Virus record (IMG/VR): IMGVR_UViG_3300037789_000060
From: a virus
DNA: 64,000 nt
Direction: 5' to 3' (one strand)
Positions 1 to 64,000 of this stretch are shown here, in pieces. Made by a program: the position numbers and the translations under genes. The notes below the pieces were generated by a model that did not search any database, was not told the DNA's origin, and was given only the letters and a program-made list of their open reading frames with translations. How positions within the stretch are numbered: position 1 is the first letter of the stretch; each line of letters opens with the position of its first letter.

Positions 1-175
1 AACTGCGGTTTTCAATGTTCTTGCCAGAGTTGACAATGTGCCAAGCCCAAGGTTGGCGGATTGTTATGGCCCGCTTCGGCATGGTGTCAACGCGACCTTT
101 ATCCCACGTTGTACTGGGGCTTAAATCCTGACCTAGCTCGGTGATTATGCGGTCTATTCCCGAAATACGGTTCAT
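1..175 (-). CDS. ASCH domain protein, 5' part (runs off the window edge)
   Basis: Manual translation ...MPKRAITIRQPWAWHIVNSGKNIENRS matches the ASCH motif (SIRQPWA..I..G.K.IENR). ATGA overlap with the upstream gene; alternative start at 82. Confidence 0.75.
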   Translation of the reverse strand, partial: MNRISGIDRIITELGQDLSPSTTWDKGRVDTMPKRAITIRQPWAWHIVNSGKNIENRS

Positions 176-912
176 GCTGCAGCCTCAATGCGTTCACGCA
201 AGGACTTGCCATTGAACATTGTCCAACCGGTTTCAGCCTCCAAATCGAGATACTTTTGATACAGTTCGGGTCTTTGTTCTGCACCGTGGCGAAGGTCATT
301 GTCGCAGCCCATAATGCAGAAAACACATGAAAGCCGCTTGTTTCTCACATAGGCCCAAAATGGCTGCTGCCCTGCTTCACGTATGATTTCGAAGACCTCT
401 GCGGTGCTAAGCTGGTGAATTGGAAGATAGTCATAAACCGTCCGGCCCGCGACACTGAGAAGTTTATTGACTGCAAGCGGGTTCTTCTTTGACCTACCTG
501 GGCTCTCCTCTGCCCTGATTCCGGTAGCATTGACGCTTAATACGATGCCCCGCTTTTTCATATCATTCCGGATAAATTTGTGAATGGGACCGCGCTTCAG
601 ATCGCTCGTACATTGTCGCGTCGAGCTCGATGGCCATGATGGGGCGTCAGGGCGAGTCTGCGAGCGCCTAATCACCATCTCAAAAAATGTTTTGTTGGCC
701 GTTACGACGTTCAAGGAATGGGTGATAGTATTCTTGATGTGCTCCTGCACGCCGGCCCACTCAATCTCACCCAGATCTGCATGGACAACACATATCTGGT
801 CGTGTGGAACGAGAGACGCCAATTTGATGTACATTGCTTGGCTGTCTTTACCGCCACTGTGGGAGACATAAAATATGGCCCCATTGGCAACAAGTTCTTC
901 AATCTGAAGCAT
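172..912 (-). CDS. Phosphoadenosine phosphosulfate (PAPS) reductase family protein
   Basis: PP-loop SHSGGKDS, RQCTSDLKRGPI, GIRAEES..R and RLSCVFC motifs. Confidence 0.85.
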   Translation of the reverse strand: MLQIEELVANGAIFYVSHSGGKDSQAMYIKLASLVPHDQICVVHADLGEIEWAGVQEHIKNTITHSLNVVTANKTFFEMVIRRSQTRPDAPSWPSSSTRQCTSDLKRGPIHKFIRNDMKKRGIVLSVNATGIRAEESPGRSKKNPLAVNKLLSVAGRTVYDYLPIHQLSTAEVFEIIREAGQQPFWAYVRNKRLSCVFCIMGCDNDLRHGAEQRPELYQKYLDLEAETGWTMFNGKSLRERIEAAA

Positions 913-927
913 GTTGTTTTCCTCTTT

Positions 928-1251
928 TCAGAATTTTAGCTCTGGGTCTGAATAGTCTTCCAACTGGGTGCGTGGTTTGTAGTCTGCTGGCATGACAGGC
1001 CGCGGGTCTGTATGGCTGCGCTGATCCATGGCTACCTCCTCTGAAATGGGCCTCATGGAATATATTGAAGCGGTCCCGTAAAACTCAGTGACGATTACGC
1101 CCGGGTCAGATGTTGGAACATCAATGCGCAGCATCATTCCTCCAGCGACAGTCTCTTCACGCGCCTTGCCGACCCGCTGTCTGTGTCCCATCAATTCAAG
1201 GAACACCCAGCCAAAGTCTTTCGGGTCAGTTGTGTCTGTTGATTCAGTCAT
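928..1251 (-). CDS. Conserved phage hypothetical protein
   Basis: Start reassigned to MTESTDT (ATGA overlap at 1248-1251); WVFLELMGHRQRVG...GGMMLRIDVP...FYGTASIYSMRP is a recurrent phage motif. Confidence 0.7.
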   Translation of the reverse strand: MTESTDTTDPKDFGWVFLELMGHRQRVGKAREETVAGGMMLRIDVPTSDPGVIVTEFYGTASIYSMRPISEEVAMDQRSHTDPRPVMPADYKPRTQLEDYSDPELKF

Positions 1252-1463
1252 GATTGGCCCTCGATGTATCCGGGCCCATAGCATCGCTTGCATTCGAGCC
1301 GATCGAAGTCGGCCCCTTTGTATGCTGCTCGGTTCAGCAGCCACATGCGCAACCACGATAGAAATCTCCATCCCGGTCCAGAAAGGTATGATGGTTTGGC
1401 ATCGAGCAGATCGATGTGTGTCAATGTCCCGCAATTGTCGCATGGGATAAGGTCTCGGTTCAT
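1248..1463 (-). CDS. Small Cys-motif hypothetical protein
   Basis: Translationally coupled (ATGA) at both ends; CDNC and CKRC pairs. Confidence 0.55.
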   Translation of the reverse strand: MNRDLIPCDNCGTLTHIDLLDAKPSYLSGPGWRFLSWLRMWLLNRAAYKGADFDRLECKRCYGPGYIEGQS

Positions 1464-1672
1464 GATGACGCTCCGTCTGAAGGCTTGGGGCTTGCGTACT
1501 CTCCGCAAGCTGGGTGTTCGGGGTAGACAGCCGGATACCGGAAACCCGTCTCTTGATATCGATCACCATATGAATTGAGGTTGTCCCACCATGTAAAAAC
1601 CGGCGGATACCTTCGGCAGTCTCCATTCTCATGGTGGGTGCAAGCGTTACACGTCTTGGGTTGTTCGCTCAT
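1460..1672 (-). CDS. Small Cys-motif hypothetical protein
   Basis: ATGA overlaps; CNAC...CRRYPP...CGEY pattern typical of small phage proteins. Confidence 0.6.
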   Translation of the reverse strand: MSEQPKTCNACTHHENGDCRRYPPVFTWWDNLNSYGDRYQETGFRYPAVYPEHPACGEYASPKPSDGASS

Positions 1673-1902
1673 ATGCCCATAGCCCTTTCGACTGCTTGTG
1701 TTTTGCAGCTGCGCCAGATCCGTGCGCATGCCTTCTCGGCCCGCGGGTGGTTACGTTTCAATCGACGCTTCCATGCGGAATAGAGGCGTCGGCGTTTGGG
1801 GCTCACCAGTGCCCAATGCTTTCCGCATATCCATTCGGGATAAACTGATGGCTTGCATGTCCGCCGGCAGTAGGGAACGCAGCAGGGAATACGATCAGAC
1901 AC
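1669..1902 (-). CDS. Small Cys-rich basic hypothetical protein
   Basis: MSDRIPCCVPYCRRT...WICGKHW; coupled to neighbours. Confidence 0.65.
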   Translation of the reverse strand: MSDRIPCCVPYCRRTCKPSVYPEWICGKHWALVSPKRRRLYSAWKRRLKRNHPRAEKACARIWRSCKTQAVERAMGI

Positions 1903-2278
1903 CGACCAACTCCCGGGCTTGATTGGTCACAGTTTTGATAGGTGTAGTTTCCTGGCGTTGCAGGCTGTAGCCGAACGCGAATTCAGTTCTGATGACGAAT
2001 TTTCCATCATCATTTTCCTGCATCTTTGCCCGGATACGGCGCACGCAAGTGTCGATCGTTTGGAGGCCGTATAGTGGCCCGCCGTCCGGACAGTCCCAAT
2101 AAAGATGATCGAACATGGTGGTCTTCGGGACAGGGCTGCCAAATCTTTGGTATAGAAGCCGAAAGATTTTGGCCTGGTTGCCGCCAAGGCCGTACTGGGT
2201 GATGTGAAGACCGATGTCTGAATCATCCAGAACGTTATTACAGTGTGGGCATATTGAAGGAGAGCAGCTATCGTGCAT
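1895..2278 (-). CDS. Receiver-less OmpR/CtrA-type winged-helix DNA-binding protein with N-terminal CxxC
   Basis: IFRLLYQRFGSPVPKTTMFDHLY...TIDTCVRRIRAKM...GKFVIRTEFAFGYSL follows the trans_reg_C pattern. Confidence 0.75.
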   Translation of the reverse strand: MHDSCSPSICPHCNNVLDDSDIGLHITQYGLGGNQAKIFRLLYQRFGSPVPKTTMFDHLYWDCPDGGPLYGLQTIDTCVRRIRAKMQENDDGKFVIRTEFAFGYSLQRQETTPIKTVTNQARELVGV

Positions 2279-2648
2279 CACTCGGTCCTTTGCTGTTTGC
2301 AATTTTGAGAAGGATATCAGCGTGACAATCAGTCCCTTCCGGGCACCAGCACGCTAGGTTTTTGCCTTTCAGGCAGTCGTAATCTGTTGGATAAGCGCAG
2401 ATTTCCCGCAATTCTTCATCGTCCAACATCGCTTGAAACAAGCCGACAGCCCCGGTCTGATCTGGAGCTATCCTGTCAAGCGGTCCAAATCTTCCAACTG
2501 GGTATGGGTTGCCCCACCGGGATGGGCGCGCGACGTTGACCGCAATCAGCCCGTTGGTTTGCAAGCTGAGCGTTTGCAGATTGAAACCCTTCTCGCGGCG
2601 AAGGCGTAGGCGCACAGGTCTTATCTGTGTGCTATGCGTGTCGCCCAT
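2268..2648 (-). CDS. DUF4326 domain protein
   Basis: VARPSRWGNPY and LKGKNLACWCP...CHADILL motifs. Confidence 0.8.
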   Translation of the reverse strand: MGDTHSTQIRPVRLRLRREKGFNLQTLSLQTNGLIAVNVARPSRWGNPYPVGRFGPLDRIAPDQTGAVGLFQAMLDDEELREICAYPTDYDCLKGKNLACWCPEGTDCHADILLKIANSKGPSDAR

Positions 2649-3684
2649 GATGCGTTTCTCCTGTTGGAAATGAATTATGAATGGCGCCATCGAGAGCGCG
2701 GCCGGCATTTTTCTTCCCTGTCCGGCGAACTGTTGCACCATCAGGAAAAGTGAAGTGTTCCCCAGGGCCAGCAACGTCACTGACCGGGGCAAATTCGCCC
2801 CATTGTTTGAACAAAAATGGCACGCCGGCTGTCTTGCATTGATCGCGTATCACTCGGGTCCAATTGGGATGAAGAGGGCGCGCTCTGCGACCGCTTTCCC
2901 CACCGAGAACAACCCAGTCGAGACCTTTGCGGCATCTGTTGTCGTGGTGGTGATGCGGATGTTGCGGCGAGGCCTCATGCACTGCACCATGGATAACTTC
3001 GCCAGCCTTGCCACTGTGTCGGTGCGTGCCGCCACATCCTCTTTGGCCACCTATCCAAAGTGTGCCGCCCAGGTCGCTGACCAGGCTCAATTGCCCAAGC
3101 AATGGTTCTGCAGATATCCACCGGATGGCAGCTGGGGTGCCTAACAGCTGAGGGATTCGAGCATCAGCCGTCTTTTGATCATCAACTGAAGTTCCGAGCC
3201 ATACATTTGGCAGGGGCCATTTGCATTCTGGCACGTCATCCCAATGTGCAAGCGTTCCACAATGGGAGTTGATTGCGTCTCTCGGGTCTTTCTCAAGATA
3301 AAGTCGCATGCGCTCTGGCCGTTTGGTCAGCACCTGAAATATGTGTTGCGGTGACAGCGCCATGACTGCGAACACCTGGTCGATCCATTCATCCGGCACA
3401 TTCTCGTGGAACAGATCCCCGTGGGCGCAGACAAAGATCATCCGCGGCCTTTTCCATCGCAACGGCTGGTCCAGCCATTGCTCATTAAGCCGAACCTCAC
3501 CGGTGAATTTAGCAACGCCGGCTGCGTTCAATCGTGCCAGGCCTTCGCGGGATCGATGATGCTTGAGGCGCGTGGCCGCCAGTAGGGCAGCGTAGCAATT
3601 GGTGCAACCATCAGACACGAGTGTGCAGCCGGTGATCGGGTTCCAAGTGGCATCTGTCCACTCGATTTTTGTATGGTCAGCCAT
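2632..3684 (-). CDS. DUF5131 / phage Gp37-Gp68 family (radical-SAM-like) protein
   Basis: TKIEWTDATWNPITGC..VSDGCTNCYA, GDLFHE, FQVLTKRPER, WISAEPLLG, WVVLGGESG, PFLFKQWG. Confidence 0.9.
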   Translation of the reverse strand: MADHTKIEWTDATWNPITGCTLVSDGCTNCYAALLAATRLKHHRSREGLARLNAAGVAKFTGEVRLNEQWLDQPLRWKRPRMIFVCAHGDLFHENVPDEWIDQVFAVMALSPQHIFQVLTKRPERMRLYLEKDPRDAINSHCGTLAHWDDVPECKWPLPNVWLGTSVDDQKTADARIPQLLGTPAAIRWISAEPLLGQLSLVSDLGGTLWIGGQRGCGGTHRHSGKAGEVIHGAVHEASPQHPHHHHDNRCRKGLDWVVLGGESGRRARPLHPNWTRVIRDQCKTAGVPFLFKQWGEFAPVSDVAGPGEHFTFPDGATVRRTGKKNAGRALDGAIHNSFPTGETHHGRHA

Positions 3685-4261
3685 ATGCTTTCAATCCTTC
3701 ATCTCTCGCAGCGTTGAGTTCGGCCATGAGAGCATCACTCCCGCCATTATCTGGGTGGCGATCTTTCGCCCGTCTGCGATAGGCCTCGTTGATTTGAAAG
3801 ATTGTGGCGTCGTATGGGACGCAAAGGACTTCCCACCAATTCCTCTCGGTCTTGTCCTGAGGCGAAGGCAACGCCGTAAATCCGTCGAAAGCGCGTTCCA
3901 TCATGGACCCACTGCCCCAACGCTCAATGCCGCGCAGTGCTTCAATGGTTTTTGAGATGGCTCTGATGTTGTCCTTGACGTCTTTCCATCTGTCGCAGGC
4001 GAACACCATGGGCTTGCCCTTCAGCGTCATGTAGACGGCAACTCCTGGATCAGAAGGATTGGAACGATCAGCGCGCGGCTTTCCATCCAGTCTCAATTCG
4101 ACATTTGTTGATAAAACAACGTTGCGGCCGCCCAAGCGGTCCACTTCTGTTGCCAGTTCTTCGCGAGCGACGACGAAACCGACCTTGAAGCGACCGTTAC
4201 TGCGAGGGCCTTTATGGCGTGGTTGGCCGTCGGGCCATGAAAGGGGGTAAGCATCAGCCAT
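3677..4261 (-). CDS. J-domain (DnaJ-like) protein
   Basis: C-terminal WWEVLCV...AYRRRAKDRHPDNGGS...MAELNAARD with intact HPD. Confidence 0.85.
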   Translation of the reverse strand: MADAYPLSWPDGQPRHKGPRSNGRFKVGFVVAREELATEVDRLGGRNVVLSTNVELRLDGKPRADRSNPSDPGVAVYMTLKGKPMVFACDRWKDVKDNIRAISKTIEALRGIERWGSGSMMERAFDGFTALPSPQDKTERNWWEVLCVPYDATIFQINEAYRRRAKDRHPDNGGSDALMAELNAARDEGLKAYG

Positions 4262-4493
4262 TTTGCTCTCCATCTTTTGTCTGGGACTGCTGGGGTTGGG
4301 TCAATTGCATCAATCTGAGGGCGAAGACCTGGTCGGTCAGAATTTTCATTTGCTGATGCGATGCCGCAATCTTTGCCATTGCTTCAGCAACTGTTGTGCT
4401 GCAATCCAAAATCAGTTCACTGATCTGCTTCTCAAGCTCTGCTACAGTCTCACAGCTGCTGTTACTGTCGTTTGCCAGGTGGTTCTTGTTCAT
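4254..4493 (-). CDS. Hypothetical coiled-coil protein
   Basis: Overlapping start/stop with both neighbours in the operon. Confidence 0.55.
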   Translation of the reverse strand: MNKNHLANDSNSSCETVAELEKQISELILDCSTTVAEAMAKIAASHQQMKILTDQVFALRLMQLTQPQQSQTKDGEQNG

Positions 4494-4762
4494 GTTTCCT
4501 CACTCGATATTATTTGTCCTGACATCTCGTGGCATGTGGCGATTACGCATCTGCCCAGGATGTACTCTTCACTTTTGACGACCTCGTAATTCTTCCGGTT
4601 TTTGTCTATCCGTCGGAGTATTAAGCGTTCGCCGAAGACCACATGGTCCTGAGCCAGTGTTTCATGCAAGTCCTGCATGCTTGAATGCGGGACCATGAAA
4701 AAGAGACTTAGTGGATCACCTGTTCGGGCGTTTGGAATCGTGAGGGTGATGGACAGGATCAT
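4490..4762 (-). CDS. Hypothetical protein
   Basis: ATGA-coupled within the operon. Confidence 0.55.
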   Translation of the reverse strand: MILSITLTIPNARTGDPLSLFFMVPHSSMQDLHETLAQDHVVFGERLILRRIDKNRKNYEVVKSEEYILGRCVIATCHEMSGQIISSEET

Positions 4763-5166
4763 CTCAGGGGTCTCCTGTAATGTTGGATAATATCGACGGA
4801 TGCTTCTTCATCCCCGGAATGCACGAACAGAAGCATCGCCACGAATACTGGGTCGATCCCAATGCGCTTCCACCATTTGATTTCATCGCCGTAGTCATGC
4901 TGTGCATCGTGGGCTGCCCGAGCCAATGGTACGGTCCATTTGTCCGAAGGTTTTTCGGATCCGCCTGTTGCTGGTTTGCGGTACCGAAAGTCGGCGCTTC
5001 GGATGTGGGCTGGGTCTACGACACCATCAGCGATCACCAACGACGGGAGCGACTTGATGAAAACCAGATGCGGGCGGTTATGCTCACGGGGTTTCTTTCG
5101 GCCCATGTGTCGAAAGCCATCATGGGTAAACGCCGTAGCCGGCCTTACAATACGCCCCGCCATCAC
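4759..5166 (-). CDS. DUF968-like (degenerate HNH-like) protein
   Basis: HLVFIKSLP...AHIR...KPSDKWTVPL...H..QH..E..WW pattern. Confidence 0.65.
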   Translation of the reverse strand: MMAGRIVRPATAFTHDGFRHMGRKKPREHNRPHLVFIKSLPSLVIADGVVDPAHIRSADFRYRKPATGGSEKPSDKWTVPLARAAHDAQHDYGDEIKWWKRIGIDPVFVAMLLFVHSGDEEASVDIIQHYRRPLR

Positions 5167-5375
5167 GAACCTTCCTCGATCGACTTGGCCATATCCGTTA
5201 GATTTTCGGCGACCTCATAGCAAACTGAGACCCACCATTTTGCCTGTGCAACCATCAACGGATCGTCAGTGGGGGTTTGGCGGAGCACATCTTCAGCGAT
5301 CAGGGTGCGCCTGCGCCACGCAGCGGCATGCCTTGCAATAACACTCCGGCCAGGGGAAATGATTGGATCACTCAT
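5163..5375 (-). CDS. Hypothetical protein
   Basis: ATGA-coupled 70-aa ORF. Confidence 0.5.
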   Translation of the reverse strand: MSDPIISPGRSVIARHAAAWRRRTLIAEDVLRQTPTDDPLMVAQAKWWVSVCYEVAENLTDMAKSIEEGS

Positions 5376-6469
5376 AGCCTGACCACCGTGACAGCTTCAG
5401 CCGCTCGGGTGACGGCCGTATAGAGCCACCGGCCACTGTGCTCTTTGAATACGGAAGACTGATCGAAAACCATGACATTATTCCACTGGGAGCCCTGGGA
5501 TTTGTGGACCGTCAGTGCATAGCCGTATGTAAACTGGTCACCCTTTCTGGTGTCGGCTGGATCCAGTTCTTTCTCAGTCCCAAGGAAGTAATTGTCCCAG
5601 CACTTGACCTTGATCGGTCGATCAGTCGTGTCAGCAGTCCGGATCGTGAATTCGAGGGGCTTATCGTCCTCTGGCTCATAAACCTTCCGGACCTGGTAAA
5701 GGCCACCATTGAAGATGCCCAAGTCACGATTGTTTCGCAGACAGACGACGCGCTCATTGGTCACCAACGGTGCGGTGTAGTTTTTCAAGCTGCGGATTCT
5801 GTTGTTGTACCGAATTCGCGTGTCGTTCATGCCGACCAGGACCTGATCAGCATCGACAACTTGACCTGCATCAATATCATCTCTGCCAATGACCCGTGAC
5901 GATCCATACGCACCGAGTGACAGTCCTTTCCCGAGCCGAATATCTGTTGCCATGCTGACAATTGGGTTGTCAGCAGCTTGCCTGTGGATTTCTGTCAACA
6001 TGACATCGGGGCTTGCATGGTCAGTGAAGAAGCCCGCCCCTCGGATTGGCGGCAACTGCGCAGGGTCTCCCAAAACCAAAACCGGCTTGCGGAACGACAG
6101 CAAATCCTTGCCGATTTCTTCGCCCACCATGGAGCATTCATCAATTATGATCAGATCAGCGTTTGCAGCTGCGGATTCCGGATTGACCCTCATGACAGTC
6201 TGTCCGTATTCGTCTTCAACCGGCACATAGATCAGGCTGTGGATCGTTCGCGCTCCAGTGCAGCCTTTGGACCGCATGACCATTGCAGCCTTGCCGGTAA
6301 ACGCGGCGAAACTTACGGAATTCAAACCTTCGGCCAGATGCTTTGCAAGGGTACTTTTCCCAGTCCCTGCAAACCCGAACAGTCGAAAGACCTGTTGGCC
6401 GCCTGGGTCGCACAACCACGCCGCCGCCTTGTTCAGCGCGTCTATTTGTTGGGGAGACCAATCGGTCAT
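5372..6469 (-). CDS. RecD/Dda-like superfamily 1B DNA helicase
   Basis: Walker A GFAGTGKS, IIDECSM, GDPAQLPP, YALTVHKSQGSQW, LYTAVTRA. Confidence 0.9.
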   Translation of the reverse strand: MTDWSPQQIDALNKAAAWLCDPGGQQVFRLFGFAGTGKSTLAKHLAEGLNSVSFAAFTGKAAMVMRSKGCTGARTIHSLIYVPVEDEYGQTVMRVNPESAAANADLIIIDECSMVGEEIGKDLLSFRKPVLVLGDPAQLPPIRGAGFFTDHASPDVMLTEIHRQAADNPIVSMATDIRLGKGLSLGAYGSSRVIGRDDIDAGQVVDADQVLVGMNDTRIRYNNRIRSLKNYTAPLVTNERVVCLRNNRDLGIFNGGLYQVRKVYEPEDDKPLEFTIRTADTTDRPIKVKCWDNYFLGTEKELDPADTRKGDQFTYGYALTVHKSQGSQWNNVMVFDQSSVFKEHSGRWLYTAVTRAAEAVTVVRL

Positions 6470-7152
6470 GCCATCTGCTCCAGATAGTGTCTGGCAGTGT
6501 GAAGTTTGTCTCCATCAAAGCCGCCTTGATTGATCATCCACTCCAAATAATCTTTTGGAACCTGGTCCCATCGTTTGCCCTTGTGCTTGCCAAATGTGAT
6601 GATCGGCAACAGGATCGGGCCGGATGTCATCCTGACCATTTCGTCGATGGATGTGCGCTTGAGAAGTTCCCTCAGGATATGGGCTGTCACATAGGTGTCA
6701 GGGCCAGCGCGGTGCGGTGGCATCGCATATCGATTGTCCAAATCAAGTTTCAACCAATACCGTAGCGTTTGATTGTTGTGTGCCGGGGCGTCGGGTAATA
6801 AGGCCATCGCCACACGCATGGTGCAGACCCATGGTGTTTCACCACCACCAAAAAACTGGCGCTCGAACTGAGCATTGTGGGCGACATAGCAATCGAGCCC
6901 ACGTTCCATGCCTTGTGTGAGTAGCACGCAGGCTTCAGTTGGCGACATCGCATCAGCGACATCAGCATCAGTGATATGATGCACTGCCTGTGTGACTGGC
7001 GGTATTGGGTGCCCGGGATTTACGAGATGTTCAACCGGTAACGAGATATCTCCAGATATCAGATCGACATCTGTATACCCAACTTCGCAGATCGCTTTGA
7101 CCTGGTCTGTTGGAACGCCAGTAGTTTCGAAATCTATAACTCGCGCTTTCAT
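6466..7152 (-). CDS. Exodeoxyribonuclease X-like DEDDh 3'-5' exonuclease
   Basis: IDFETTG, AHNAQFE, HRAGPD; C-terminal FGKHKGK.W..VP.DYL.W. Confidence 0.85.
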   Translation of the reverse strand: MKARVIDFETTGVPTDQVKAICEVGYTDVDLISGDISLPVEHLVNPGHPIPPVTQAVHHITDADVADAMSPTEACVLLTQGMERGLDCYVAHNAQFERQFFGGGETPWVCTMRVAMALLPDAPAHNNQTLRYWLKLDLDNRYAMPPHRAGPDTYVTAHILRELLKRTSIDEMVRMTSGPILLPIITFGKHKGKRWDQVPKDYLEWMINQGGFDGDKLHTARHYLEQMA

Positions 7153-7153
7153 G

Positions 7154-7753
7154 TCAATCGTCCTCCACAACACCAAGTGATTTCAGTTCAAAGTAGACAC
7201 GCTTCATGCGTTTCAATTTTTCCCAAGCGTCGAGATGTTCAGGGGGGCGCTCTTCCTTCAGCAGGATTTCGCAAGCTTCATCGAGCGAGGGCCATTTGAA
7301 TGAATCGTTGTCGAGCTTGGTCTCGATCTGACAAAGGCCGGTTGATCTTTCCATGCAGCAGAACCACTCAAGGCCCGCTCTGTCCCAGGCAGCGATCGCT
7401 TTCGATCGGCGTCTAAGGAGCACCGATCGGATCGTCTTGCGCTTCATCTCCAGGCTGTGGCCGATTACGCGATTGGTCTGATTGATCATGCCAACCAGTG
7501 GGGTCAGGGCTTGCACCTCTGACACGCCAAACTTGGAAGCGTCCCGCGTCGTCACGCCATGGATGCTCGTCGCGGCCTTTTTGACCATGCGTCCTTCAGC
7601 ACGGATATGCAAAGAGATGAAGTCCAGTGTGCTTCCATCCTCTGCGCAGAGCTCGCCGGCAATGTGCAGTGCCCAAGGCTGCGCGGGATCATCATCTGGC
7701 AATTCGCGTTTCCAGATGTCCGACGTGTCGCAATCGAAAAAGAGAAGGTTCAT
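7154..7753 (-). CDS. DEDDh exonuclease-fold protein with degenerate active site
   Basis: FFDCDTS...QPW...IHG.T...GHS...WPSLDEA...H follows the phage DnaQ-like family, but the ExoI Glu, ExoII Asp and ExoIII Asp are altered. Confidence 0.6.
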   Translation of the reverse strand: MNLLFFDCDTSDIWKRELPDDDPAQPWALHIAGELCAEDGSTLDFISLHIRAEGRMVKKAATSIHGVTTRDASKFGVSEVQALTPLVGMINQTNRVIGHSLEMKRKTIRSVLLRRRSKAIAAWDRAGLEWFCCMERSTGLCQIETKLDNDSFKWPSLDEACEILLKEERPPEHLDAWEKLKRMKRVYFELKSLGVVEDD

Positions 7754-8931
7754 TTCAGAACCTCTTCCAAAATCGTCTCGACATCTGCCGTCGAGACTTG
7801 GCCTTTGACCCGGTTTCTATGCGCCAGGGCAATTTTCCCATAGGCTTCATATACTGGGTCGCCTTTTGTTGGGGCTTGACCTTCGTCGCGATAGGTTCTC
7901 AGGACTGCATCCAGTTGCTTGTCATCGCTGGCGGAGGACAGAGCGGAGTGCAGCTCCCGAATGTATTGAATGTGGGCCTTCGAACCGAACGTGGCCCCGT
8001 TGGAAGTGTGGTCCTTTTGGGCGGATGTCGGCCGAGAAGCGCTCTTTTCAGTTCTGGGAGCAGCGCGTTCCCGGCCGACAACCTCTCCCTGCTCAAGATC
8101 AACCCCGGAGGAAAGAGGCTGACTATCGGGCGAGGGAAGGGTGTTCCGGTTTGCTGTGTGGGAGCCACCGGAGACAAGCGGGTTGTGATCAATTGTGGCG
8201 GGAGATGAAGACCTGTTGAAGTCAAAGTCTTCATCGCCGCGCTCGATGATTTGGCGTAGTGAATCTGGAAGGGACGGGACGGATTTCGAGCCGCGCCGGA
8301 CTGGGCATTTCCGGGCCATTTCACTGAACCAGTATTTCCATGCGGGACTATCGGGTGACTTGGAGGCCCTGCGGATCTGATCGATCGTTGCCCTATCCAT
8401 AACCTCGCGGTGGATTATCGACCGGTCACTGCCACGGAAGATGGCATACACGCCGATTATTTTTCCGCGGTCTTGCCCCAGACGGGCTGGCTTGTGGGTG
8501 AGGAAAGGGTTGTCGCCTTCAGCGTAGTCAAAATCATCATTCTCGTAGACGCAAGCAGCGTCGATCGCGTCGATACCAGCCAGTTCTCTGGCTCGCTTCC
8601 GGATGCCTTGAACCATTGGCATATACTGGGCTTTTTTAATCCATTGATCCGGGCCGCCCTTCACAGTCACTTTTGTATTGTATATCTGGATGGTTGCTTC
8701 CCTGTCGTCGGGTATCAGGCCATCCGCCGAGCAGTTCAGCAGCGCCGATAGAAGGCTTCCGCTGTCCGCATCAAGCAACTCCGGGGTTCTGATAACTGCG
8801 TTCACGAACGCAGACCGTAAACGATCAGGAGAGACTTCAGTGCTCTGAAGCGAGTTCATCAGATCCGTTTGATGTGTATCAAAGAATGACTTCGCTTGAT
8901 CCTTCGGATCGATGATTGATTTGTTCGACAT
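7750..8931 (-). CDS. recT: RecT family single-strand annealing protein
   Basis: SLLSALLNCSADGLIPD.REA, QYMPMVQG, AACVYEND.F.Y..G, W..WFSEMARK..VRR..K..P; long disordered C-tail. Confidence 0.9.
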   Translation of the reverse strand: MSNKSIIDPKDQAKSFFDTHQTDLMNSLQSTEVSPDRLRSAFVNAVIRTPELLDADSGSLLSALLNCSADGLIPDDREATIQIYNTKVTVKGGPDQWIKKAQYMPMVQGIRKRARELAGIDAIDAACVYENDDFDYAEGDNPFLTHKPARLGQDRGKIIGVYAIFRGSDRSIIHREVMDRATIDQIRRASKSPDSPAWKYWFSEMARKCPVRRGSKSVPSLPDSLRQIIERGDEDFDFNRSSSPATIDHNPLVSGGSHTANRNTLPSPDSQPLSSGVDLEQGEVVGRERAAPRTEKSASRPTSAQKDHTSNGATFGSKAHIQYIRELHSALSSASDDKQLDAVLRTYRDEGQAPTKGDPVYEAYGKIALAHRNRVKGQVSTADVETILEEVLK

Positions 8932-8939
8932 GCGCGCTC

Positions 8940-9992
8940 CTATCGTCCGACCCATGCAGGCATCAGACCGTCATAAAATGTGTTGATTGGGTGTTCAGAC
9001 GGCCAAGGTTCATCGAGGCCGTACTTGTCTCGAAGTGCGACGTAACGTGCCAAGCCGTTGTCGATTTCATTCTTTGCAGTCTGCCAGGCTTCGGTCTCTT
9101 GTGGGAACAGCCACGCCATAGTTTGCGGGGCGCCAACACTCTTGATGAAAACCCAAACCCATTGAGGATGCGGCCGGTTGTAGACTTCCTCTAAGAAGGT
9201 CGGCCAAGGTGGCGTTCCAAAAACCTGGCCCTTTTCAAAGAACTCTCGACCAGCATGCCATCCATCTTCATAGTGGACGGCCTGAATGTCATAGCGGAAA
9301 TTGCCAAGGGTATTTCCCACGCCCTTTTCCAATGAGCCATTTCGCCAAGGGCGGAATGATTTCAGATCGATGACGCTTTCAGGGATCAAATAGTCTTTTT
9401 TGCTCTTCACCCGGACGCCCTGGCGCTCCCAGATGTAGACGACTTCAGCGGCTCCGCCCACGAACTGGGTATTTTCCATTGCAGCGCCAACCATTTTGTC
9501 GCGCTGCATCCATTGGGCCGCGAACTCAACCTGTGCGCGGATCTTCGGTTCCAGCGTTCTGGCGCCGGCTACGAGCTTTTGATTGAAGCTATCCTCAATC
9601 TCCTGCCATATTGGCGTCTCGGTATCGAAATCCCGAATGGCCTTAATCAGTTTTGCCTTTGTCAATTTGCCACTGACTGGCAGGCCCATTGAATCTGCGT
9701 GTTGCTTCAGCTCTTCATTGGTTGTCAAAAGGGAGGGATAGTCATTTGGATCGGGCTTGATGATATAGGTGTCATCAAAGGCCTGCTTGCCCTCAAGAAC
9801 ACGTTTGTGGATGGCATGCCCCCACTGAATAGCCTTCGTGTCTTTGTCATCTGGGCCGAACAGCCGGTCAAATTGGAACTCGACGGGGTCTGCGACAATT
9901 GCTTTGATGTCATTCGAACCATGGCCAGGGTCAGCAAAGTAGTCTTCATCCGACATGCCAAAATGAATACCGAGTGGGAGAAGGTCAGACAT
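8940..9992 (-). CDS. RecE/exonuclease VIII-like PD-(D/E)XK nuclease (DUF3799-like)
   Basis: GIHFGMSDEDYFAD, WGHAIHKRVLEG, KSKKDYL...IDLKS...YDIQAVHY; directly upstream of recT. Confidence 0.8.
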   Translation of the reverse strand: MSDLLPLGIHFGMSDEDYFADPGHGSNDIKAIVADPVEFQFDRLFGPDDKDTKAIQWGHAIHKRVLEGKQAFDDTYIIKPDPNDYPSLLTTNEELKQHADSMGLPVSGKLTKAKLIKAIRDFDTETPIWQEIEDSFNQKLVAGARTLEPKIRAQVEFAAQWMQRDKMVGAAMENTQFVGGAAEVVYIWERQGVRVKSKKDYLIPESVIDLKSFRPWRNGSLEKGVGNTLGNFRYDIQAVHYEDGWHAGREFFEKGQVFGTPPWPTFLEEVYNRPHPQWVWVFIKSVGAPQTMAWLFPQETEAWQTAKNEIDNGLARYVALRDKYGLDEPWPSEHPINTFYDGLMPAWVGR

Positions 9993-10641
9993 TTGGATAC
10001 CCCGCATCGAGTAGATCTTCTGTTCGTTTGATCAGGTCGGAAGCAATGCGATAGTTGTTATTGTCCATGGCGATGATCTTCAGCGCATGGTGAGGGCAAT
10101 AGCTGAACCCTTCGATCTGGGGAGCACCACAGAAGCGATGGCACGTGCCGTCTTGCGAGGTGGAATACCGACAGTCGTTTGGTTCAAGATCGAGCAACAG
10201 CAATTCTCTTGATGGGATTCTGGTTGACCGCATCGCAATGCGCCGCCGCTTGATTAGATTCTCACCGTGCTTTGACCGGGGAGCATCCTGACCGGTTCTG
10301 TTCCTCGCCTTCCTTCCAAACGGCATGACGGGCAGGCCGCCATGCTGCGTCACCGGACGGAGCAACCGTTGGGGTTTCCGTTCGGAAGCACCAATTGATG
10401 GTGGAGTTTTGGAGCCGGTCGCAGTTTTCGATTTCTTGGGTTTCGCCGGCTGCTTCCGACCCCGCGCATTCTGAGATTGCCCGCCGGGAATCGCCAAACC
10501 CATCCTGGTGATCACACCAATGACAGAGTTGCGGGTCTTGTTTGTGCCAAATTCCCTGTTGACGGCTTCAGCGAGCTCGGCGCGCGACATCTCTTTGTAA
10601 TGGGTTCGTACAAACTCTTTTTGTTCGGGCGTCCAGGTCAT
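9985..10641 (-). CDS. gcrA: GcrA family cell-cycle regulator homolog
   Basis: N-terminal WT.EQ...TRNSVIGVITRMGL; C-terminal LLDLEPNDCRY...FCGAP...SYCPHH. Confidence 0.85.
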   Translation of the reverse strand: MTWTPEQKEFVRTHYKEMSRAELAEAVNREFGTNKTRNSVIGVITRMGLAIPGGQSQNARGRKQPAKPKKSKTATGSKTPPSIGASERKPQRLLRPVTQHGGLPVMPFGRKARNRTGQDAPRSKHGENLIKRRRIAMRSTRIPSRELLLLDLEPNDCRYSTSQDGTCHRFCGAPQIEGFSYCPHHALKIIAMDNNNYRIASDLIKRTEDLLDAGYPNV

Positions 10642-10643
10642 GG

Positions 10644-11966
10644 TTATTCCGCCACCTTGCCGGCCGGTGTCTTGACGACTTGCCCGTCCTCAATAACGAA
10701 ACCAATCTTCCCAGAGTTCTCGACGCGCTCGATCCATATTTGCAGATCATATTGTTCAGCGAAGGACCGCAGCATATCCATGCCGTCGTCATCCAGAAGT
10801 GATCCATCCCTGACACGAATAACGCGCAGCTTTGGGTTCATTGCAGATGCTATTGCGATCGAAGTGCGCAGTTGTTCGGCATCAGACGCTTGGTCGAACG
10901 GCCGCGAATTGAGTGTCAGCGCATCACCGTCCATACTGAGACCGTCAACAGGAACCTTGGCGTTCTTTATGGCGTTGATCTTGTCCTCGTTTCGCTTTGC
11001 GATAGCGGCGGTCAGCTTTTCTGATTGATCGGTTTTGTCTTTGAGCTCGGATGTTGTCTCCAAGTACCTTTTGCGTTCTGCGTAACGACTGTTGTGCTCA
11101 CGAGCTTCGTTGATCTTCACTCTCAAATCCGAGGCATCGACATCCTCAGGGATTTCCATTGCGTCAGCCTGGGCAAGGGTGTCCGCCTTTTCTTTCAAGG
11201 CTTCCTCAGCAGCAATTTCCAGCTGCTCTATTTCCCTTTTTGCAGCTTCGATCTGCTGCCGCAGCGCCTCAATCTCGGCTTTCCGATTGTCTGAATTTTC
11301 CTGCAAAGCATCTGCCTTGGAGCGCAGGGTCTGTTGTTCAACCCGCATTCTGTCGTTCTGGGAATTCGAGTTGCTGAGGTCGGCCAACTGGTCAACAAGA
11401 TCTTCAACGTTTATCTCGCTCTCCGGGAGGTCATCTATCTCGACGCCATGCAGCTTGCCGTAGAGAGATTTGATTTCCTTGTTCAGGATTGCTCGCTGAT
11501 CGAAGTCCCGTTTGTTCTCAGCCTCGACCGCATCGAAGTCAAAATCGGATACGAATCCCTTGAGTATTTCAAGCTGTTGCTTTGGGCTCATGCGGGTGAA
11601 GGCCAGCGGGTCGAATGACAGTGCTCCGATAAGATCGTCGAGCACTTTCTGTGGCGAAGGGAAGCGCGCGCCTTCCTCAGTTTCGACGATGATGCTGGTT
11701 GGGGTTGAGCCATCATCCTTCGCGGTGAATCTGCGTGTGACCTTCAAATGTCCAAGGTCCAGAAAGATGCGCGCCTGATGTGCGCCCTCACGAATGGGCT
11801 TTGCTTGAATGTGGCTTGCACCCGCGATCGCCCACCATATGGCGTCTAGGATCGAAGTCTTCCCCTGACCATTCTTGCCCGTAATTTCCACCACGCCGCC
11901 ATCCGGAGATATCTCGACGGCAACGAGCCGCTTCAGGTTCTCGGCTTCGAACTTTAAAATTTTCAT
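10644..11966 (-). CDS. SMC/SbcC-like coiled-coil ATPase
   Basis: Walker A ITGKNGQGKTS, central coiled coil, ASDAEQ signature, IRVRDGSLLD Walker B variant. Confidence 0.85.
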   Translation of the reverse strand: MKILKFEAENLKRLVAVEISPDGGVVEITGKNGQGKTSILDAIWWAIAGASHIQAKPIREGAHQARIFLDLGHLKVTRRFTAKDDGSTPTSIIVETEEGARFPSPQKVLDDLIGALSFDPLAFTRMSPKQQLEILKGFVSDFDFDAVEAENKRDFDQRAILNKEIKSLYGKLHGVEIDDLPESEINVEDLVDQLADLSNSNSQNDRMRVEQQTLRSKADALQENSDNRKAEIEALRQQIEAAKREIEQLEIAAEEALKEKADTLAQADAMEIPEDVDASDLRVKINEAREHNSRYAERKRYLETTSELKDKTDQSEKLTAAIAKRNEDKINAIKNAKVPVDGLSMDGDALTLNSRPFDQASDAEQLRTSIAIASAMNPKLRVIRVRDGSLLDDDGMDMLRSFAEQYDLQIWIERVENSGKIGFVIEDGQVVKTPAGKVAE

Positions 11967-12376
11967 GCTGTGTCCTCTGTCGATGCACCGCTGCATGCGG
12001 CTTCGTGAAGCTGGTCAAGCCAGCTATTCAGGACAGCGAGGTAGTGAGCCCATGGATCGTAAATGACTTCAGGGGATGAAGGGCAGGCCTCGGCAGCATC
12101 AATGGCAGTTCGAAGCAGCCATAACCGATCGGTAAATCCACTGGTCAGGCACAAGCTCGCAAAAATATTTGCCAGCAATGAGTTGAATTCATCATCCCCA
12201 ACGGGATCAATGTGGGGCCGTTTGTTCCTGATTGAACTGAGAGCATTTTGTCGTGTCAGGTGCTCCATCAAAGACGACTGAGTCTTTACGGGGCGCAGTA
12301 TCTTTAGACTTGCGGGTAAAGGTTCGCCGCCCTTGAACTGAAGGGCTGATTTCATTCCGGACATAGGTCTCACCAC
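11963..12376 (-). CDS. Hypothetical protein (start uncertain)
   Basis: Stop overlaps the ATPase start (ATGA); 5' end overlaps the next ORF. Confidence 0.45.
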   Translation of the reverse strand: MVRPMSGMKSALQFKGGEPLPASLKILRPVKTQSSLMEHLTRQNALSSIRNKRPHIDPVGDDEFNSLLANIFASLCLTSGFTDRLWLLRTAIDAAEACPSSPEVIYDPWAHYLAVLNSWLDQLHEAACSGASTEDTA

Positions 12377-12500
12377 CTGGCTCGACGCAACTTATAGAAA
12401 TGACACCAATTGTTCGGACACCTGGCACAGGCGTGAATACAACAGCGATTGCAACTTCCAAGGAACGTTGCGGACATTCAATAAATAGCTCTTCGAGCAC
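12207..12500 (-). CDS. Hypothetical first gene of the leftward operon
   Basis: ATG at 12500 preceded by GGAAAG, downstream of the putative pL; long overlap with the next ORF lowers confidence. Confidence 0.35.
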   Translation of the reverse strand: MLEELFIECPQRSLEVAIAVVFTPVPGVRTIGVISISCVEPGGETYVRNEISPSVQGRRTFTRKSKDTAPRKDSVVFDGAPDTTKCSQFNQEQTAPH

Positions 12501-12558
12501 ATTTCGCTTTCCAATTTCGCATCACGATCACCATCTGGGTCTTCGGTGATGCAGCAAA

Positions 12559-12610
12559 AATTAAGCACCACTTAAAAAATATGTCAACGAAAAATTTAAG
12601 CACAACTTAA
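12559..12610 (-). promoter_or_regulatory. Putative pL promoter with two operator boxes (12561-12575 and 12596-12610)
   Basis: TTAAGCACCACTTAA and TTAAGCACAACTTAA flank a minus-strand TTGACA (12582-12587). Confidence 0.75.
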
Positions 12611-12639
12611 TAATTTGACAGGACTGCAAGCTGTGATGC

Positions 12640-12675
12640 AAAAGAAAAACCCCGGACAGGGTGAGCTGACCGGGG
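12640..12675 (-). terminator. Rho-independent terminator downstream of cI
   Basis: Minus strand CCCCGG-N14-CCGGGG followed by TTTTTCTTTT. Confidence 0.7.
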
Positions 12676-13190
12676 CTTGAGCGCTGATGAGGCGCAAGGC
12701 CTAGATTGTGCATTAAAACTACAAGAAGACCGTAGTTTTTCTAGCATTTCCGAGGCTTTGCGGCAAACAAAATTGGCGTTTTAGGTCTGAAGAACGCGAT
12801 ATTTTGTGCCTGCTCGGAGGTTCCCGGCAAAATGTAGTGTGGCTCAGGCAATGTTCTGGTTTTTTCAATTGTTTTTCCAGAACGCCGGCGCCCCGGTTCA
12901 TTAAACAGTAGGCGGTTCTTGTCCCAGTCTGACAAGACGAAACCAGACGGGGTTGATGGCCCGCCCGATCCAGTGTTTGCGGCACTCGGGGTAACCAAGG
13001 CACCATTTTACACAGTTCGGCCAGCTCAGGTTTGACAGCCATTTTGAGGCCGGTAAGGCGCGGTAGGGTCCGCGATAACAAAACTAGCCTTGGGGTATAT
13101 CGGTTTCAGAAATGCTTGGCTTGGCGGTGAGGCCAGCCGGATAGGCGGCTCCCTGTGTAAGGGACCATCTAAATGATATTCCTATGCCTA

Positions 13191-13532
13191 TCACCCGGTC
13201 TTTCGATTGTTGTCAGTCACGAAAGAGTTGAGGAACCTTAGAGTTTGTTCTCTCTGGGCGGGCTCGAGTGTTTCCCATATCGACCAAGGGGCTTCCGGAT
13301 CTGTCGGGTTTCTCATAAGCAAATCTGCCGGAGTGCAATTCAGTGCCTGGGCGAATGCTTCAAGAGTTTTGTCGGTGAAACCCTGCTTTCCAGTCTCCAG
13401 TTGCGATATGCTGGGAGTGCTCGTTCCGATGCGTTCGGCAAGCTGCTCCTGTGTCAGGCCGCGGTACTTGCGCCATTCCTTGAAAAAGTATTTGGGCCTC
13501 TGTGGCTTTGGGTGTGGCCGGGTTTTTTTCAT
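13191..13532 (-). CDS. cI: CI-like XRE HTH repressor lacking an S24 peptidase domain
   Basis: FKEWRKYRGLTQEQLAERIGTSTPSISQLETGKQG; divergent from cro; only about 113 aa. Confidence 0.85.
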   Translation of the reverse strand: MKKTRPHPKPQRPKYFFKEWRKYRGLTQEQLAERIGTSTPSISQLETGKQGFTDKTLEAFAQALNCTPADLLMRNPTDPEAPWSIWETLEPAQREQTLRFLNSFVTDNNRKTG

Positions 13533-13585
13533 AGGCAGATTATGAATCTGTATAAATTGCGTTTCCATACGTTCTCACTTAAAAA

Positions 13586-13616
13586 TTAAGCTTGACTTAA
13601 ATTAAGCAACGCTGAA
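13586..13616 (+). promoter_or_regulatory. Putative pR operators/promoter
   Basis: TTAAGCTTGACTTAA (13586-13600, contains the -35-like TTGACT) and near-match TTAAGCAACGCTGAA (13602-13616). Confidence 0.75.
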
Positions 13617-13625
13617 TATTTGGCT

Positions 13626-13826
13626 ATGGAAAAATTACTTGATTATCTGAATTCGCAAAGAGGTCGGCGCAAGGAACTTGCAGGCCAGTTGGGCATTCAA
13701 TGTGCGGCCTTGTCGCAGTGGAAGCAGGTTCCACCAGCGCGTGTAATGGCCGTTCATGAGATTACTCAGATACCTTTGCATGAGCTAAGGCCAGATTTGT
13801 ATCAAGCGCCAAATGTAGGCAGCTAG
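13626..13826 (+). CDS. cro: Cro-like (YdaS family) regulator
   Basis: LAGQLGI...ALSQWKQVPPARV..V...T.IP.HELRPDLY. Confidence 0.85.
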   Translation: MEKLLDYLNSQRGRRKELAGQLGIQCAALSQWKQVPPARVMAVHEITQIPLHELRPDLYQAPNVGS

Positions 13827-13833
13827 AAAGTCA

Positions 13834-14409
13834 ATGCTGTTGTTTGATGGTTGGCCGTTTGATCCGTTGCCACAGCAATCATTTGATTTGATCATGGCAG
13901 ATCCGGCTTGGGAAAGTGAAATGTGGTCCGAGAAGGGATACGAAAAATCCCCGGAAGCACATTACGAGACTATGCCGCTGGAAGCTATCAAATCGCTTCC
14001 AGTTCTAGATTTAGCAGCGCCACACTGCATCCTATGGCTTTGGTGTAGGGCGCCGCAGCTGGACCTTGGGTTTGAGGTCCTGAAAGCATGGGGTTTTGCG
14101 TTCACGACCCAAGGGGTGTGGCGCAAGGTTACCAAGAATAAAAAAATGCGTTGGGGAACTGGGTACGTTCTTCGTTCCACCCATGAACCCTTCCTTATCG
14201 GCAAGCGGGGAAAGCCTTCATCTTCAAGGTCCATTCCGTCATGTTTCGACGGGCTGGCGCGTGAGCATTCACGCAAGCCTGAAGAGGGTTATGCGCTCGC
14301 GGAGAAGATGTTGCCTGGCGCCCGCCGGGTAGATCTTTTCAGCCGTGAAAAGCGCCCGGGTTGGGACAACTGGGGCCGTGAAAAATTCAAGTTCAACGCT
14401 GAAAAATAG
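13834..14409 (+). CDS. MT-A70 family adenine methyltransferase
   Basis: FDLIMADPAW, HYETM, ILWLW, W.K.T...G.GY.LR..HEP.LIG.RG, REHSRKPEE, LFSRE.RPGWD.WG. Confidence 0.9.
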   Translation: MLLFDGWPFDPLPQQSFDLIMADPAWESEMWSEKGYEKSPEAHYETMPLEAIKSLPVLDLAAPHCILWLWCRAPQLDLGFEVLKAWGFAFTTQGVWRKVTKNKKMRWGTGYVLRSTHEPFLIGKRGKPSSSRSIPSCFDGLAREHSRKPEEGYALAEKMLPGARRVDLFSREKRPGWDNWGREKFKFNAEK

Positions 14410-14418
14410 GAACCAGGA

Positions 14419-15033
14419 ATGTCCAATACAGAAGAAACAGGAACAGTAGGGAAGGGGCATAACAGTGACGCTGCTCGCGCTCTGCTTATGCATCACCTGA
14501 ATGCCATCGGGCCACTCGAGAAACAGATGGCTGCGCTCAAGGGGAAAATTGGTGCAGCCTACAAAGAAGCCAAGGTCGACGGTATCTCCAAAAAGGATAT
14601 CAAGTTCGCCCAGGATCTGCAGAAGGATCGAGACGAGCAGATGCTTGAACGTCGACGTCGCGAGACAGAGATTGCGCTTTGGTTGCAGCATCCGATCGGA
14701 ACGCAGATCGAGATGTTCGATCAGGACCGGACGCCAGTTGCCGAACGTGCGTTCGAGCAGGGAAAGAACGCCGGCATGAAGGGCGAAACCTGCAACCCAC
14801 CGCATGCTGAATCAACTGAGCAAGGCCAGAAGTGGATTGAAGGCTGGCACATCGGTCAGAAGGCCATCTTCAACATCAAGAAATCTGATCCCGAAGAGGC
14901 CACACTGCTGCGCGCTGACGAGGCCAAGGTTGAACGCACCGAAGACGATGACGCGCTCGACGAGGCTGGCGAAGAAGCATCTGAAGTGGAAGAGCCTGGG
15001 AGCGATGAACAATCCAAGGATGACGAGGACTGA
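14419..15033 (+). CDS. GapR (DUF2312)-like protein with C-terminal Rmf/CrpP-like segment
   Basis: GHNS...LEKQMAALKGKIGAAYKEAKVDGI (GapR-like); AFEQGKNAGMKGETCNPP...KWIEGWHIGQ (Rmf-like); acidic tail. Confidence 0.55.
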   Translation: MSNTEETGTVGKGHNSDAARALLMHHLNAIGPLEKQMAALKGKIGAAYKEAKVDGISKKDIKFAQDLQKDRDEQMLERRRRETEIALWLQHPIGTQIEMFDQDRTPVAERAFEQGKNAGMKGETCNPPHAESTEQGQKWIEGWHIGQKAIFNIKKSDPEEATLLRADEAKVERTEDDDALDEAGEEASEVEEPGSDEQSKDDED

Positions 15034-15038
15034 TCATC

Positions 15039-15671
15039 ATGAAGGTGTCGGGATTTGACGTTTCCAAAGCTGTGACGGGTTGGGGAACATATGACTGTAA
15101 CAACTGGAATGCCGGCACCTTGCGCTGCCCAGTCAAAGCGCCATTCGAACTGAAAAAGCACGATATCGACGCGATGTATACCGGCCAGGTCTGTGACTGG
15201 TACCGCCATGAATTTCTATCTTTGCTTGCCATCCATAAGCCTGATGCTGTCGGCATTGAAAAGCCTCTGACAACGATGTTTGCCAGAACGAAGCTCGAAG
15301 TTGATCAGGACGCGATGTTTGCTGGAAAAGCGCTGAAGCGAACCAAGCAGGACACCACGAACTTTGCGACGGTTCATTTGCTGCATTCGGTTGCCGCAGT
15401 GCTCTGTGCGCTCTGCGCCCGGAAAAAAATCCCTGTCTATTTCATAGCTCAGCAATCGTGGCGCAGCAGTTTTGGTGTGGGGTGGCCTTCGAAGGGCTGT
15501 AAAGACAGGTCCAAGCACTTCAAGGTCGAAGCGCGCCGCATCTGCGACGAAATGGGTATATCGGTGAAGTCAAACGATGCCGCCGAAGCTATCGGCATTA
15601 CGCATCATTTGATGGAGCAGCTAAACCCGCATCATACAAGGCGGGCACATGATTTATTCTCGACCAAATAG
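15039..15671 (+). CDS. RuvC-like Holliday junction resolvase
   Basis: GFDVSKAVTGW, VGIEKP, QSWRSSFG, NDAAEAIGI. Confidence 0.7.
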   Translation: MKVSGFDVSKAVTGWGTYDCNNWNAGTLRCPVKAPFELKKHDIDAMYTGQVCDWYRHEFLSLLAIHKPDAVGIEKPLTTMFARTKLEVDQDAMFAGKALKRTKQDTTNFATVHLLHSVAAVLCALCARKKIPVYFIAQQSWRSSFGVGWPSKGCKDRSKHFKVEARRICDEMGISVKSNDAAEAIGITHHLMEQLNPHHTRRAHDLFSTK

Positions 15672-15837
15672 AGACCTGTCCGCTCTGGATGTTCATCGCG
15701 CTGCGTGTCTTTGGATCCAAGGCAAAGACACGAAAAGCATTGCCTCAACCCTCAGGGTTACTGAAGCCAAAATCGCATCATCCATCCAATCCATCAAACA
15801 AGCAGCTAATACAATGAAGGAGAATTCCAATGCCTGA
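15649..15837 (+). CDS. Small HTH protein
   Basis: LWIQGKDTKSIASTLRVTEAKIASSI. Confidence 0.55.
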   Translation: MIYSRPNRDLSALDVHRAACLWIQGKDTKSIASTLRVTEAKIASSIQSIKQAANTMKENSNA

Positions 15838-16069
15838 ATCCAAAGGCACCGTAGAGAATGTAGCAACTGCAGAGTTCGAAAGAACAATCGCGACAATGGG
15901 CATTGTTGCACCGATATCTGCTGAAGATGACACCTTCTATGAAAGCAAACAGCGTTTGCGCAGCCATTTTCCAAGGGCACACATGATCACGCTGCTCCCG
16001 GCGGACGCTGGCTGGACAGAGGTCCTGATGGTTGATGATACAGGCGTCTATAAAACTGTTGTCAGGTAG
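15830..16069 (+). CDS. Hypothetical protein
   Basis: AGGAG RBS; in operon between the HTH gene and dnaB. Confidence 0.55.
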   Translation: MPESKGTVENVATAEFERTIATMGIVAPISAEDDTFYESKQRLRSHFPRAHMITLLPADAGWTEVLMVDDTGVYKTVVR

Positions 16070-16074
16070 CAAAC

Positions 16075-17487
16075 ATGCAGGATCTCGCAGAGCAACAGGG
16101 CGGCCAGGCCGACACGTCTCAAATGGAGATGCCAGTCTTGATCGAGGCGGAGCAGGCCCTGTTGGGTGCCATTTTGATCAACAACGACGCATATCACATG
16201 GTCGCTCAGTTTCTATCGGAAGAACATTTTTCCGAACACGTTCACCAAATCATCTACCGGGCAATAAGCAAAAGAATATCTGAAGGTAAGGCTGCGAATC
16301 CTATGATCCTGAAGGCGGCGATGATGGATGTCGCCAATCAGATGGTTGGGGAGTTGACGTTGGCACAGTATCTCGTACGTCTTGCAGCCGAAGCCGCGAC
16401 CATTTTGAATGCACGCGATTACGCACAGAGTATCATAGCAAACTGGAAGCAGCGGCATCTTATGCAGGCTGCACTTGATTGCTTCGACAATGCCAAATCA
16501 CTTCCAGTCCTGGATGACATTGATACGATCATCGAGAAGCTATCGAGCGATCTGCGTGACATTCAGTTTTCTGGTGGTATGCCCAATGTGGTGAGCATTG
16601 GGGAAGCCGCACGGAAATCATTGGCTGAAACCAATGAGGCTCATCAGAATGACGTGCTGCCGGGCTATTCATCAGGCTTCCAACCTTGGGATCATATTGT
16701 TGGCCGGATGCGGCCGGGTGACCTCATAGTATTGTTGGCCCCCTCAGGCGGAGGCAAGTCGATAATGGCTAGCCAGATCATGTGCTCAATTGCAGAGCAC
16801 TACGTTCCCTCAATGTACTTTCAGATGGAAATGCAAAGCGTTGATATGGCGAGACGATCCCTCGCGCTTGCCTCTGGAGTGAAAACATCTCTGCAAGAAG
16901 ACGGGACCATCGACATGATGGATTTCAACCTGCTGATGAAAGGCAACGACAAGCTGCAGTCTGTCCCATTCTACATAGACGATTCCCCGCAACTGAAAAT
17001 GAGCCAGATCGAAGCTCGCATGAGAGCGGCGGTAAAAATGTACAAGATCGGTGCCTTTGCGGTTGACCATCTGAAGCTCATTGAACCTGAGCATTGGCGC
17101 GATAACGATTTGATCACGATCAAGCGAGCAGCCAATCGAATGAAAGCCTTGGCGAAGGAACTCAAAGTCCCAGTCCTCTTGCTCGCTCAATGCACACGGG
17201 AGAGTCAGAAGCGAGAGGATACGCGCCCACGCATCAGTGACATATGGGGTGGCGGAGACATTGAAGAAATCGCAGATGCCGTGGTTGGCCTGCATAATCC
17301 ATCGGCGATGCTCATGGAAAGGATGCCGAACCCCAAAATGGAATCTGAATTTAGTAACTGGTTGCAGGAAGTCGAACGATGGAAGGGCCGGGCCGAAATG
17401 CGCTCGATGAAGCGCAGACGCGGCAAGAAAAGTGAGTGGTTTCAGGTTGGATTTGATGGCGAAATTGCGGAGTTCACAGAATTATGA
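16075..17487 (+). CDS. dnaB: Replicative DNA helicase, DnaB family
   Basis: EAEQALLGAILINN, LIVLLAPSGGGKS, FQMEM, VDHLKLI, LAKELKVPVLLLAQ, RPRISD. Confidence 0.92.
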   Translation: MQDLAEQQGGQADTSQMEMPVLIEAEQALLGAILINNDAYHMVAQFLSEEHFSEHVHQIIYRAISKRISEGKAANPMILKAAMMDVANQMVGELTLAQYLVRLAAEAATILNARDYAQSIIANWKQRHLMQAALDCFDNAKSLPVLDDIDTIIEKLSSDLRDIQFSGGMPNVVSIGEAARKSLAETNEAHQNDVLPGYSSGFQPWDHIVGRMRPGDLIVLLAPSGGGKSIMASQIMCSIAEHYVPSMYFQMEMQSVDMARRSLALASGVKTSLQEDGTIDMMDFNLLMKGNDKLQSVPFYIDDSPQLKMSQIEARMRAAVKMYKIGAFAVDHLKLIEPEHWRDNDLITIKRAANRMKALAKELKVPVLLLAQCTRESQKREDTRPRISDIWGGGDIEEIADAVVGLHNPSAMLMERMPNPKMESEFSNWLQEVERWKGRAEMRSMKRRRGKKSEWFQVGFDGEIAEFTEL

Positions 17488-17801
17488 CCAGCACACGTCA
17501 CCGCGACCAGACTAAATACATCGTTGAAGTTCTTTGGTTCAAGGGTCACACACAGGCGGCAATAGCAACCTGGTTGAACCTTACGCGTAAACAGGTTGCC
17601 GGCATCTGTGACAGATCCGATTACGGCAAGCGGTCCGATATGGAGCCGCTAGATCGACAGGTTATCCTTTCTGAACTATTTGAGATGCGGTACCGAGAAG
17701 ACGGAAGCACGTTTGATGGTGGTTACCTGAAGGACTTTGATTGGGTTACGCTCCCACTTGAAAGAGAGCAGAAACGTGGCAGACACAATTCCAAAACGTA
17801 A
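17484..17801 (+). CDS. HTH protein resembling the GcrA N-terminal domain
   Basis: LWFKGHTQAAIATWLNLTRKQVAGICDR. Confidence 0.55.
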   Translation: MTSTRHRDQTKYIVEVLWFKGHTQAAIATWLNLTRKQVAGICDRSDYGKRSDMEPLDRQVILSELFEMRYREDGSTFDGGYLKDFDWVTLPLEREQKRGRHNSKT

Positions 17802-18618
17802 GCTCAAATCACTCGCCGAACGCAAGGCGCAGATGCAACGGGACCGAGCCACCCCAGAAATGCGACAGCAAAGGGTGCGTGCCAACAAAGCATTGCAACT
17901 TGCAGGCCAGCGACCCGTCGTGGTTCCGTTGTCTGGCCACTATCGGAAGTCGGACGAAAGGGAAGCTGAACGTGCAGCTTTTTACGGGCACATGAACCTG
18001 ATCTTTGGTCTTGAAGGGTGGCAGAAACCAGGTCGGTTCCAAGCGACAGGACGATCCGGCAGCCGTGATGTCGAGAAACGTAAGATACTCACCAATAATC
18101 GCAGAAGCGATATTGTGAAAGAAGATATCAACGCCGCGCCCTTTGAATGGCTATGGCGCAACAGGCGCCTTCGGTACCTGCCAGACACAGTGGACATTGA
18201 GGATATCGAAGCGGCCAGAATCCATGCCGGGATAGCCTTCCGTGAAGAATGGGAATTGGGCCAGGTCACCGAGTTGCGCAGTCCGGATTGGCTGTCAGGC
18301 GGGGGCGGTTCTTTTGGGCCCCGATCGCTGTCAGCAACCAAAGTGGAGTGCTTGTCCTCCATCGGTGAGTTGAGCCACAACATGAAGTCGATCCCTCGGA
18401 TACCTGAAATGGGTGACATCTATCTGTTCAATGTGCTCGAGGAGGTGGTCGTCAAGGACCGTTTTCTATGGCGCGGGATGAAGGGCGACGAGCACAAGAG
18501 AGCGATACGAACGGTCCTTTGTGCCCTGGATTGTGCGGCCATCCACTATGCCGCTCTTTCCTTATCGGATTTCCGTGACCTGTGGCCCGAAGTGAAATAC
18601 ATGGACCGGCCGCTTTAG
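17776..18618 (+). CDS. Putative late-gene activator (DUF6456-like C-terminal region)
   Basis: Last gene of the rightward early operon; AG..FR..WE..Q...RS.DW..GGGG pattern; GTG start inferred. Confidence 0.45.
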   Translation: MADTIPKRKLKSLAERKAQMQRDRATPEMRQQRVRANKALQLAGQRPVVVPLSGHYRKSDEREAERAAFYGHMNLIFGLEGWQKPGRFQATGRSGSRDVEKRKILTNNRRSDIVKEDINAAPFEWLWRNRRLRYLPDTVDIEDIEAARIHAGIAFREEWELGQVTELRSPDWLSGGGGSFGPRSLSATKVECLSSIGELSHNMKSIPRIPEMGDIYLFNVLEEVVVKDRFLWRGMKGDEHKRAIRTVLCALDCAAIHYAALSLSDFRDLWPEVKYMDRPL

Positions 18619-18691
18619 AAGATCTGGCGACCATAGTTGCGCGGATACTGGAAAATGTGCGAACCTGCATCAAACATTTTTGAGGACGCAC

Positions 18692-19009
18692 ATGCTTAAA
18701 CGTTACACCCATTCCATTGCGGCTGCGATTCTATGTGTGGCTGCGACTGGGCAATTGTCACAAGCAAACTCTTACAACGTGCCTGATGCAGTCTTGCAGT
18801 TGTCCGTCGCTGAATACTCAGAACTGGGAATTCTTCAGCGACGGGACATGATGCAGAGGTTGGTTGAAGCCGAGCACATTGAGTATTTTGATTTGAATGC
18901 ATGCCTTACCGAGCAAGGCTTTCGTTCAGACGCACATCAAATCAGGATGGACGCTGCGCTATTCGCCTGCGTCCGATATGCCCGGGACCGGGTCAGCACT
19001 GCTGGATGA
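18692..19009 (+). CDS. Secreted/periplasmic hypothetical protein
   Basis: Signal-peptide-like MLKRYTHSIAAAILCVAATGQLSQA; GAGG RBS. Confidence 0.6.
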   Translation: MLKRYTHSIAAAILCVAATGQLSQANSYNVPDAVLQLSVAEYSELGILQRRDMMQRLVEAEHIEYFDLNACLTEQGFRSDAHQIRMDAALFACVRYARDRVSTAG

Positions 19010-19273
19010 TCGGCGCTCAATTTCGTCATCGATGACCTTTTTGAGTACGCCGATCGCCTTTATGTAGTCTGCGTTCGTCGGGTCAAACGGCGGCAGATCA
19101 GCAAGTACGGCCGCCATTGCCAGCCGGTCCTGAAGGGTTAGCTCTCGCTTCCCCAAGGCACTCGTGCTGCTGGTGGTGATCTTCATTCCAATTTTTTCAC
19201 CGGCTTGGCTTACCTGCTTGCCGTTGAACCCGAGTAGTGACATCCAGTTCGCAAAGTCAGTTTCATTGGCCAC
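18959..19273 (-). CDS. HTH-like hypothetical protein
   Basis: DFANWMSLLGFNGKQVSQAGEKIG...RLAMAAVLADLPP; GTG start inferred. Confidence 0.55.
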   Translation of the reverse strand: MANETDFANWMSLLGFNGKQVSQAGEKIGMKITTSSTSALGKRELTLQDRLAMAAVLADLPPFDPTNADYIKAIGVLKKVIDDEIERRSSSSADPVPGISDAGE

Positions 19274-19727
19274 TTTCAAACTCTTCCATTTTTTGATCTG
19301 CAACAGCAGTGATCATTTCGAGGGTCTTGTCGTCTCGCATCATTTCAATAAAGACACTGACGGCATGCGGTATGTCCTGCATACCATCGAGCCACTTGTA
19401 AACCGTCTTTATATTCGAGCCGTAGATACGTGCAAACTCTGTAACGGAGATGTTCGCATCCTCAATAGCTCGCGAAAGTGTTTCGGGGCTTGGTCGGACA
19501 TAGCCTGAGGATCTGGGCGTTGCTGTCTGACGGCTGTTCAGGACCTCGACCAGCGTTCGAGCAGCCGCCAATTCAGCAGCAAGCTCGTTGCTGAACGTGC
19601 GGGGCCTGCCACGCTCATTGACATACGCAGGGACAAGCCCCGGTGCAGAAAATTGCCCCAGGAAACCATCGCCATCCCGAGATGGGATGGCCTTGGCAAA
19701 GAATTTCGATGAAGGTTTACGCGCCAT
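19263..19727 (-). CDS. Protein with C-terminal XRE-like HTH
   Basis: ISVTEFARIYGSNIKTVYKWLDGMQDIP. Confidence 0.7.
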   Translation of the reverse strand: MARKPSSKFFAKAIPSRDGDGFLGQFSAPGLVPAYVNERGRPRTFSNELAAELAAARTLVEVLNSRQTATPRSSGYVRPSPETLSRAIEDANISVTEFARIYGSNIKTVYKWLDGMQDIPHAVSVFIEMMRDDKTLEMITAVADQKMEEFESGQ

Positions 19728-21246
19728 TGTCGGTCTCCGGTTTCTCTAGTTTGACGATAATTGTGTTGACGTTTGTACCCACGCTGGCAAAGCTGCCATC
19801 AGGCAATTCGTGGCACCATTTATTCTGCCAATTATTGGTACTATGCTTCGCTGCGAACTTTCGGAACGCTGCAGATTTTTTCGTTTCGCGGAACTCGGTT
19901 CCAGCTGACATGATTGCAACGAGTATCCCGCCAGGCTTCAGAAATTTCCATGCGTGCATCACATGATCGATATCTCGCTCTCGGTCGAATGGTGGGTTCA
20001 TGAGTACCCGATCATAGAGACCGGTTTCATCTGGTGACAACTTCAGAAAGTCTCGATGCCAAACGTTATGGTAGATGCCGGCACTCTTCAGCCCGGCGAT
20101 CAATTCAGGTTGGATTTCGACGACGTCGACGATCGTGCCTTCTGTCTTCGCAGCCAACGATGATATGTTGCCGGAGCCCGCATTGGGCTCCAGTATCTTG
20201 ACGCCATTGTTGTTTCGGATGAAAGCATAATCATTGATCAGCCGTTGAGCCAAGCTATCGGGGGTAGGGTAGAAGCCAAAGTGTTTGGCCGGCGTGTTCT
20301 TGATGTTGTCAAACGGGTCAGCTTCCTTGGTCTGTCCGTCGCCGACCACCTCGCCGTAATATTCACCGAGAACCTTGTTGACCTTCTGCACCAGATCCTT
20401 GCGCGTGAACCAGAGATGGGCATTGCCGTTCTTGAATATCCTAATCTTGAAGAATTCACCTTCATGTTCGGACTGAAACAGGCCGCCCCATGGAATTCTG
20501 TTTTCCTTCTTATATTGTTCACGTTCATTCCTGACCTGCCGGACTAGGCTCGCATACTTGGCGGTTGGTTTGCGGTTATCAAGCAGGAGGAAGGTGCGTT
20601 CGATATCGTAGATCGTAGATTCGTGATCGCGCTGGTGGCTGTAATAGCCGTCATCGTCATAGACACGGTCGATGATGATGCGTGAACCAATCTTGAATCC
20701 GTCATGTGAGCGGAACCGACGATCGAGTTTCGAGAACACGTTGGCAATCCCGCGTTGAAAAAGCGTTTCAGACTGGGTCATGAAGCCCTGAATGGTTGCA
20801 GCGATGTTTTCCACCGAAACCTCAGGCATCCAGTCGACGTCTTCGTCACGCACAACTTCACCATCCTCTGTCGGTTTGGGTGGCGGTGTCATCAACTGAG
20901 TGCGAAGCTCTTCACGGGATTGCTTGTCCATCAGGAGCTCGAGCTCTGTCAGTTCGATAATGTACGACCAAACATTCGTATCAATGATGCGTTTCGCAAC
21001 CCGAAAGTAGAGTTCTGGGTCCGGCACAGCAACAGTGGCGTTGAAGCGCTTTATCTCTTCACCAATTGAGTGATTGAAAAAGGTCTCGGCAGTTGGCGCT
21101 GCTTCTTTCGATGCCTGTTGTGCGGCCTCGATAGCCTTCTGCGCCAGCACGGCCGCCGCATAAGCATCTTTATAGAGGTCAAGTGCAATGTCTCGCTTCT
21201 TGACGACTTCGGCGATGGTACGTTGTGGAACAACTTCGGTTTTCAT
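19717..21246 (-). CDS. DUF4942 domain plus SAM-dependent amino-DNA methyltransferase
   Basis: FSKLDRRFRSHDGFKIGSRII, IFKNGNAHLWF (DUF4942); FYPTP, ILEPNAGSG, LMNPPF, GTNVNT (methyltransferase). Confidence 0.88.
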   Translation of the reverse strand: MKTEVVPQRTIAEVVKKRDIALDLYKDAYAAAVLAQKAIEAAQQASKEAAPTAETFFNHSIGEEIKRFNATVAVPDPELYFRVAKRIIDTNVWSYIIELTELELLMDKQSREELRTQLMTPPPKPTEDGEVVRDEDVDWMPEVSVENIAATIQGFMTQSETLFQRGIANVFSKLDRRFRSHDGFKIGSRIIIDRVYDDDGYYSHQRDHESTIYDIERTFLLLDNRKPTAKYASLVRQVRNEREQYKKENRIPWGGLFQSEHEGEFFKIRIFKNGNAHLWFTRKDLVQKVNKVLGEYYGEVVGDGQTKEADPFDNIKNTPAKHFGFYPTPDSLAQRLINDYAFIRNNNGVKILEPNAGSGNISSLAAKTEGTIVDVVEIQPELIAGLKSAGIYHNVWHRDFLKLSPDETGLYDRVLMNPPFDRERDIDHVMHAWKFLKPGGILVAIMSAGTEFRETKKSAAFRKFAAKHSTNNWQNKWCHELPDGSFASVGTNVNTIIVKLEKPETDNGA

Positions 21247-21287
21247 ATTCGTTTCCTGTGTGCATGGATGCGGGGGATAGGCTGGGC

Positions 21288-21653
21288 TCAGGCGGATGCC
21301 ATAGCTTGCAGCACTCTGATTGCAGATGGCTTGTTGCAGTCAGCAATCTTGCGGAATGCAACCAGCGCTTCAGTAGATCCATCGTCCATCAGGGATGGAG
21401 CATCATCATTCAGAGAAGTGCCGGCAAACAACTGGGCAAGTGGTATATCCAGTATGTTGCAGATAGCCACGATCCTGCCGGCGGATACACGGTTGGTTCC
21501 CTTCTCATACTTTTGCAACTGTTGAAATCGAATTCCAATCTGTTCTGCAAGCTCGGTTTGGCTCAAGCCCGCCATTTTCCGGGAGACTCGGATGTTCCGT
21601 CCGACGATGGCATCTGTGGTAGTTGCGGTACGTGCGTTCATAGTGTTCGACAT
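21288..21653 (-). CDS. XRE family HTH regulator
   Basis: VGRNIR..RKMAGLSQTELAEQIGIRFQQLQKYEKGTNRVSAGR. Confidence 0.9.
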   Translation of the reverse strand: MSNTMNARTATTTDAIVGRNIRVSRKMAGLSQTELAEQIGIRFQQLQKYEKGTNRVSAGRIVAICNILDIPLAQLFAGTSLNDDAPSLMDDGSTEALVAFRKIADCNKPSAIRVLQAMASA

Positions 21654-21714
21654 GTGGTTTCCTTTGTGCATTGTTGCGGGGTAGTTGTCGCAGCGGGAAA
21701 AGCTCGAAAGCTGA

Positions 21715-22920
21715 TCACGCAGCTAATTCAAGGGCTGTTCCGAAAGGTGCTTTCGCCGCCAGCCGATCGAATTTGAGGCCGTTGCCATAGACAGCCCATA
21801 GGACCGGGCACGATGGCTCGAGACCAAAGTTGCGGACCTCTAGGTCGGTGAAGTAGATCACCGCGGACGCATCGTCTGCGTTCGCAGCAATCCACTCAAA
21901 TGTGTCGGCGAAGCTTGTGCCACCACCACCGGTGGCCGTGATGGTCAATTCTTCGCCGCTCTCGAATGTCTCAACCGATTGGACACGGGTATCGGCATAA
22001 ATAACCGTGACCTTGTCCACAGCGCCGTCTTCGAAGGCGGCTCTTATCTCTGCGGCAAATCGGTTGAGAGCATTCAAGTCGATTGAGATCGACGTATCAA
22101 CGGCGACCACGATATGTGGCACGCCATCGGCGACGGTACCGGGAAGGATAAGCCCGGCATGCAGGTAACGGCGGTTTGGCCGAGACCATGAGTAGTCGCG
22201 TGTTGTCGACTCATCGATGAATTCTCTCAAGATCGTGCGCCAGTCGATGACTGGCTTGAGTAGCGCGTCGATCATGCGCTTCATGCTGTTGCTGCTGTCT
22301 CCAATCTGATTTTTTGCAGAAAGCATCACGGCTTGTCTGACCTGCATTTTTGCTTTCGATGATGCGGCCTGCAGTTTGGCAAGTTCATGTGGTTCTGCAG
22401 CGTCCAGGACGTCGCCGCATTGGCCTGGATCGGATGACCCATTGCCTGGTGATGTGGAACCGTCTTCCTGTCCATCGCCAGCCGATGATTGCCCAGTCGT
22501 CTCATTGGCGGGCATGAGCTCATATATTGCTTCCGCTGTCATGCCATCAAACTGTGGATCATGGAGCCCGCCGGCCGGCATGTTCATGCCTTCCGAGATA
22601 AGCATGCCGTTGATGGCATAATCACACGCACGCTTCCATCTATCCATGTCTCGACCTGAACGTCTTACATGGTGCTCAAGCGCGACATGCATCACCTCGT
22701 GAGCACATGCGAATTCGAGCTCAGATGGCGTCAATTTGTCGATGAAGTCGGGGTTGTAGAAGATGCTTTCGCCATCTGTTGCGAGCGTATCGATGTTCTG
22801 GTCGTCAGTTTTCTCAACAAGAGTGAGCTGAACTGCCAGCGACCCAAAGAATGGTCGTGAAAACATCAAACCTGTCCGCGCCTGCAATAGCTTGGTCTGC
22901 GTTTGGTCCGTGGTTTGCAT
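21715..22920 (-). CDS. DUF2201 metallopeptidase-like plus VWA domain protein
   Basis: ATDG..IFYNP.F, CAHEVMHVALEH (HExxH), VAVDTSISI (MIDAS-like), GGGGTSF, YFTDL. Confidence 0.88.
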   Translation of the reverse strand: MQTTDQTQTKLLQARTGLMFSRPFFGSLAVQLTLVEKTDDQNIDTLATDGESIFYNPDFIDKLTPSELEFACAHEVMHVALEHHVRRSGRDMDRWKRACDYAINGMLISEGMNMPAGGLHDPQFDGMTAEAIYELMPANETTGQSSAGDGQEDGSTSPGNGSSDPGQCGDVLDAAEPHELAKLQAASSKAKMQVRQAVMLSAKNQIGDSSNSMKRMIDALLKPVIDWRTILREFIDESTTRDYSWSRPNRRYLHAGLILPGTVADGVPHIVVAVDTSISIDLNALNRFAAEIRAAFEDGAVDKVTVIYADTRVQSVETFESGEELTITATGGGGTSFADTFEWIAANADDASAVIYFTDLEVRNFGLEPSCPVLWAVYGNGLKFDRLAAKAPFGTALELAA

Positions 22921-22988
22921 TGTAGGTCTCCAAATTCTCATAGGTGAGGGGGCCTGTCCCACGTCGGCGGAACAGGCGTGTTGTTCAT

Positions 22989-23978
22989 TCAACCAAGAAC
23001 AATATGCTTATGACGCTGGGTCCAATCGATGAAGGTTTGGTTCTCAGTCAAAGCCTCTTCCCGTCGAGTGGCACTCAGGCAATAGAGAATTTCAAACTCA
23101 GCCTCGATCCTGCGCATGTAGGTCATGCCGGCATCAAATTCGTTTGCATTCCTGACCCGTCCTGCCAGACCATAAGCAACAGCAAATTTGCCGTCTGACT
23201 TTTGAGGCAGGCGTGCTCCTGTCGGATCGCTCAGGATGCTGGCAAGAGGCGGCAAATCCCTAAATGCGCGAATAAAGCCATCGAATTCGGCCGATGCACC
23301 TTCTCCGACAAGGCCCTTGACCATGAGAGCACGAATGTCATCCGGATTATCCAGAACCTTGTTGACCTGTGCCCATGCTCTGGGTGTCGGGAACGTGCGG
23401 TGGTCGCCACTATCCATGTTGTGCAATTGATTGGGTCTGAAATTCAGGAAGCCAATGACCATGGGGTCAATAGCTTTCTGGCTTGCCCAAGCTGTCCATG
23501 CGTCAATGTCTGGTTCAACATCGATGTGTGCGAACCTGTTTGCGAGTGCCGATGGCATCTTCTGAGCAGCTGCCCGGTCCGATTGCCGGTTTCCGGCCGC
23601 AACAATCTTCCAGCCGGCAGGCAATTCATAATCACCAACCTTGCGATCCAGAACAAGACCGAAGCACGCCGCCTGCATCATTGGTGGTGCAGCATTGAGC
23701 TCGTCGAGAAACAGGATGCCGGTCGGGCCGTCACGCTCGACGTTTGGAAGGTCCGACGGCACCAGCCACCGGGCTTTGTCGCCGTCTATGGATGGAAGGC
23801 CGCGCAGATCAACTGGATCACGCAACACGGCGCGGAAGTCGATCAAAGAGCAGTTCAGTTCCTTCGCAGCGTCCCGAACGACGTCGGACTTACCAACACC
23901 TGGCGCTCCCCAAAGAAAGGTGGGAACATCGGCTGTGATATAGGATTTGAGAACGGTTGATGCTTGTTTCAGATTCAT
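22989..23978 (-). CDS. MoxR-like AAA+ ATPase
   Basis: WGAPGVGKS, DPVDLRGLP, LFLDELNAA, AAGNRQSD, ALANRF, TPRAW. Confidence 0.9.
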   Translation of the reverse strand: MNLKQASTVLKSYITADVPTFLWGAPGVGKSDVVRDAAKELNCSLIDFRAVLRDPVDLRGLPSIDGDKARWLVPSDLPNVERDGPTGILFLDELNAAPPMMQAACFGLVLDRKVGDYELPAGWKIVAAGNRQSDRAAAQKMPSALANRFAHIDVEPDIDAWTAWASQKAIDPMVIGFLNFRPNQLHNMDSGDHRTFPTPRAWAQVNKVLDNPDDIRALMVKGLVGEGASAEFDGFIRAFRDLPPLASILSDPTGARLPQKSDGKFAVAYGLAGRVRNANEFDAGMTYMRRIEAEFEILYCLSATRREEALTENQTFIDWTQRHKHIVLG

Positions 23979-24021
23979 GATGTAGGTCTCCTGGTTGCGA
24001 TAATTCGCGGGGTTGTTGCAA

Positions 24022-24840
24022 TCAAGCAGCGGGGTCTTTGAGCATAGAGCGAGCTTCACGGATCAGGGCCATGAATGTCTCATATTCTCCCGTGAGACGT
24101 TCATCGCTCAGATCCGCTATGTATTCATCGACCGAGGCATAGTTCGCTTTGTGGCCATTGTCTGGATCGTTGAATTCATCTTCCGGGGTGGTCAAGCTCG
24201 CCAGTCTCTTGACAAGATGTACCGCATCCCAAGAAAACGGCTCGGCGGGCCGGCGCATATCAATTTCGATAGGGTCATCGTCGCCGTCGACCGCTTCAAT
24301 GTGGAAAGTCTCGTCACCCTCGATCGACATATCTTCGGTTTTCATCCAACTGAAGCAGAAATCATCCGGGCTCATGCCCCGTGCGATCTTCTCAGCGGCC
24401 TCATCATTGGCTGCCATGATGGTTGTTTGAGCCATCGCTCTCATAGTGACCCATGAGCGAACGTAATATTCGACATCATCCAATACACGCCATTTGTCGA
24501 AGTGGCCGCTGTCGATCAAGTGGTTGAGGTGGTTTTGAATGGCCGCATCTTGACCGGTGTCTTGCCACGCTTTCCAACGCGCATGCAGTTCGGCGTCGTG
24601 CTCCAGCCTGGAATTGATGAAAGGAGGATGATCAGACAGCTTTGGTCCAGATGGTGGGGCATCCAACGTGCGAATATCAAAATATGACTCGTGGTCGCTA
24701 TCTTCTGGCGCGCAGACGAAATAGAACATTGACCTTCCCTGATCAACATCGTCATCATCGTATGTGCGGTAAATTGAGACCCCTTTGCGGGACAGAACGA
24801 GCTCGGGTTTCACCTTCCGAGTTGTTGTTATATAGGGCAT
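24022..24840 (-). CDS. Acidic hypothetical protein
   Basis: 272-aa ORF with RBS and upstream hairpin motif. Confidence 0.7.
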   Translation of the reverse strand: MPYITTTRKVKPELVLSRKGVSIYRTYDDDDVDQGRSMFYFVCAPEDSDHESYFDIRTLDAPPSGPKLSDHPPFINSRLEHDAELHARWKAWQDTGQDAAIQNHLNHLIDSGHFDKWRVLDDVEYYVRSWVTMRAMAQTTIMAANDEAAEKIARGMSPDDFCFSWMKTEDMSIEGDETFHIEAVDGDDDPIEIDMRRPAEPFSWDAVHLVKRLASLTTPEDEFNDPDNGHKANYASVDEYIADLSDERLTGEYETFMALIREARSMLKDPAA

Positions 24841-24904
24841 TTAAATTTCCTTTTTGCATGGTTGCGGGGGGGGGCTTTGCCTATCTGTGATTGGCAGACA
24901 TGGA

Positions 24905-25195
24905 TCAGCTATAACTGTCGACGGGTGCGTTATTCAGAGTGGCGCTGAGAGCATCAGCATAAGCCATCGCCACGTCTTCATCGTCAAAGTTACGTTCATG
25001 TTCATCAAGAGTTGTGAAAGGTTGCTGCGGATCATCCGGTGTTTCTTTGCGGACATACACACACCATCCATCGACAGATCCATCACATTTGTCATAATGC
25101 TGCAGGTTCTCTCCGTCAGGGTCCCTGATGTGCTGGTCGTTTAGACGAATGAACGCATAAACGCAGATTGTAGTTTCGTCTTCGATCACTGGCAT
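24905..25195 (-). CDS. Hypothetical protein
   Basis: 96-aa acidic ORF coupled to the upstream gene. Confidence 0.6.
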   Translation of the reverse strand: MPVIEDETTICVYAFIRLNDQHIRDPDGENLQHYDKCDGSVDGWCVYVRKETPDDPQQPFTTLDEHERNFDDEDVAMAYADALSATLNNAPVDSYS

Positions 25196-26316
25196 GGCGC
25201 TGCCTTTTGCGCTCTTGCAGCTTCGATCACTGCCAGAGCCGTTTCATTGACATCGGGGAAATTCGACGGCTTGATGGTCGGGAAGCCACCGTATTGGAGG
25301 TGTGAGAAAATCAGCGGAATAACCTCCCAGTCGTAGGACATGGAATCGAAGATTGTACGGTCCGCATCAACGCACAGGTCATAAATTTGCAAGCACCACT
25401 TGCCGATCTCAACTGACGCGTGACGCATTTCGACTGAGCCAACATCTTGCCGCAGTTTAGTCCATTTGCAGTCGACGTCTTTGCAATCCTCCAATGTGGT
25501 CTCGTTGATGTGCTCCCAAACACATAGCGCAGCTTCCATTTCCAGATGGGAATAGAGCTTGTCATCTGGTAATTTGGATGGGTTATGGTTGGGCAGCGAC
25601 GTAAACCGGCTGGATATTTCTGGTGGTGTTGTCTGGGCTGGTTGCGATTTTGTTTTGACTGATGTTGCTCTGTCTGCAGCTGCTCGAACTTCCAGGTCGA
25701 TCACGATATCCATCAAGGCGTTCACATCATCCCCGACTGTAAGATACCCATTGTCATCACCGTTCGGGTCCCAGATGATCCAATCCCCATAATAGTTTTC
25801 GATGCGTTTGGTCATGGCGACAAAACTGATGCTGGGATGGGCGCAATCGGCAAAGTCTTCTGGGAATTCTTGCCTACGCACAACACTGAAACCGTGGTGT
25901 TCGATAAGGCTTTTCTTGGTTTCGTCTGGCTGAATGTTTTTTGGATCAAACATATCAATCGGCCCCAAGATTTCAGCCAATCTTTCATCCCTGCATACAG
26001 CCTCGCTGGTGCTTGGCGGGAATGCAGAACGAAATGACCCAAAGGCGCTACTTCGTGATTGAAAAGGACCAGCAAAGTGCTTTTGCGCCATTTCATCGGG
26101 GCCATGGGTATAAATCACGACGAATTTGCCAGCGTTTTCACGATCAATCATAGCCCGATTGAAAGGTTCCATAGGTGAGGCATACTCGTTGATAATTTCC
26201 GAATACTCGATTGAAGTGTTGCAGCTTGGGCAACGGTCATCACAAAGACAATTCCATTCGTGGGTCCATGTGACATCGCAGCTTTCGCAATGGTGCTGCT
26301 TGAGAAACCAAGTCAT
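25186..26316 (-). CDS. Multi-domain hypothetical protein with N-terminal zinc ribbon
   Basis: CESC..TW..EW.C.CDDRCPSC; start set by AGGAG spacing. Confidence 0.7.
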   Translation of the reverse strand: MTWFLKQHHCESCDVTWTHEWNCLCDDRCPSCNTSIEYSEIINEYASPMEPFNRAMIDRENAGKFVVIYTHGPDEMAQKHFAGPFQSRSSAFGSFRSAFPPSTSEAVCRDERLAEILGPIDMFDPKNIQPDETKKSLIEHHGFSVVRRQEFPEDFADCAHPSISFVAMTKRIENYYGDWIIWDPNGDDNGYLTVGDDVNALMDIVIDLEVRAAADRATSVKTKSQPAQTTPPEISSRFTSLPNHNPSKLPDDKLYSHLEMEAALCVWEHINETTLEDCKDVDCKWTKLRQDVGSVEMRHASVEIGKWCLQIYDLCVDADRTIFDSMSYDWEVIPLIFSHLQYGGFPTIKPSNFPDVNETALAVIEAARAQKAAPCQ

Positions 26317-26383
26317 TGTGTTCATCTCCTGTTTGCCATAGTCGGCAGGGACGCGGCGACCTTTCGGCCGCCGCGGTTGTGCA

Positions 26384-27289
26384 TCAGGCCAAATAGTCTT
26401 TGACGCTGTCCAGAACAGCCTGCGCGGCCTGTGCCGTCTCGGTTCTGGCTTGGGTGTTTTGGCGCAGCGTGGACGGCTCATAGCTTGTCAACGGGCGCAA
26501 CTGATTGGCCATGGCGGCGAGCTTTTCATCACCGGTGATGTTGAGGGAAGGCAGGATATTGATCAGATCCTTGACGTTCTCAACCAACGAGTCACGGAAC
26601 ACACCCTCGGGCCGCTCACCTTTCCTCGTTGCTGGCTTGTAGGCATTGAGACGTTCAACCATCCGTTCGACAACATCGGAGACGCGACGATAGACATCCC
26701 TCACTGCGTTGTCAGTAGCAGACTTCACGCTGGCCTCAATCTCTTGGCGGATTTGATCCGCTTGGGTGTCAGAGATGTTCACACGGAAGTCATCGGATGA
26801 TGGCACCGGCCAATTTGTCATGGTCATGCAGAACCGTCGCTTGATTTCGGCCTGTGTCGGGTAGTCATGCGGATTGAACAGGGCGCCCAATGCCTTTTCG
26901 CGCGCCGCGACATGCCGTTCATAATTCTGGACAAACTCATTCACGGCCTTGTCGAATGCCGTTTGCTGCTTTCGGAACCATTCGACGTGCGCCAAATATC
27001 CGGTGGCGGACATAATCCGCATTCCATCGTTTGCCCATGGCAGGGTGCGCTCGATGAAGTCGGTGCGTGTTGCGTTCACAATCGACTGGATGTCTTTCAG
27101 CGCGTCTTTCGGCAACAACAATTTGTTGTAGCGGCCGGCATCGCTATCCGCCTGGTTCGCCTGATGGATTTGATCTGTTGCGGACCGGTCATGTTTCCGG
27201 GCGGACCAGCTGCTGATTGACAAGCTGACCAACAGGGCGCGGGTAGCAAGCAGGTTTGATGCAGACAGATTCGGGGTATGAGTATTCAT
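26384..27289 (-). CDS. DUF3150-like helical protein
   Basis: LLVSLSISSWSARKHDR...LPWANDG.RI...F...V..F...Y...LFNP.DYP; lies near the MoxR/VWA pair. Confidence 0.6.
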   Translation of the reverse strand: MNTHTPNLSASNLLATRALLVSLSISSWSARKHDRSATDQIHQANQADSDAGRYNKLLLPKDALKDIQSIVNATRTDFIERTLPWANDGMRIMSATGYLAHVEWFRKQQTAFDKAVNEFVQNYERHVAAREKALGALFNPHDYPTQAEIKRRFCMTMTNWPVPSSDDFRVNISDTQADQIRQEIEASVKSATDNAVRDVYRRVSDVVERMVERLNAYKPATRKGERPEGVFRDSLVENVKDLINILPSLNITGDEKLAAMANQLRPLTSYEPSTLRQNTQARTETAQAAQAVLDSVKDYLA

Positions 27290-27380
27290 CGTTTTTCGTC
27301 TCCAAATTCGCATAATTGCGGGTTGTGGCGGTAAAGCCGTGCAGAAGATTTTAGTATGAGGGTTGAGGGGAAGGCAAGAG

Positions 27381-27551
27381 TCAGAGGCTTGTAATCAAGC
27401 AGCCGATCGGATCTGGTCGGCTCTCGCAGCTCTCTGGTGCGCTACGCTCGAGGGCGTTTGCATGGATGTCGCGTTCCGCTGTGGCATATCCCCAGGCGAA
27501 GAAAATCACGGCGACAATTGCGGACAGAAGAGCGGCTTTGATATAGGTCAT
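27381..27551 (-). CDS. Small membrane/secreted protein (56 aa, below the ORF-track cutoff)
   Basis: MTYIKAALLSAIVAVIFFAWGYATAERDIH...CESRPDPIGCLITSL; AGGAAA RBS plus hairpin motif. Confidence 0.65.
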   Translation of the reverse strand: MTYIKAALLSAIVAVIFFAWGYATAERDIHANALERSAPESCESRPDPIGCLITSL

Positions 27552-27646
27552 AATCGTTTCCTTAGGTGCATGATTGCGGGGTTTGCTGCAAGACAGGCGT
27601 GCCTGTCCGGCGTTGTCATTGCGCAGTCAGCGCAACCGATGGCGGC

Positions 27647-27961
27647 CTATCGACGGTGCCTTTCAGGCACAGTGAGCGTGACCACGGCAAGAAATTTGGT
27701 GTCGTCAATCACGACGTTGTCAGGCAAAGAGGCGTCGATATTTACAACTCCAGTCAACCCGGATCGGGCCTGCAGTTGTTTCAAGGCGCCTGGAAAAAGG
27801 GTGCTGTTTGCAATGCCGCCATAATCGCGGCTCGTGCGAAAGCTGTGCATGTCACAGTGCTTGCGAGTGAAAGCGGGCGGCTCGATATATCGATACAATT
27901 TTTCTCCCTCTGGTGAATACATTTGTTTGATTTTCGTCTTGAATGTCAGGGTCGGGCGCAT
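27647..27961 (-). CDS. Hypothetical protein
   Basis: MRPTLTFKTK... with AGGA RBS. Confidence 0.6.
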   Translation of the reverse strand: MRPTLTFKTKIKQMYSPEGEKLYRYIEPPAFTRKHCDMHSFRTSRDYGGIANSTLFPGALKQLQARSGLTGVVNIDASLPDNVVIDDTKFLAVVTLTVPERHRR

Positions 27962-27988
27962 TGTCTGTCCTGCAAAAGGGTTGGTAGG

Positions 27989-28013
27989 TTCAGGCGGGAT
28001 TGTCCCGCCTGAA
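27989..28013. other. Perfect 11-bp inverted repeat (RNA hairpin)
   Basis: TTCAGGCGGGA-TTG-TCCCGCCTGAA between the clamp gene and the next gene. Confidence 0.7.
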
Positions 28014-28032
28014 TAGGCATCACAAGCTGATC

Positions 28033-29226
28033 CTAAAGACGCATCGGCATCAAAACGGAAGTGTAAGACGGCAATTCGGGCGAGCGGATTAGGACCGGGC
28101 AAAGCGGCGCATTTTCTTCTGTCCCATAGTGAAAAGTAACGCTGTCGCATGTGAAGCATGACAGGGCGTCAATCAGATACTGAAGGTTATATCCAACGGC
28201 GAAATCAAACCCGCCATTCCACTGGCAACCAATGGAAATTTCCGCGCCTCGGTAGCTGAAGGTGGTACGGTCGGCGGTGATTTCCATTGTCACCTTTCCA
28301 TCACGCTCGACCTGAAACTGATTGAGGTGTTTGGCGAGGTTCAAAATCTCTTGCCTGTTGAATATGACAGCTTGCCCGGTTTCGGACGGAATGACGCGCT
28401 GATAGTCAGGGTAAGACCCGTCAACAACATATGCGGACAGCACAAATTCATCATCCAATTCGATATGCATGCGATGGCGCATCTGCAGGAAACGCACCGT
28501 GCCGTTGCAATTCTTTTTGTTGATCAGTTTCAGCAATGTCTTGATGGAATGCGCATTAAGAATCGCGTTGTTTTCAATAAGCGAGCCTTCCAAATCAGTC
28601 GGCATCGTATCGCGGCAAAGCCGGTGCCCGTCGGTTGAAACCAGAGACAGGCGGGACGGCTGGCTTTCCGACGATTCATTTGCGAAACAAACGCCGCGCA
28701 GATAGTAACGAGATTCGTCATCCGACATGGACACTGCAACGCGATCAAGCGCCGTTTTCAAGTCATATGCAGGAATTTCAAATCTGGTGAATTCATGGTT
28801 TTTGAGGGCGAAATGATGCAAATCGTCCGCGTATTCGGTGCGATCCGGACCTTTCACCAGCTGCACCTTCATTGCGTCAAGCTGCATTGTGATATCCGGG
28901 CCGGTGTCGGTGAATGTTACCGATGGGCATTTTGCGGCCTTGATCAGTTTCAACAGGCTTTTGCAGTGCAGGCTGAAAGAAACCGGTGCATCAATTCGGC
29001 ATTCCACAAAGCACTTGATCGCGTTATCGGGTGACGTGGCCATGAGCTCGAGCCCAAAAGGGCGCGAACGGATAAACGCATGGTGGTAAATCGGGTGATC
29101 TTTGCGGTTGGCGCGCGGGATCACCAGCGCAAGCTTTTTGAGGGCGTCAAGCAGATCGATGCGGGGCAACGTGACAGTTGGGGCAACAACGGCGGATTCG
29201 GTTTCAATTGGGGAAAGTGCATTCAT
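28033..29226 (-). CDS. dnaN: DNA polymerase III beta sliding clamp homolog
   Basis: DESRYYLRGV, VSTDGHRL, GSYPDYQRVIP, GYNLQYLIDAL, C-terminal VLMPMRL; 397 aa. Confidence 0.88.
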   Translation of the reverse strand: MNALSPIETESAVVAPTVTLPRIDLLDALKKLALVIPRANRKDHPIYHHAFIRSRPFGLELMATSPDNAIKCFVECRIDAPVSFSLHCKSLLKLIKAAKCPSVTFTDTGPDITMQLDAMKVQLVKGPDRTEYADDLHHFALKNHEFTRFEIPAYDLKTALDRVAVSMSDDESRYYLRGVCFANESSESQPSRLSLVSTDGHRLCRDTMPTDLEGSLIENNAILNAHSIKTLLKLINKKNCNGTVRFLQMRHRMHIELDDEFVLSAYVVDGSYPDYQRVIPSETGQAVIFNRQEILNLAKHLNQFQVERDGKVTMEITADRTTFSYRGAEISIGCQWNGGFDFAVGYNLQYLIDALSCFTCDSVTFHYGTEENAPLCPVLIRSPELPSYTSVLMPMRL

Positions 29227-29284
29227 TTTTCGGTATCCTGTGTTTGCATAAATGCGGGTTTTGGGGATGGTGTTTCCGGGCCGG

Positions 29285-29548
29285 TCAATCGCCGAATTCG
29301 GCAAAAGATGGGTCAGCGCGCGGCATTTCGGCACGTTCAACGGAATGGTGCATGCATGCGGATTGCCAGATTTTGTCAATATCCCACCCTTGCGCATCGG
29401 CCAGGTGGCGGAAATTTGCAAACAGGTCAATCAGCGCGGTTTCATCGCAGTTGGTTTCTTGGCCGCCGGTCAAAATGAAGGCTGACAAGGCCGTGTTTGC
29501 GTCTCGAGCGCGCCCGTTATTGTCGCGCACATTGCTTGAATTTGTCAT
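29285..29548 (-). CDS. Conserved phage hypothetical protein
   Basis: ALIDLFANFRHLADAQGWD...A.MHH..E. Confidence 0.7.
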   Translation of the reverse strand: MTNSSNVRDNNGRARDANTALSAFILTGGQETNCDETALIDLFANFRHLADAQGWDIDKIWQSACMHHSVERAEMPRADPSFAEFGD

Positions 29549-29648
29549 GCAGTTGTATCCTATGGTGCATGGTTGCGGGATTGCGACGGCACGCGGATTC
29601 GCGCACCGTCACGGAAAAATCGCGGTTGAATTGAGCCGGATTTAGGCC

Positions 29649-29801
29649 TTAGGCGGCCTGGTGCTGCATGTTGGCTGGCAACACTCTGATAGTGGCCAGC
29701 GCTTTCCTTGCATCATCCGCTGCGCGAATATATTCGGCGATATCATCGCGGAATTCTGCGCGTTGTTTTTGGGCGAAAGTCTCAAAATATGGATGTTTCA
29801 T
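29649..29801 (-). CDS. Small hypothetical protein (50 aa)
   Basis: MKHPYFETFAQKQRAEFRDDIAEYIRAADDARKALATIRVLPANMQHQAA; AGGAAA RBS plus hairpin motif. Confidence 0.6.
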   Translation of the reverse strand: MKHPYFETFAQKQRAEFRDDIAEYIRAADDARKALATIRVLPANMQHQAA

Positions 29802-29908
29802 GAGGGTTTCCTATGGTGCATAAATGCGGGTTTCGGCCTGCCATGGCCATCATCAGTGCATCGGCAATCAGATGCAGACCCGCGCCGGATAAATCCGGCG
29901 CATTGGTG

Positions 29909-30382
29909 CTATTCGGAATCGGTGTTTTCGGTTTCAGCCGGTACCAGAGCTTTCAACGCTTGGACCAATTCGGCGTTTGCCTCTTTTTTGGTGGCACGTT
30001 CCGCAAGCTTCACAATTTCCGCCACCAGATCAAAAGCCTTTTCCGTGCCGTCATCTGATTTCTGGAAGTCAAAAGGATGCACGGCGCAGGCGTCATCAAT
30101 TTTCGTGCTGGAATTTTTCCGGAATTTGTAAGCCTTTGTTTCATCATCGAAAACAACTTTGCCATGAGCTTCTGCCCATGCACGCATACGCTTGACGTTT
30201 GCGCCTTGTGGCAATGCCGCATCGAGTTTTGACAAAACGGTAACATCGCCATGAGCCTCAATGTGCGCAAGGCAAGACACTGCAGCTTTGTGAATGTCAG
30301 CGCGCAGTTTTTTGCCACGATTTGCAATTGAGTTGATTGCAGCGTTGATAGCTTCCGAACCGGTCAAAAGTTTAAAAGTCAT
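29909..30382 (-). CDS. Conserved phage early protein, first gene of the accessory operon
   Basis: I.SIANRGKKL...I..AAVS.L.HIE.HGDVTV...L..ALP; AAGGA RBS plus hairpin motif. Confidence 0.75.
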   Translation of the reverse strand: MTFKLLTGSEAINAAINSIANRGKKLRADIHKAAVSCLAHIEAHGDVTVLSKLDAALPQGANVKRMRAWAEAHGKVVFDDETKAYKFRKNSSTKIDDACAVHPFDFQKSDDGTEKAFDLVAEIVKLAERATKKEANAELVQALKALVPAETENTDSE

Positions 30383-30762
30383 TGTCTGTATCCTTTGTTT
30401 GCATGATTGCGGGTTTTTCAGTCTTAACAACTGAACGAGATGCACGGCACCAGATTGCGCCGTGCAGCCTTTTCAATTGTTATGTGTTTACTTTATCGTT
30501 GCTTTGTTTCAGCCACTGTCATGTTCCCACCTATCGGCTTTAGCATGCCACCTTGCGGCTTTATGCTGACTGACTGATTTTTGTTAACGCTTGGGTTTTT
30601 GGCCAGTTTGCAAGCATTCTAAAACCCGCTTTGACCGCCCGAAATCAGACACCGAAACCGCATATAGCGACACCGGCACCGGCTGGAATTCCACCAACGC
30701 ACCCGCGGAATTTACCGTTCCGCTTCGTTTCCGCATTCCGCCTTGCTTTCGGCCTGCTAGAC

Positions 30763-30777
30763 TTAACAGTTTGTTAA
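30763..30777. promoter_or_regulatory. TTAA-N7-TTAA box (CtrA-box-like)
   Basis: TTAACAGTTTGTTAA in the intergenic region. Confidence 0.55.
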
Positions 30778-30904
30778 ATCCGTTTGGTATTCCCGTCTAA
30801 TAGACTGCAATACTCACAAGACAGCGCTTGAAACTACTCCCTAATTTGCCGTGGCCTTTATGGCTAGAATGGCTTGCCCTAGGTGCCGGGCTATCGTGAT
30901 TATG

Positions 30905-30932
30905 AATATAACGAATTTTGGCTTTTATGCAA
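30905..30932 (-). promoter_or_regulatory. Putative sigma70 promoter driving the accessory operon
   Basis: Minus strand TTGCAT-N16-TATATT in an AT-rich tract. Confidence 0.5.
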
Positions 30933-31269
30933 TAGCAAATAACAAAAAACGTCATATAAAAGCGAATAAATCACGTTTTTTATCTTTATCTGCCACGTTG
31001 GAATTTTGAAAATTTCAGCGCTAGGGATTGCCAAGCTGAAAAATCCGAGTCACATATTCGGCGAATCATGAAACACGCGCAAAAAAGAATCACGGTTGGC
31101 AAGCCATAGTTTCCGTGCTGACAATATTCCGCCTGGCATGATTTCACTTTCACAACGATTGCAGATTTGAAGCCGGTTTACTTCTGGCAACATTTGCCAC
31201 GCCGATTTGTGACCGGGCAACGGAACGCCCGGCGATAGCCGCAACCAATGCCGCGCAACAATGCGACGT

Positions 31270-31560
31270 TGCCAGCAACACCAGCACGGCGACAGATTGA
31301 TCTGGTACGCAATCAGTTGAAAATTCAGCGCGCAGCGCTGGGATGGAAAGCATTTCACGCCCGATGCGGCGCGCGCTGGTGACTGGTGGCGGTTGCGACA
31401 GTCAGGGCACAAGACAACGCTGCCAAGCGTGCCGGGCTTGCCTTGTGGCTTGCACCGTTGCCAGCGTGGCTATAACCGCCACCAGCGCGGCAACCAGCAA
31501 CCGGGCGAGCTGACAATGCCAGCGCTTGCCAGCGTCGCAGCGATTGCCCGGCATGCCAGC
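31270..31560 (+). repeat. Five TGCCAGC repeats plus related GCAAC/TGGCAA words
   Basis: Copies at 31270, 31459, 31517, 31527 and 31554. Confidence 0.65.
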
Positions 31561-31660
31561 AACTGGCAACCGTGGCCACGTCGTGCAGCTGGTGCAATTG
31601 GCCAAGCAGAACCTGCCAACGCCACCAGCAACACGCGCGCGCCTAGTGAAGCCTGCGCAT

Positions 31661-31725
31661 GCCCCCCCGGGCAAGGTTCTTTCCGGCCCCCCCACCCGGC
31701 GCGGGGCGGACGCAGCGCGGGATAT
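31661..31725. other. Candidate cos/packaging-initiation site
   Basis: GC-run motif GGTTCTTTCCGGCCCCCCC...GCGGGG upstream of a lambda-type terminase module, resembling such regions in related prophages (from recollection). Confidence 0.4.
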
Positions 31726-31785
31726 CAGCGTGTTTCGACATCGAAAAATGTCGTTTCCCGATTCCAGAAAGGATATGGGGCGGAT

Positions 31786-32445
31786 ATGATTGTTCTTGAG
31801 TTCAAAAGCAGGAATTTCCTGAGCTATCGGCAGATGGTGCGAAGCCTTGGAAACGAGAAATGGAAGGTTGAAGCTTTCCGCGCTGTTCAGGATGCCGGAA
31901 AGAAAGCTCGGACCAGAACCCAACGAGCTGTGACCAGGCAGATGGCACTGAAGCCCGGCAATTATCAAAGCTATGTGGTTGCGGGTACCGGAAGCTTCAG
32001 CAAGAGAAAGGATCTGTCATTTACGATGTTCGGTACCAGAAAGGGTACACGCATCGAAAACTACAAAGGCCTTCGTGCTCTGTCCTCGAAGGGCCGGGTA
32101 GCGAAGCGGTACAATGAAGGTCGATCGGGAGACAAGGGGCTGATCCTTTCAGAAGTTTGGAACAACCCGAGGGTCTTCAAGCGATCGTTCATGACGCCAA
32201 ATGGTTACTTCGCACGGCTCCCCGGTAGCAATGACGACAATTCTGCAGAGCCGAAGCGTGGACCAGATGGCCGGTTCCAGAAAACAAGAGGTTCGAAGCG
32301 ACGCAGCAGGCCACGTCGATTGTATGGTCCATCATTGAAAAAGGAATACGTTCAGGGCCCGGCCCTTGAAACATTCATGGACCTGGCGCCGATGTATCTT
32401 GAACAGAACATCAAAAAACGCGCAGCGCGCATCCTGAAATTCTGA
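31786..32445 (+). CDS. Lambda gpZ-like minor tail/neck protein
   Basis: Basic protein; RAV..AGKKART...R...F...F...RLYGPSL..E pattern; first gene of the late operon. Confidence 0.6.
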   Translation: MIVLEFKSRNFLSYRQMVRSLGNEKWKVEAFRAVQDAGKKARTRTQRAVTRQMALKPGNYQSYVVAGTGSFSKRKDLSFTMFGTRKGTRIENYKGLRALSSKGRVAKRYNEGRSGDKGLILSEVWNNPRVFKRSFMTPNGYFARLPGSNDDNSAEPKRGPDGRFQKTRGSKRRSRPRRLYGPSLKKEYVQGPALETFMDLAPMYLEQNIKKRAARILKF

Positions 32446-33023
32446 TGGTTTCGTCAAAGTCAGCACGAAAGCCGGCTGGAAAAAAACCAGCACGAGCCAA
32501 GCCGGCCACACCAGCCGAAGCAAACGACACCGAATGGACGCTGTCCAATAAGGAATTTGCCAGTCTCTGTGGGATAACCATCCGGCGGGTGAATATGCTG
32601 GTCAAAGAAGGGGTGCTACGAAAAACCGGCGGGAGCCGAATTCCTGCCGACCAGATGCTTCGTTTCATTGACTACCAAGTCAGCCTCGCGGTGTCGAAGG
32701 TTGCCAGAGAAGATGACCCTTTGGAGCTTGAACGGCTTCGCAAGATCAGGCTTCAGAACGATGAAACCGAAGGTAAACTCATACCTGTTGAGGAGGCTGT
32801 CGAAGCTGTCAGTGTGATTTTCGGACCGGTTCAGTCTGAGATTATGTCGATACCGTCGAGGGTGACGGACGATGTCGAGATCCGCAAGTCATTCGAAATT
32901 GAGGCAGACCAAGCATTTAACAGTCTTGCAGACCGTTTCAAAGAAGTCGGTACCGCTCTTCGATCTGGCCGAGATTTTATTTCGGAGACCGAAGAAGACG
33001 ACGCCGTCGATCTGGGGAAGTAA
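32445..33023 (+). CDS. Terminase small subunit (Nu1-like)
   Basis: N-terminal wHTH (EFASLCGITIRRVNMLVKEG), ERLRKIRLQN...GKLIP. Confidence 0.85.
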   Translation: MVSSKSARKPAGKKPARAKPATPAEANDTEWTLSNKEFASLCGITIRRVNMLVKEGVLRKTGGSRIPADQMLRFIDYQVSLAVSKVAREDDPLELERLRKIRLQNDETEGKLIPVEEAVEAVSVIFGPVQSEIMSIPSRVTDDVEIRKSFEIEADQAFNSLADRFKEVGTALRSGRDFISETEEDDAVDLGK

Positions 33024-34929
33024 CAACCGGATCTATCCATCAACAACTGGTGTGCCGGGCCCCAGGAACCCGGGGTACACACCATACATGGTCCCGTTCG
33101 AAGACGCATACGAGAACCCGCAATACGAGGTTATCGTCATGGTCTGCGGGTCACAAATGGGAAAGACCGACGCGATCCTCGATATAATCGGTTTTCGAGT
33201 GGACACGCGCCCGCGGCCGCAATTGTACGTAGGACCGAGCAAGGATTTTGTAGAAGATCAATTCTCACCTCGCATCGGAGAATTGGTCAAACAATCAAAG
33301 ACCCTTCAGCGGAAAGCTTCAACGCGCCGCACCAAGAAGACGTTGAAGTACGTCGCCGGCATTAAAATTCGGTTGGCTTGGGCAGGTTCGGCGACACAGC
33401 TTTCGTCCGACTCTTTCGGCGATGTCCACGTCGATGAATTGGATCGCATGACTGGGAACGTGAAGAATGAAGGCGATCCGCTGAAATTGGCGAAAGCTCG
33501 ATCTTTCACATATCGAGACCGAAAAATTGTCGTCACGTCCACGCCACTGGTTGGCATTGTCGATTCCAAGTTGGATGAAGAAGCAAATTTGGAGTTCTGG
33601 AAAGTGGGTGACCCGGACGATATCCAGTCGCCTATATGGCAATTGTTCCAATCAGGAACGATGCATCACTGGGCATGGGGTTGTCCGCACTGCGCAGCGT
33701 ATTTTATTCCGCGGTTCAAATTGCTGCGGTGGCCGGGCCACGGGAACAAGAAGAAAGCAGACCCAGCCGCTGCATATGATGAAGCGTATTTGGAGTGCCC
33801 CAACTGCGGCGGCGTGATTGAGGAAACTCACAAGAAGGAAATGAACCGAACGGGGGTGTTCGTCGCACCGGGCCAGTCTGTAACAGACGCCGGAATAGTT
33901 GTTGGTGATCCACCGAAGTCACGTTCAATGACCTTCTGGGTTTCAGGACTTGCAAGTCCGTTCATTACGTTTGGTGAAAGAGCTGCTGAGTATCTTGAAG
34001 CTGTCAATTCTGGGAAACAGTCTGAAATTCAGACGGTTATCAATACTGGGTTTGGCGAATTATTTGCCCCAGGCGGTGGCGATGTCCCTGAATGGACGGA
34101 AGTCGCACGGCGTCGGAGCACCCTCTACAGCAAAGGGGAGGTTCCCGAGGACGTTCAACTCCTGACGATGGCTGTGGACATTCAGAAGACCAGCATGTGG
34201 TGGACAATTAGAGGGTGGGGCCACCGGGCAACTTCATGGTTGATAGACGCCGGCCAGATCCGTGGTGAAACGATCTACGACGAAATTTGGCACACGCTCG
34301 AAGACATCATGTTCGATACATATGATGGAATGCCTATTCGATTATGCGTGATCGATACTGGGTTTCGGCCCGGCAAGATTGAGAAGATACCGGAAAACAA
34401 GGTCTATGAGTTTTGCCGTCGGTGGCCGCAACGAACATTGCCTACAAAAGGTTCGTCGACCCCGATGCGAAGGCCAATTTCGTCGAACCGGATTGATGTC
34501 AACATAAAAGGCAAGGTGATCAAAAACGGTCTCGAGCTTTTCCGGCTCGATACGGACTATCACAAAAGCTGGGTTCATGAGCGCGTCCGCTGGGATCCAG
34601 ATCAACCAGGTGCATGGAACCTTCCGTCAGATATTGATGACGATTACTGCATGCAGATCGTTTCCGAGGCCCGGATAAAGAAACCCTCAGGCAGGGTCCA
34701 ATGGGTTCAGCGCTCGAAGGACAACCATTACCTGGACTGTGAAGCGATGCAGGTTGCAGCAGGCTCAATGCTGAATGTGATCAGATTGCCCAACCCAGAT
34801 GCACGACGGCCAGCGCCAGCGGTTCGAAAGAGGATGGGCCCTGAAGAAGGTTCAGATGTGCCGGCCACCCCGAAGAAGCGCAAGAAGCGCAAGCAGAGTT
34901 TTTTGAACAGTGAAGGCAGTATTTGGTAA
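32872..34929 (+). CDS. Terminase large subunit, lambda GpA family (start uncertain)
   Basis: GSQMGKT, DELDR, STP, CPHC...CPNC, AVDIQ, IDTG, NHYLDCE. Confidence 0.95.
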   Translation: MSRSASHSKLRQTKHLTVLQTVSKKSVPLFDLAEILFRRPKKTTPSIWGSNNRIYPSTTGVPGPRNPGYTPYMVPFEDAYENPQYEVIVMVCGSQMGKTDAILDIIGFRVDTRPRPQLYVGPSKDFVEDQFSPRIGELVKQSKTLQRKASTRRTKKTLKYVAGIKIRLAWAGSATQLSSDSFGDVHVDELDRMTGNVKNEGDPLKLAKARSFTYRDRKIVVTSTPLVGIVDSKLDEEANLEFWKVGDPDDIQSPIWQLFQSGTMHHWAWGCPHCAAYFIPRFKLLRWPGHGNKKKADPAAAYDEAYLECPNCGGVIEETHKKEMNRTGVFVAPGQSVTDAGIVVGDPPKSRSMTFWVSGLASPFITFGERAAEYLEAVNSGKQSEIQTVINTGFGELFAPGGGDVPEWTEVARRRSTLYSKGEVPEDVQLLTMAVDIQKTSMWWTIRGWGHRATSWLIDAGQIRGETIYDEIWHTLEDIMFDTYDGMPIRLCVIDTGFRPGKIEKIPENKVYEFCRRWPQRTLPTKGSSTPMRRPISSNRIDVNIKGKVIKNGLELFRLDTDYHKSWVHERVRWDPDQPGAWNLPSDIDDDYCMQIVSEARIKKPSGRVQWVQRSKDNHYLDCEAMQVAAGSMLNVIRLPNPDARRPAPAVRKRMGPEEGSDVPATPKKRKKRKQSFLNSEGSIW

Positions 34930-35150
34930 TGGATGACCTAACTCTCGACGAGAAAAAAGGGCTGCTGGCTGAGCTGAAGAAAGCCCGATATTCGGGTGCT
35001 AAAAGCGTCAAGTATCTGGACCGCCAGGTGGAATACAAATCCGACGCGGAGATGGTCAGCGCAATAAATGCCTTGACTGCTGAAATCAATGCCGCATCTG
35101 GCAAGCGACGCTCGAATGTCCGCTTGACCCAGTTCTCGTCAGGCTTCTGA
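34929..35150 (+). CDS. Head-tail joining protein gpW
   Basis: L..A..SG.KSV.Y.DRQVEYKS..EM. Confidence 0.88.
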   Translation: MDDLTLDEKKGLLAELKKARYSGAKSVKYLDRQVEYKSDAEMVSAINALTAEINAASGKRRSNVRLTQFSSGF

Positions 35151-35152
35151 TT

Positions 35153-36688
35153 ATGGGGGCCAACACACTTGACAAGTTGATTGGATACGTTGCGCCAAAG
35201 CTCGCACTCCAAAGGGTTGCGAGTAGGAAGCGCATGGAGATTCTGGAAAATCTCCGGGCGTATGATGGGGCGTCACGCAGTCGACGCGGTGGCAGTTGGA
35301 CCACTACGAACAGTTCTGCCGACGCAGAAATTGCTGTTGCTGGTTCAACCTTGCGATCGCGAAGCCGCGACCTTGTGAGGAATAATCCTCATGCTGCCAA
35401 AGCAGTTTCAACATTTGCCGACCAGATTATTGGCAAAGGCATCATCCCGCGTGCCCAGACGGGCGATCCGGACCTCAATGAGCACATCAATAATCGGTTT
35501 AAAATTTTTTCAGAAGAGTGCGATCCAGAGAGGCTGCAGACGTTCTACGGACAGCAGTACCTGGCGGCTCGTGCGCTTGTCAGCGACGGTGAGATCCTGG
35601 CTCGCCGTCGCTGGCGGCGCGCGTCGGACAAACTATCAACGCCCACGCAGGTTCAGCTGATTGAGGCTGACTTGCTGGATGATCAGAAGCACGGAGAACG
35701 CGGGGCAAATACCATAATCAGCGGGGTCGAATTCAATCCGATTGGCCAGCGCCGTGGTTATTGGATGAAAGAGTCGCATCCGGGAGAGAACTTCGTAACG
35801 CAGAAGTTGCCCAATAGTAGCAAGTTCATCAGCAGTGATGATATTGCGCACCTATTCGAGAAACAACGCACGCAGACACGCGGTGTGCCTTGGTTGACGC
35901 CAGCCATGATGTCTTTGCGGGATTTGGATGAATATTCCCAGGCTGAAATCATCCGAAAAAAGATTGAGGCATGCGTTGTAGCGATCGTCGTTCCCGAAGA
36001 GGACTCGTATGCCGCACCGATCGACGGGCTCGATGACGGTTCCGATGCCTTGGGCATTTACGACAGCGATGGAAATGAATACGAGCGCTTTGAGCCGGGA
36101 ATGATCGCCTATGCCCGTGGGGGCAGGGATGTAAAGTTCAACAATCCATCGGTCAGCGCAGGGTACGAACAATATTTCCGGACCCAAATGCGCAGGGTAT
36201 CAGCCGGCATACGGATGCCCTACGAGATACTGACCGGTGATTTGAGCCAATTGAATTTTGCTGGTGGTCGCACCGGGATCATCGAGTATCGACGATTCAT
36301 TCGGTCGATCCAGTGGCATGTGATGATCCCAATGTTTTGTCGCCCTGTTTGGCGGTGGTTCATTGAAGCAGAACGGCTGATGGGAGAAATCCCGACACAG
36401 GCTCATGTTGGCGTTGAGTGGTCGCCGCCAAAGTTCGAAGCAATCTCACCAATCGATGACATGAGAGCCGATTTGATTGCTGTCCGATCCGGCTTCAAGA
36501 CGCTGCAGGAAGTCATCGCAGAGCATGGCCAGAATGCTGCAGAGGTCATGAAAGACATCAACGAAATGCACAAGATCACAGATGGCTTGGGCATAATTCT
36601 CGATTCAGATCCGCGGAAAGTCAGCCTGAATGGTGGGCTTCAGGATGTAGCTGGCGAGACGACACCAGAAGGGGGCGATGATGCCTGA
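35153..36688 (+). CDS. Portal protein, lambda family
   Basis: LRSRSRDLVRNNPHA, QTRGVPWL, YEILTGDLSQLNF, IDDMRAD. Confidence 0.95.
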   Translation: MGANTLDKLIGYVAPKLALQRVASRKRMEILENLRAYDGASRSRRGGSWTTTNSSADAEIAVAGSTLRSRSRDLVRNNPHAAKAVSTFADQIIGKGIIPRAQTGDPDLNEHINNRFKIFSEECDPERLQTFYGQQYLAARALVSDGEILARRRWRRASDKLSTPTQVQLIEADLLDDQKHGERGANTIISGVEFNPIGQRRGYWMKESHPGENFVTQKLPNSSKFISSDDIAHLFEKQRTQTRGVPWLTPAMMSLRDLDEYSQAEIIRKKIEACVVAIVVPEEDSYAAPIDGLDDGSDALGIYDSDGNEYERFEPGMIAYARGGRDVKFNNPSVSAGYEQYFRTQMRRVSAGIRMPYEILTGDLSQLNFAGGRTGIIEYRRFIRSIQWHVMIPMFCRPVWRWFIEAERLMGEIPTQAHVGVEWSPPKFEAISPIDDMRADLIAVRSGFKTLQEVIAEHGQNAAEVMKDINEMHKITDGLGIILDSDPRKVSLNGGLQDVAGETTPEGGDDA

Positions 36689-38798
36689 AAATCAAGAGAC
36701 AATTGCACTGGCAAGACGTCACTACGCTCCAGCAGAAGTGCGGGCGGATACGTTCAATGCTGAAGACAGAACCGTTGAGGTGATTTGGACAACCGAAGCC
36801 CCGGTACGTCGGTATTCATACAGCATGGGCGGTGAGTTTCTGGAGGTTCTTGTCGTCAAAGACGGCGCTGTCCGAATGGAGCGATTTGAGGCTGGTATGT
36901 CTGTGTTGGATACGCATGACAATTGGTCCATGGATCAAAGAATTGGAACTGTGGTGCCGGGGTCCGTTAGCTTCAAAGGCGGGAAAGCCTACGCAACCAT
37001 CAAATTCTCCCGGAAGGCAAAGGCCGAGGATCTGTTTCAGGACCTGGTTGACGGGCACACGTTCCCAGTGAGCGTTGGATACAAAATCCATCAATACGAA
37101 AAAATCGAAGAAGAAAACTCTCTCCCAATCATGCGAGCCACCGACTGGGAGCCAATGGAGATTTCTGCCGTGCCAGTGCCGGCAGATTCTGGTGCTCACT
37201 CTCGTTCAGAAGGTGGCGAGACCGAGCACTATCAATGCATCGTTGTCAGGAGCGATGAGCCAGCCGCGGACGCGGTCAACACACAAGAGGAAGAGACTAT
37301 GCCAAGAGAAAACCAGGCTGCGTCCGACAACAACGGACAACGCACTCAGGAAAACACGAACACACAGGCGAATGACGTCGCTCGTGCTGCAGAAGTAGCA
37401 CGCGCTGCAGTCGAGCAGGCAGCCACGGAACAGGCCGCCGAACGAGCAAGAGCCGCAGAACAGGCTCGCTCCGAGGCTGAAGCTCAACAGCGTGCCGCAC
37501 AAGAACGAGAGGCCGAGATTGCGGCAGCCAGACAGGATGAGCGCACACGCCTTACCGGCATTTCTGAAACTGGTCGGACACACGGGATGACCGATGAATT
37601 CATTGCACAGCATCAGAGAGATGGAACATCGATTGCTGATTTCCGTAATGCCGTTCTCGATGTTCTGGCCACTGAAGACGAGGGTACACGCACTGGCACA
37701 AACGTTGACACTCGTGGATGTCAGGACGAAACGGATACTCGCCGTTCTGCTGTCGAAACGGCATTGATGGCTCGATATGACCCTGCTAACCATACCGTCA
37801 CGCCAGAAGCCCGGCAGTATATGGGTCTGGATCTGCTCAGCCTGGCACGGGAAGTCCTTCGTGACAGCGGCGAGAGTGTTCGGGGATTGTCATCTCATGC
37901 CTTGGCTGAGCGTGCCTTGCACGGTACCGGCGACTTCCCAATTATCTTGGGCAACGTTGCCAATACAGTTCTGCGGGCCGCGTATGAAGCCTATCCCAAC
38001 ACATTCCAGGCCTTCTGCCGTCGCACATCCGCGACGAATTTCAAGGCTATTCACAGTGCCCAATTGAGTGAAGCTCCGGCGCTGGAAAAAGTCAGTGAGA
38101 ACGGGGAGTTCAAGCGTGGGACTCTGACCGAAGGGAAGGAGAGCTACAAGCTGGAAACCTTCGGGAAGGTCATCGGCATTACACGTCAGGCACTGATCAA
38201 CGATGAACTTGGTGCTTTCACAAGAATTCCGGCCGCCTTCGGTGTGCAGGCGGCTATCTTGGAGGGAGATATTGTCTGGGGATTGCTCACGGATAATGTC
38301 GTGATGTCAGATGGTAATGCTCTTTTCCATTCGTCACATTCCAATCTTGGGTCTGCACTGATCCTCTCTGCTGATAACCTCTCGGCAGGTCGACATGCGA
38401 TGCGCCTTCAGAAGGGCAGTGATGGCAGAACGAACCTGAATCTGCGCCCACAGTTCTTGATGGTCCCATCTGCTCTTGAATCAAAAGCTGAAAAAATTCT
38501 GACCGCCACGCCTTCAGATGACGAAACCAAGAATGTTCCTGGCAGCCTGAAATCCTTGGTCCCGATCGTCGAGCCTCGTCTTGATGCAGTTTCAAGCACA
38601 GCATGGATGCTCGCAGCAAGCCCATCCACTATCGACACGATCGAGTATGCGTATCTGTCTGGCGAAGAGGGCATTTACACAGAACAGCGGAATGGCTTCG
38701 ATGTCGACGGCATCGAAATCAAGGTCCGCATGGACTTCGGCGCTGGCGCGATCGACTACAAGGGTTTCTACAAGAACCCTGGCGCAGCGCCTGAATAA
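36678..38798 (+). CDS. Prohead protease-scaffold-major capsid fusion protein
   Basis: N-terminal protease (LDTHD, VSVGY, WEPMEISAVPVPAD), Ala/Glu coiled coil, capsid domain (DFPIIL, TFGK..GITRQALIND, DFGAGAID). Confidence 0.93.
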   Translation: MMPENQETIALARRHYAPAEVRADTFNAEDRTVEVIWTTEAPVRRYSYSMGGEFLEVLVVKDGAVRMERFEAGMSVLDTHDNWSMDQRIGTVVPGSVSFKGGKAYATIKFSRKAKAEDLFQDLVDGHTFPVSVGYKIHQYEKIEEENSLPIMRATDWEPMEISAVPVPADSGAHSRSEGGETEHYQCIVVRSDEPAADAVNTQEEETMPRENQAASDNNGQRTQENTNTQANDVARAAEVARAAVEQAATEQAAERARAAEQARSEAEAQQRAAQEREAEIAAARQDERTRLTGISETGRTHGMTDEFIAQHQRDGTSIADFRNAVLDVLATEDEGTRTGTNVDTRGCQDETDTRRSAVETALMARYDPANHTVTPEARQYMGLDLLSLAREVLRDSGESVRGLSSHALAERALHGTGDFPIILGNVANTVLRAAYEAYPNTFQAFCRRTSATNFKAIHSAQLSEAPALEKVSENGEFKRGTLTEGKESYKLETFGKVIGITRQALINDELGAFTRIPAAFGVQAAILEGDIVWGLLTDNVVMSDGNALFHSSHSNLGSALILSADNLSAGRHAMRLQKGSDGRTNLNLRPQFLMVPSALESKAEKILTATPSDDETKNVPGSLKSLVPIVEPRLDAVSSTAWMLAASPSTIDTIEYAYLSGEEGIYTEQRNGFDVDGIEIKVRMDFGAGAIDYKGFYKNPGAAPE

Positions 38799-38810
38799 AA
38801 CGGAACAACC

Positions 38811-38840
38811 GCCTCGGGCCGATGGTCCGGGGCTTCTTTT
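38811..38840 (+). terminator. Rho-independent terminator after the capsid gene
   Basis: GCCTCGGGCC-GAT-GGTCCGGGGC followed by TTCTTTT. Confidence 0.65.
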
Positions 38841-38893
38841 TGGGCGCCTTAAAAAACAAGAGCGCCATATCTTATTTCCTTAGGAGATTGAGC

Positions 38894-39220
38894 ATGAAAA
38901 ATTTCATTCAACCCGGCAAAAATCTGACTTTCACAGCCCCATCTGGTGGGGTGACTGCCGGCAATTTGGTCGCTATGGGCGCCATCGTCGGGGTTGCTGA
39001 CCGAACTGCTGTCGAAGGGGCAGAGTTTGTTCTTGTCGTCGAAGGCGTCTTCGAAGTCGCGAAGGCCACGAGCGAAGTTTGGTCCGTTGGTGATGTCGTA
39101 TATCTCGACGAGTCCGAGAAAGAGGCAACGAAGACGTCAACGGACAATGTTGTTGCTGGTCATGCCGTCGCAGCGGCTGTCTCAGACGCAACTTCTGGCT
39201 TGGTTCGTATCAGCTTTTAA
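38894..39220 (+). CDS. DUF2190 family capsid cement protein
   Basis: MKNFIQPG..L...AP.GGV..G...G..VGVA...EGVF. Confidence 0.9.
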   Translation: MKNFIQPGKNLTFTAPSGGVTAGNLVAMGAIVGVADRTAVEGAEFVLVVEGVFEVAKATSEVWSVGDVVYLDESEKEATKTSTDNVVAGHAVAAAVSDATSGLVRISF

Positions 39221-39277
39221 CTGTTGACGCCTAAATGAATGCGGCTGCTTACGCAGCCCTAGCCTCAGGAGGCAAAC

Positions 39278-39781
39278 ATGAAAAAGAAACTGTATACGGT
39301 CACCAGGAATTGCTACGTCGGTAGAATTTTCTTCACAGCCGGCTACCAGGTCGCGTTGACAGATGAAGAAGCGGAAAGCGAATTGGAAGCTGGCAAGATC
39401 ACATCTCTCGAAGCAGATGATGACAAGTCTGGCGGCACGGACACCTCTGGTGACGAGGAGACGAGCAACACAGCCCAAACTGGTGATGAAAATCCCGACA
39501 CTCTGTCACCTGCTGAGAAGCGGGCAATCACCAGGGCCAGAAATAAGGCCATCAAGACCGCCAAAGAGACAATCGAAGCGGTCAATAACTTCCTCACCGG
39601 TGACGGCACCAATCTTTCAGATACTCAAACCGCAATGGTTACCGGTCCGTTAAAAGATCTGGAAGCATCCGTTGCTGGCAAGCCTGAAGACGTCAACACT
39701 GAAGACGTCGAATCCGCGTTGGCGGCATTGGATATTGCCAAAGCCAAGCTGACTGAAGAGCTCGAAGGCAATGGCGGTTGA
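39278..39781 (+). CDS. Acidic virion-associated hypothetical protein
   Basis: AGGAGG RBS; lies within the head operon. Confidence 0.7.
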   Translation: MKKKLYTVTRNCYVGRIFFTAGYQVALTDEEAESELEAGKITSLEADDDKSGGTDTSGDEETSNTAQTGDENPDTLSPAEKRAITRARNKAIKTAKETIEAVNNFLTGDGTNLSDTQTAMVTGPLKDLEASVAGKPEDVNTEDVESALAALDIAKAKLTEELEGNGG

Positions 39782-39791
39782 GGTCTGACTG

Positions 39792-40214
39792 ATGTCAGCT
39801 TTTGAAAAATTAGACCGGATGGTGAGTGTTACGCTGGATAGCGTCAATGCCATCCGGTTCATTCTGAAACCGAGAAAATCTGCCACACCAAACGGCCGCC
39901 CTCAGGCCGATGCAAGTCGCAATGAGATTGAGGGAAAGGGAATTTTTGACCGCAACTCGGTCAACCATGGAATTGAGCTTGGTGTACGAAAATCATATCG
40001 AGAAGCGAACGATTTGCGTGCGCTCCAGGTCGGTCGACACCCGATGCTGTCTGTTGATGTGAAGTATTTCCCAACCATAGCAGACTATCCAATGAAGGGA
40101 GACATTGTGGAGCTCCCAGACAAGTCAGATGTTCCGAAACTCGAAGTCACGACAGTGGAGCCTGATGGCTTGTCGCGTCTCGTAATCGTATTCGCACAAC
40201 AAGGTTCGGATTGA
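39792..40214 (+). CDS. Head-tail adaptor (gpFII-like)
   Basis: Position; F..LD..., KGDIVEL...EV..VEPDG..R. Confidence 0.6.
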   Translation: MSAFEKLDRMVSVTLDSVNAIRFILKPRKSATPNGRPQADASRNEIEGKGIFDRNSVNHGIELGVRKSYREANDLRALQVGRHPMLSVDVKYFPTIADYPMKGDIVELPDKSDVPKLEVTTVEPDGLSRLVIVFAQQGSD

Positions 40215-40984
40215 TGAGTTTAAACCGCATCGCACTCAGATGGGCTACTGTATCAGCGCTCTCAAACTTCAGCACTACACCCTATCCGACACTCGCTGGC
40301 CCGAACATTTTTGACAGTCAGATCGTACCGATATCGAACATGTCAGAAGACGCCATCTATCCGCTTTGCATTGTCTATACGGACTATGACCTGAACACCC
40401 TGCCATACAAATTCATGGCCCATAGCGATCGGAAAATGACGCTGACGTTCGAACTGCTCTGCACCATGCTGGACCAGGAAGGAAGCGATGACGAGGTCTA
40501 TCAACTCCAATATCCGCAAACTGACAGTGATCTAGAATTCAACCTCGATCTGTTCGAGAAGCAGATATTCGACGCTCTTCATGTGGACAACCCTGCCGGT
40601 GATGCATGGCGCGGAATGGTAGCCAATGCTGAAAACTATATCAGCAGGCGCGGAGCATCGGTTGAAGGCGGCAAGAAGCTTGCGGTTCGTCAGATAACAA
40701 TTGAATGCAGCGTCCCGCGCGATCCACTCGTGCCCGGCGTGCCAGACTATCTGAGCGAATTCCTAACCACGCTGGAGACCGAAGGGGAATATCAGGACCG
40801 TGTTCAAATCCTGAAGGCTGGATATGAACAGTTTGCAGGGCAAACCGATGCTGAAGCGGCTATTCGACAAATGGGGCTGACCAATGCCACCGCTGATACT
40901 TTGGCCTATGAGCGCGGCCCTGCCACTGTTTTTACACCACCAATTCAGTGGCAGAACGGAAATGGTTCTGGGTCTCTGTTGTGA
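40214..40984 (+). CDS. Putative tail completion/terminator protein
   Basis: Position before the baseplate spike; T.AGPNIFDS...YP...VYTD. Confidence 0.55.
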   Translation: MSLNRIALRWATVSALSNFSTTPYPTLAGPNIFDSQIVPISNMSEDAIYPLCIVYTDYDLNTLPYKFMAHSDRKMTLTFELLCTMLDQEGSDDEVYQLQYPQTDSDLEFNLDLFEKQIFDALHVDNPAGDAWRGMVANAENYISRRGASVEGGKKLAVRQITIECSVPRDPLVPGVPDYLSEFLTTLETEGEYQDRVQILKAGYEQFAGQTDAEAAIRQMGLTNATADTLAYERGPATVFTPPIQWQNGNGSGSLL

Positions 40985-41532
40985 GTGCAGACCTGATTTT
41001 CAGCCGGTTGATGCAGCGGATTGAGCACCTGGAAGCTCAGGTCAATCTGCTTCAGAGAAAACAGAACAACATATTTCGGGAAGGCCGCGTTACAGAAATC
41101 GACGCGCAAAGCGGTACCGCAGTTGTTGATGCACAAGGGATTGAAAGCGCCATGATACCATGGCTGCAACGATCGGGAGACATCCGAGATTGGGAGCCGC
41201 CAACCGTTGGCGAACGAATTATTTTGCTTTCGCCGACCGGCGATCCGGGGCGGGGCATGATTTTGCCTGGTGGATATTCTGACCAGTTTCCGCAACCCCA
41301 TCAAAAGGCCGCGGAAGCTTTTCGAGTGGTCGGCGACACGTCGCGCAACCAAAAATCGTCGCAGTATCACATCACAACACCGCACCATTTGGTTGATTCA
41401 CCGAGCGTTGACCTGGGCGGCAAAGGCGGCCCGGCTGTGGCGCGCGTAGGTGACTTCGTGGAAGTCCTTTACGGATCTTCAAAGGGCCTACACCCAATTG
41501 TAACCGGTTCTGAAATCGTCAGAGCCAAATAG
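40981..41532 (+). CDS. Baseplate spike gpV
   Basis: IFREGRVTEID, WEPPTVGERIILLSPTGD, VARVGD. Confidence 0.88.
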   Translation: MSADLIFSRLMQRIEHLEAQVNLLQRKQNNIFREGRVTEIDAQSGTAVVDAQGIESAMIPWLQRSGDIRDWEPPTVGERIILLSPTGDPGRGMILPGGYSDQFPQPHQKAAEAFRVVGDTSRNQKSSQYHITTPHHLVDSPSVDLGGKGGPAVARVGDFVEVLYGSSKGLHPIVTGSEIVRAK

Positions 41533-41541
41533 GAGGCCAGC

Positions 41542-41736
41542 ATGGCAAAGAGAAATTACGTGGCGGTTGGTAACGGCTCCCTTTTCGGCGAGCATCGAAG
41601 TGACGGCGATGTTTTTGAGGCAGATCCATCTGAAGTGAAGTTTCTGCTTCTGAGTGGTCGTGTAAAAGAACAGAAGTCACCAACTCGAAAGTCAAAACCC
41701 AAGGTCAGCGCAGCGCCTGACACCAAGGCTGACTGA
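41542..41736 (+). CDS. Small hypothetical protein
   Basis: AGGAGG RBS; lies within the baseplate cluster. Confidence 0.6.
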   Translation: MAKRNYVAVGNGSLFGEHRSDGDVFEADPSEVKFLLLSGRVKEQKSPTRKSKPKVSAAPDTKAD

Positions 41737-41741
41737 TCCCA

Positions 41742-42131
41742 ATGACTTCGATTGGAATTGATCGCCACTCGGGCCAGCTTTTAGTAGGTTGGCCGCGAGT
41801 GGCCCATTCCATTGCCACCATAATCACGACCGCGATCGGGGAGCGCATTCAATTGCGTGACTACGGTTCAAATGTGAGCGAGTTGCAGGACAGACCGCAG
41901 AACCCAGAGACAATTCTGAGGCTATACCGGGAAACGGCTGAGGCGCTGGAGCCAAGAGAGAAGAACGGTGCGTGGTATGGCGAGCCCTGCTTTTTTCTCA
42001 CACGCGTTCATGCGGATCTGTCGCTAATCTCAGAACCTTACATTGCTGTTGAAGGTATTCACTATCCGAATGGACACCTGGGTGACTTCACAGTTGCAGA
42101 AGACCGGTCAATTCGCGTTGTGACAACATAG
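41742..42131 (+). CDS. Baseplate wedge GpW/gp25 family protein
   Basis: GIDRHSG...HSI..I.TT.IGER...RDYGS. Confidence 0.9.
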   Translation: MTSIGIDRHSGQLLVGWPRVAHSIATIITTAIGERIQLRDYGSNVSELQDRPQNPETILRLYRETAEALEPREKNGAWYGEPCFFLTRVHADLSLISEPYIAVEGIHYPNGHLGDFTVAEDRSIRVVTT

Positions 42132-42140
42132 TGGGAAATC

Positions 42141-43010
42141 ATGGCTGAAACGTACCACATTCCAGAAGAACTTGCCCATTTGCCACCACCAGAGTTGGTG
42201 GAAGAATTGGATTATCAGGCACTCCTGCAACCGTTGATCCAAGATCTGGTGGCGAATTTTCGTGCTCGTGGTTTGTCGTACAATGCTGACAACATTGAGA
42301 GTGATGCAGGCCGCATTCAATGCGAGGTGATTGCAGCTGCAGATTTGGCAGTGCGTCAGCGCATTAATGAGAGCTATCGAGCCAACTTGCTGCCATACGC
42401 GATCGGCGGTGACATCGATATTCTTGGTTCATTCTATGACGTGGACCGTTTGAGTGGTGAGACGGACAAAGCCTACAAAGAGCGAATTATCCTGGCAATT
42501 CGTGGTCGTTCGCCGGGAGGCACTGTCCCGCGCTATCAATACATTGCACGATCGGCCAGTGTGAAAGTTGCTTCAGCGGTGATCTACAGGGACGGCCTCA
42601 CGCCAACAATCTATGTGTCGATCTTTTCGACAGATAATGGCGGACAGGCTGATCAATCGTTGCTGGATACGGTGGACGCAGCCTTGCAGGCTGATGACAA
42701 ACGCCTGGTCAATGATACGATCGTTGTCAATCCGGCGGTTCGTCGGACTATCAACGTCGAAGCCAGTGTTTGGTTACTTCCTGAAAGCTCCAACTCTGTA
42801 TTGGACACCATGGAAGCTTCGATCAAAACAATCAATGAGGATAATGGTCGGCTTGGTTTCGATTTCACCAAAGCATGGGCGATATCAAAACTCATGGTTG
42901 AAGGCGTTCAGAACGTTGCTCTGATTGGAGCAGAGGATACTGTCATTCCCTTCAACGAAGCTTTTTCGATCGGTACGGTCACCCTCAACAACATGGGGCG
43001 TGAATACTGA
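42141..43010 (+). CDS. Baseplate assembly protein J
   Basis: P..VEELDY, L.YA.G.D.D.LG, E.D..Y..RI.LA..G.S.GG. Confidence 0.9.
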   Translation: MAETYHIPEELAHLPPPELVEELDYQALLQPLIQDLVANFRARGLSYNADNIESDAGRIQCEVIAAADLAVRQRINESYRANLLPYAIGGDIDILGSFYDVDRLSGETDKAYKERIILAIRGRSPGGTVPRYQYIARSASVKVASAVIYRDGLTPTIYVSIFSTDNGGQADQSLLDTVDAALQADDKRLVNDTIVVNPAVRRTINVEASVWLLPESSNSVLDTMEASIKTINEDNGRLGFDFTKAWAISKLMVEGVQNVALIGAEDTVIPFNEAFSIGTVTLNNMGREY

Positions 43011-44128
43011 TGTCTTCAGCGGTCCTGCCATCCAATGCAACGGAATGGGAAAAAGCAGTTGCGGATACCGGTGCAACGCCACTGGCACGGCTCGAACAAA
43101 TTGATGCTATTACTGGCACAAAAATTTCGCAGCCACCAGCCGATATGTTGCCATGGCTGGTCCACGAATATGGTCTGGGTGAGCTCACTCCATTTTTGAC
43201 CAACCTCTATGATCTTATTCAAGAGGGGGTGAGGTGGCAAAGGATACGTGGCACGCACAAAGCTGTAGAAACGGCACTTGGCTGGCTGGACTACACGGCC
43301 GAGATTGAAGAAGAGCCCGTGCGCCGCCGGCGTTGGCACCTGTTCCAACTCGGTCTGGACCGACATCGGGATGAATACGCAGACCTTGATAAGATTGAAG
43401 GTGTGACAACCTTGTCAGTCCCTGCCAGGTCGCATTTCTGGCGTGGATACTCCTTCTATGACGTGCGGGCTGTCGAAGGCGACTATTCGAAGACCGATGA
43501 CACCATATGGGATGATTGGTCGGGAGTTCGCATCAGGACTGGTGGAACAAAATGGAGCTTCGGGCGCCCACACGATATCCAGCACACGCTAACAGAAGAA
43601 GAGCTGACGCCCTTGGGTTTATGGTCAGATCCATTGTCGATTTCTAACACATGGGAGAGTGTCGAAGGGACGTGGGAGACAGAAGGGCTGACCTGGGACA
43701 CGGCCTCGCCAACCCAGAGATTGATTTCCATCTATGGCGGCCTTGCTGCAAAGGGGGGCTATGTCCAGTTCAAGGATTCCGATGACAACGTTATCGGTTG
43801 CCGCCGGTTCAAAACAGCAAGTGGTATCAGGCAAAGCAGTTCCGGCGATATTGAGTTCGACGGCGACAAATACATCCGAAGTAAAGACGCACCGGAAATG
43901 TTCTATATCGAGGCGCTGACCGCGTTCGATCAGGCAAACGGGAAAACCGCCACAAAGGCGAGCATCGTTTTTGACGCCTATCCCACTGACATTACAAAGC
44001 CGGGCTTAGCCTGGGTGGGTCCGGGACAAATGTCCGGGGATCAAAACATCGTAGCGGCTGACAGCGCCGTTGACATTGAATTTGCAACAACAATCCGGGA
44101 ACAAGTCCGGTTCTTTCTGACAGTTTAA
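43010..44128 (+). CDS. Tail protein I (P2 gpI-like)
   Basis: LPSNATEWEKA, LPWLVHEYGL, RGT..AV..AL. Confidence 0.85.
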   Translation: MSSAVLPSNATEWEKAVADTGATPLARLEQIDAITGTKISQPPADMLPWLVHEYGLGELTPFLTNLYDLIQEGVRWQRIRGTHKAVETALGWLDYTAEIEEEPVRRRRWHLFQLGLDRHRDEYADLDKIEGVTTLSVPARSHFWRGYSFYDVRAVEGDYSKTDDTIWDDWSGVRIRTGGTKWSFGRPHDIQHTLTEEELTPLGLWSDPLSISNTWESVEGTWETEGLTWDTASPTQRLISIYGGLAAKGGYVQFKDSDDNVIGCRRFKTASGIRQSSSGDIEFDGDKYIRSKDAPEMFYIEALTAFDQANGKTATKASIVFDAYPTDITKPGLAWVGPGQMSGDQNIVAADSAVDIEFATTIREQVRFFLTV

Positions 44129-44139
44129 AAGGCTGATTT

Positions 44140-47100
44140 ATGGCTCACGAACATCCGTCCGGCGTGCCCGGCGCTCATGACCGCACGGCTGCATATCCAG
44201 AGTTTGATGAACTCATTTTCTCGGAAGGCCGGTTCAATCAAAGTGCTGAATTCAATGAGATTCAGTCTCAGTCGAGAAACAGAGACCGTCGCATTGGGAA
44301 CATGACTGCTCAGAATGGCGACCGGGTCAGCGGATGCGAAGCCGTTGTCGACATAGATGCTGAAACCATCACGTTGACCGCTGGGCAGCTTTACATTGAT
44401 GGCGATGTCCGAAGTGTCGGTGAAAAGGTCATTTCAGGGATTGCCGTCACTGGCAGTGTGGAAATTGGTGTTTGGTTGACTGAAGAAACCATCACGGCCT
44501 CAGATAATCCTGACCTTTATGGGTTGGCGGAAGGGTCACGGGCGGAAGGTGAAGAGGGCGCCGACCGTCTGGTCAAAACCATCACATGGGGCGAGAAGAC
44601 CGACGAAGTTGCGGATGGAAAGTTCCACGCAGTCTATCGCATGACCAACGGCACCGTCATAGATCAAACGCCACCACCAACTCTTTCTGGAATCAGTCAG
44701 GCGATCGCAGTTTACGATCGCGACGTGAACGGCAATTACATTGTTCAAGGCATGAGGGTGACAGCTTTGGGCAAAAGCGGAAGCAACCAGATATTCTCGA
44801 TGTCTGAAGGGATCGCAAACATTGTCGGCAACAAGCGCACCCGAAATGCAGCCTTGCGGTTTTCACAGGTGGAAGAATACGACGTCCTGCGCGTCATCCA
44901 AGAAAATCACACGTATGTCGACAACAATTCTGGAAGCTTCAAGATTGAGCTCAACCAATCGCCACTGGCAACCGTAGTTTCCGCAACTGTCACGAAGGAG
45001 GTCACTTCGGAAACAGTGATCAGGGCGACCGGCACAGATTTCGATAGTCTCGCCAATACGGGCATCACTGAGATTGTGAGCGTGGTCCAGGGCGGCACCA
45101 CGTTCGTTGCTGACACAGATTATTCTAAGACCGGAGATCAGGTCGAATGGCTCGATGGCGGGTCATCCCCGGCGAGCAGTTCAAGCTATCAGGTTACGTA
45201 TCGCTACACCTCTGCTGCAACTCCTGTCGCCTTCGACGACTATTCTGTGACACTGGAAGACGGCGTCGTTGGTGAGCCGGCCACGGTTACCTATGATTTC
45301 AAGCTCAACCGCACCGACATCATCTGTCTGGATGAACTGGGTGACCCGGTATATTTGAAGGGCATAAGCACCCGCGGCACGCCATATCCACCGCTTGCGC
45401 CGGAATATCTACTGAAGGTGTGCGAGGTTTCAAACACATGGGTAGGTCCACCGACTGTCAGCAACAATGGTACCCGCGCGCTCAATCAGGACAAATTGAC
45501 CCGTATGCTTGAGGCCGTGATTGACAATATGAACCTCATTGGCATCGAGAGATTGCGGCGGGATATCGATGCTCGGGAGACATCGGCCAAAAAGGGACGG
45601 TTCGTCGATCCTTTCACATCCGATCGGTATAGGGACGCAGGCATAACGCAGAGTGCTGCTGTGTTCGAAGGGTCGTGCCAGCTTCCTGTCACTCCGTCTT
45701 TCTTCTGGGGTGGTCTCACAGCGCCGGTCACGCTGGACTTTACGGAAGAGATCATAATCTCCCAGCCGCTGGCTACTGGCTGTGTGAAGATCAACCCCTA
45801 CGGCAACTTCGAACCATTGCCAGGGGAAATCACGCTGACACCCGCGCTCGACTTCTGGACCGAAGAGCAAACAGAGTGGGCTTCCCCCGTCACCCAACGG
45901 TTTGGCAGTGGCAACCAGACAAGAACAACTACATCTACGCAACAAATCGAAGATGACCGGGAAGAGCTGCTCGAGTTCCTTAGGCAAATCTCAGTCGATT
46001 TTGCCATAAAGGGCTTTGGTGATGGTGAAGTCATGGAGAGTTTCACATTTGATGGTGTGGACATTCTCCCGGATCCTGCGCCGACTGCAGACAGCAACGG
46101 AGAAATCACTGGATCATTCACCATCCCCGAAAACATCACGGCCGGCACAAAGTCGGTGATTGCAGTTGGGGCTGGTGGTACCGTGGCATCTGCTCAATTC
46201 AGTGGCCAGGGCATACTGCTCATTGACGTGTTCCGGAGAGTGACAACAGTCAGGAGGACGCAAGACGACAGACCGACCGCGACCCAAAATCTACTTGCGA
46301 GATTAAGAGCCAGAGACCCCCAGGCCCAAAGCTTCAATCTCGTTGAAGGCAGGCATATTGCTGGCGTAGATGTCAAATTTTGCGCAATTGGAGACAGGAC
46401 AAACGGCGTCATCTGTGAAATCGTGACCGTCGAAAATGGCGATCCGACCCAAGATGTCGTGACACAGGCCTTCGTGCCGATGACCGACGTCGTACAAGAT
46501 GAATGGACCGAGATACGTTTCGATCTTCCGGTTTATCTCCCCCCCAATCAAAATTTTGCTTTCGTCTTCAAGACCGATGATGCTGATCATTCAATTGCGA
46601 TCGCCACACTTGGTGACTTCGACGAAGACGCTCAACAATTTGTAACTACACAGCCATATACGATCGGGGTTCGTTCATCTTCATCAAACGCTATCGCCTG
46701 GACGCACCACAATGATAGCGACCTGACCTTCAGGGTGGTCGCCGCCACGTTTGACCCCACTACAAAGGTGGTGAATCTGGGTGACCACGACGTGGTGAAG
46801 ATGTCTGATATTCTGGTACATGCGGCTGCCGAAGTCCCGACAGGCGAGGCTCAGGTCTACTTTGAAATCGTTCGCGAAGACGGCACCACGATCTATACCG
46901 TGAATGCCTTCGAGCCGTTGGAATTGCCAGAGTACATCACTGAAACGGTTACGCTTCGGGCCGTCCTGAAAGGATCGGAGAAGGTTTCACCGGCTCTGTA
47001 TCCGGATGTTGAATTTATTCCCGGGGAATTGCAGACAGAGGGCACCTATGTTGGGCGCGTAATGACCATGGGCAACCCAGTTCAGGTTTTCGTATGGCTG

Positions 47101-47331
47101 AAGACCAAACTGCCAGGGTCATCAACATTGGCCGTTGAAGTAGACAAAGCCGATGAAGACTGGACGACGGTACCACAAACGGCTGTTGAACCAATCGAGA
47201 ACAATTGGATCGAAGCCACTCATTCCGTATCCGGTCATGCAGCAAATAGCGGCGGTCGTATCAAGCTGACTTTGACGGGATCACCGGACGCACGCCCATC
47301 CGTAGCGGATCTTCGTGCCGGCTCAATTTAA
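44140..47331 (+). CDS. DUF4815-domain large tail/baseplate protein
   Basis: 1063 aa at the tail-fibre position; QSAEFNEIQS, GRFVDPF..D..RD.G, KINPY, LTP..DFW. Confidence 0.75.
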   Translation: MAHEHPSGVPGAHDRTAAYPEFDELIFSEGRFNQSAEFNEIQSQSRNRDRRIGNMTAQNGDRVSGCEAVVDIDAETITLTAGQLYIDGDVRSVGEKVISGIAVTGSVEIGVWLTEETITASDNPDLYGLAEGSRAEGEEGADRLVKTITWGEKTDEVADGKFHAVYRMTNGTVIDQTPPPTLSGISQAIAVYDRDVNGNYIVQGMRVTALGKSGSNQIFSMSEGIANIVGNKRTRNAALRFSQVEEYDVLRVIQENHTYVDNNSGSFKIELNQSPLATVVSATVTKEVTSETVIRATGTDFDSLANTGITEIVSVVQGGTTFVADTDYSKTGDQVEWLDGGSSPASSSSYQVTYRYTSAATPVAFDDYSVTLEDGVVGEPATVTYDFKLNRTDIICLDELGDPVYLKGISTRGTPYPPLAPEYLLKVCEVSNTWVGPPTVSNNGTRALNQDKLTRMLEAVIDNMNLIGIERLRRDIDARETSAKKGRFVDPFTSDRYRDAGITQSAAVFEGSCQLPVTPSFFWGGLTAPVTLDFTEEIIISQPLATGCVKINPYGNFEPLPGEITLTPALDFWTEEQTEWASPVTQRFGSGNQTRTTTSTQQIEDDREELLEFLRQISVDFAIKGFGDGEVMESFTFDGVDILPDPAPTADSNGEITGSFTIPENITAGTKSVIAVGAGGTVASAQFSGQGILLIDVFRRVTTVRRTQDDRPTATQNLLARLRARDPQAQSFNLVEGRHIAGVDVKFCAIGDRTNGVICEIVTVENGDPTQDVVTQAFVPMTDVVQDEWTEIRFDLPVYLPPNQNFAFVFKTDDADHSIAIATLGDFDEDAQQFVTTQPYTIGVRSSSSNAIAWTHHNDSDLTFRVVAATFDPTTKVVNLGDHDVVKMSDILVHAAAEVPTGEAQVYFEIVREDGTTIYTVNAFEPLELPEYITETVTLRAVLKGSEKVSPALYPDVEFIPGELQTEGTYVGRVMTMGNPVQVFVWLKTKLPGSSTLAVEVDKADEDWTTVPQTAVEPIENNWIEATHSVSGHAANSGGRIKLTLTGSPDARPSVADLRAGSI

Positions 47332-47340
47332 GGATCAGCC

Positions 47341-47799
47341 ATGACGGTTACCGACACATCAACCAATCAGGGGTACAAAAAACCCCATGCCACAAACGAA
47401 CTTGAAGTCGACGTTGCTCGACTGCGGGATGCGATTGACCAAATCGATGCGGACGTGAAGGCTGCTTTGGATGCGCTGGCATTGAAAGCTGCGTCGGTAC
47501 ACGCCCATGCAATCTCTGACGTGACTGGTCTGACAGCTGCGCTTGCTTCGAAACAAGACGCTGGAGGGACAATCAGCCTCGACGATTTGAGCGATGTTGA
47601 GGCATCAGCGGCCGCAACAAACCAATTCATGCGTAAGACCGTCGGTGGATGGCAACCAGTGACATTCACAGCATCAATGATCTACAGCGGCACCATTGCT
47701 GAGGCTCGGCTGCCAAGCAGGCTGTCAGATGAAAATCTATCGGAGCAGTTTGCAGATCAAAACGAAGCATTCGCTCTATCGTTAATTCTTCGGAGGTAG
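47341..47799 (+). CDS. Short tail-fibre-like protein
   Basis: DV.RLRDA...ID, HAHAISDVTGL..AL..K, SLDDLSDV fibre motifs. Confidence 0.65.
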   Translation: MTVTDTSTNQGYKKPHATNELEVDVARLRDAIDQIDADVKAALDALALKAASVHAHAISDVTGLTAALASKQDAGGTISLDDLSDVEASAAATNQFMRKTVGGWQPVTFTASMIYSGTIAEARLPSRLSDENLSEQFADQNEAFALSLILRR

Positions 47800-47800
47800 C

Positions 47801-48115
47801 ATGCCAACTTATCCAGCTTTACGGAGCCAACTGGTCGGGACAACGGCTGTAAAAATCGGAGGCTATGATGTGCCTGAGAATGGCGCAACGCTTGTCGCCT
47901 TGATGATTTGCAACACGCTGTCCACTGAGGTTTCAGTGACCGTCTATACAAAGCTTTCGTCGACAACTACCCATATCGCCAAGGATTACCCAATTCTCCC
48001 CGGAAAACAGCTGATCCTCGACACCAGTGTGAACCTGGCATCAGGAGAGGGGATCTATGTTCAGTCTTCGGATGCCGCATCCCTTGACGTTCATGCAAGC
48101 TTGGTGGCGCACTGA
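47801..48115 (+). CDS. Beta-rich virion hypothetical protein
   Basis: GGAGG RBS; lies in the tail-tip cluster. Confidence 0.65.
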   Translation: MPTYPALRSQLVGTTAVKIGGYDVPENGATLVALMICNTLSTEVSVTVYTKLSSTTTHIAKDYPILPGKQLILDTSVNLASGEGIYVQSSDAASLDVHASLVAH

Positions 48116-48645
48116 TGTTTTACACACTTGGCAATGTCGGGGAAGTGGTCAACCCACTTGGCTCGCAGACGATTTGGCTGCCTGGTGGCGCCTGGACGCC
48201 GGATGAAACGGATGGGCCGGAACAGATCACCCCTTCTGGGCACCTTGAATTTGATGAAGCTGTCCTTCAGTTTGTGACAACAGACATCTTTCTCCCAAAG
48301 TCCTGGGACGGCAAGGGCCTATCGGCATTCGTCACATGGAAGCACGCTTCGACAACGACAAACTTTGACGTTTCGTTTGGCATCCAAGCTGCGGCAAAAG
48401 CGGACGGTGAAGAATACAGTCAAACATTCGGGACAGCGCAAACACTGACTGATACCGGTGGACTGACAAACCGTACCTACTATAGCGGCATGTTCGACAA
48501 CATAGTCCCGTCAAACTCACCAGAAGGCGGGAAGCTTCACGAGCTGAAGTTTTACAGAAATCCGGCTGCAGACAATCTCGCGGTGAAGGCGGTCGTGATC
48601 GGTGTAACGGTGCTCTACGACATCAACCGCGCCAAGGACAATTGA
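48115..48645 (+). CDS. Beta-rich virion hypothetical protein
   Basis: TGATG coupling; jelly-roll-like composition. Confidence 0.65.
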   Translation: MFYTLGNVGEVVNPLGSQTIWLPGGAWTPDETDGPEQITPSGHLEFDEAVLQFVTTDIFLPKSWDGKGLSAFVTWKHASTTTNFDVSFGIQAAAKADGEEYSQTFGTAQTLTDTGGLTNRTYYSGMFDNIVPSNSPEGGKLHELKFYRNPAADNLAVKAVVIGVTVLYDINRAKDN

Positions 48646-48647
48646 TC

Positions 48648-49088
48648 ATGGCTGAATTTGCACTGACCAAAGATGGATCAACGATAGACCGCATTCTCGA
48701 AGCCGATGAAAAACCGCCGATGTTTCAGTTAAAGCCCTGGCATTGGCTGGATGTTATCAGAGAAACTGGTGAAGTTGCATCGACAGAAATAGATTTGGAA
48801 GCAGGAGAGGTTACGATCACAGAGACCGAGCCGGCAGCGCCACCGCCCCGAAAGGTTGGAACCTTCATTGAGTTCATGGAGATTTTTACTCCTGCTGAGC
48901 AGTTAACAATCAAAGCTGCATCACAACAAAGTCCAGCGCTTGGGCTATGGTATGACAAGGCCATAGGGCGGACTGAAGTTGATCTGACAACAGCGGAGAT
49001 GTCAGATGGGCTGGATGCGCTTGTATCGGCCGGACTGATCAACGCTGCCCGGAAAACTGAAATTCTGGATTGGGATTTCGATGCTTAG
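48648..49088 (+). CDS. Tail-fibre-associated (assembly chaperone-like) protein
   Basis: F...FT.AEQ..I..A...VDL...GL..LV..GLI..AR..EIL pattern. Confidence 0.55.
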   Translation: MAEFALTKDGSTIDRILEADEKPPMFQLKPWHWLDVIRETGEVASTEIDLEAGEVTITETEPAAPPPRKVGTFIEFMEIFTPAEQLTIKAASQQSPALGLWYDKAIGRTEVDLTTAEMSDGLDALVSAGLINAARKTEILDWDFDA

Positions 49089-49719
49089 AGTTAACCACCT
49101 TGTTGGTTTTGGTTTGGTCGCAGTTGGTGCTAATGGCATCACATTGGTTGGTACAAGTACCGGCGGAGGCACTACGGCCCTGCCAGCAGGACTGCGCGAG
49201 GGCGATTACGTGATTGCGCAATGCGCGGCGGACAACAACGATATCAACAGCGTATCCGGGTGGACCACAATTCAGACGCGGCTATCTTCTGCACGCGGTG
49301 TTACAGTTGCCAAGTTTATGGGAGCATCCCCGGATACAAACATATCCGTTAACGCTGCACAATCTGTGTGCATCATGGCCTTTCGCGGTGTTGATCCCGA
49401 TACTCCACAAGATGTTTCCCATACGTTCGATTCCTCTGGATCGAATGGCCAGCCAAACCCACCGGCAATTACTCCTGTCACCGATAACTGCGCAATCGTC
49501 ATATCAGCGGCCCTAGATGATCGCACTGCTGGAGGCAGCATGGTCGCACCGGCGGGTTTTGAGGATGTTATATCGAGTTCTGACGGAAGCGAGGCGTCAG
49601 TCTCCATGATGGCATGGAAAATCCAAGAAACTGCAGCCTCTATCAATCCCGGCACATTTACAGGTGCCGCTAACGACGAATGGTGGGCGGTGACTCAGGC
49701 GCTCCGGCCCGCGTCGTAA
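49081..49719 (+). CDS. Putative receptor-binding/adhesin domain protein
   Basis: MLRVNHLVGFG leader; Thr/Gly/Ser-rich beta domain. Confidence 0.55.
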   Translation: MLRVNHLVGFGLVAVGANGITLVGTSTGGGTTALPAGLREGDYVIAQCAADNNDINSVSGWTTIQTRLSSARGVTVAKFMGASPDTNISVNAAQSVCIMAFRGVDPDTPQDVSHTFDSSGSNGQPNPPAITPVTDNCAIVISAALDDRTAGGSMVAPAGFEDVISSSDGSEASVSMMAWKIQETAASINPGTFTGAANDEWWAVTQALRPAS

Positions 49720-49794
49720 TACGAACTACCAGACTAAGGCAGTGCAATGAGATGCGCTGGTCGAACAAAATACCAGTCGGCCCGACTGTGAACC

Positions 49795-49820
49795 AACCCG
49801 TCTTTTCAGGCGGGTTTTTT
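49795..49820 (+). terminator. Rho-independent terminator before the sheath gene
   Basis: AACCCGTC-TTTTCA-GGCGGGTT followed by TTTT. Confidence 0.65.
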
Positions 49821-49865
49821 ATTGCCCGCAGATGATCTCGGGCTGCCCAACAAAGGAAACAGATT

Positions 49866-51320
49866 ATGTCAGATATTTTTCTGCATGGCATCGAGACGAT
49901 CGAAAAAACCGATGGTCCGCGACCAGTCCAAACAATCGACACCGGTATTATCGGTGCGGTCTGCACGGCTCCGCTCGCAGACGATTCACTTTGGCCGCTC
50001 AACAAACCGATTGCTATCCATGGATATAATGGAAGCACAGCTGGAATGGGCGCAACCGGCACAATGAAAGACACCGTCGAAAGCATCCTCGATCAGGCAA
50101 CGCGTGCATCGCAAACGATCGTTATGGTTCGCGTCGAAGAAGACGAAGACGGTGATGCGCAGTACGCCAATCTGATCGGGAACCGCACCACGAAAACAGG
50201 CATGCATGCTTGGCGTGATGCGAAAGGCTTGCACAATCTGTTGCCAAAGCTATTGATCGCACCAGGGTTTACATCCGGTCGACCAACCAATGGGCTCGGG
50301 ACCGTAACCATCTCTGATGGCGGATCTGGCTACACATCTGCACCCACGGTCACCATCACAGATGATGATGGCGTCGGGGGTGAAGCCGTCTGCACGATCA
50401 ACTCGGATGGCGAAGTTGATGAAGTGATTATCACCAACCCCGGTAGCGGATACACGGCGGCAACGCTTGGCTTCTCCGGTGGCGGCGGTACCGGTGCGGC
50501 CGCGACAGTTGCCCTGGGAACGGTCAACAACCCCATCGTCTCTGAAATGCTGACCTTGGCCAATCGCTTCCGGGCCGGCGTTATCGCTGATGCATCCAAC
50601 ACGACGAGCTCTGACGCTGTTACTTGGCGTGCTGGATACGACACAGACCGAATGCTGATCTGTGATCCATACGTCAATGTCCAGCGGACCTCGGGCATTG
50701 TGGCCGAACCGGTTTCGGCGCGCATTGCCGGGCTGCAGGCACGGATCGATTACGATGAAGGATTCTGGGTGTCTCCATCAAATCATGTGGTGGAAGGCAT
50801 TCTCGGACCATCGCGCGTCATTGAACATTCACTGAGCGATCCATCCGCCGAGTCCCAATACCTCAACAAAAACGACGTTGCGTGCGTTGTGCGATCGCCA
50901 AGTGGTGGCTTCAAGTTCTGGGGCAACAGAGTGCCGAGCAGCGACACTTTGAAGAAGTTTTGGTCAGTACGTCGGTCGCATGACACCATCATCGACAGTA
51001 TCGAACTGGCCCATGAGCCATTCATTGACAAGCCATTCTCGGTCCAGGTGTTGGTCAACATTTCCGAAACCGTCAATGCGGCCCTGCGTCGTTGGGAAGC
51101 ATTGGGTGCAACACTCGGTGGGAAGGTGTGGCTCGATCCGTCGCTTAACACGAAGGAAACCTGGGCGAGTGGACACCTCTATATCTCCTATGATGCAGAA
51201 GGTCCTGCGCCGCTGGAGCACATCACATTCATGTTCAACCGCAACACCGGATACTACAGCACGTTGGCGGCCAATGCAGTCCGAGAGATTGCACGGCAGT
51301 CCGGTCGATACATCACATAA
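49866..51320 (+). CDS. Contractile tail sheath protein (FI)
   Basis: FLHGIETIE, PKLLIAPGF, G.W.SPSN, GF.FWGNR. Confidence 0.95.
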   Translation: MSDIFLHGIETIEKTDGPRPVQTIDTGIIGAVCTAPLADDSLWPLNKPIAIHGYNGSTAGMGATGTMKDTVESILDQATRASQTIVMVRVEEDEDGDAQYANLIGNRTTKTGMHAWRDAKGLHNLLPKLLIAPGFTSGRPTNGLGTVTISDGGSGYTSAPTVTITDDDGVGGEAVCTINSDGEVDEVIITNPGSGYTAATLGFSGGGGTGAAATVALGTVNNPIVSEMLTLANRFRAGVIADASNTTSSDAVTWRAGYDTDRMLICDPYVNVQRTSGIVAEPVSARIAGLQARIDYDEGFWVSPSNHVVEGILGPSRVIEHSLSDPSAESQYLNKNDVACVVRSPSGGFKFWGNRVPSSDTLKKFWSVRRSHDTIIDSIELAHEPFIDKPFSVQVLVNISETVNAALRRWEALGATLGGKVWLDPSLNTKETWASGHLYISYDAEGPAPLEHITFMFNRNTGYYSTLAANAVREIARQSGRYIT

Positions 51321-51387
51321 CTGAAATCAGATCCGCACGCCTGGTTAAACCCGGGCGTGTTCGGTTGCATGAAAAAGGAGAATGAAC

Positions 51388-51897
51388 ATGCGCCATATTC
51401 TGCAGGGGTTCACAATGTTCCTCAATGGGGCCGACTTCGGGATTGATACCGAAGAAATCACCCTGCCACATCCGGTCCTCAAATCTGAAGTCTATCAGGG
51501 CGGAGGAATGGTTCTTGAGGTGGATCAGCTCTTCTCGTCTGTCGAAGCCTTGGAAGTTCAGGTCAAGATGGCCGGCAAAAACCCGGACATCATGAAATTG
51601 ATGGGCTTGGCTTCGGACAAGACAAGTCAGATTACCGTGCGCGGTGGCGTCCTGACAGAGGCAGCGGGGTCCATCATTCCGCATGTCGCCAACATTGAAG
51701 GGTCAATCGCGTCGGCAAGCAACGATGCGATGCAGCGAGGTCAGAAGTCAGGCTTCGAATTCGTCATCAAGAACATCAAATATTACCGATACGAAGTTGG
51801 TGATGAAATCATTCATGAAGTCCAGGCATGGCCGCCCAAACTTATTGTTGCAGGCGCCGACCAGATCGCAGGACTGAACAACGCATTGGGGTACTAG
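51388..51897 (+). CDS. Major tail tube protein (FII)
   Basis: EEITLP, Y.GGGM, YYRYEV..E.I.E. Confidence 0.9.
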   Translation: MRHILQGFTMFLNGADFGIDTEEITLPHPVLKSEVYQGGGMVLEVDQLFSSVEALEVQVKMAGKNPDIMKLMGLASDKTSQITVRGGVLTEAAGSIIPHVANIEGSIASASNDAMQRGQKSGFEFVIKNIKYYRYEVGDEIIHEVQAWPPKLIVAGADQIAGLNNALGY

Positions 51898-51898
51898 G

Positions 51899-52315
51899 AT
51901 GACTGACCAGGAAATCATCAAAGCTGCGACTCCGGAGCAGATCGAGGTGGCAAACCGTATTGCTAGTGAAAGAATGGCAGAGGCTGAGAAGCCTGCTCCC
52001 AAGTTCATCGGCACGGAATCTCGATCTGCAACCGTCACCCTGAAATATCCTATGGAGTATGACGGGGTGATCTACAAAACGATTACGCTCAGTCGTATCT
52101 CGGGAGCACAGCTCCAAAACCTCAACAAACAGGATGGCGATCCGGCAATTGCACTGATGCATTTGTTGACCGGTGTTCCACACCGAGTTTTGGAAGCTCT
52201 GGACGCAGAAGATTTTGCCGAAATCAATGTGGTCGGCGCAGATTTTTTGCCCCGCCGCTTGATGGAGGCGGCAGAGCAGAACCAGAGCGATGGGCAGGAT
52301 ACGCAGCAGACGTAG
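51899..52315 (+). CDS. Tail assembly chaperone (P2 gpE-like)
   Basis: VTL.YP..YDG...L.R..G, L...LD..DF; slippery TTTTTTG at 52243-52249. Confidence 0.85.
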   Translation: MTDQEIIKAATPEQIEVANRIASERMAEAEKPAPKFIGTESRSATVTLKYPMEYDGVIYKTITLSRISGAQLQNLNKQDGDPAIALMHLLTGVPHRVLEALDAEDFAEINVVGADFLPRRLMEAAEQNQSDGQDTQQT

Positions 52316-52440
52316 CCCACGCACTCCATTTCAGTCGTAGCGAGCTGTTGGAAATGTCCTTCCATGAACTCATTACGGTTTGGCTCCCAGAGGCAAGACG
52401 AATAGCATTGGCAACAAATCCATGGCTAAAGCAGGTATAA
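52243..52440 (+). CDS. gpE' extension reached by programmed -1 frameshift
   Basis: -1 frame is open after T TTT TTG and encodes ADVAHALHFSRSELLEMSFHELITVW, matching the P2 gpE' pattern. Confidence 0.8.
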   Translation, partial: FFAPPLDGGGRAEPERWAGYAADVAHALHFSRSELLEMSFHELITVWLPEARRIALATNPWLKQV

Positions 52441-54746
52441 AAGAAGCAGCTTTGGTGCTGCGTTTGATTGATGGCGTCAGCCTGCCAGCCAAAGCTGTGG
52501 TTGGGAGTTTGAACAGTATCAAAAGGGCGGCCGGGATGCTCACAGCACCCGGACGCGGGCTCAACCAGCTTGGTCGTGCTTCACGTCGCAACGCGGCTGA
52601 TGTCGCAGGCCTGTCGGCCCCCATGATGATGGCCGGCGCTGCAGCAAGTCGTTCAGTTTACAACTTTGAAAAGGCTGGCAACGCCATGCAAGCCTTTGGC
52701 CTGCTGACGGCTGAACAGAGAAAAGAGCTTGAAGATTACGCACAGGTTCTGAATGTCGACTTCCCGTTCACGAACAGCAAAATCATTGAAGCTGCACAGG
52801 AATTGTTCCGAGCAGGTCTGACATTCAACCAGGCAATGGGTGCGCTTCGAGGCACCTTGAACCTCGGACTTGCTGGTGACATCGATGTGAAACAGGCGAC
52901 AGACATCGCAACCAATGTCATGACTGCCATGAAGTTGCCGATGGAGACATTCGAGCAAGTCAACGCTTCCATGCTGAAGGTGAATGACACGCTCGCCTGG
53001 GCAGCCACAAACTCCAATACGGACGTTGCTCTTATGGGCGACACATTCAGATATGTAGCACCGCTGGCTGCAGCCGCTGGGATGGAGCTCGAAACGGTTG
53101 GAGCAATGGCAGCCGAGTTGGCGCGTGCTGGCATCAAAGGATCTGAAGCAGGGGTTGCATTGCGATCTGCTTTGGTTCGCATGGCCAAGCCAACAAAACC
53201 GATGCTGGCAGCCTTTGAAAGAATGAACCTGAAGATTGGTGAGTTCATTGAATACAAGGACAAGATCGCGGCAAGCTCTGTTACCGCATCATTGCTTCCG
53301 TCTGGTATCGATGTTGCGAATTTGAATTCTGAAATCCAATCCATTCTGGATGATGTCAAGCTGGCCGGCGCTCCGAACCGGATGTCGGCACAGATCACAG
53401 ATGTGATCGTAAAGTCTCTCGGAGATGAAACGCTGCGAGACGAAATATCGTCGGTGATCAATGGGGCCGTCCTGGCCGGGGCACAGAAGGTGGATTTGGT
53501 TGGGCTGCTTGCGGCCATGCGGGACAAGGGCGCAACCATCACTGACATTGCCCAAGTCTTCGACGTTCGGATGGGATCGCGCCTCGCTGCTATCATGTAT
53601 GAAGATATTCATGGGGCGGTCGAAAAGCTGAAATCTGAGTACAACGGGGTTGGCGCCAATATGGCCGGCCTGATGATGCAGGGCGTTGTTGGTTCGACAG
53701 CTCGACTTGTTGCCGGCGTCGAGCGCATGTTCATTGCGATAGCAGATAGCGGTGTACTCGACACTGTGATCAACGCCATGGACAAATTCGGGACATTCCT
53801 GGTCAAATTGTCTGAGACAAACCCTCAGATGCTTGAATTTGGAACGTATGCAGCGATGGCGGCTGCAGCGATCGCGCCGCTCGGGATAGCACTTTCTGGC
53901 ATGGCTGGCATGATGGGACTGCTGATCAGCCCATTGGGTCTGGTTGTGGCAGGGCTTGGGACATTGGTCGCACTCAATTGGGATGCGACAGTGCAAGCCT
54001 TTTCAGACTTTGGCAAAGGGTTCTCCAATGCCTTGGATCCAGAAACGGTAGCGGCCTTTGGACGATTGGCTGATGACGTACAGAAAGGTCTCAGCAAAAT
54101 CACCTTTGGTTTGTCAGAGACAAATTTTGAAGGTTGGGGCGCTGGCCTTGCCAACTCGATCGATTGGATCATCGAAGCTCTAGGCAAAGTCGGATTGGCC
54201 ATGGCCGAGATAGAGGCAATTGATCAGAAAATTACCAACGCAATATCCAACGCAGCATCACAACTCTCCAGCCAAATGTATAACCTCGGTCGAGAGATGT
54301 TGGATGCTTTTTTGCGAGGGCTGAATGATATGATGCAGGCTGTCCTCGATTGGTTTTCGGCGTTGCCTGGTAAGATCATGTCCGCGATAGGGTCCATCGA
54401 TCTGACAAGTAAGATCAAGATGCCATCTATTTTTGGCTGGGGTGCGTCTGATGAACCAGAACAAACAAGCGGATCTGGACGTCATGTAGATGGCGCCAGG
54501 GCAGGTGGCGGCCCAGTGCAGCGTGGTCACATCTATGAAATCAACGAGAAGGGCCAAGAGTTCTTCAGCCCGGGCAGTTCCGGCCGCATTCACCCTGCAG
54601 GCAGCCAAGCCGGCGCGATGATCAATCATTTTCACATTATGACGTCTGATCCCAAAGGAGCCGCAAGGGAAGTGGTCAGCAGTCTCGAGCGTTTGCTCGA
54701 GCGATCGCGACAAACCTCACTCGATGACAGGCCAGTTTACGGGTAA
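52422..54746 (+). CDS. Tail tape measure protein (TP901-type core)
   Basis: Ala-rich helical; L..AATNSNTD...MG....YVAP.A...G...E...A....LA..GIKGSEAG.ALR. Confidence 0.92.
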   Translation: MAKAGIKEAALVLRLIDGVSLPAKAVVGSLNSIKRAAGMLTAPGRGLNQLGRASRRNAADVAGLSAPMMMAGAAASRSVYNFEKAGNAMQAFGLLTAEQRKELEDYAQVLNVDFPFTNSKIIEAAQELFRAGLTFNQAMGALRGTLNLGLAGDIDVKQATDIATNVMTAMKLPMETFEQVNASMLKVNDTLAWAATNSNTDVALMGDTFRYVAPLAAAAGMELETVGAMAAELARAGIKGSEAGVALRSALVRMAKPTKPMLAAFERMNLKIGEFIEYKDKIAASSVTASLLPSGIDVANLNSEIQSILDDVKLAGAPNRMSAQITDVIVKSLGDETLRDEISSVINGAVLAGAQKVDLVGLLAAMRDKGATITDIAQVFDVRMGSRLAAIMYEDIHGAVEKLKSEYNGVGANMAGLMMQGVVGSTARLVAGVERMFIAIADSGVLDTVINAMDKFGTFLVKLSETNPQMLEFGTYAAMAAAAIAPLGIALSGMAGMMGLLISPLGLVVAGLGTLVALNWDATVQAFSDFGKGFSNALDPETVAAFGRLADDVQKGLSKITFGLSETNFEGWGAGLANSIDWIIEALGKVGLAMAEIEAIDQKITNAISNAASQLSSQMYNLGREMLDAFLRGLNDMMQAVLDWFSALPGKIMSAIGSIDLTSKIKMPSIFGWGASDEPEQTSGSGRHVDGARAGGGPVQRGHIYEINEKGQEFFSPGSSGRIHPAGSQAGAMINHFHIMTSDPKGAAREVVSSLERLLERSRQTSLDDRPVYG

Positions 54747-54751
54747 CCAAA

Positions 54752-55165
54752 ATGTTTATGATGCTCGGACCATTCGTGTTTACAGTCCCTACTTACTCTG
54801 TTGAAGCATTGCAGCAGAGCAGTGGCTCTCGGATTGCCAAAAGCCCAATCATCGGCAGCCACCCGACCACACATATGTTGGGCCCGGACAGTCGAGAGTT
54901 GACGCTCGAGAGCACTTTCCACCCGCAACACATGAACACCGGTGGGCTCGCGATGCTGTCATCGTTGCGCGCAGCCGCTGAAGCGCAGACGCCTTTGATG
55001 ATGGTGTCGGTGGTTGGGATGGTGTTTGGCCGATGGATCATTGAGAGGGTCGATGAAGGCCATAGCCGCATTGGCGGGACCGGCGTTGCTCAAAAGGTCA
55101 CTGTGAAGATGTCTTTGTCCCGCTATGTGCCCCGCGGTGGTGGCGGACCTTTGAGGTTGTTCTGA
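54752..55165 (+). CDS. Tail protein, P2 gpU family
   Basis: MMLGPFVF, LGP....LTL, G...GRW.I..V.E. Confidence 0.88.
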   Translation: MFMMLGPFVFTVPTYSVEALQQSSGSRIAKSPIIGSHPTTHMLGPDSRELTLESTFHPQHMNTGGLAMLSSLRAAAEAQTPLMMVSVVGMVFGRWIIERVDEGHSRIGGTGVAQKVTVKMSLSRYVPRGGGGPLRLF

Positions 55166-56154
55166 TGACCCGTCCGTTTTTTCAGTTCATGGTTGGAGGG
55201 AATGACGTCACACCGGCCATTAAAGCTGGCGGGATATCATTGGAAATACGCGAAGTGGTTGGCGAGAATGCCGATTCCGCTACCATTACGATCGACGATC
55301 CGGATGGCATCGTTGCTCCACCGCCCCGCGGCGTTGAGATGCGTATTATTGCGGGGTATGAGGACGAATTCAGAGATTTTGGTATATTCATTGTCGACCA
55401 AACTTCCCTGAAGGGATGGCCCCAGACCATCACAATCAGCGCGCAATCGGCCGGCGCCAAGGAAGCCACAAAGCAGAGGCGGCAACAGTCGTACAAGCCA
55501 CCCCAATACTCGACCTATCAGGATGTATTTTCTGAGATTGCGTCACGCAATGATTTGGAACTTGCCCTGAGTTCTGACATTGGCAGCAAAGCGTTGGAGT
55601 ATGAGGCGCAGTCAGAGGAAAGCGACATCGCGTTCCTGGCTCGTATCACTGAGAAGTTTGACGCCCATGTCTCGATCAAAGACCGGCGATTGGTTGGCGT
55701 GGTGAGGGGGGAAGGAAAGAGTGTGTCCGGTATGGAGCTTCCGGTCATCCACATTTCGAAGGGCACCAACATTCTTTCCTACGGGTGCAGCGATATGGAC
55801 AAGCCCAAACACAAGAAGAGCAAATCAGCTTGGTTCGATCGCCAGAAAGTCAAAATGGTTATCGAGGAAGCTGACGCCACGGACGAAGGCCCGGATTATC
55901 TGGGCCAAGACACGCAAAAGAGCCAGGCCGAAGCACAGGCCGTTTCAAGTTCATCCGGGAAAAAACTGAAGCGCGGGTCTGGTTCCGCTTCATTCGTTAT
56001 TGAGGGAACGCCACACGCTCGAGCCGAAGCCATTGTCTTGGTTACGGGCGTCCGCTCACTTATCAACGGGCGGTGGCGTGCAAAGGGCATCTCTCACAGT
56101 TGGTCGTCATCCGGACCCTATACAACTTCAATCGAATGCGAGTTGCCAAGCTGA
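55165..56154 (+). CDS. Late control/baseplate hub, P2 gpD family
   Basis: G..AD...I.IDD, GY....G.F.VD, Q..ESD..FL.R. Confidence 0.88.
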   Translation: MTRPFFQFMVGGNDVTPAIKAGGISLEIREVVGENADSATITIDDPDGIVAPPPRGVEMRIIAGYEDEFRDFGIFIVDQTSLKGWPQTITISAQSAGAKEATKQRRQQSYKPPQYSTYQDVFSEIASRNDLELALSSDIGSKALEYEAQSEESDIAFLARITEKFDAHVSIKDRRLVGVVRGEGKSVSGMELPVIHISKGTNILSYGCSDMDKPKHKKSKSAWFDRQKVKMVIEEADATDEGPDYLGQDTQKSQAEAQAVSSSSGKKLKRGSGSASFVIEGTPHARAEAIVLVTGVRSLINGRWRAKGISHSWSSSGPYTTSIECELPS

Positions 56155-56387
56155 TGAAATTTACAGAATTGTCTGACGGCACCGCCCAATACACGACAAG
56201 CAATGGTGACATGGTCGACCAGATTGCATTCAATCGATATGGCACACATGAAGGCACGACGGTTCTTGTCTATGAGCAGAACCCGGGCCTTGTCGAACAC
56301 GGTCTCATATTGCCGGAAGGGTTGACGATAATCCTGCCGGAATATGTCCAGCCTGAGGCCAAACCACAGATCAACCTCTGGACATAG
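56154..56387 (+). CDS. Tail protein X (LysM-like)
   Basis: Y.T..GD.VD.I...YG...V...NPGL...G..LPEG..I.LP...LW. Confidence 0.9.
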   Translation: MKFTELSDGTAQYTTSNGDMVDQIAFNRYGTHEGTTVLVYEQNPGLVEHGLILPEGLTIILPEYVQPEAKPQINLWT

Positions 56388-56473
56388 ACATCTAAATCTT
56401 CGCGATCGAGAACCGGTCTGCTGGCAGCATCATGTTGCTGGTAGCTTGAGCTCGCGCGCCAACCTGAAGGGAC

Positions 56474-57223
56474 ATGGCTCCGATGGACAAGAAACCATTC
56501 TACGACAATTTGCGAGCGCACCTGAACCTCACGACCGAAAATGTGATGGGGATGGAGAAGGTGCTGAATTTCGGCAAAGCTCGAGGCACACCTCTAGCTG
56601 ACATGGCCTATATTCTTGCCACCGCGTGGTGGGAAACCGCGCAGACAATGCAGCCGGTCGTCGAAGCCTATTGGATGTCAGAGGATTGGCGGAAGAAAAA
56701 CCTTCGATACTACCCTTGGCACGGCCGCGGGTTGATCCAGACGACCTGGGAAGACGGGTATCGCAGAATGGGCGCCGTGATGGGTGTCGACCTTATCGCA
56801 GACCCCGACAAGCTGCTTGAATGGAAATACGCCTTGCCAGCTTTGTTCGTCGGCATGGAAAAGGGCATCTACACCGGCAAAAAGCTGTCCGATTACATCG
56901 ACAATATCGATGAAGACGACAAAGAAGACTTGCGCGAATTTGCGAACGCACGCCGCATCGTCAACGGCACGGACAAGCAGGTTACGATCGGAAAGCTGGC
57001 GCTGAAGTTTGAAGCCGCGCTGAAGGCGATGGATTGGATGGATGCGCCGGGTTTCATCCCCATTCCGGTACCGCGCCCAGATCCGGAAGGTGACCAGGTT
57101 TCAGAGCCTCCAGTCGATTACGTTCGAAACGATGACGAAGCGAACCCATCCAATCCGGCATCCCGTTCAATTTGGAATGTGATTGGCGAGTTGATCAAGG
57201 TTCTCTTGGGCGGTCGTCGGTAG
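56474..57223 (+). CDS. Endolysin, GH19 lysozyme-like
   Basis: AYILATAWWET..TMQPV.E, WHGRGLIQTTW..Y, ARRIVNG.D. Confidence 0.8.
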   Translation: MAPMDKKPFYDNLRAHLNLTTENVMGMEKVLNFGKARGTPLADMAYILATAWWETAQTMQPVVEAYWMSEDWRKKNLRYYPWHGRGLIQTTWEDGYRRMGAVMGVDLIADPDKLLEWKYALPALFVGMEKGIYTGKKLSDYIDNIDEDDKEDLREFANARRIVNGTDKQVTIGKLALKFEAALKAMDWMDAPGFIPIPVPRPDPEGDQVSEPPVDYVRNDDEANPSNPASRSIWNVIGELIKVLLGGRR

Positions 57224-57279
57224 GAATTCAGGCAGCCAGTAGCTCCACGGTGGCTGGCATTTTCAGAAGGAGAATTGAT

Positions 57280-57480
57280 ATGAAAGGTTATCGTACACTG
57301 CTGCTCAACGGCGCTATTGTGGTCATCCCAGTGGTCGCAGAATCTGTCAGCTTTTTGAACGGGTTTGACTGGCGCTCGATCCTGCCCAAAGAGAGTGCCG
57401 GATGGGTCATCATTGGGATTGGATTGCTGAACATCTGGTTGCGGTTCATCACGAATACCGGTGTTGGGAAAAAACGTTGA
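57280..57480 (+). CDS. Small 2-TM holin-like protein
   Basis: MKGYRTLLLN...IGIGLLNIWLRFITNTGVG; AAGGAG RBS. Confidence 0.65.
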   Translation: MKGYRTLLLNGAIVVIPVVAESVSFLNGFDWRSILPKESAGWVIIGIGLLNIWLRFITNTGVGKKR

Positions 57481-57857
57481 TTGCTCGCTTGATCAGCTGG
57501 ATCACCAGCGGCGCCATCGACCGGATAGGCGGGCATCTGAAAGACGCCTATCTGGCCAAACAGCAAGCCCAGACGGATGAACAAAAGCTTCAGGCAGAGA
57601 TCCGGATACAACAATTGAAAGCTCAGGAAGCAGTTCTGATTTCGGAACAGGCAAATGGCGTCACGCGTTGGATTAGACCAGCTATAGCGTTCCCCTTCAT
57701 CGCCTACCTATGGAAGGTGGTGCTTTGGGACAAGGTACTTGGCCTCGGGGTAACAGATCCTCTGTCTACCCAACTGGCTGAAATCATGATGGTGATGATT
57801 GGAGCCTATTTCTTGACCCGGCCAATTGAAAAAGCTGTGAAGAGGTGGCGACAATGA
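57477..57857 (+). CDS. 3TM-holin-like membrane protein
   Basis: TTG start overlapping the upstream TGA; RWIRP...WKVVLWD...TDPL...IGAYF..R. Confidence 0.65.
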   Translation: MIARLISWITSGAIDRIGGHLKDAYLAKQQAQTDEQKLQAEIRIQQLKAQEAVLISEQANGVTRWIRPAIAFPFIAYLWKVVLWDKVLGLGVTDPLSTQLAEIMMVMIGAYFLTRPIEKAVKRWRQ

Positions 57858-58141
57858 GCATGGACGATTTCGACGGCATCAAGTTGACCAAATCAAGACT
57901 GTCCTACATAGCCGCCGCTCTTGCAGTGGGTTTGGTAGCCTATGGTGCGATCGGAGATTACAACCGTCGCGGCTATGAAATTGAACGATTGACAGAAAGA
58001 GATGCAGCCAGGAGTTCCGAGCTCGCCAGAATTGCTGCGAAGCTCGAATCTCAAAACCGGGAATTATCCAACGAGATAACCGACCTGAAAATTGCAATCA
58101 ACCGGCTTGCAGATCAGTTGGAGCGTGCAAATGGTAAGTAG
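57854..58141 (+). CDS. TM plus coiled-coil protein (possible i-spanin-like)
   Basis: Single N-terminal TM followed by a heptad coiled coil. Confidence 0.5.
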   Translation: MSMDDFDGIKLTKSRLSYIAAALAVGLVAYGAIGDYNRRGYEIERLTERDAARSSELARIAAKLESQNRELSNEITDLKIAINRLADQLERANGK

Positions 58142-58586
58142 GATCGTCGCTACCTTTGGTACGGTTGTTGGGATGTGGTTGTTCCTGGGTTTCGTTTCGC
58201 TGATGTATTTTGGCCCCAGCCTCATAGGGAAATACGCGCCGCCCATAACCCATTTTCAGATTTCTGCCGTGCGCTATGACGAAGACGGCGCGATGTACTT
58301 CAAACCGACCTTTCACAAAAGGTGGTGCGAATACCAGCCCGGAAGTGCAAGCTGGCATTCCATGACAGCAGGCGTTTCAGAGCGCGTTTCATTGACGGTG
58401 CCCAATAGACCCCATGGCGGTCAGAACAGGGCACCCGGTACGCACCGAGCACCGGAATGGAAGGTGGACATCTTTGCTACACCAGGCGCGGTCGAGCAGT
58501 ACGGACTCGTCACTCACAAGTGTCTTTTGTTTCTGAAGGTGGAGACGAAAATCGGGCCTTGGCCTGTCCCGCTGCCTGCAGAATAG
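58131..58586 (+). CDS. Membrane-anchored periplasmic hypothetical protein
   Basis: N-terminal TM and two Cys; end of the lysis cassette. Confidence 0.55.
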   Translation: MVSRIVATFGTVVGMWLFLGFVSLMYFGPSLIGKYAPPITHFQISAVRYDEDGAMYFKPTFHKRWCEYQPGSASWHSMTAGVSERVSLTVPNRPHGGQNRAPGTHRAPEWKVDIFATPGAVEQYGLVTHKCLLFLKVETKIGPWPVPLPAE

Positions 58587-58639
58587 ACTATCAACAGAAC
58601 ATAGTTTGGAAAGTTTCTGCTTGCGCCAGAGCATTTCAT

Positions 58640-58654
58640 GTTCTTTATCTGTTC
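58640..58654 (+). promoter_or_regulatory. Alphaproteobacterial LexA (SOS) box
   Basis: GTTC-TTTATCT-GTTC ending 2 nt before the ATG at 58657. Confidence 0.75.
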
Positions 58655-58656
58655 AC

Positions 58657-58935
58657 ATGGGATTCAACAGACGATACGGACACAAGCCAAAGATCTGGCC
58701 TGAATGGGCAGCCACCATTGGGGGCATGATCAAGCATGGGACGCTGACCCGCGGGACCTGTCGGAAGTGCGGCGAGATGACCGAAATGGATTTGAGCCTG
58801 TTCCTGCAACAATATGGTCAACACTACAGCCTGATCGGGCACGAAGGGATTTGCCTCCAGCCCAGATGTGGTGGCGACCTGCTAATTCAATATTCCAGGG
58901 GAGAGCATTCCCCCTGGAGACCACTTGGCAGCTAG
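58657..58935 (+). CDS. Small zinc-finger-like protein (CxxC...CxxxxC)
   Basis: CRKCG and CLQPRCGG; ATG immediately downstream of the LexA box. Confidence 0.7.
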   Translation: MGFNRRYGHKPKIWPEWAATIGGMIKHGTLTRGTCRKCGEMTEMDLSLFLQQYGQHYSLIGHEGICLQPRCGGDLLIQYSRGEHSPWRPLGS

Positions 58936-59351
58936 TAGCGGCACCACCATTCTTTCCCCTTCGGCCAGCGCCTGGCCAGTCTCTCATTAATTAGGATGTC
59001 ACCAACATCCTCCCCACTGATCCGGATAGTTGCAAGCCTCCGGCGCTCCTGCGTGGAATCCCTCCCCAAATATTCGATCGACCAGTCGTTGGCGTTCAAA
59101 AGTTCAATCAGCCGTTCTTTTGCTCTATGGCCAAGTGAGATTTCGTAGACGCCTCCACAGATCGATGTCTGTGTTTCTGGCGTGTCGAACCCCTTGAGAC
59201 GGATCTTCACACCATCCAACCACAGTGTATCCCCATCAACCACACAGGTTTCTGCCGCAGTTCGTTTTTTCCCAGGCACGCATTTTTCAAATTGTTGTGC
59301 GTCGGAACTGGTGGCAATCAGTATAGCCATGATGCAGGTTGTGAGCTTCAT
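58932..59351 (-). CDS. Secreted thermonuclease (SNase-like)
   Basis: Signal peptide; VVDGDT, IRLKGFDTPE, RRLATI...DVGDILINERLAR.W. Confidence 0.88.
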   Translation of the reverse strand: MKLTTCIMAILIATSSDAQQFEKCVPGKKRTAAETCVVDGDTLWLDGVKIRLKGFDTPETQTSICGGVYEISLGHRAKERLIELLNANDWSIEYLGRDSTQERRRLATIRISGEDVGDILINERLARRWPKGKEWWCRY

Positions 59352-59533
59352 TTTCCGGCCCTTCTTTCTTGGTTGCTTTTAAACGATTCACTCCTGCGGA
59401 TGCCTTTTTCTGTCAGGACATAGTAGCGCTGCCTCGGCTGGCGCCAATGCGGATTGATATCTGCATAGCCCTTGTTCAGCAAACCATCACCAGCAATGTC
59501 CCATTCTGGGAGTGTTAGCTCACGAAACGAATA

Positions 59534-59548
59534 GTTCGAAAGTGGTTC
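59534..59548 (+). promoter_or_regulatory. Second putative LexA box
   Basis: GTTC-GAAAGTG-GTTC in the divergent SNase/CBASS intergenic region. Confidence 0.5.
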
Positions 59549-59699
59549 TGCCGATAATTCTGATTCCTATATTACTGCTATTTATGTTTCCTAATATAGA
59601 TTTGATGCGGTTATTGGAGAATACCAAGGCGAATCTCGGGCTTGATATTTGTTCCTTTCTGGTTCTAGCTATCAAACGGAACTATTTGAAATCGAATCG

Positions 59700-60584
59700 A
59701 TGCATTTTACTGAAGAACAACTATCGCGCTTCGCAGCGCCGCCCTCGCAGACTGAACGCGACAAAATGGAGAATGCGGAAAGGGCGATTAAGAATGCCAT
59801 CTCCGCGAGTGACAAGCTTCGCGCTCGCAGCATTCGTGTATTTGCCCAAGGCTCTTATCGCAACAGAGTGAACGTGCGCGCCGATAGTGATGTTGATATC
59901 GCTGTTCATTGTAGCAACACGTTCTTCTGGGACGGTCCGGATGGCTCCACACTAGAGACATTCGGGGCCAAGCCCGCCACTTATCTTTTTGAAACATTTC
60001 GTGCTGAACTTGACGAAGCTTAGGTTGATTACTTCGGAGCTAGCTCAGTCAAATCAGGAGATAAGGCTTTTGACATCAAGGCAAACACCTATCGAGTTGA
60101 TGCCGATGCTGCCCCCTTCTTCAGTCATCGCAGATACGACGAGCGCGGTCAATTTTTAGAAGGGGTTGAAATGCGGACGAGTGCAGGTCAGCGCATCATT
60201 AATTGGCCGGATCAGCATTACGCAAATGGAGTAGCGAAAAACGACCGAACAGGTAGATCCTTTAAGGGGTGCGTCCGAATTCTGAAATCTCTCCGCTATG
60301 CTATGCTTCATGATAACATCGCCTCGGCAGAAGGGACTTCGAGCTTCTTGATGGAGTGCCTTATTTGGAACATACCAGACAGGTTTTTCACTAACTCGAC
60401 ATGGTCGCAGACACTACGTGAGGCTATGATCTTTTTGTTGAATAGCACAATGGACTACGAGAAGTGCTCGAATTGGGTTGAGGTCAGTGAGCTCAAATAT
60501 CTCTTCCATAATTCTCAGGCATGGACTTGGGAAAGCACAAACAAGTTCTTATCAGATTGCTGGGACTACGCAGGGTTTAAATGA
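59700..60584 (+). pseudogene. cdnE: CdnE-type CD-NTase (CBASS cyclase) interrupted by an in-frame TAG at 60021-60023
   Basis: QGSYRNRVNVRADSDVD, then ELDEA*VDYFG...GDKAFD...RVDADAAP...RIINWPDQHYANG..KN in one frame; 294 codons. Confidence 0.88.
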
Positions 60585-61234
60585 TGATGACTCGTCCACA
60601 AATCAGTGCATTCCTCGCCTTGTCTGTTACGTTGTGGGTCGGCGTTCTTACAATACGAGGAACTCAGTTAAGTTGGGAAATGGTGGTGCCATTTGGAACA
60701 GTGGTCGGTTCCGTGTCCTTTGTCATGCTGATTTTTGACGTCTGGGCTTGGAAATTACCAATTTTTCGAACCTGGCTTGTTAAGAGACCATATGTACATG
60801 GGACATGGAAGACGATTTTGCAGAGCGACTGGATCAACCCAGAGACTGGCGAAGGGGTGCCGGCGATTCAGTGCTTCCTCGTGGTTCGGCAAACTGCATC
60901 GAGGCTTAGCCTGCGATTAGTCACACCGGAATCGAGATCTGAAACAGTCTCGGCGGGTATCGAGACACTTACTGACGGCACATTTCAGATCAGCTGTACC
61001 TATCGAAATAAGCCGAAGTCCATGTATCGTTATCGTAGCGAGGTTCACTACGGGGCGATGTTGCTGAATGCGGAAAACGCTGCGCCGAGGCGAATGGAAG
61101 GAGAGTATTGGACTGATCGCAAAACCACCGGTTCAATCGAGCTAACAGATCGTAAAGGAAAAACGCCTTCGACGTTTGACGAGGCGCAGGCGCTCTTCTC
61201 CGAATATTCTCTCTGTGTGGGGGCAGATAAATAG
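60581..61234 (+). CDS. cap15: CBASS effector Cap15 (2TM plus beta-barrel)
   Basis: Two TM helices then P...GTW....S, V.QT...S, S.SE, Y.N.P...H.G...L...G.YWTDR.T.G. Confidence 0.9.
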   Translation: MMMTRPQISAFLALSVTLWVGVLTIRGTQLSWEMVVPFGTVVGSVSFVMLIFDVWAWKLPIFRTWLVKRPYVHGTWKTILQSDWINPETGEGVPAIQCFLVVRQTASRLSLRLVTPESRSETVSAGIETLTDGTFQISCTYRNKPKSMYRYRSEVHYGAMLLNAENAAPRRMEGEYWTDRKTTGSIELTDRKGKTPSTFDEAQALFSEYSLCVGADK

Positions 61235-61429
61235 CCGACCAACGTCGATGCTATTGGGCCACAAGAATGCGCTCTACATCAATTCCAAACAACTAGACCG
61301 GGCTTTTCATAGAGCGGATAGGGTTCGGATCGAAAACGTCGTCTCTCACTATCTCCGTAAAGCAGGTTTACAAACAGCATCGTCTGGATAAATCGCGGAG
61401 AACCTGGACGCATAGGAATCGGCCCCGCC

Positions 61430-62473
61430 TTGGTAGCTGAAACGGAAAAAAACATGAGTGAACCAGTTATCGATGAATTACCGCCGTCAACTATGCCGAG
61501 TCATGTTTCATTCTACCTAAAAGGCTTTCATGATGAGGATGTTGGAAGACGCCTCGCATACGCGGTTGCAGATGTTATCCGCGAAGTCGGGGCCTTTATA
61601 GATCTGACAAAACTCGACGGAGTAACAATTGCGAAAAATTACGATGAAGCTCTGACCGAACTAGACCGGGGGGTGGACTGTTTAAGGCCGCTGACGCGAT
61701 CAAACACCGAAGAGATGCAAGGCATAGCGATGACTCCGGCTGTCATACGCGAAGGTGTTGTAAAGTCCCACATCGTTTTCAATGCTGCCCATGTCGTTCC
61801 TCTGATTTCGGACGAAACGACGACAGCTGACCGGCTCCACATCTATGGTCTAATTTGCCACGAATGTGCACACGTCGAAATCACGGCTGCAAAAGAAGAG
61901 GCAATCCCCGAGGCTCGGTTTGGAACCGATATCAAGGGCTATGAGCATGGTGTGATGTACCAAATCGCAGAGCTCTGCTGGGACGAATACGCTGCATGTC
62001 GAATGTCAGCCAAGTTCGATCCTAATCAAAATCAAAGCTATGCGGAGATTATTTTGGCATCAGTCGCGGTGGCGCGGGAAAACTCTGACGCGGCTATTCG
62101 TTCATATCGGATTCATGGCGACGTGAATCAGCTTGTTTCAGAAGCTGGACAATGGCTTCATCGACCCATTAAAGCATCGGTGTATTTGCTTGGCGGCATG
62201 GATGCGGTAGATGCGGGTTGGGAACAATTCCCGGAGGTCAAAGAAGCGCTTGAAGATAAGAATTATCTCCAACTCGTTGAGAAGCTCTGGGCCGAATTGC
62301 AGGATATATGGGACAGCCGAGAAAATTGGGGGCCATCTCTCGGCGTTTTTGCTGGTTTGGAAGCCATCGCCAAGGAGGTCTTTGATGATGGCGGCATAAT
62401 ATTCAGAACTGATCATAACGGCGAGTGCAGAATTGATGTGCCTTTCACGCCACAGACCATGCCGTTTGACTAG
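61430..62473 (+). CDS. Hypothetical HExxH (putative metallopeptidase-like) protein
   Basis: LICHECAHVE followed by a downstream WDEYAA; TTG start uncertain. Confidence 0.65.
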   Translation: MVAETEKNMSEPVIDELPPSTMPSHVSFYLKGFHDEDVGRRLAYAVADVIREVGAFIDLTKLDGVTIAKNYDEALTELDRGVDCLRPLTRSNTEEMQGIAMTPAVIREGVVKSHIVFNAAHVVPLISDETTTADRLHIYGLICHECAHVEITAAKEEAIPEARFGTDIKGYEHGVMYQIAELCWDEYAACRMSAKFDPNQNQSYAEIILASVAVARENSDAAIRSYRIHGDVNQLVSEAGQWLHRPIKASVYLLGGMDAVDAGWEQFPEVKEALEDKNYLQLVEKLWAELQDIWDSRENWGPSLGVFAGLEAIAKEVFDDGGIIFRTDHNGECRIDVPFTPQTMPFD

Positions 62474-62609
62474 TGCCCGATACACATGACTTGCAGAGCT
62501 ATAGGTGTGATGACGAACCTATTGAGCGCAGCCAGATCCCACTTACTCGACTTATTTGTTTTATTTAGATTCCCATGTGGTTATCTATTGGAGCAACGCG
62601 AGGACAAGC

Positions 62610-62714
62610 TCATGTGTGATTGGTTCTGGAGAATTTGCTGACAGTCCAAGGCACCAGTGTCCACATCCCAACATGCCACTGCAACACTGGTCGCCGTTGT
62701 CCACCCATGGTCAC
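62610..62714 (-). pseudogene. Truncated N-terminal remnant of a Dam-family adenine methyltransferase
   Basis: GTG overlapping the C5-MTase stop; RPVLQWHVGMWTLVPWTVSKF resembles RPVLRWHGGKW.LAPWII.HF; stops after 34 codons. Confidence 0.6.
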
Positions 62715-64000
62715 CACCCGCCTGCTTGTTCAAGCGGTAGTGGCTCGAGGTCTGGCTGTGGCGCCGTCTTGTTGATGAACTGACAGTTTGCCTTGGCCAG
62801 TGCTTCCGCCATCGCTGGTGGAACAGAGTTGCCGCAATTCCGGATTTGGTCGGCCTTGCTGATCTTCCGCCCATTGTGGGTGATGTCGATTTTGTAATCT
62901 TTTGGAAACCCCTGAGCATTGAAGAGCTCCCGCGGCTGCAGCATGCGCATGCAGATATCTTCAACCACGTAGGTTTCACCGTTCAAATTCACCGTCACAA
63001 GACTGAACCTGTGCTTTGTGGTCACGGTGTGAATGGGTTCCCGAAGAAATGGGTTGCCATCAGTCCCATAGTATTTATTCAAGAAAGCAGCCACGATCGC
63101 TGACTTGCCCCCGCCGCCGGCTGTAGTTGTGGCGAGCGGTTCGTCTGTGCCATGACCGACACCCTGGCCAAACTGTCGAGAGATGTGGGTTGCGACAAGA
63201 GCGTGCTTCATTCCGCCTGCAGTGACAGTCTTCAGCGGCGCATCAGGGTCTCCAGCACTTCCGTTTTTGTCAGAGGAATAGAAATGACTGAGGTTTGCCG
63301 TGACGACTTGGGTCTGCGATCCAGTCGCTGTCACTGTTGCAAGCGGTTCCTTGATATCCCGCCCAATCAGGCCGGTATTGTGCTGGGCCATATATGCAGC
63401 GACATGGGCTTCAGGTACTATCTTGGAGGTGATCAGAACATTCTGATCCTTTCGGCTGGCAGTCACAGTGTGCATCGGGTCTTCAACGGATCTGTTTGCG
63501 CCGCCATGTTGTGCGTAGCTCAGATACGGGGTGACCAGTGCATGTGCATCCCTGGCAGCCGTGACGGTCTTCATCGGCTCGTCAATGCTCCAGCCGCGCT
63601 GCCATGCGCCGCCATGGTTCAAAGTCACCACGAATGGCTCAGATGCTTCCAAAACATATCGAACGACGCCCTTGGCAATCCGAGCCATAGTGTTGGGAGC
63701 AAGCGGACGCTTTACCCCAATTTTTCGACCTTCTTCTTTCGATAGAAAAATTGAGTGGCATGGCAGTGACCAGTCGATCACTTCATCGGCTGTTGTCAGG
63801 TATGGCTTCTGGACTTTGGCCTTGACCAATGGTGAATCAGGATGCCCATGTGTTGGTTCAGGCCAGACAATAGGCTCGCCATCGCGGCGGGCAATGAGAA
63901 ACAATCTCTTCCTGATGGTTGGGGCGCCATAGTCGCAGGCGCGCAGTTCCCGCCATTCGACCTTGTATCCCAGGCGGCGCAACTCGCCGACCCATTTGTC
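62711..64000 (-). CDS. DNA (cytosine-5) methyltransferase, 3' part (5' end beyond the window)
   Basis: GYKVEWRELRACDYGAPTIRKRLFLIAR, RMLQPRELFNAQGFP..Y, CGNSVPP; long repetitive TRD insert. Confidence 0.92.
   Translation of the reverse strand, partial: DKWVGELRRLGYKVEWRELRACDYGAPTIRKRLFLIARRDGEPIVWPEPTHGHPDSPLVKAKVQKPYLTTADEVIDWSLPCHSIFLSKEEGRKIGVKRPLAPNTMARIAKGVVRYVLEASEPFVVTLNHGGAWQRGWSIDEPMKTVTAARDAHALVTPYLSYAQHGGANRSVEDPMHTVTASRKDQNVLITSKIVPEAHVAAYMAQHNTGLIGRDIKEPLATVTATGSQTQVVTANLSHFYSSDKNGSAGDPDAPLKTVTAGGMKHALVATHISRQFGQGVGHGTDEPLATTTAGGGGKSAIVAAFLNKYYGTDGNPFLREPIHTVTTKHRFSLVTVNLNGETYVVEDICMRMLQPRELFNAQGFPKDYKIDITHNGRKISKADQIRNCGNSVPPAMAEALAKANCQFINKTAPQPDLEPLPLEQAGGW

Follow-up and report, generated by a model that had tools for sequence, protein, structure and literature searches.

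Small hairpins read by phage proteins are exemplified by the MS2 coat-protein hairpin and by lambda N/boxB, in which the bases of a 4-5 nt loop and the closing pairs are recognised, and related phages carry matched protein-hairpin specificities. In T4, RegA and RegB exert regulon-wide post-transcriptional control of many early genes via sites in the ribosome-binding region, which are unstructured motifs at the Shine-Dalgarno sequence or the AUG. The T4 PeSL elements are repeated in the early region, flank variable genes and contain a sigma-70 early promoter. Cluster K phages carry the SAS, a 13-bp consensus (GGGATAGGAGCCC, up to 2 mismatches) located 3-8 bp before the start codon at the position of the ribosome-binding site, and its role in the phage is still to be established (PMC3203893). 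The ESAS elements of the same cluster are imperfect 17-bp inverted repeats with a variable spacer of 4-13 bp, whose departures, according to the authors, do not support RNA pairing (PMC3203893).

The element described here is a small hairpin repeated in the genome of a temperate alphaproteobacterial phage, of which a stretch of 64,000 nt (the window) was analysed. Its position ahead of many genes and its constant co-occurrence with one unstudied phage protein make it look like a previously undescribed operon-wide control element. Judging from sequence comparison, the best reading, to which a probability of about 45% is given, is that the small RNA hairpin in the 5' untranslated regions serves as a multi-copy operator, with the protein F9 as the best candidate reader.

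The repeated element and its gene block

All 12 copies proposed in the sequence-only reading were recovered by pattern matches and by covariance-model scores, each on the minus (mRNA) strand and all between 21236 and 30421 (Table 1). The pattern CCCGCANNNATGCA is matched exactly by eight of them, where ~0.03 matches would be expected by chance, and by one further copy with a single mismatch. With a covariance model trained on 37 copies, the 12 score 26-42 bits and the next best match on both strands of the 64 kb scores 12 bits. The 3' end of the hairpin lies 13-19 nt ahead of the start codon and 3-6 nt ahead of AGGA or GGAG. In the eight canonical copies the stem consists of 3 bp only (GCA/UGC), with the flanking C and A unpaired; such 3-bp stems are marginally stable on their own.

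Table 1. Hairpin copies in the window, the block that carries them and the candidate reader
Feature	Position	Strand	Hairpin	Bits	Gene or description
Copy 1	30400..30413	-	CCC-GCA-AUCA-UGC	35.2	ahead of 29909-30382 (157 aa, family F4, first gene of block)
Copy 2	29817..29830	-	GCA-UUUA-UGC	40.4	ahead of 29649-29801 (50 aa)
Copy 3	29566..29579	-	GCA-ACCA-UGC	26.4	ahead of 29285-29548 (87 aa)
Copy 4	29245..29258	-	GCA-UUUA-UGC	34	ahead of 28033-29226 (DNA polymerase III beta-clamp homologue)
Copy 5	27567..27580	-	GCA-AUCA-UGC	41.9	ahead of 27381-27551 (56 aa)
Copy 6	27309..27322	-	CGCA-AUUA-UGCG, 4 bp	39.3	ahead of 26384-27289 (F1, DUF3150-like, 301 aa)
Copy 7	26334..26350	-	UGCCG-ACUA-UGGCA, 5 bp, G·U closing pair	29.2	ahead of 25186-26316/26325
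Copy 8	24855..24868	-	GCA-ACCA-UGC	37.9	ahead of 24022-24840 (272 aa)
Copy 9	23997..24011	-	GCGA-AUUA-UCGC, stem swapped	40.4	ahead of 22989-23978 (MoxR-type AAA ATPase)
Copy 10	22937..22950	-	CUCA-CCUA-UGAG, stem swapped	32.6	ahead of 21715-22920 (DUF2201 metallopeptidase/VWA, N4 gp25-like)
Copy 11	21667..21680	-	GCA-ACAA-UGC	27.8	ahead of 21288-21653 (XRE helix-turn-helix, 121 aa)
Copy 12	21261..21274	-	GCA-UCCA-UGC	36.2	ahead of 19717-21246 (DUF4942 methyltransferase, F7)
Gene block	18959..30480	-			16 genes, leftward; carries all 12 copies
F9	19263..19727	-			154 aa; N-terminal beta-sheet/helix domain, basic linker, C-terminal XRE helix-turn-helix

The block comprises 16 genes, fewer than the about 20 accessory genes first suggested. 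Four of them have no motif, and three of these are translationally coupled, so that the proposal that coupled genes lack the hairpin accounts for those three; it leaves aside gene 27647-27961, where the 71 nt of intergenic sequence before the gene contain a GC hairpin and no motif.

Across copies the order of parts is a C-run, a stem of 3-5 bp, a tetraloop, a spacer of 6±1 nt, GGAGA, 4-9 nt (mostly 5-6) and ATG, with the consensus C-run/NNCR-ANYA-UGNN/6 nt/GGAGA and AUCA (general form ANYA) as the tetraloop. The loop-side pairs of the stem are C-G followed by an A-U or G·U closing pair. Of 116 copies, 111 have 5-7 nt between the 3' end of the hairpin and GGA, 92 are followed by GGAGA as the Shine-Dalgarno sequence and 107 by ATG as the start codon. 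The flanks are depleted in G, and the spacer is G-free and A/C-rich. A small conserved hairpin with invariant bases in the loop and closing pair, as seen here, is what characterises protein-bound RNA operators of the MS2 or boxB type.

The element occurs 9-16 times per genome in ~25 related phages and prophages whose core proteins are only 40-55% identical. The search of relatives proposed in the sequence-only reading places it, as a shared and repeated feature, in a single phage lineage. It is kept ahead of orthologous genes at this level of protein identity. A given site can have stems that differ between phages and are each compensated, and the copies before orthologous genes show independent divergence, not homogenisation. 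The motif is confined to three contigs of an Ensifer host genome and is not genome-wide. No Rfam family matches it: in a cmscan of 18500-31500 at E <= 1 the sole match was a chance hit to isrK elsewhere in the region (21 bits; gathering score 50).

Covariation and strand

The stem was examined in two sets of copies. The first comprises 77 copies, collected with a pattern that made no pairing demand at the two outer stem positions; here pair -3/+3 is G-C in 41, C-G in 33, U-A in 2 and U·G in 1, with no mismatch, where independence would give a paired fraction of 49% (P ~1e-24). In 82 further copies, from genomes left out of model building, the same pair is G-C in 48, C-G in 27 and U-A in 5, with none unpaired; the overall paired fraction amounts to 94.7%, where shuffles give 71.7% and 0 of 500 reach the observed value. 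The two covarying stem pairs, at positions 12/21 and 11/22, are G-C, C-G or U-A with no exception, and the covariation for which a covariance-model check had been proposed is strong.

When the closing pair was left free in 18 genomes, it was A-T in 101 copies, G·T in 19 and A·C in 1. The earlier argument that the G·U pair of one window copy forms on the mRNA strand only is therefore correct and generalises. The motif also lies in the sense of the gene in 127 of 127 matches in 80 related IMG/VR loci. Flawless covariation together with the asymmetry of the wobble pairs points to a hairpin of the sense strand, not a symmetric dsDNA operator, and the sequence data support the view that it is a structured element of that strand. 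The RNA and the non-template DNA strand share their sequence, and sequence analysis therefore cannot separate action at the RNA from action at the DNA.

The candidate reader and alternative explanations

All type-A copies carry A as loop base 4. This base is G in 14/14, 13/14, 9/14 and 10/13 candidate copies of four other phages, in 6 of 8 copies in L098 and 3 of 4 in G060, and one phage is mixed. As all or most copies in some lineages have changed this base together and one phage protein co-occurs with the hairpin, a trans-acting reader is plausible. That protein is F9, whose gene is translationally coupled to that of F7. It is full-length in all hairpin-bearing genomes tested (~24) and in 0 of 31 hairpin-free relatives, and in profiling from three reference genomes it is the only protein whose presence follows that of the hairpin, which makes it the candidate reader. 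Three phylogenetically independent contrasts agree in pairing the hairpin with F9 (p = 0.25, n = 3 putting significance out of reach), one of them being a phage nested inside the hairpin clade that has lost the hairpins and F9 jointly. Column 81, in the linker of F9, holds Arg in all six G-type phages but in none of the 14 type-A sequences inspected, a correlation resting on about three lineages. The C-terminal domain has structural matches to Aca10, HigA2 and MqsA (Z 8-10), and MqsA is the best match of the whole protein.

In the proposed mechanism, a sequence-specific factor would bind the C-run together with the two inner pairs and base 4 of the loop, and its binding at the 5' edge of the ribosome landing site would set the translation of 10-16 genes together, along with the survival of their mRNAs. 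F9 would be this factor; the cistron that yields it is the last in the block to carry a motif, which would give feedback shut-off. We infer the action at the RNA level, the binding of F9 to the hairpin and the direction of the effect. It is judged improbable that F9, an XRE-family helix-turn-helix protein, binds RNA and thereby represses translation across the regulon; in that case its basic interdomain linker would read a 12-nt hairpin ahead of 10-16 cistrons, and a single Thr/Gln-to-Arg change in F9, matched to A-to-G in every operator, would have reset the specificity. The XRE helix-turn-helix class binds dsDNA and is not known to bind RNA.

The sequence-only reading had proposed an RNA structure rather than a DNA operator, shared as a site by an RNA-binding protein or by an endonuclease, with putative processing at the CCC, and had named a dsDNA site for an XRE regulator as the case against it. 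The shared site, its non-symmetric sense-strand structure and the plausibility of a reader have held up, through the covariation, the wobble pairs, the joint change of the loop base and the co-occurrence of F9. The sole candidate reader, however, is itself an XRE helix-turn-helix protein, and DNA-level control by F9 therefore stands as a rival, which is judged improbable but survives best among the alternatives. The motif would then be an oriented multi-copy operator within the operon, similar to a stoperator, that silences or times the block; possibly F9 captures a hairpin of the non-template strand in the transcription bubble, like RfaH with ops. Contact of Arg with G is a classic protein-DNA contact and MqsA binds a short palindrome, and both count for this explanation, as do the two-domain architecture of F9 with a bona fide XRE helix-turn-helix and its perfect co-occurrence with the motif. 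The copies are also intergenic and in a single orientation, as are stoperators, which are read by a monomeric two-domain repressor (PMC9283540, PMC3203893). Reading of dsDNA, however, gives no reason for complementarity at 12/21 and 11/22 with changing identity (77 + 82 copies, 0 mismatches), and a symmetric dimer would tolerate A14-to-G and T19-to-C alike, where the counts are 19 against 1. A roadblock needs no fixed register of 6±1 nt to the Shine-Dalgarno sequence. As for the transcription bubble, a 4-bp DNA hairpin is very unstable, and we know of no helix-turn-helix protein that reads a hairpin of the non-template strand.

It is also rather unlikely that the element is a cis-acting leader module with no dedicated factor. 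In that case the hairpin would shield a strong, unstructured ribosome-binding site from the sequence ahead of it, or would form a cap at the 5' end of the downstream cistron once a host RNase has cut, and the preceding GC hairpin would guard the 3' end of the upstream cistron as operon punctuation. The surroundings of the copies suit such a module. Just upstream of the C-run, 8 of the 12 intergenic regions of the block have a strong GC-rich hairpin with no U-tract, and the 60 nt upstream of the copies fold more stably than random 60-mers do (mean -19.4 kcal/mol, with -16.6 for the random set; p = 1e-5), the structure stopping 1-8 nt short of the C-run. The G-free, A/C-rich flanks and the uniformly strong Shine-Dalgarno sequence and ATG fit as well, and 5'-terminal stem-loops stabilise bacterial mRNAs. 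Structure alone, however, gives no account of why one C-G pair is invariant, why the closing pair is R-U, why A1 and A4 of the loop and the C-run are kept, why loop base 4 went from A to G genome-wide in some lineages, or why the nested lineage lost every hairpin together with F9. The element itself differs from an intrinsic terminator, a GC-rich stem with a U-tract, in that an A/C spacer follows the hairpin; 13 terminator-like sites were found against 14.5 expected, none at a motif copy.

Use of the element mainly as micro-homology for the swapping of gene cassettes, as proposed for the T4 PeSL elements, is very improbable. The block is mosaic between relatives, with many lineage-specific genes carrying the motif, and the phage encodes RecT and an exonuclease. 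The presence of a 96-aa gene differs between this phage and the near-identical phage L088 (92-95% identical); at the right edge of this gene-sized indel the two align again from 24874, in the C-run exactly at the 5' edge of copy 8. The cassette-shuffling claim, which draws on this single junction and on one side of it only, is weak, and gene-sized indels end beside gene starts anyway. Recombination needs neither base-pair covariation nor a loop consensus nor a fixed register to the Shine-Dalgarno sequence, and orthologous copies have diverged independently.

Equally remote is a phage-specific promoter that would make each gene a separate transcription unit: the conserved, oriented block of 14-30 nt ahead of each gene, often after a hairpin that could be a terminator, and the resemblance of GGAGAC to the start of T7-type transcripts would suit it, but these upstream hairpins have no U-tracts, the spacing to GGAG shifts by 1-3 nt and stem bases change freely if paired, unlike in a promoter, sigma-70 promoter-like sites are not enriched (12 against 10.5 expected, 0 at motif copies), and no T7-like RNA polymerase domain was found among the window proteins scanned or, as weak evidence given that the control genomes of that search also had no match, in the complete relatives G001 and G002 (PF00940).

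Comparison with known systems

The multi-copy RNA operator proposed here resembles several described systems in part. With T4 RegA/RegB it shares sites at the ribosome-binding regions of many genes, but those sites are unstructured and the present element is structured. The sigma-70 early promoter that lies by the PeSL stem-loop is found at none of the copies.

The Cluster K SAS and the present element are alike in being multi-copy (11-19 SAS per genome), in one orientation, in the non-structural region and ahead of start codons (PMC3203893). They also share the preference for ATG, the absence from the host, the retention before orthologous genes and lineage-specific variants of the consensus. 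The SAS, however, is the ribosome-binding site itself (GGGATAGGAGCCC), whereas 6 nt separate the conserved block of the present element from the Shine-Dalgarno sequence downstream, and the SAS and ESAS are unrelated to it in sequence, hosts (here Alphaproteobacteria) and phage lineage. Unlike the ESAS, the present element has arms of 3-5 bp, a loop of constant length (4 nt) and perfect compensation.

The stoperators of mycobacteriophage L5 and Cluster A are likewise present in many oriented intergenic copies with one two-domain helix-turn-helix reader of the phage (PMC9283540). L5 stoperators, where the phage immunity repressor binds and blocks elongation, are asymmetric dsDNA sites in which no pairing is required, whereas the stem covariation and G·U asymmetry of the present element indicate a folded single strand, with complementarity at three pairs in 100% of copies; as for a repressor, what is seen here is co-occurrence with the helix-turn-helix protein F9. 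As far as we know, stoperators have no fixed register to the ribosome-binding site.

MS2 and boxB have one or two sites per genome, against 10-16 here, each before a different gene, and their readers are a coat protein or a free-standing arginine-rich peptide, whereas the candidate here is an XRE helix-turn-helix protein. Cognate binding of the MS2/boxB type, which affects translation or antitermination, is suggested indirectly, in that the loop base has switched across whole lineages and F9 has an Arg to match. If F9 does read the RNA through its linker, the hairpin would belong to the first RNA-operator system built on the XRE DNA-binding fold, and together with F9 it would form a natural, programmable protein-hairpin pair.

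Gene block and hairpin copies in the window

The window, with a GC content of 52%, represents a tailed phage of temperate type; among its proteins are a terminase and a portal of lambda type, RecT, DnaB, and GcrA-like and XRE proteins. The portals closest to its own are those of Rhodobacter phages, at 44% identity. In a leftward block of 16 genes, 12 genes are preceded by a mini-hairpin element. The sequence-only reading had placed such an element before the Shine-Dalgarno of 12 genes, and all 12 copies are confirmed and located on the mRNA strand. The sequence CCCGCANNNATGCA is exact in eight copies, against ~0.03 expected, and occurs with a single mismatch in one further copy; in the other three the stems are swapped (CUCA/UGAG, GCGA/UCGC and UGCCG/UGGCA). 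The 12 window copies score 26-42 bits with a covariance model trained on 37 copies, and the rest of the 64 kb, on both strands, scores 12 bits or less. An Rfam search gave no match to the element, megablast of the hairpin region against phage records gave none either, and IMG/VR single-protein searches with the clamp and with the VWA protein returned no relatives.

Features of the window and their coordinates (nt); hairpin copies are numbered from the highest coordinate down
Feature	Coordinates	Strand
Leftward block of 16 genes	~30480 to 18959	minus
Hairpin copies 1-12	30413 down to 21261	minus
F4, first block gene	29909-30382	
F1-F2-F3 trio	21715-27289	
F1, DUF3150-like	26384-27289	
F2, MoxR AAA	22989-23978	
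F3, DUF2201 metallopeptidase/VWA	21715-22920	
F7, DUF4942 methyltransferase	19717-21246	minus
F9, XRE helix-turn-helix protein	19263-19727	minus
Stem-loop before copy 1	30414-30480	minus
Intergenic region without element	27962-28032	
Gene of 104 aa	27647-27961	
Gene of 96 aa	24905-25195	
Segment replaced in L088 (431 nt; 132 nt at L088:11986-12117)	24875-25305	
Orphan hairpin	31252-31265	plus
Protein with RMF match	14419-15033	plus

From its 5' end, the element has A/C-rich sequence free of G that leads into a C-run, then a stem N-N-C-R, a loop A-(U/C)-(C/U)-A, a 3' arm U-G-N-N, an A/C-rich spacer, GGAGA and, after a gap of 4-9 nt, the ATG, which in hairpin-bearing genes is often followed by an A-rich codon. 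The register is narrow: of 116 copies, 111 have 5-7 nt between the 3' end of the hairpin and GGA, 92 have GGAGA as their Shine-Dalgarno and 107 have an ATG start. About half of the copies have a far stronger GC hairpin, lacking a U-tract, 1-8 nt upstream of the C-run. Several other readings of this anatomy were rejected. A sequestering helix between CCC and the GG of the Shine-Dalgarno is predicted in only 1-2 copies, and CCC is unable to pair with GGAG. An upstream ORF starting at the invariant AUG has no Shine-Dalgarno and an inconsistent frame, and by-eye comparison found no fit to the consensus of sigma-54, ECF-sigma, CtrA, GcrA/GANTC or LexA boxes.

Other structures lie in and around the block. 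Only one long intergenic stretch of the block lacks the element; in it, the 104-aa gene has an ordinary ribosome-binding site preceded by a strong GC hairpin. Although no gene lies upstream of copy 1, a 58-nt stem-loop of great stability (-34 kcal/mol) stands before it, so that the block has a long structured leader. An orphan hairpin, CGCA-ACAA-TGCG, in the ~950-bp non-coding region between divergent blocks has neither C-run nor Shine-Dalgarno and scores only 7 bits with the covariance model. Elsewhere, one protein has a ribosome-modulation-factor (RMF) Pfam match barely over the cut-off (28.4 vs 27.9 bits); it is found in relatives with and without the hairpin and thus shows no correlation with the element.

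Distribution and base pairing of the family

Most matches of an initial strict DNA pattern were single and due to chance, and two contigs with three core matches each led to the family. Two IMG/VR proviruses detected by the DNA pattern and one Ensifer contig, from a prophage of Ensifer sp. MPMI2T, reached via the F1 protein encode orthologues only ~50% identical to the window proteins, with the same element before the orthologous genes. With further pattern and protein searches the family grew to ~25 (pro)phage genomes, each carrying 9-16 copies. The model gave 127 matches in 80 IMG/VR loci that encode F1 homologues, every one in gene sense (127/127) and all confined to one part of the family; 233 kb of equally distant Roseibium and Pseudovibrio relatives contain none, and in an Ensifer host genome the motif is limited to three contigs. 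F1 homologues number more than 875, mostly in Rhizobiales prophages and metagenomes, the named Rhizobiales being Ensifer, Rhizobium, Shinella, Mesorhizobium, Aurantimonas, Bartonella and Pseudovibrio. The gene order of the F1-F2-F3 trio is kept in all relatives, hairpin-bearing or hairpin-free, and F3 is N4 gp25-like (31% identity).

Stem pairs are counted outward from the loop. In 77 copies detected without demanding the two outer stem pairs, pair -3/+3 is G-C in 41, C-G in 33, U-A in 2 and U·G in 1, with no mismatch, where independence predicts 49% pairing. Pair -4/+4 of the same copies is G-C in 39, C-G in 19, U-A in 3 and G·U in 1, and 13 further copies of the set have a plain 3-bp stem with the flanking C and A at these positions. 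Among 82 copies from genomes that did not enter model training, -3/+3 is G-C in 48, C-G in 27, U-A in 5 and never unpaired; the pair inward of it is C-G in 80/80 and the closing pair, next to the loop, is A-U in 67 and G·U in 13. With the closing pair unconstrained, 18 genomes give 101 A-T, 19 G·T and 1 A·C. Mixed half-sites and mirror substitution, expected of a symmetric dimer on double-stranded DNA, are both absent, which indicates that the sense strand pairs. On this covariation the element is a folded single strand. The earlier claim of an RNA structure rather than a DNA operator thus holds as far as sense-strand pairing and the lack of a symmetric dimer pattern go, mRNA and the non-template DNA strand being identical to sequence analysis.

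F9 as candidate reader and the alternatives

Presence/absence profiling from three reference genomes returned a single protein, F9, which is full-length in all of the ~24 hairpin-bearing genomes tested and in 0/31 hairpin-free relatives, three of which have a generic helix-turn-helix fragment only. On an F1+F2+F3 tree, the hairpin and F9 states each require three changes, and the three independent contrasts, one of them a Roseibium phage nested within the hairpin clade and lacking both, are all concordant, a number too few for significance (p = 0.25). Two other candidates were rejected: F4, which several hairpin-bearing phages lack and which hairpin-free Pseudovibrio phages have, and a 56-aa ORF with a perfect presence pattern, which is an off-frame artefact inside the terminase gene.

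The loop carries a lineage-wide switch. In type-A genomes loop position 4 is A in every copy, and in the G-type phages it is G in 14/14 (L104), 13/14 (L106), 6/8 (L098), 10/13 (L113, the remaining three A), 3/4 (G060) and 9/14 (G054, some remaining copies resembling false positives) candidate copies. One genome, G063 (IMGVR_UViG_3300046616_000348; loci L216 and L217), has five loops of each type and may represent an intermediate or relaxed-specificity state. Because stems drift independently at orthologous sites and the switched loop positions are fixed per genome, selection by a trans-acting factor is favoured over homogenisation, and a reader of the element is implied. F9 belongs to no Pfam or NCBIfam family. 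Its AlphaFold model (pLDDT 85.5) combines an N-terminal beta-sheet-plus-helix domain and a linker with an XRE helix-turn-helix at the C-terminus. This last part, which matches Aca10, HigA2 and MqsA at Z 8-10, is the only domain confidently identified by fold searches; whole-protein matches (MqsA-, HicB- and NE0471-like) are weak. The linker, SRTxDTRKAGGYxR, is conserved, basic and of low model confidence. Column 81 of the alignment, residue 67 in the window F9, falls within it: the residue is Arg in 6/6 G-type phages of about three lineages and Leu in G063, and the 14 type-A sequences inspected have Thr, Gln, Val or Pro. A hairpin copy also lies in the leader of F7, to which F9 is translationally coupled, and a feedback loop is therefore possible.

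The favoured reading, with a probability of about 45%, is that the element would be an RNA operator read by F9, mainly because the sense strand pairs and the hairpin keeps an exact distance to the ribosome-binding site. Its chief rival, which appears unlikely, is that F9 acts at the DNA level. The helix-turn-helix class of F9 is DNA-binding, and in stoperators (PMC9283540; PMC3203893) a two-domain repressor reads multiple intergenic copies of an oriented site, but this reading leaves the covariation unexplained. Less probable still is a factor-free leader or punctuation module. It accounts for the hairpins upstream and for the strength of the start region, but not for the invariance of certain bases, the switch of the loop across whole lineages or the loss of hairpins and F9 together. 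A recombination role is very improbable and draws on one datum: L088, a phage from a Logan assembly (92-95% identical), lacks the 96-aa gene, and homology resumes exactly at copy 8; its version of the 379-aa protein has a different C-terminus. The cassette shuffling proposed earlier fits this one junction and is otherwise only a minor reading. A promoter is equally improbable; neither sigma-70 promoters nor intrinsic terminators were found in excess.

Relation to known gene-start repeats

If F9 binds RNA, the known scope of XRE helix-turn-helix proteins would widen, and synthetic operons would gain a compact orthogonal hairpin-protein pair; should it bind DNA instead, the conservation of the hairpin would still call for an explanation. 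In both cases the annotation of Rhizobiales prophages gains a new family of the Rfam type. The Rfam and literature searches made here found no description of it, though one may exist elsewhere. The nearest described elements are the SAS/ESAS of Cluster K mycobacteriophages, which resemble the present element in copy number, orientation and gene-start association and likewise have lineage-specific variants, but differ in sequence and position, and for which RNA pairing is unsupported according to their authors. The Cluster K SAS have been known as gene-start repeats since 2011, with no verified function as of 2025. The present family is the cleanest case of gene-start repeats that could be found, and its hundreds of copies, flawless covariation, exact ribosome-binding-site register, natural specificity variants and single candidate partner protein together make the question of function directly testable.
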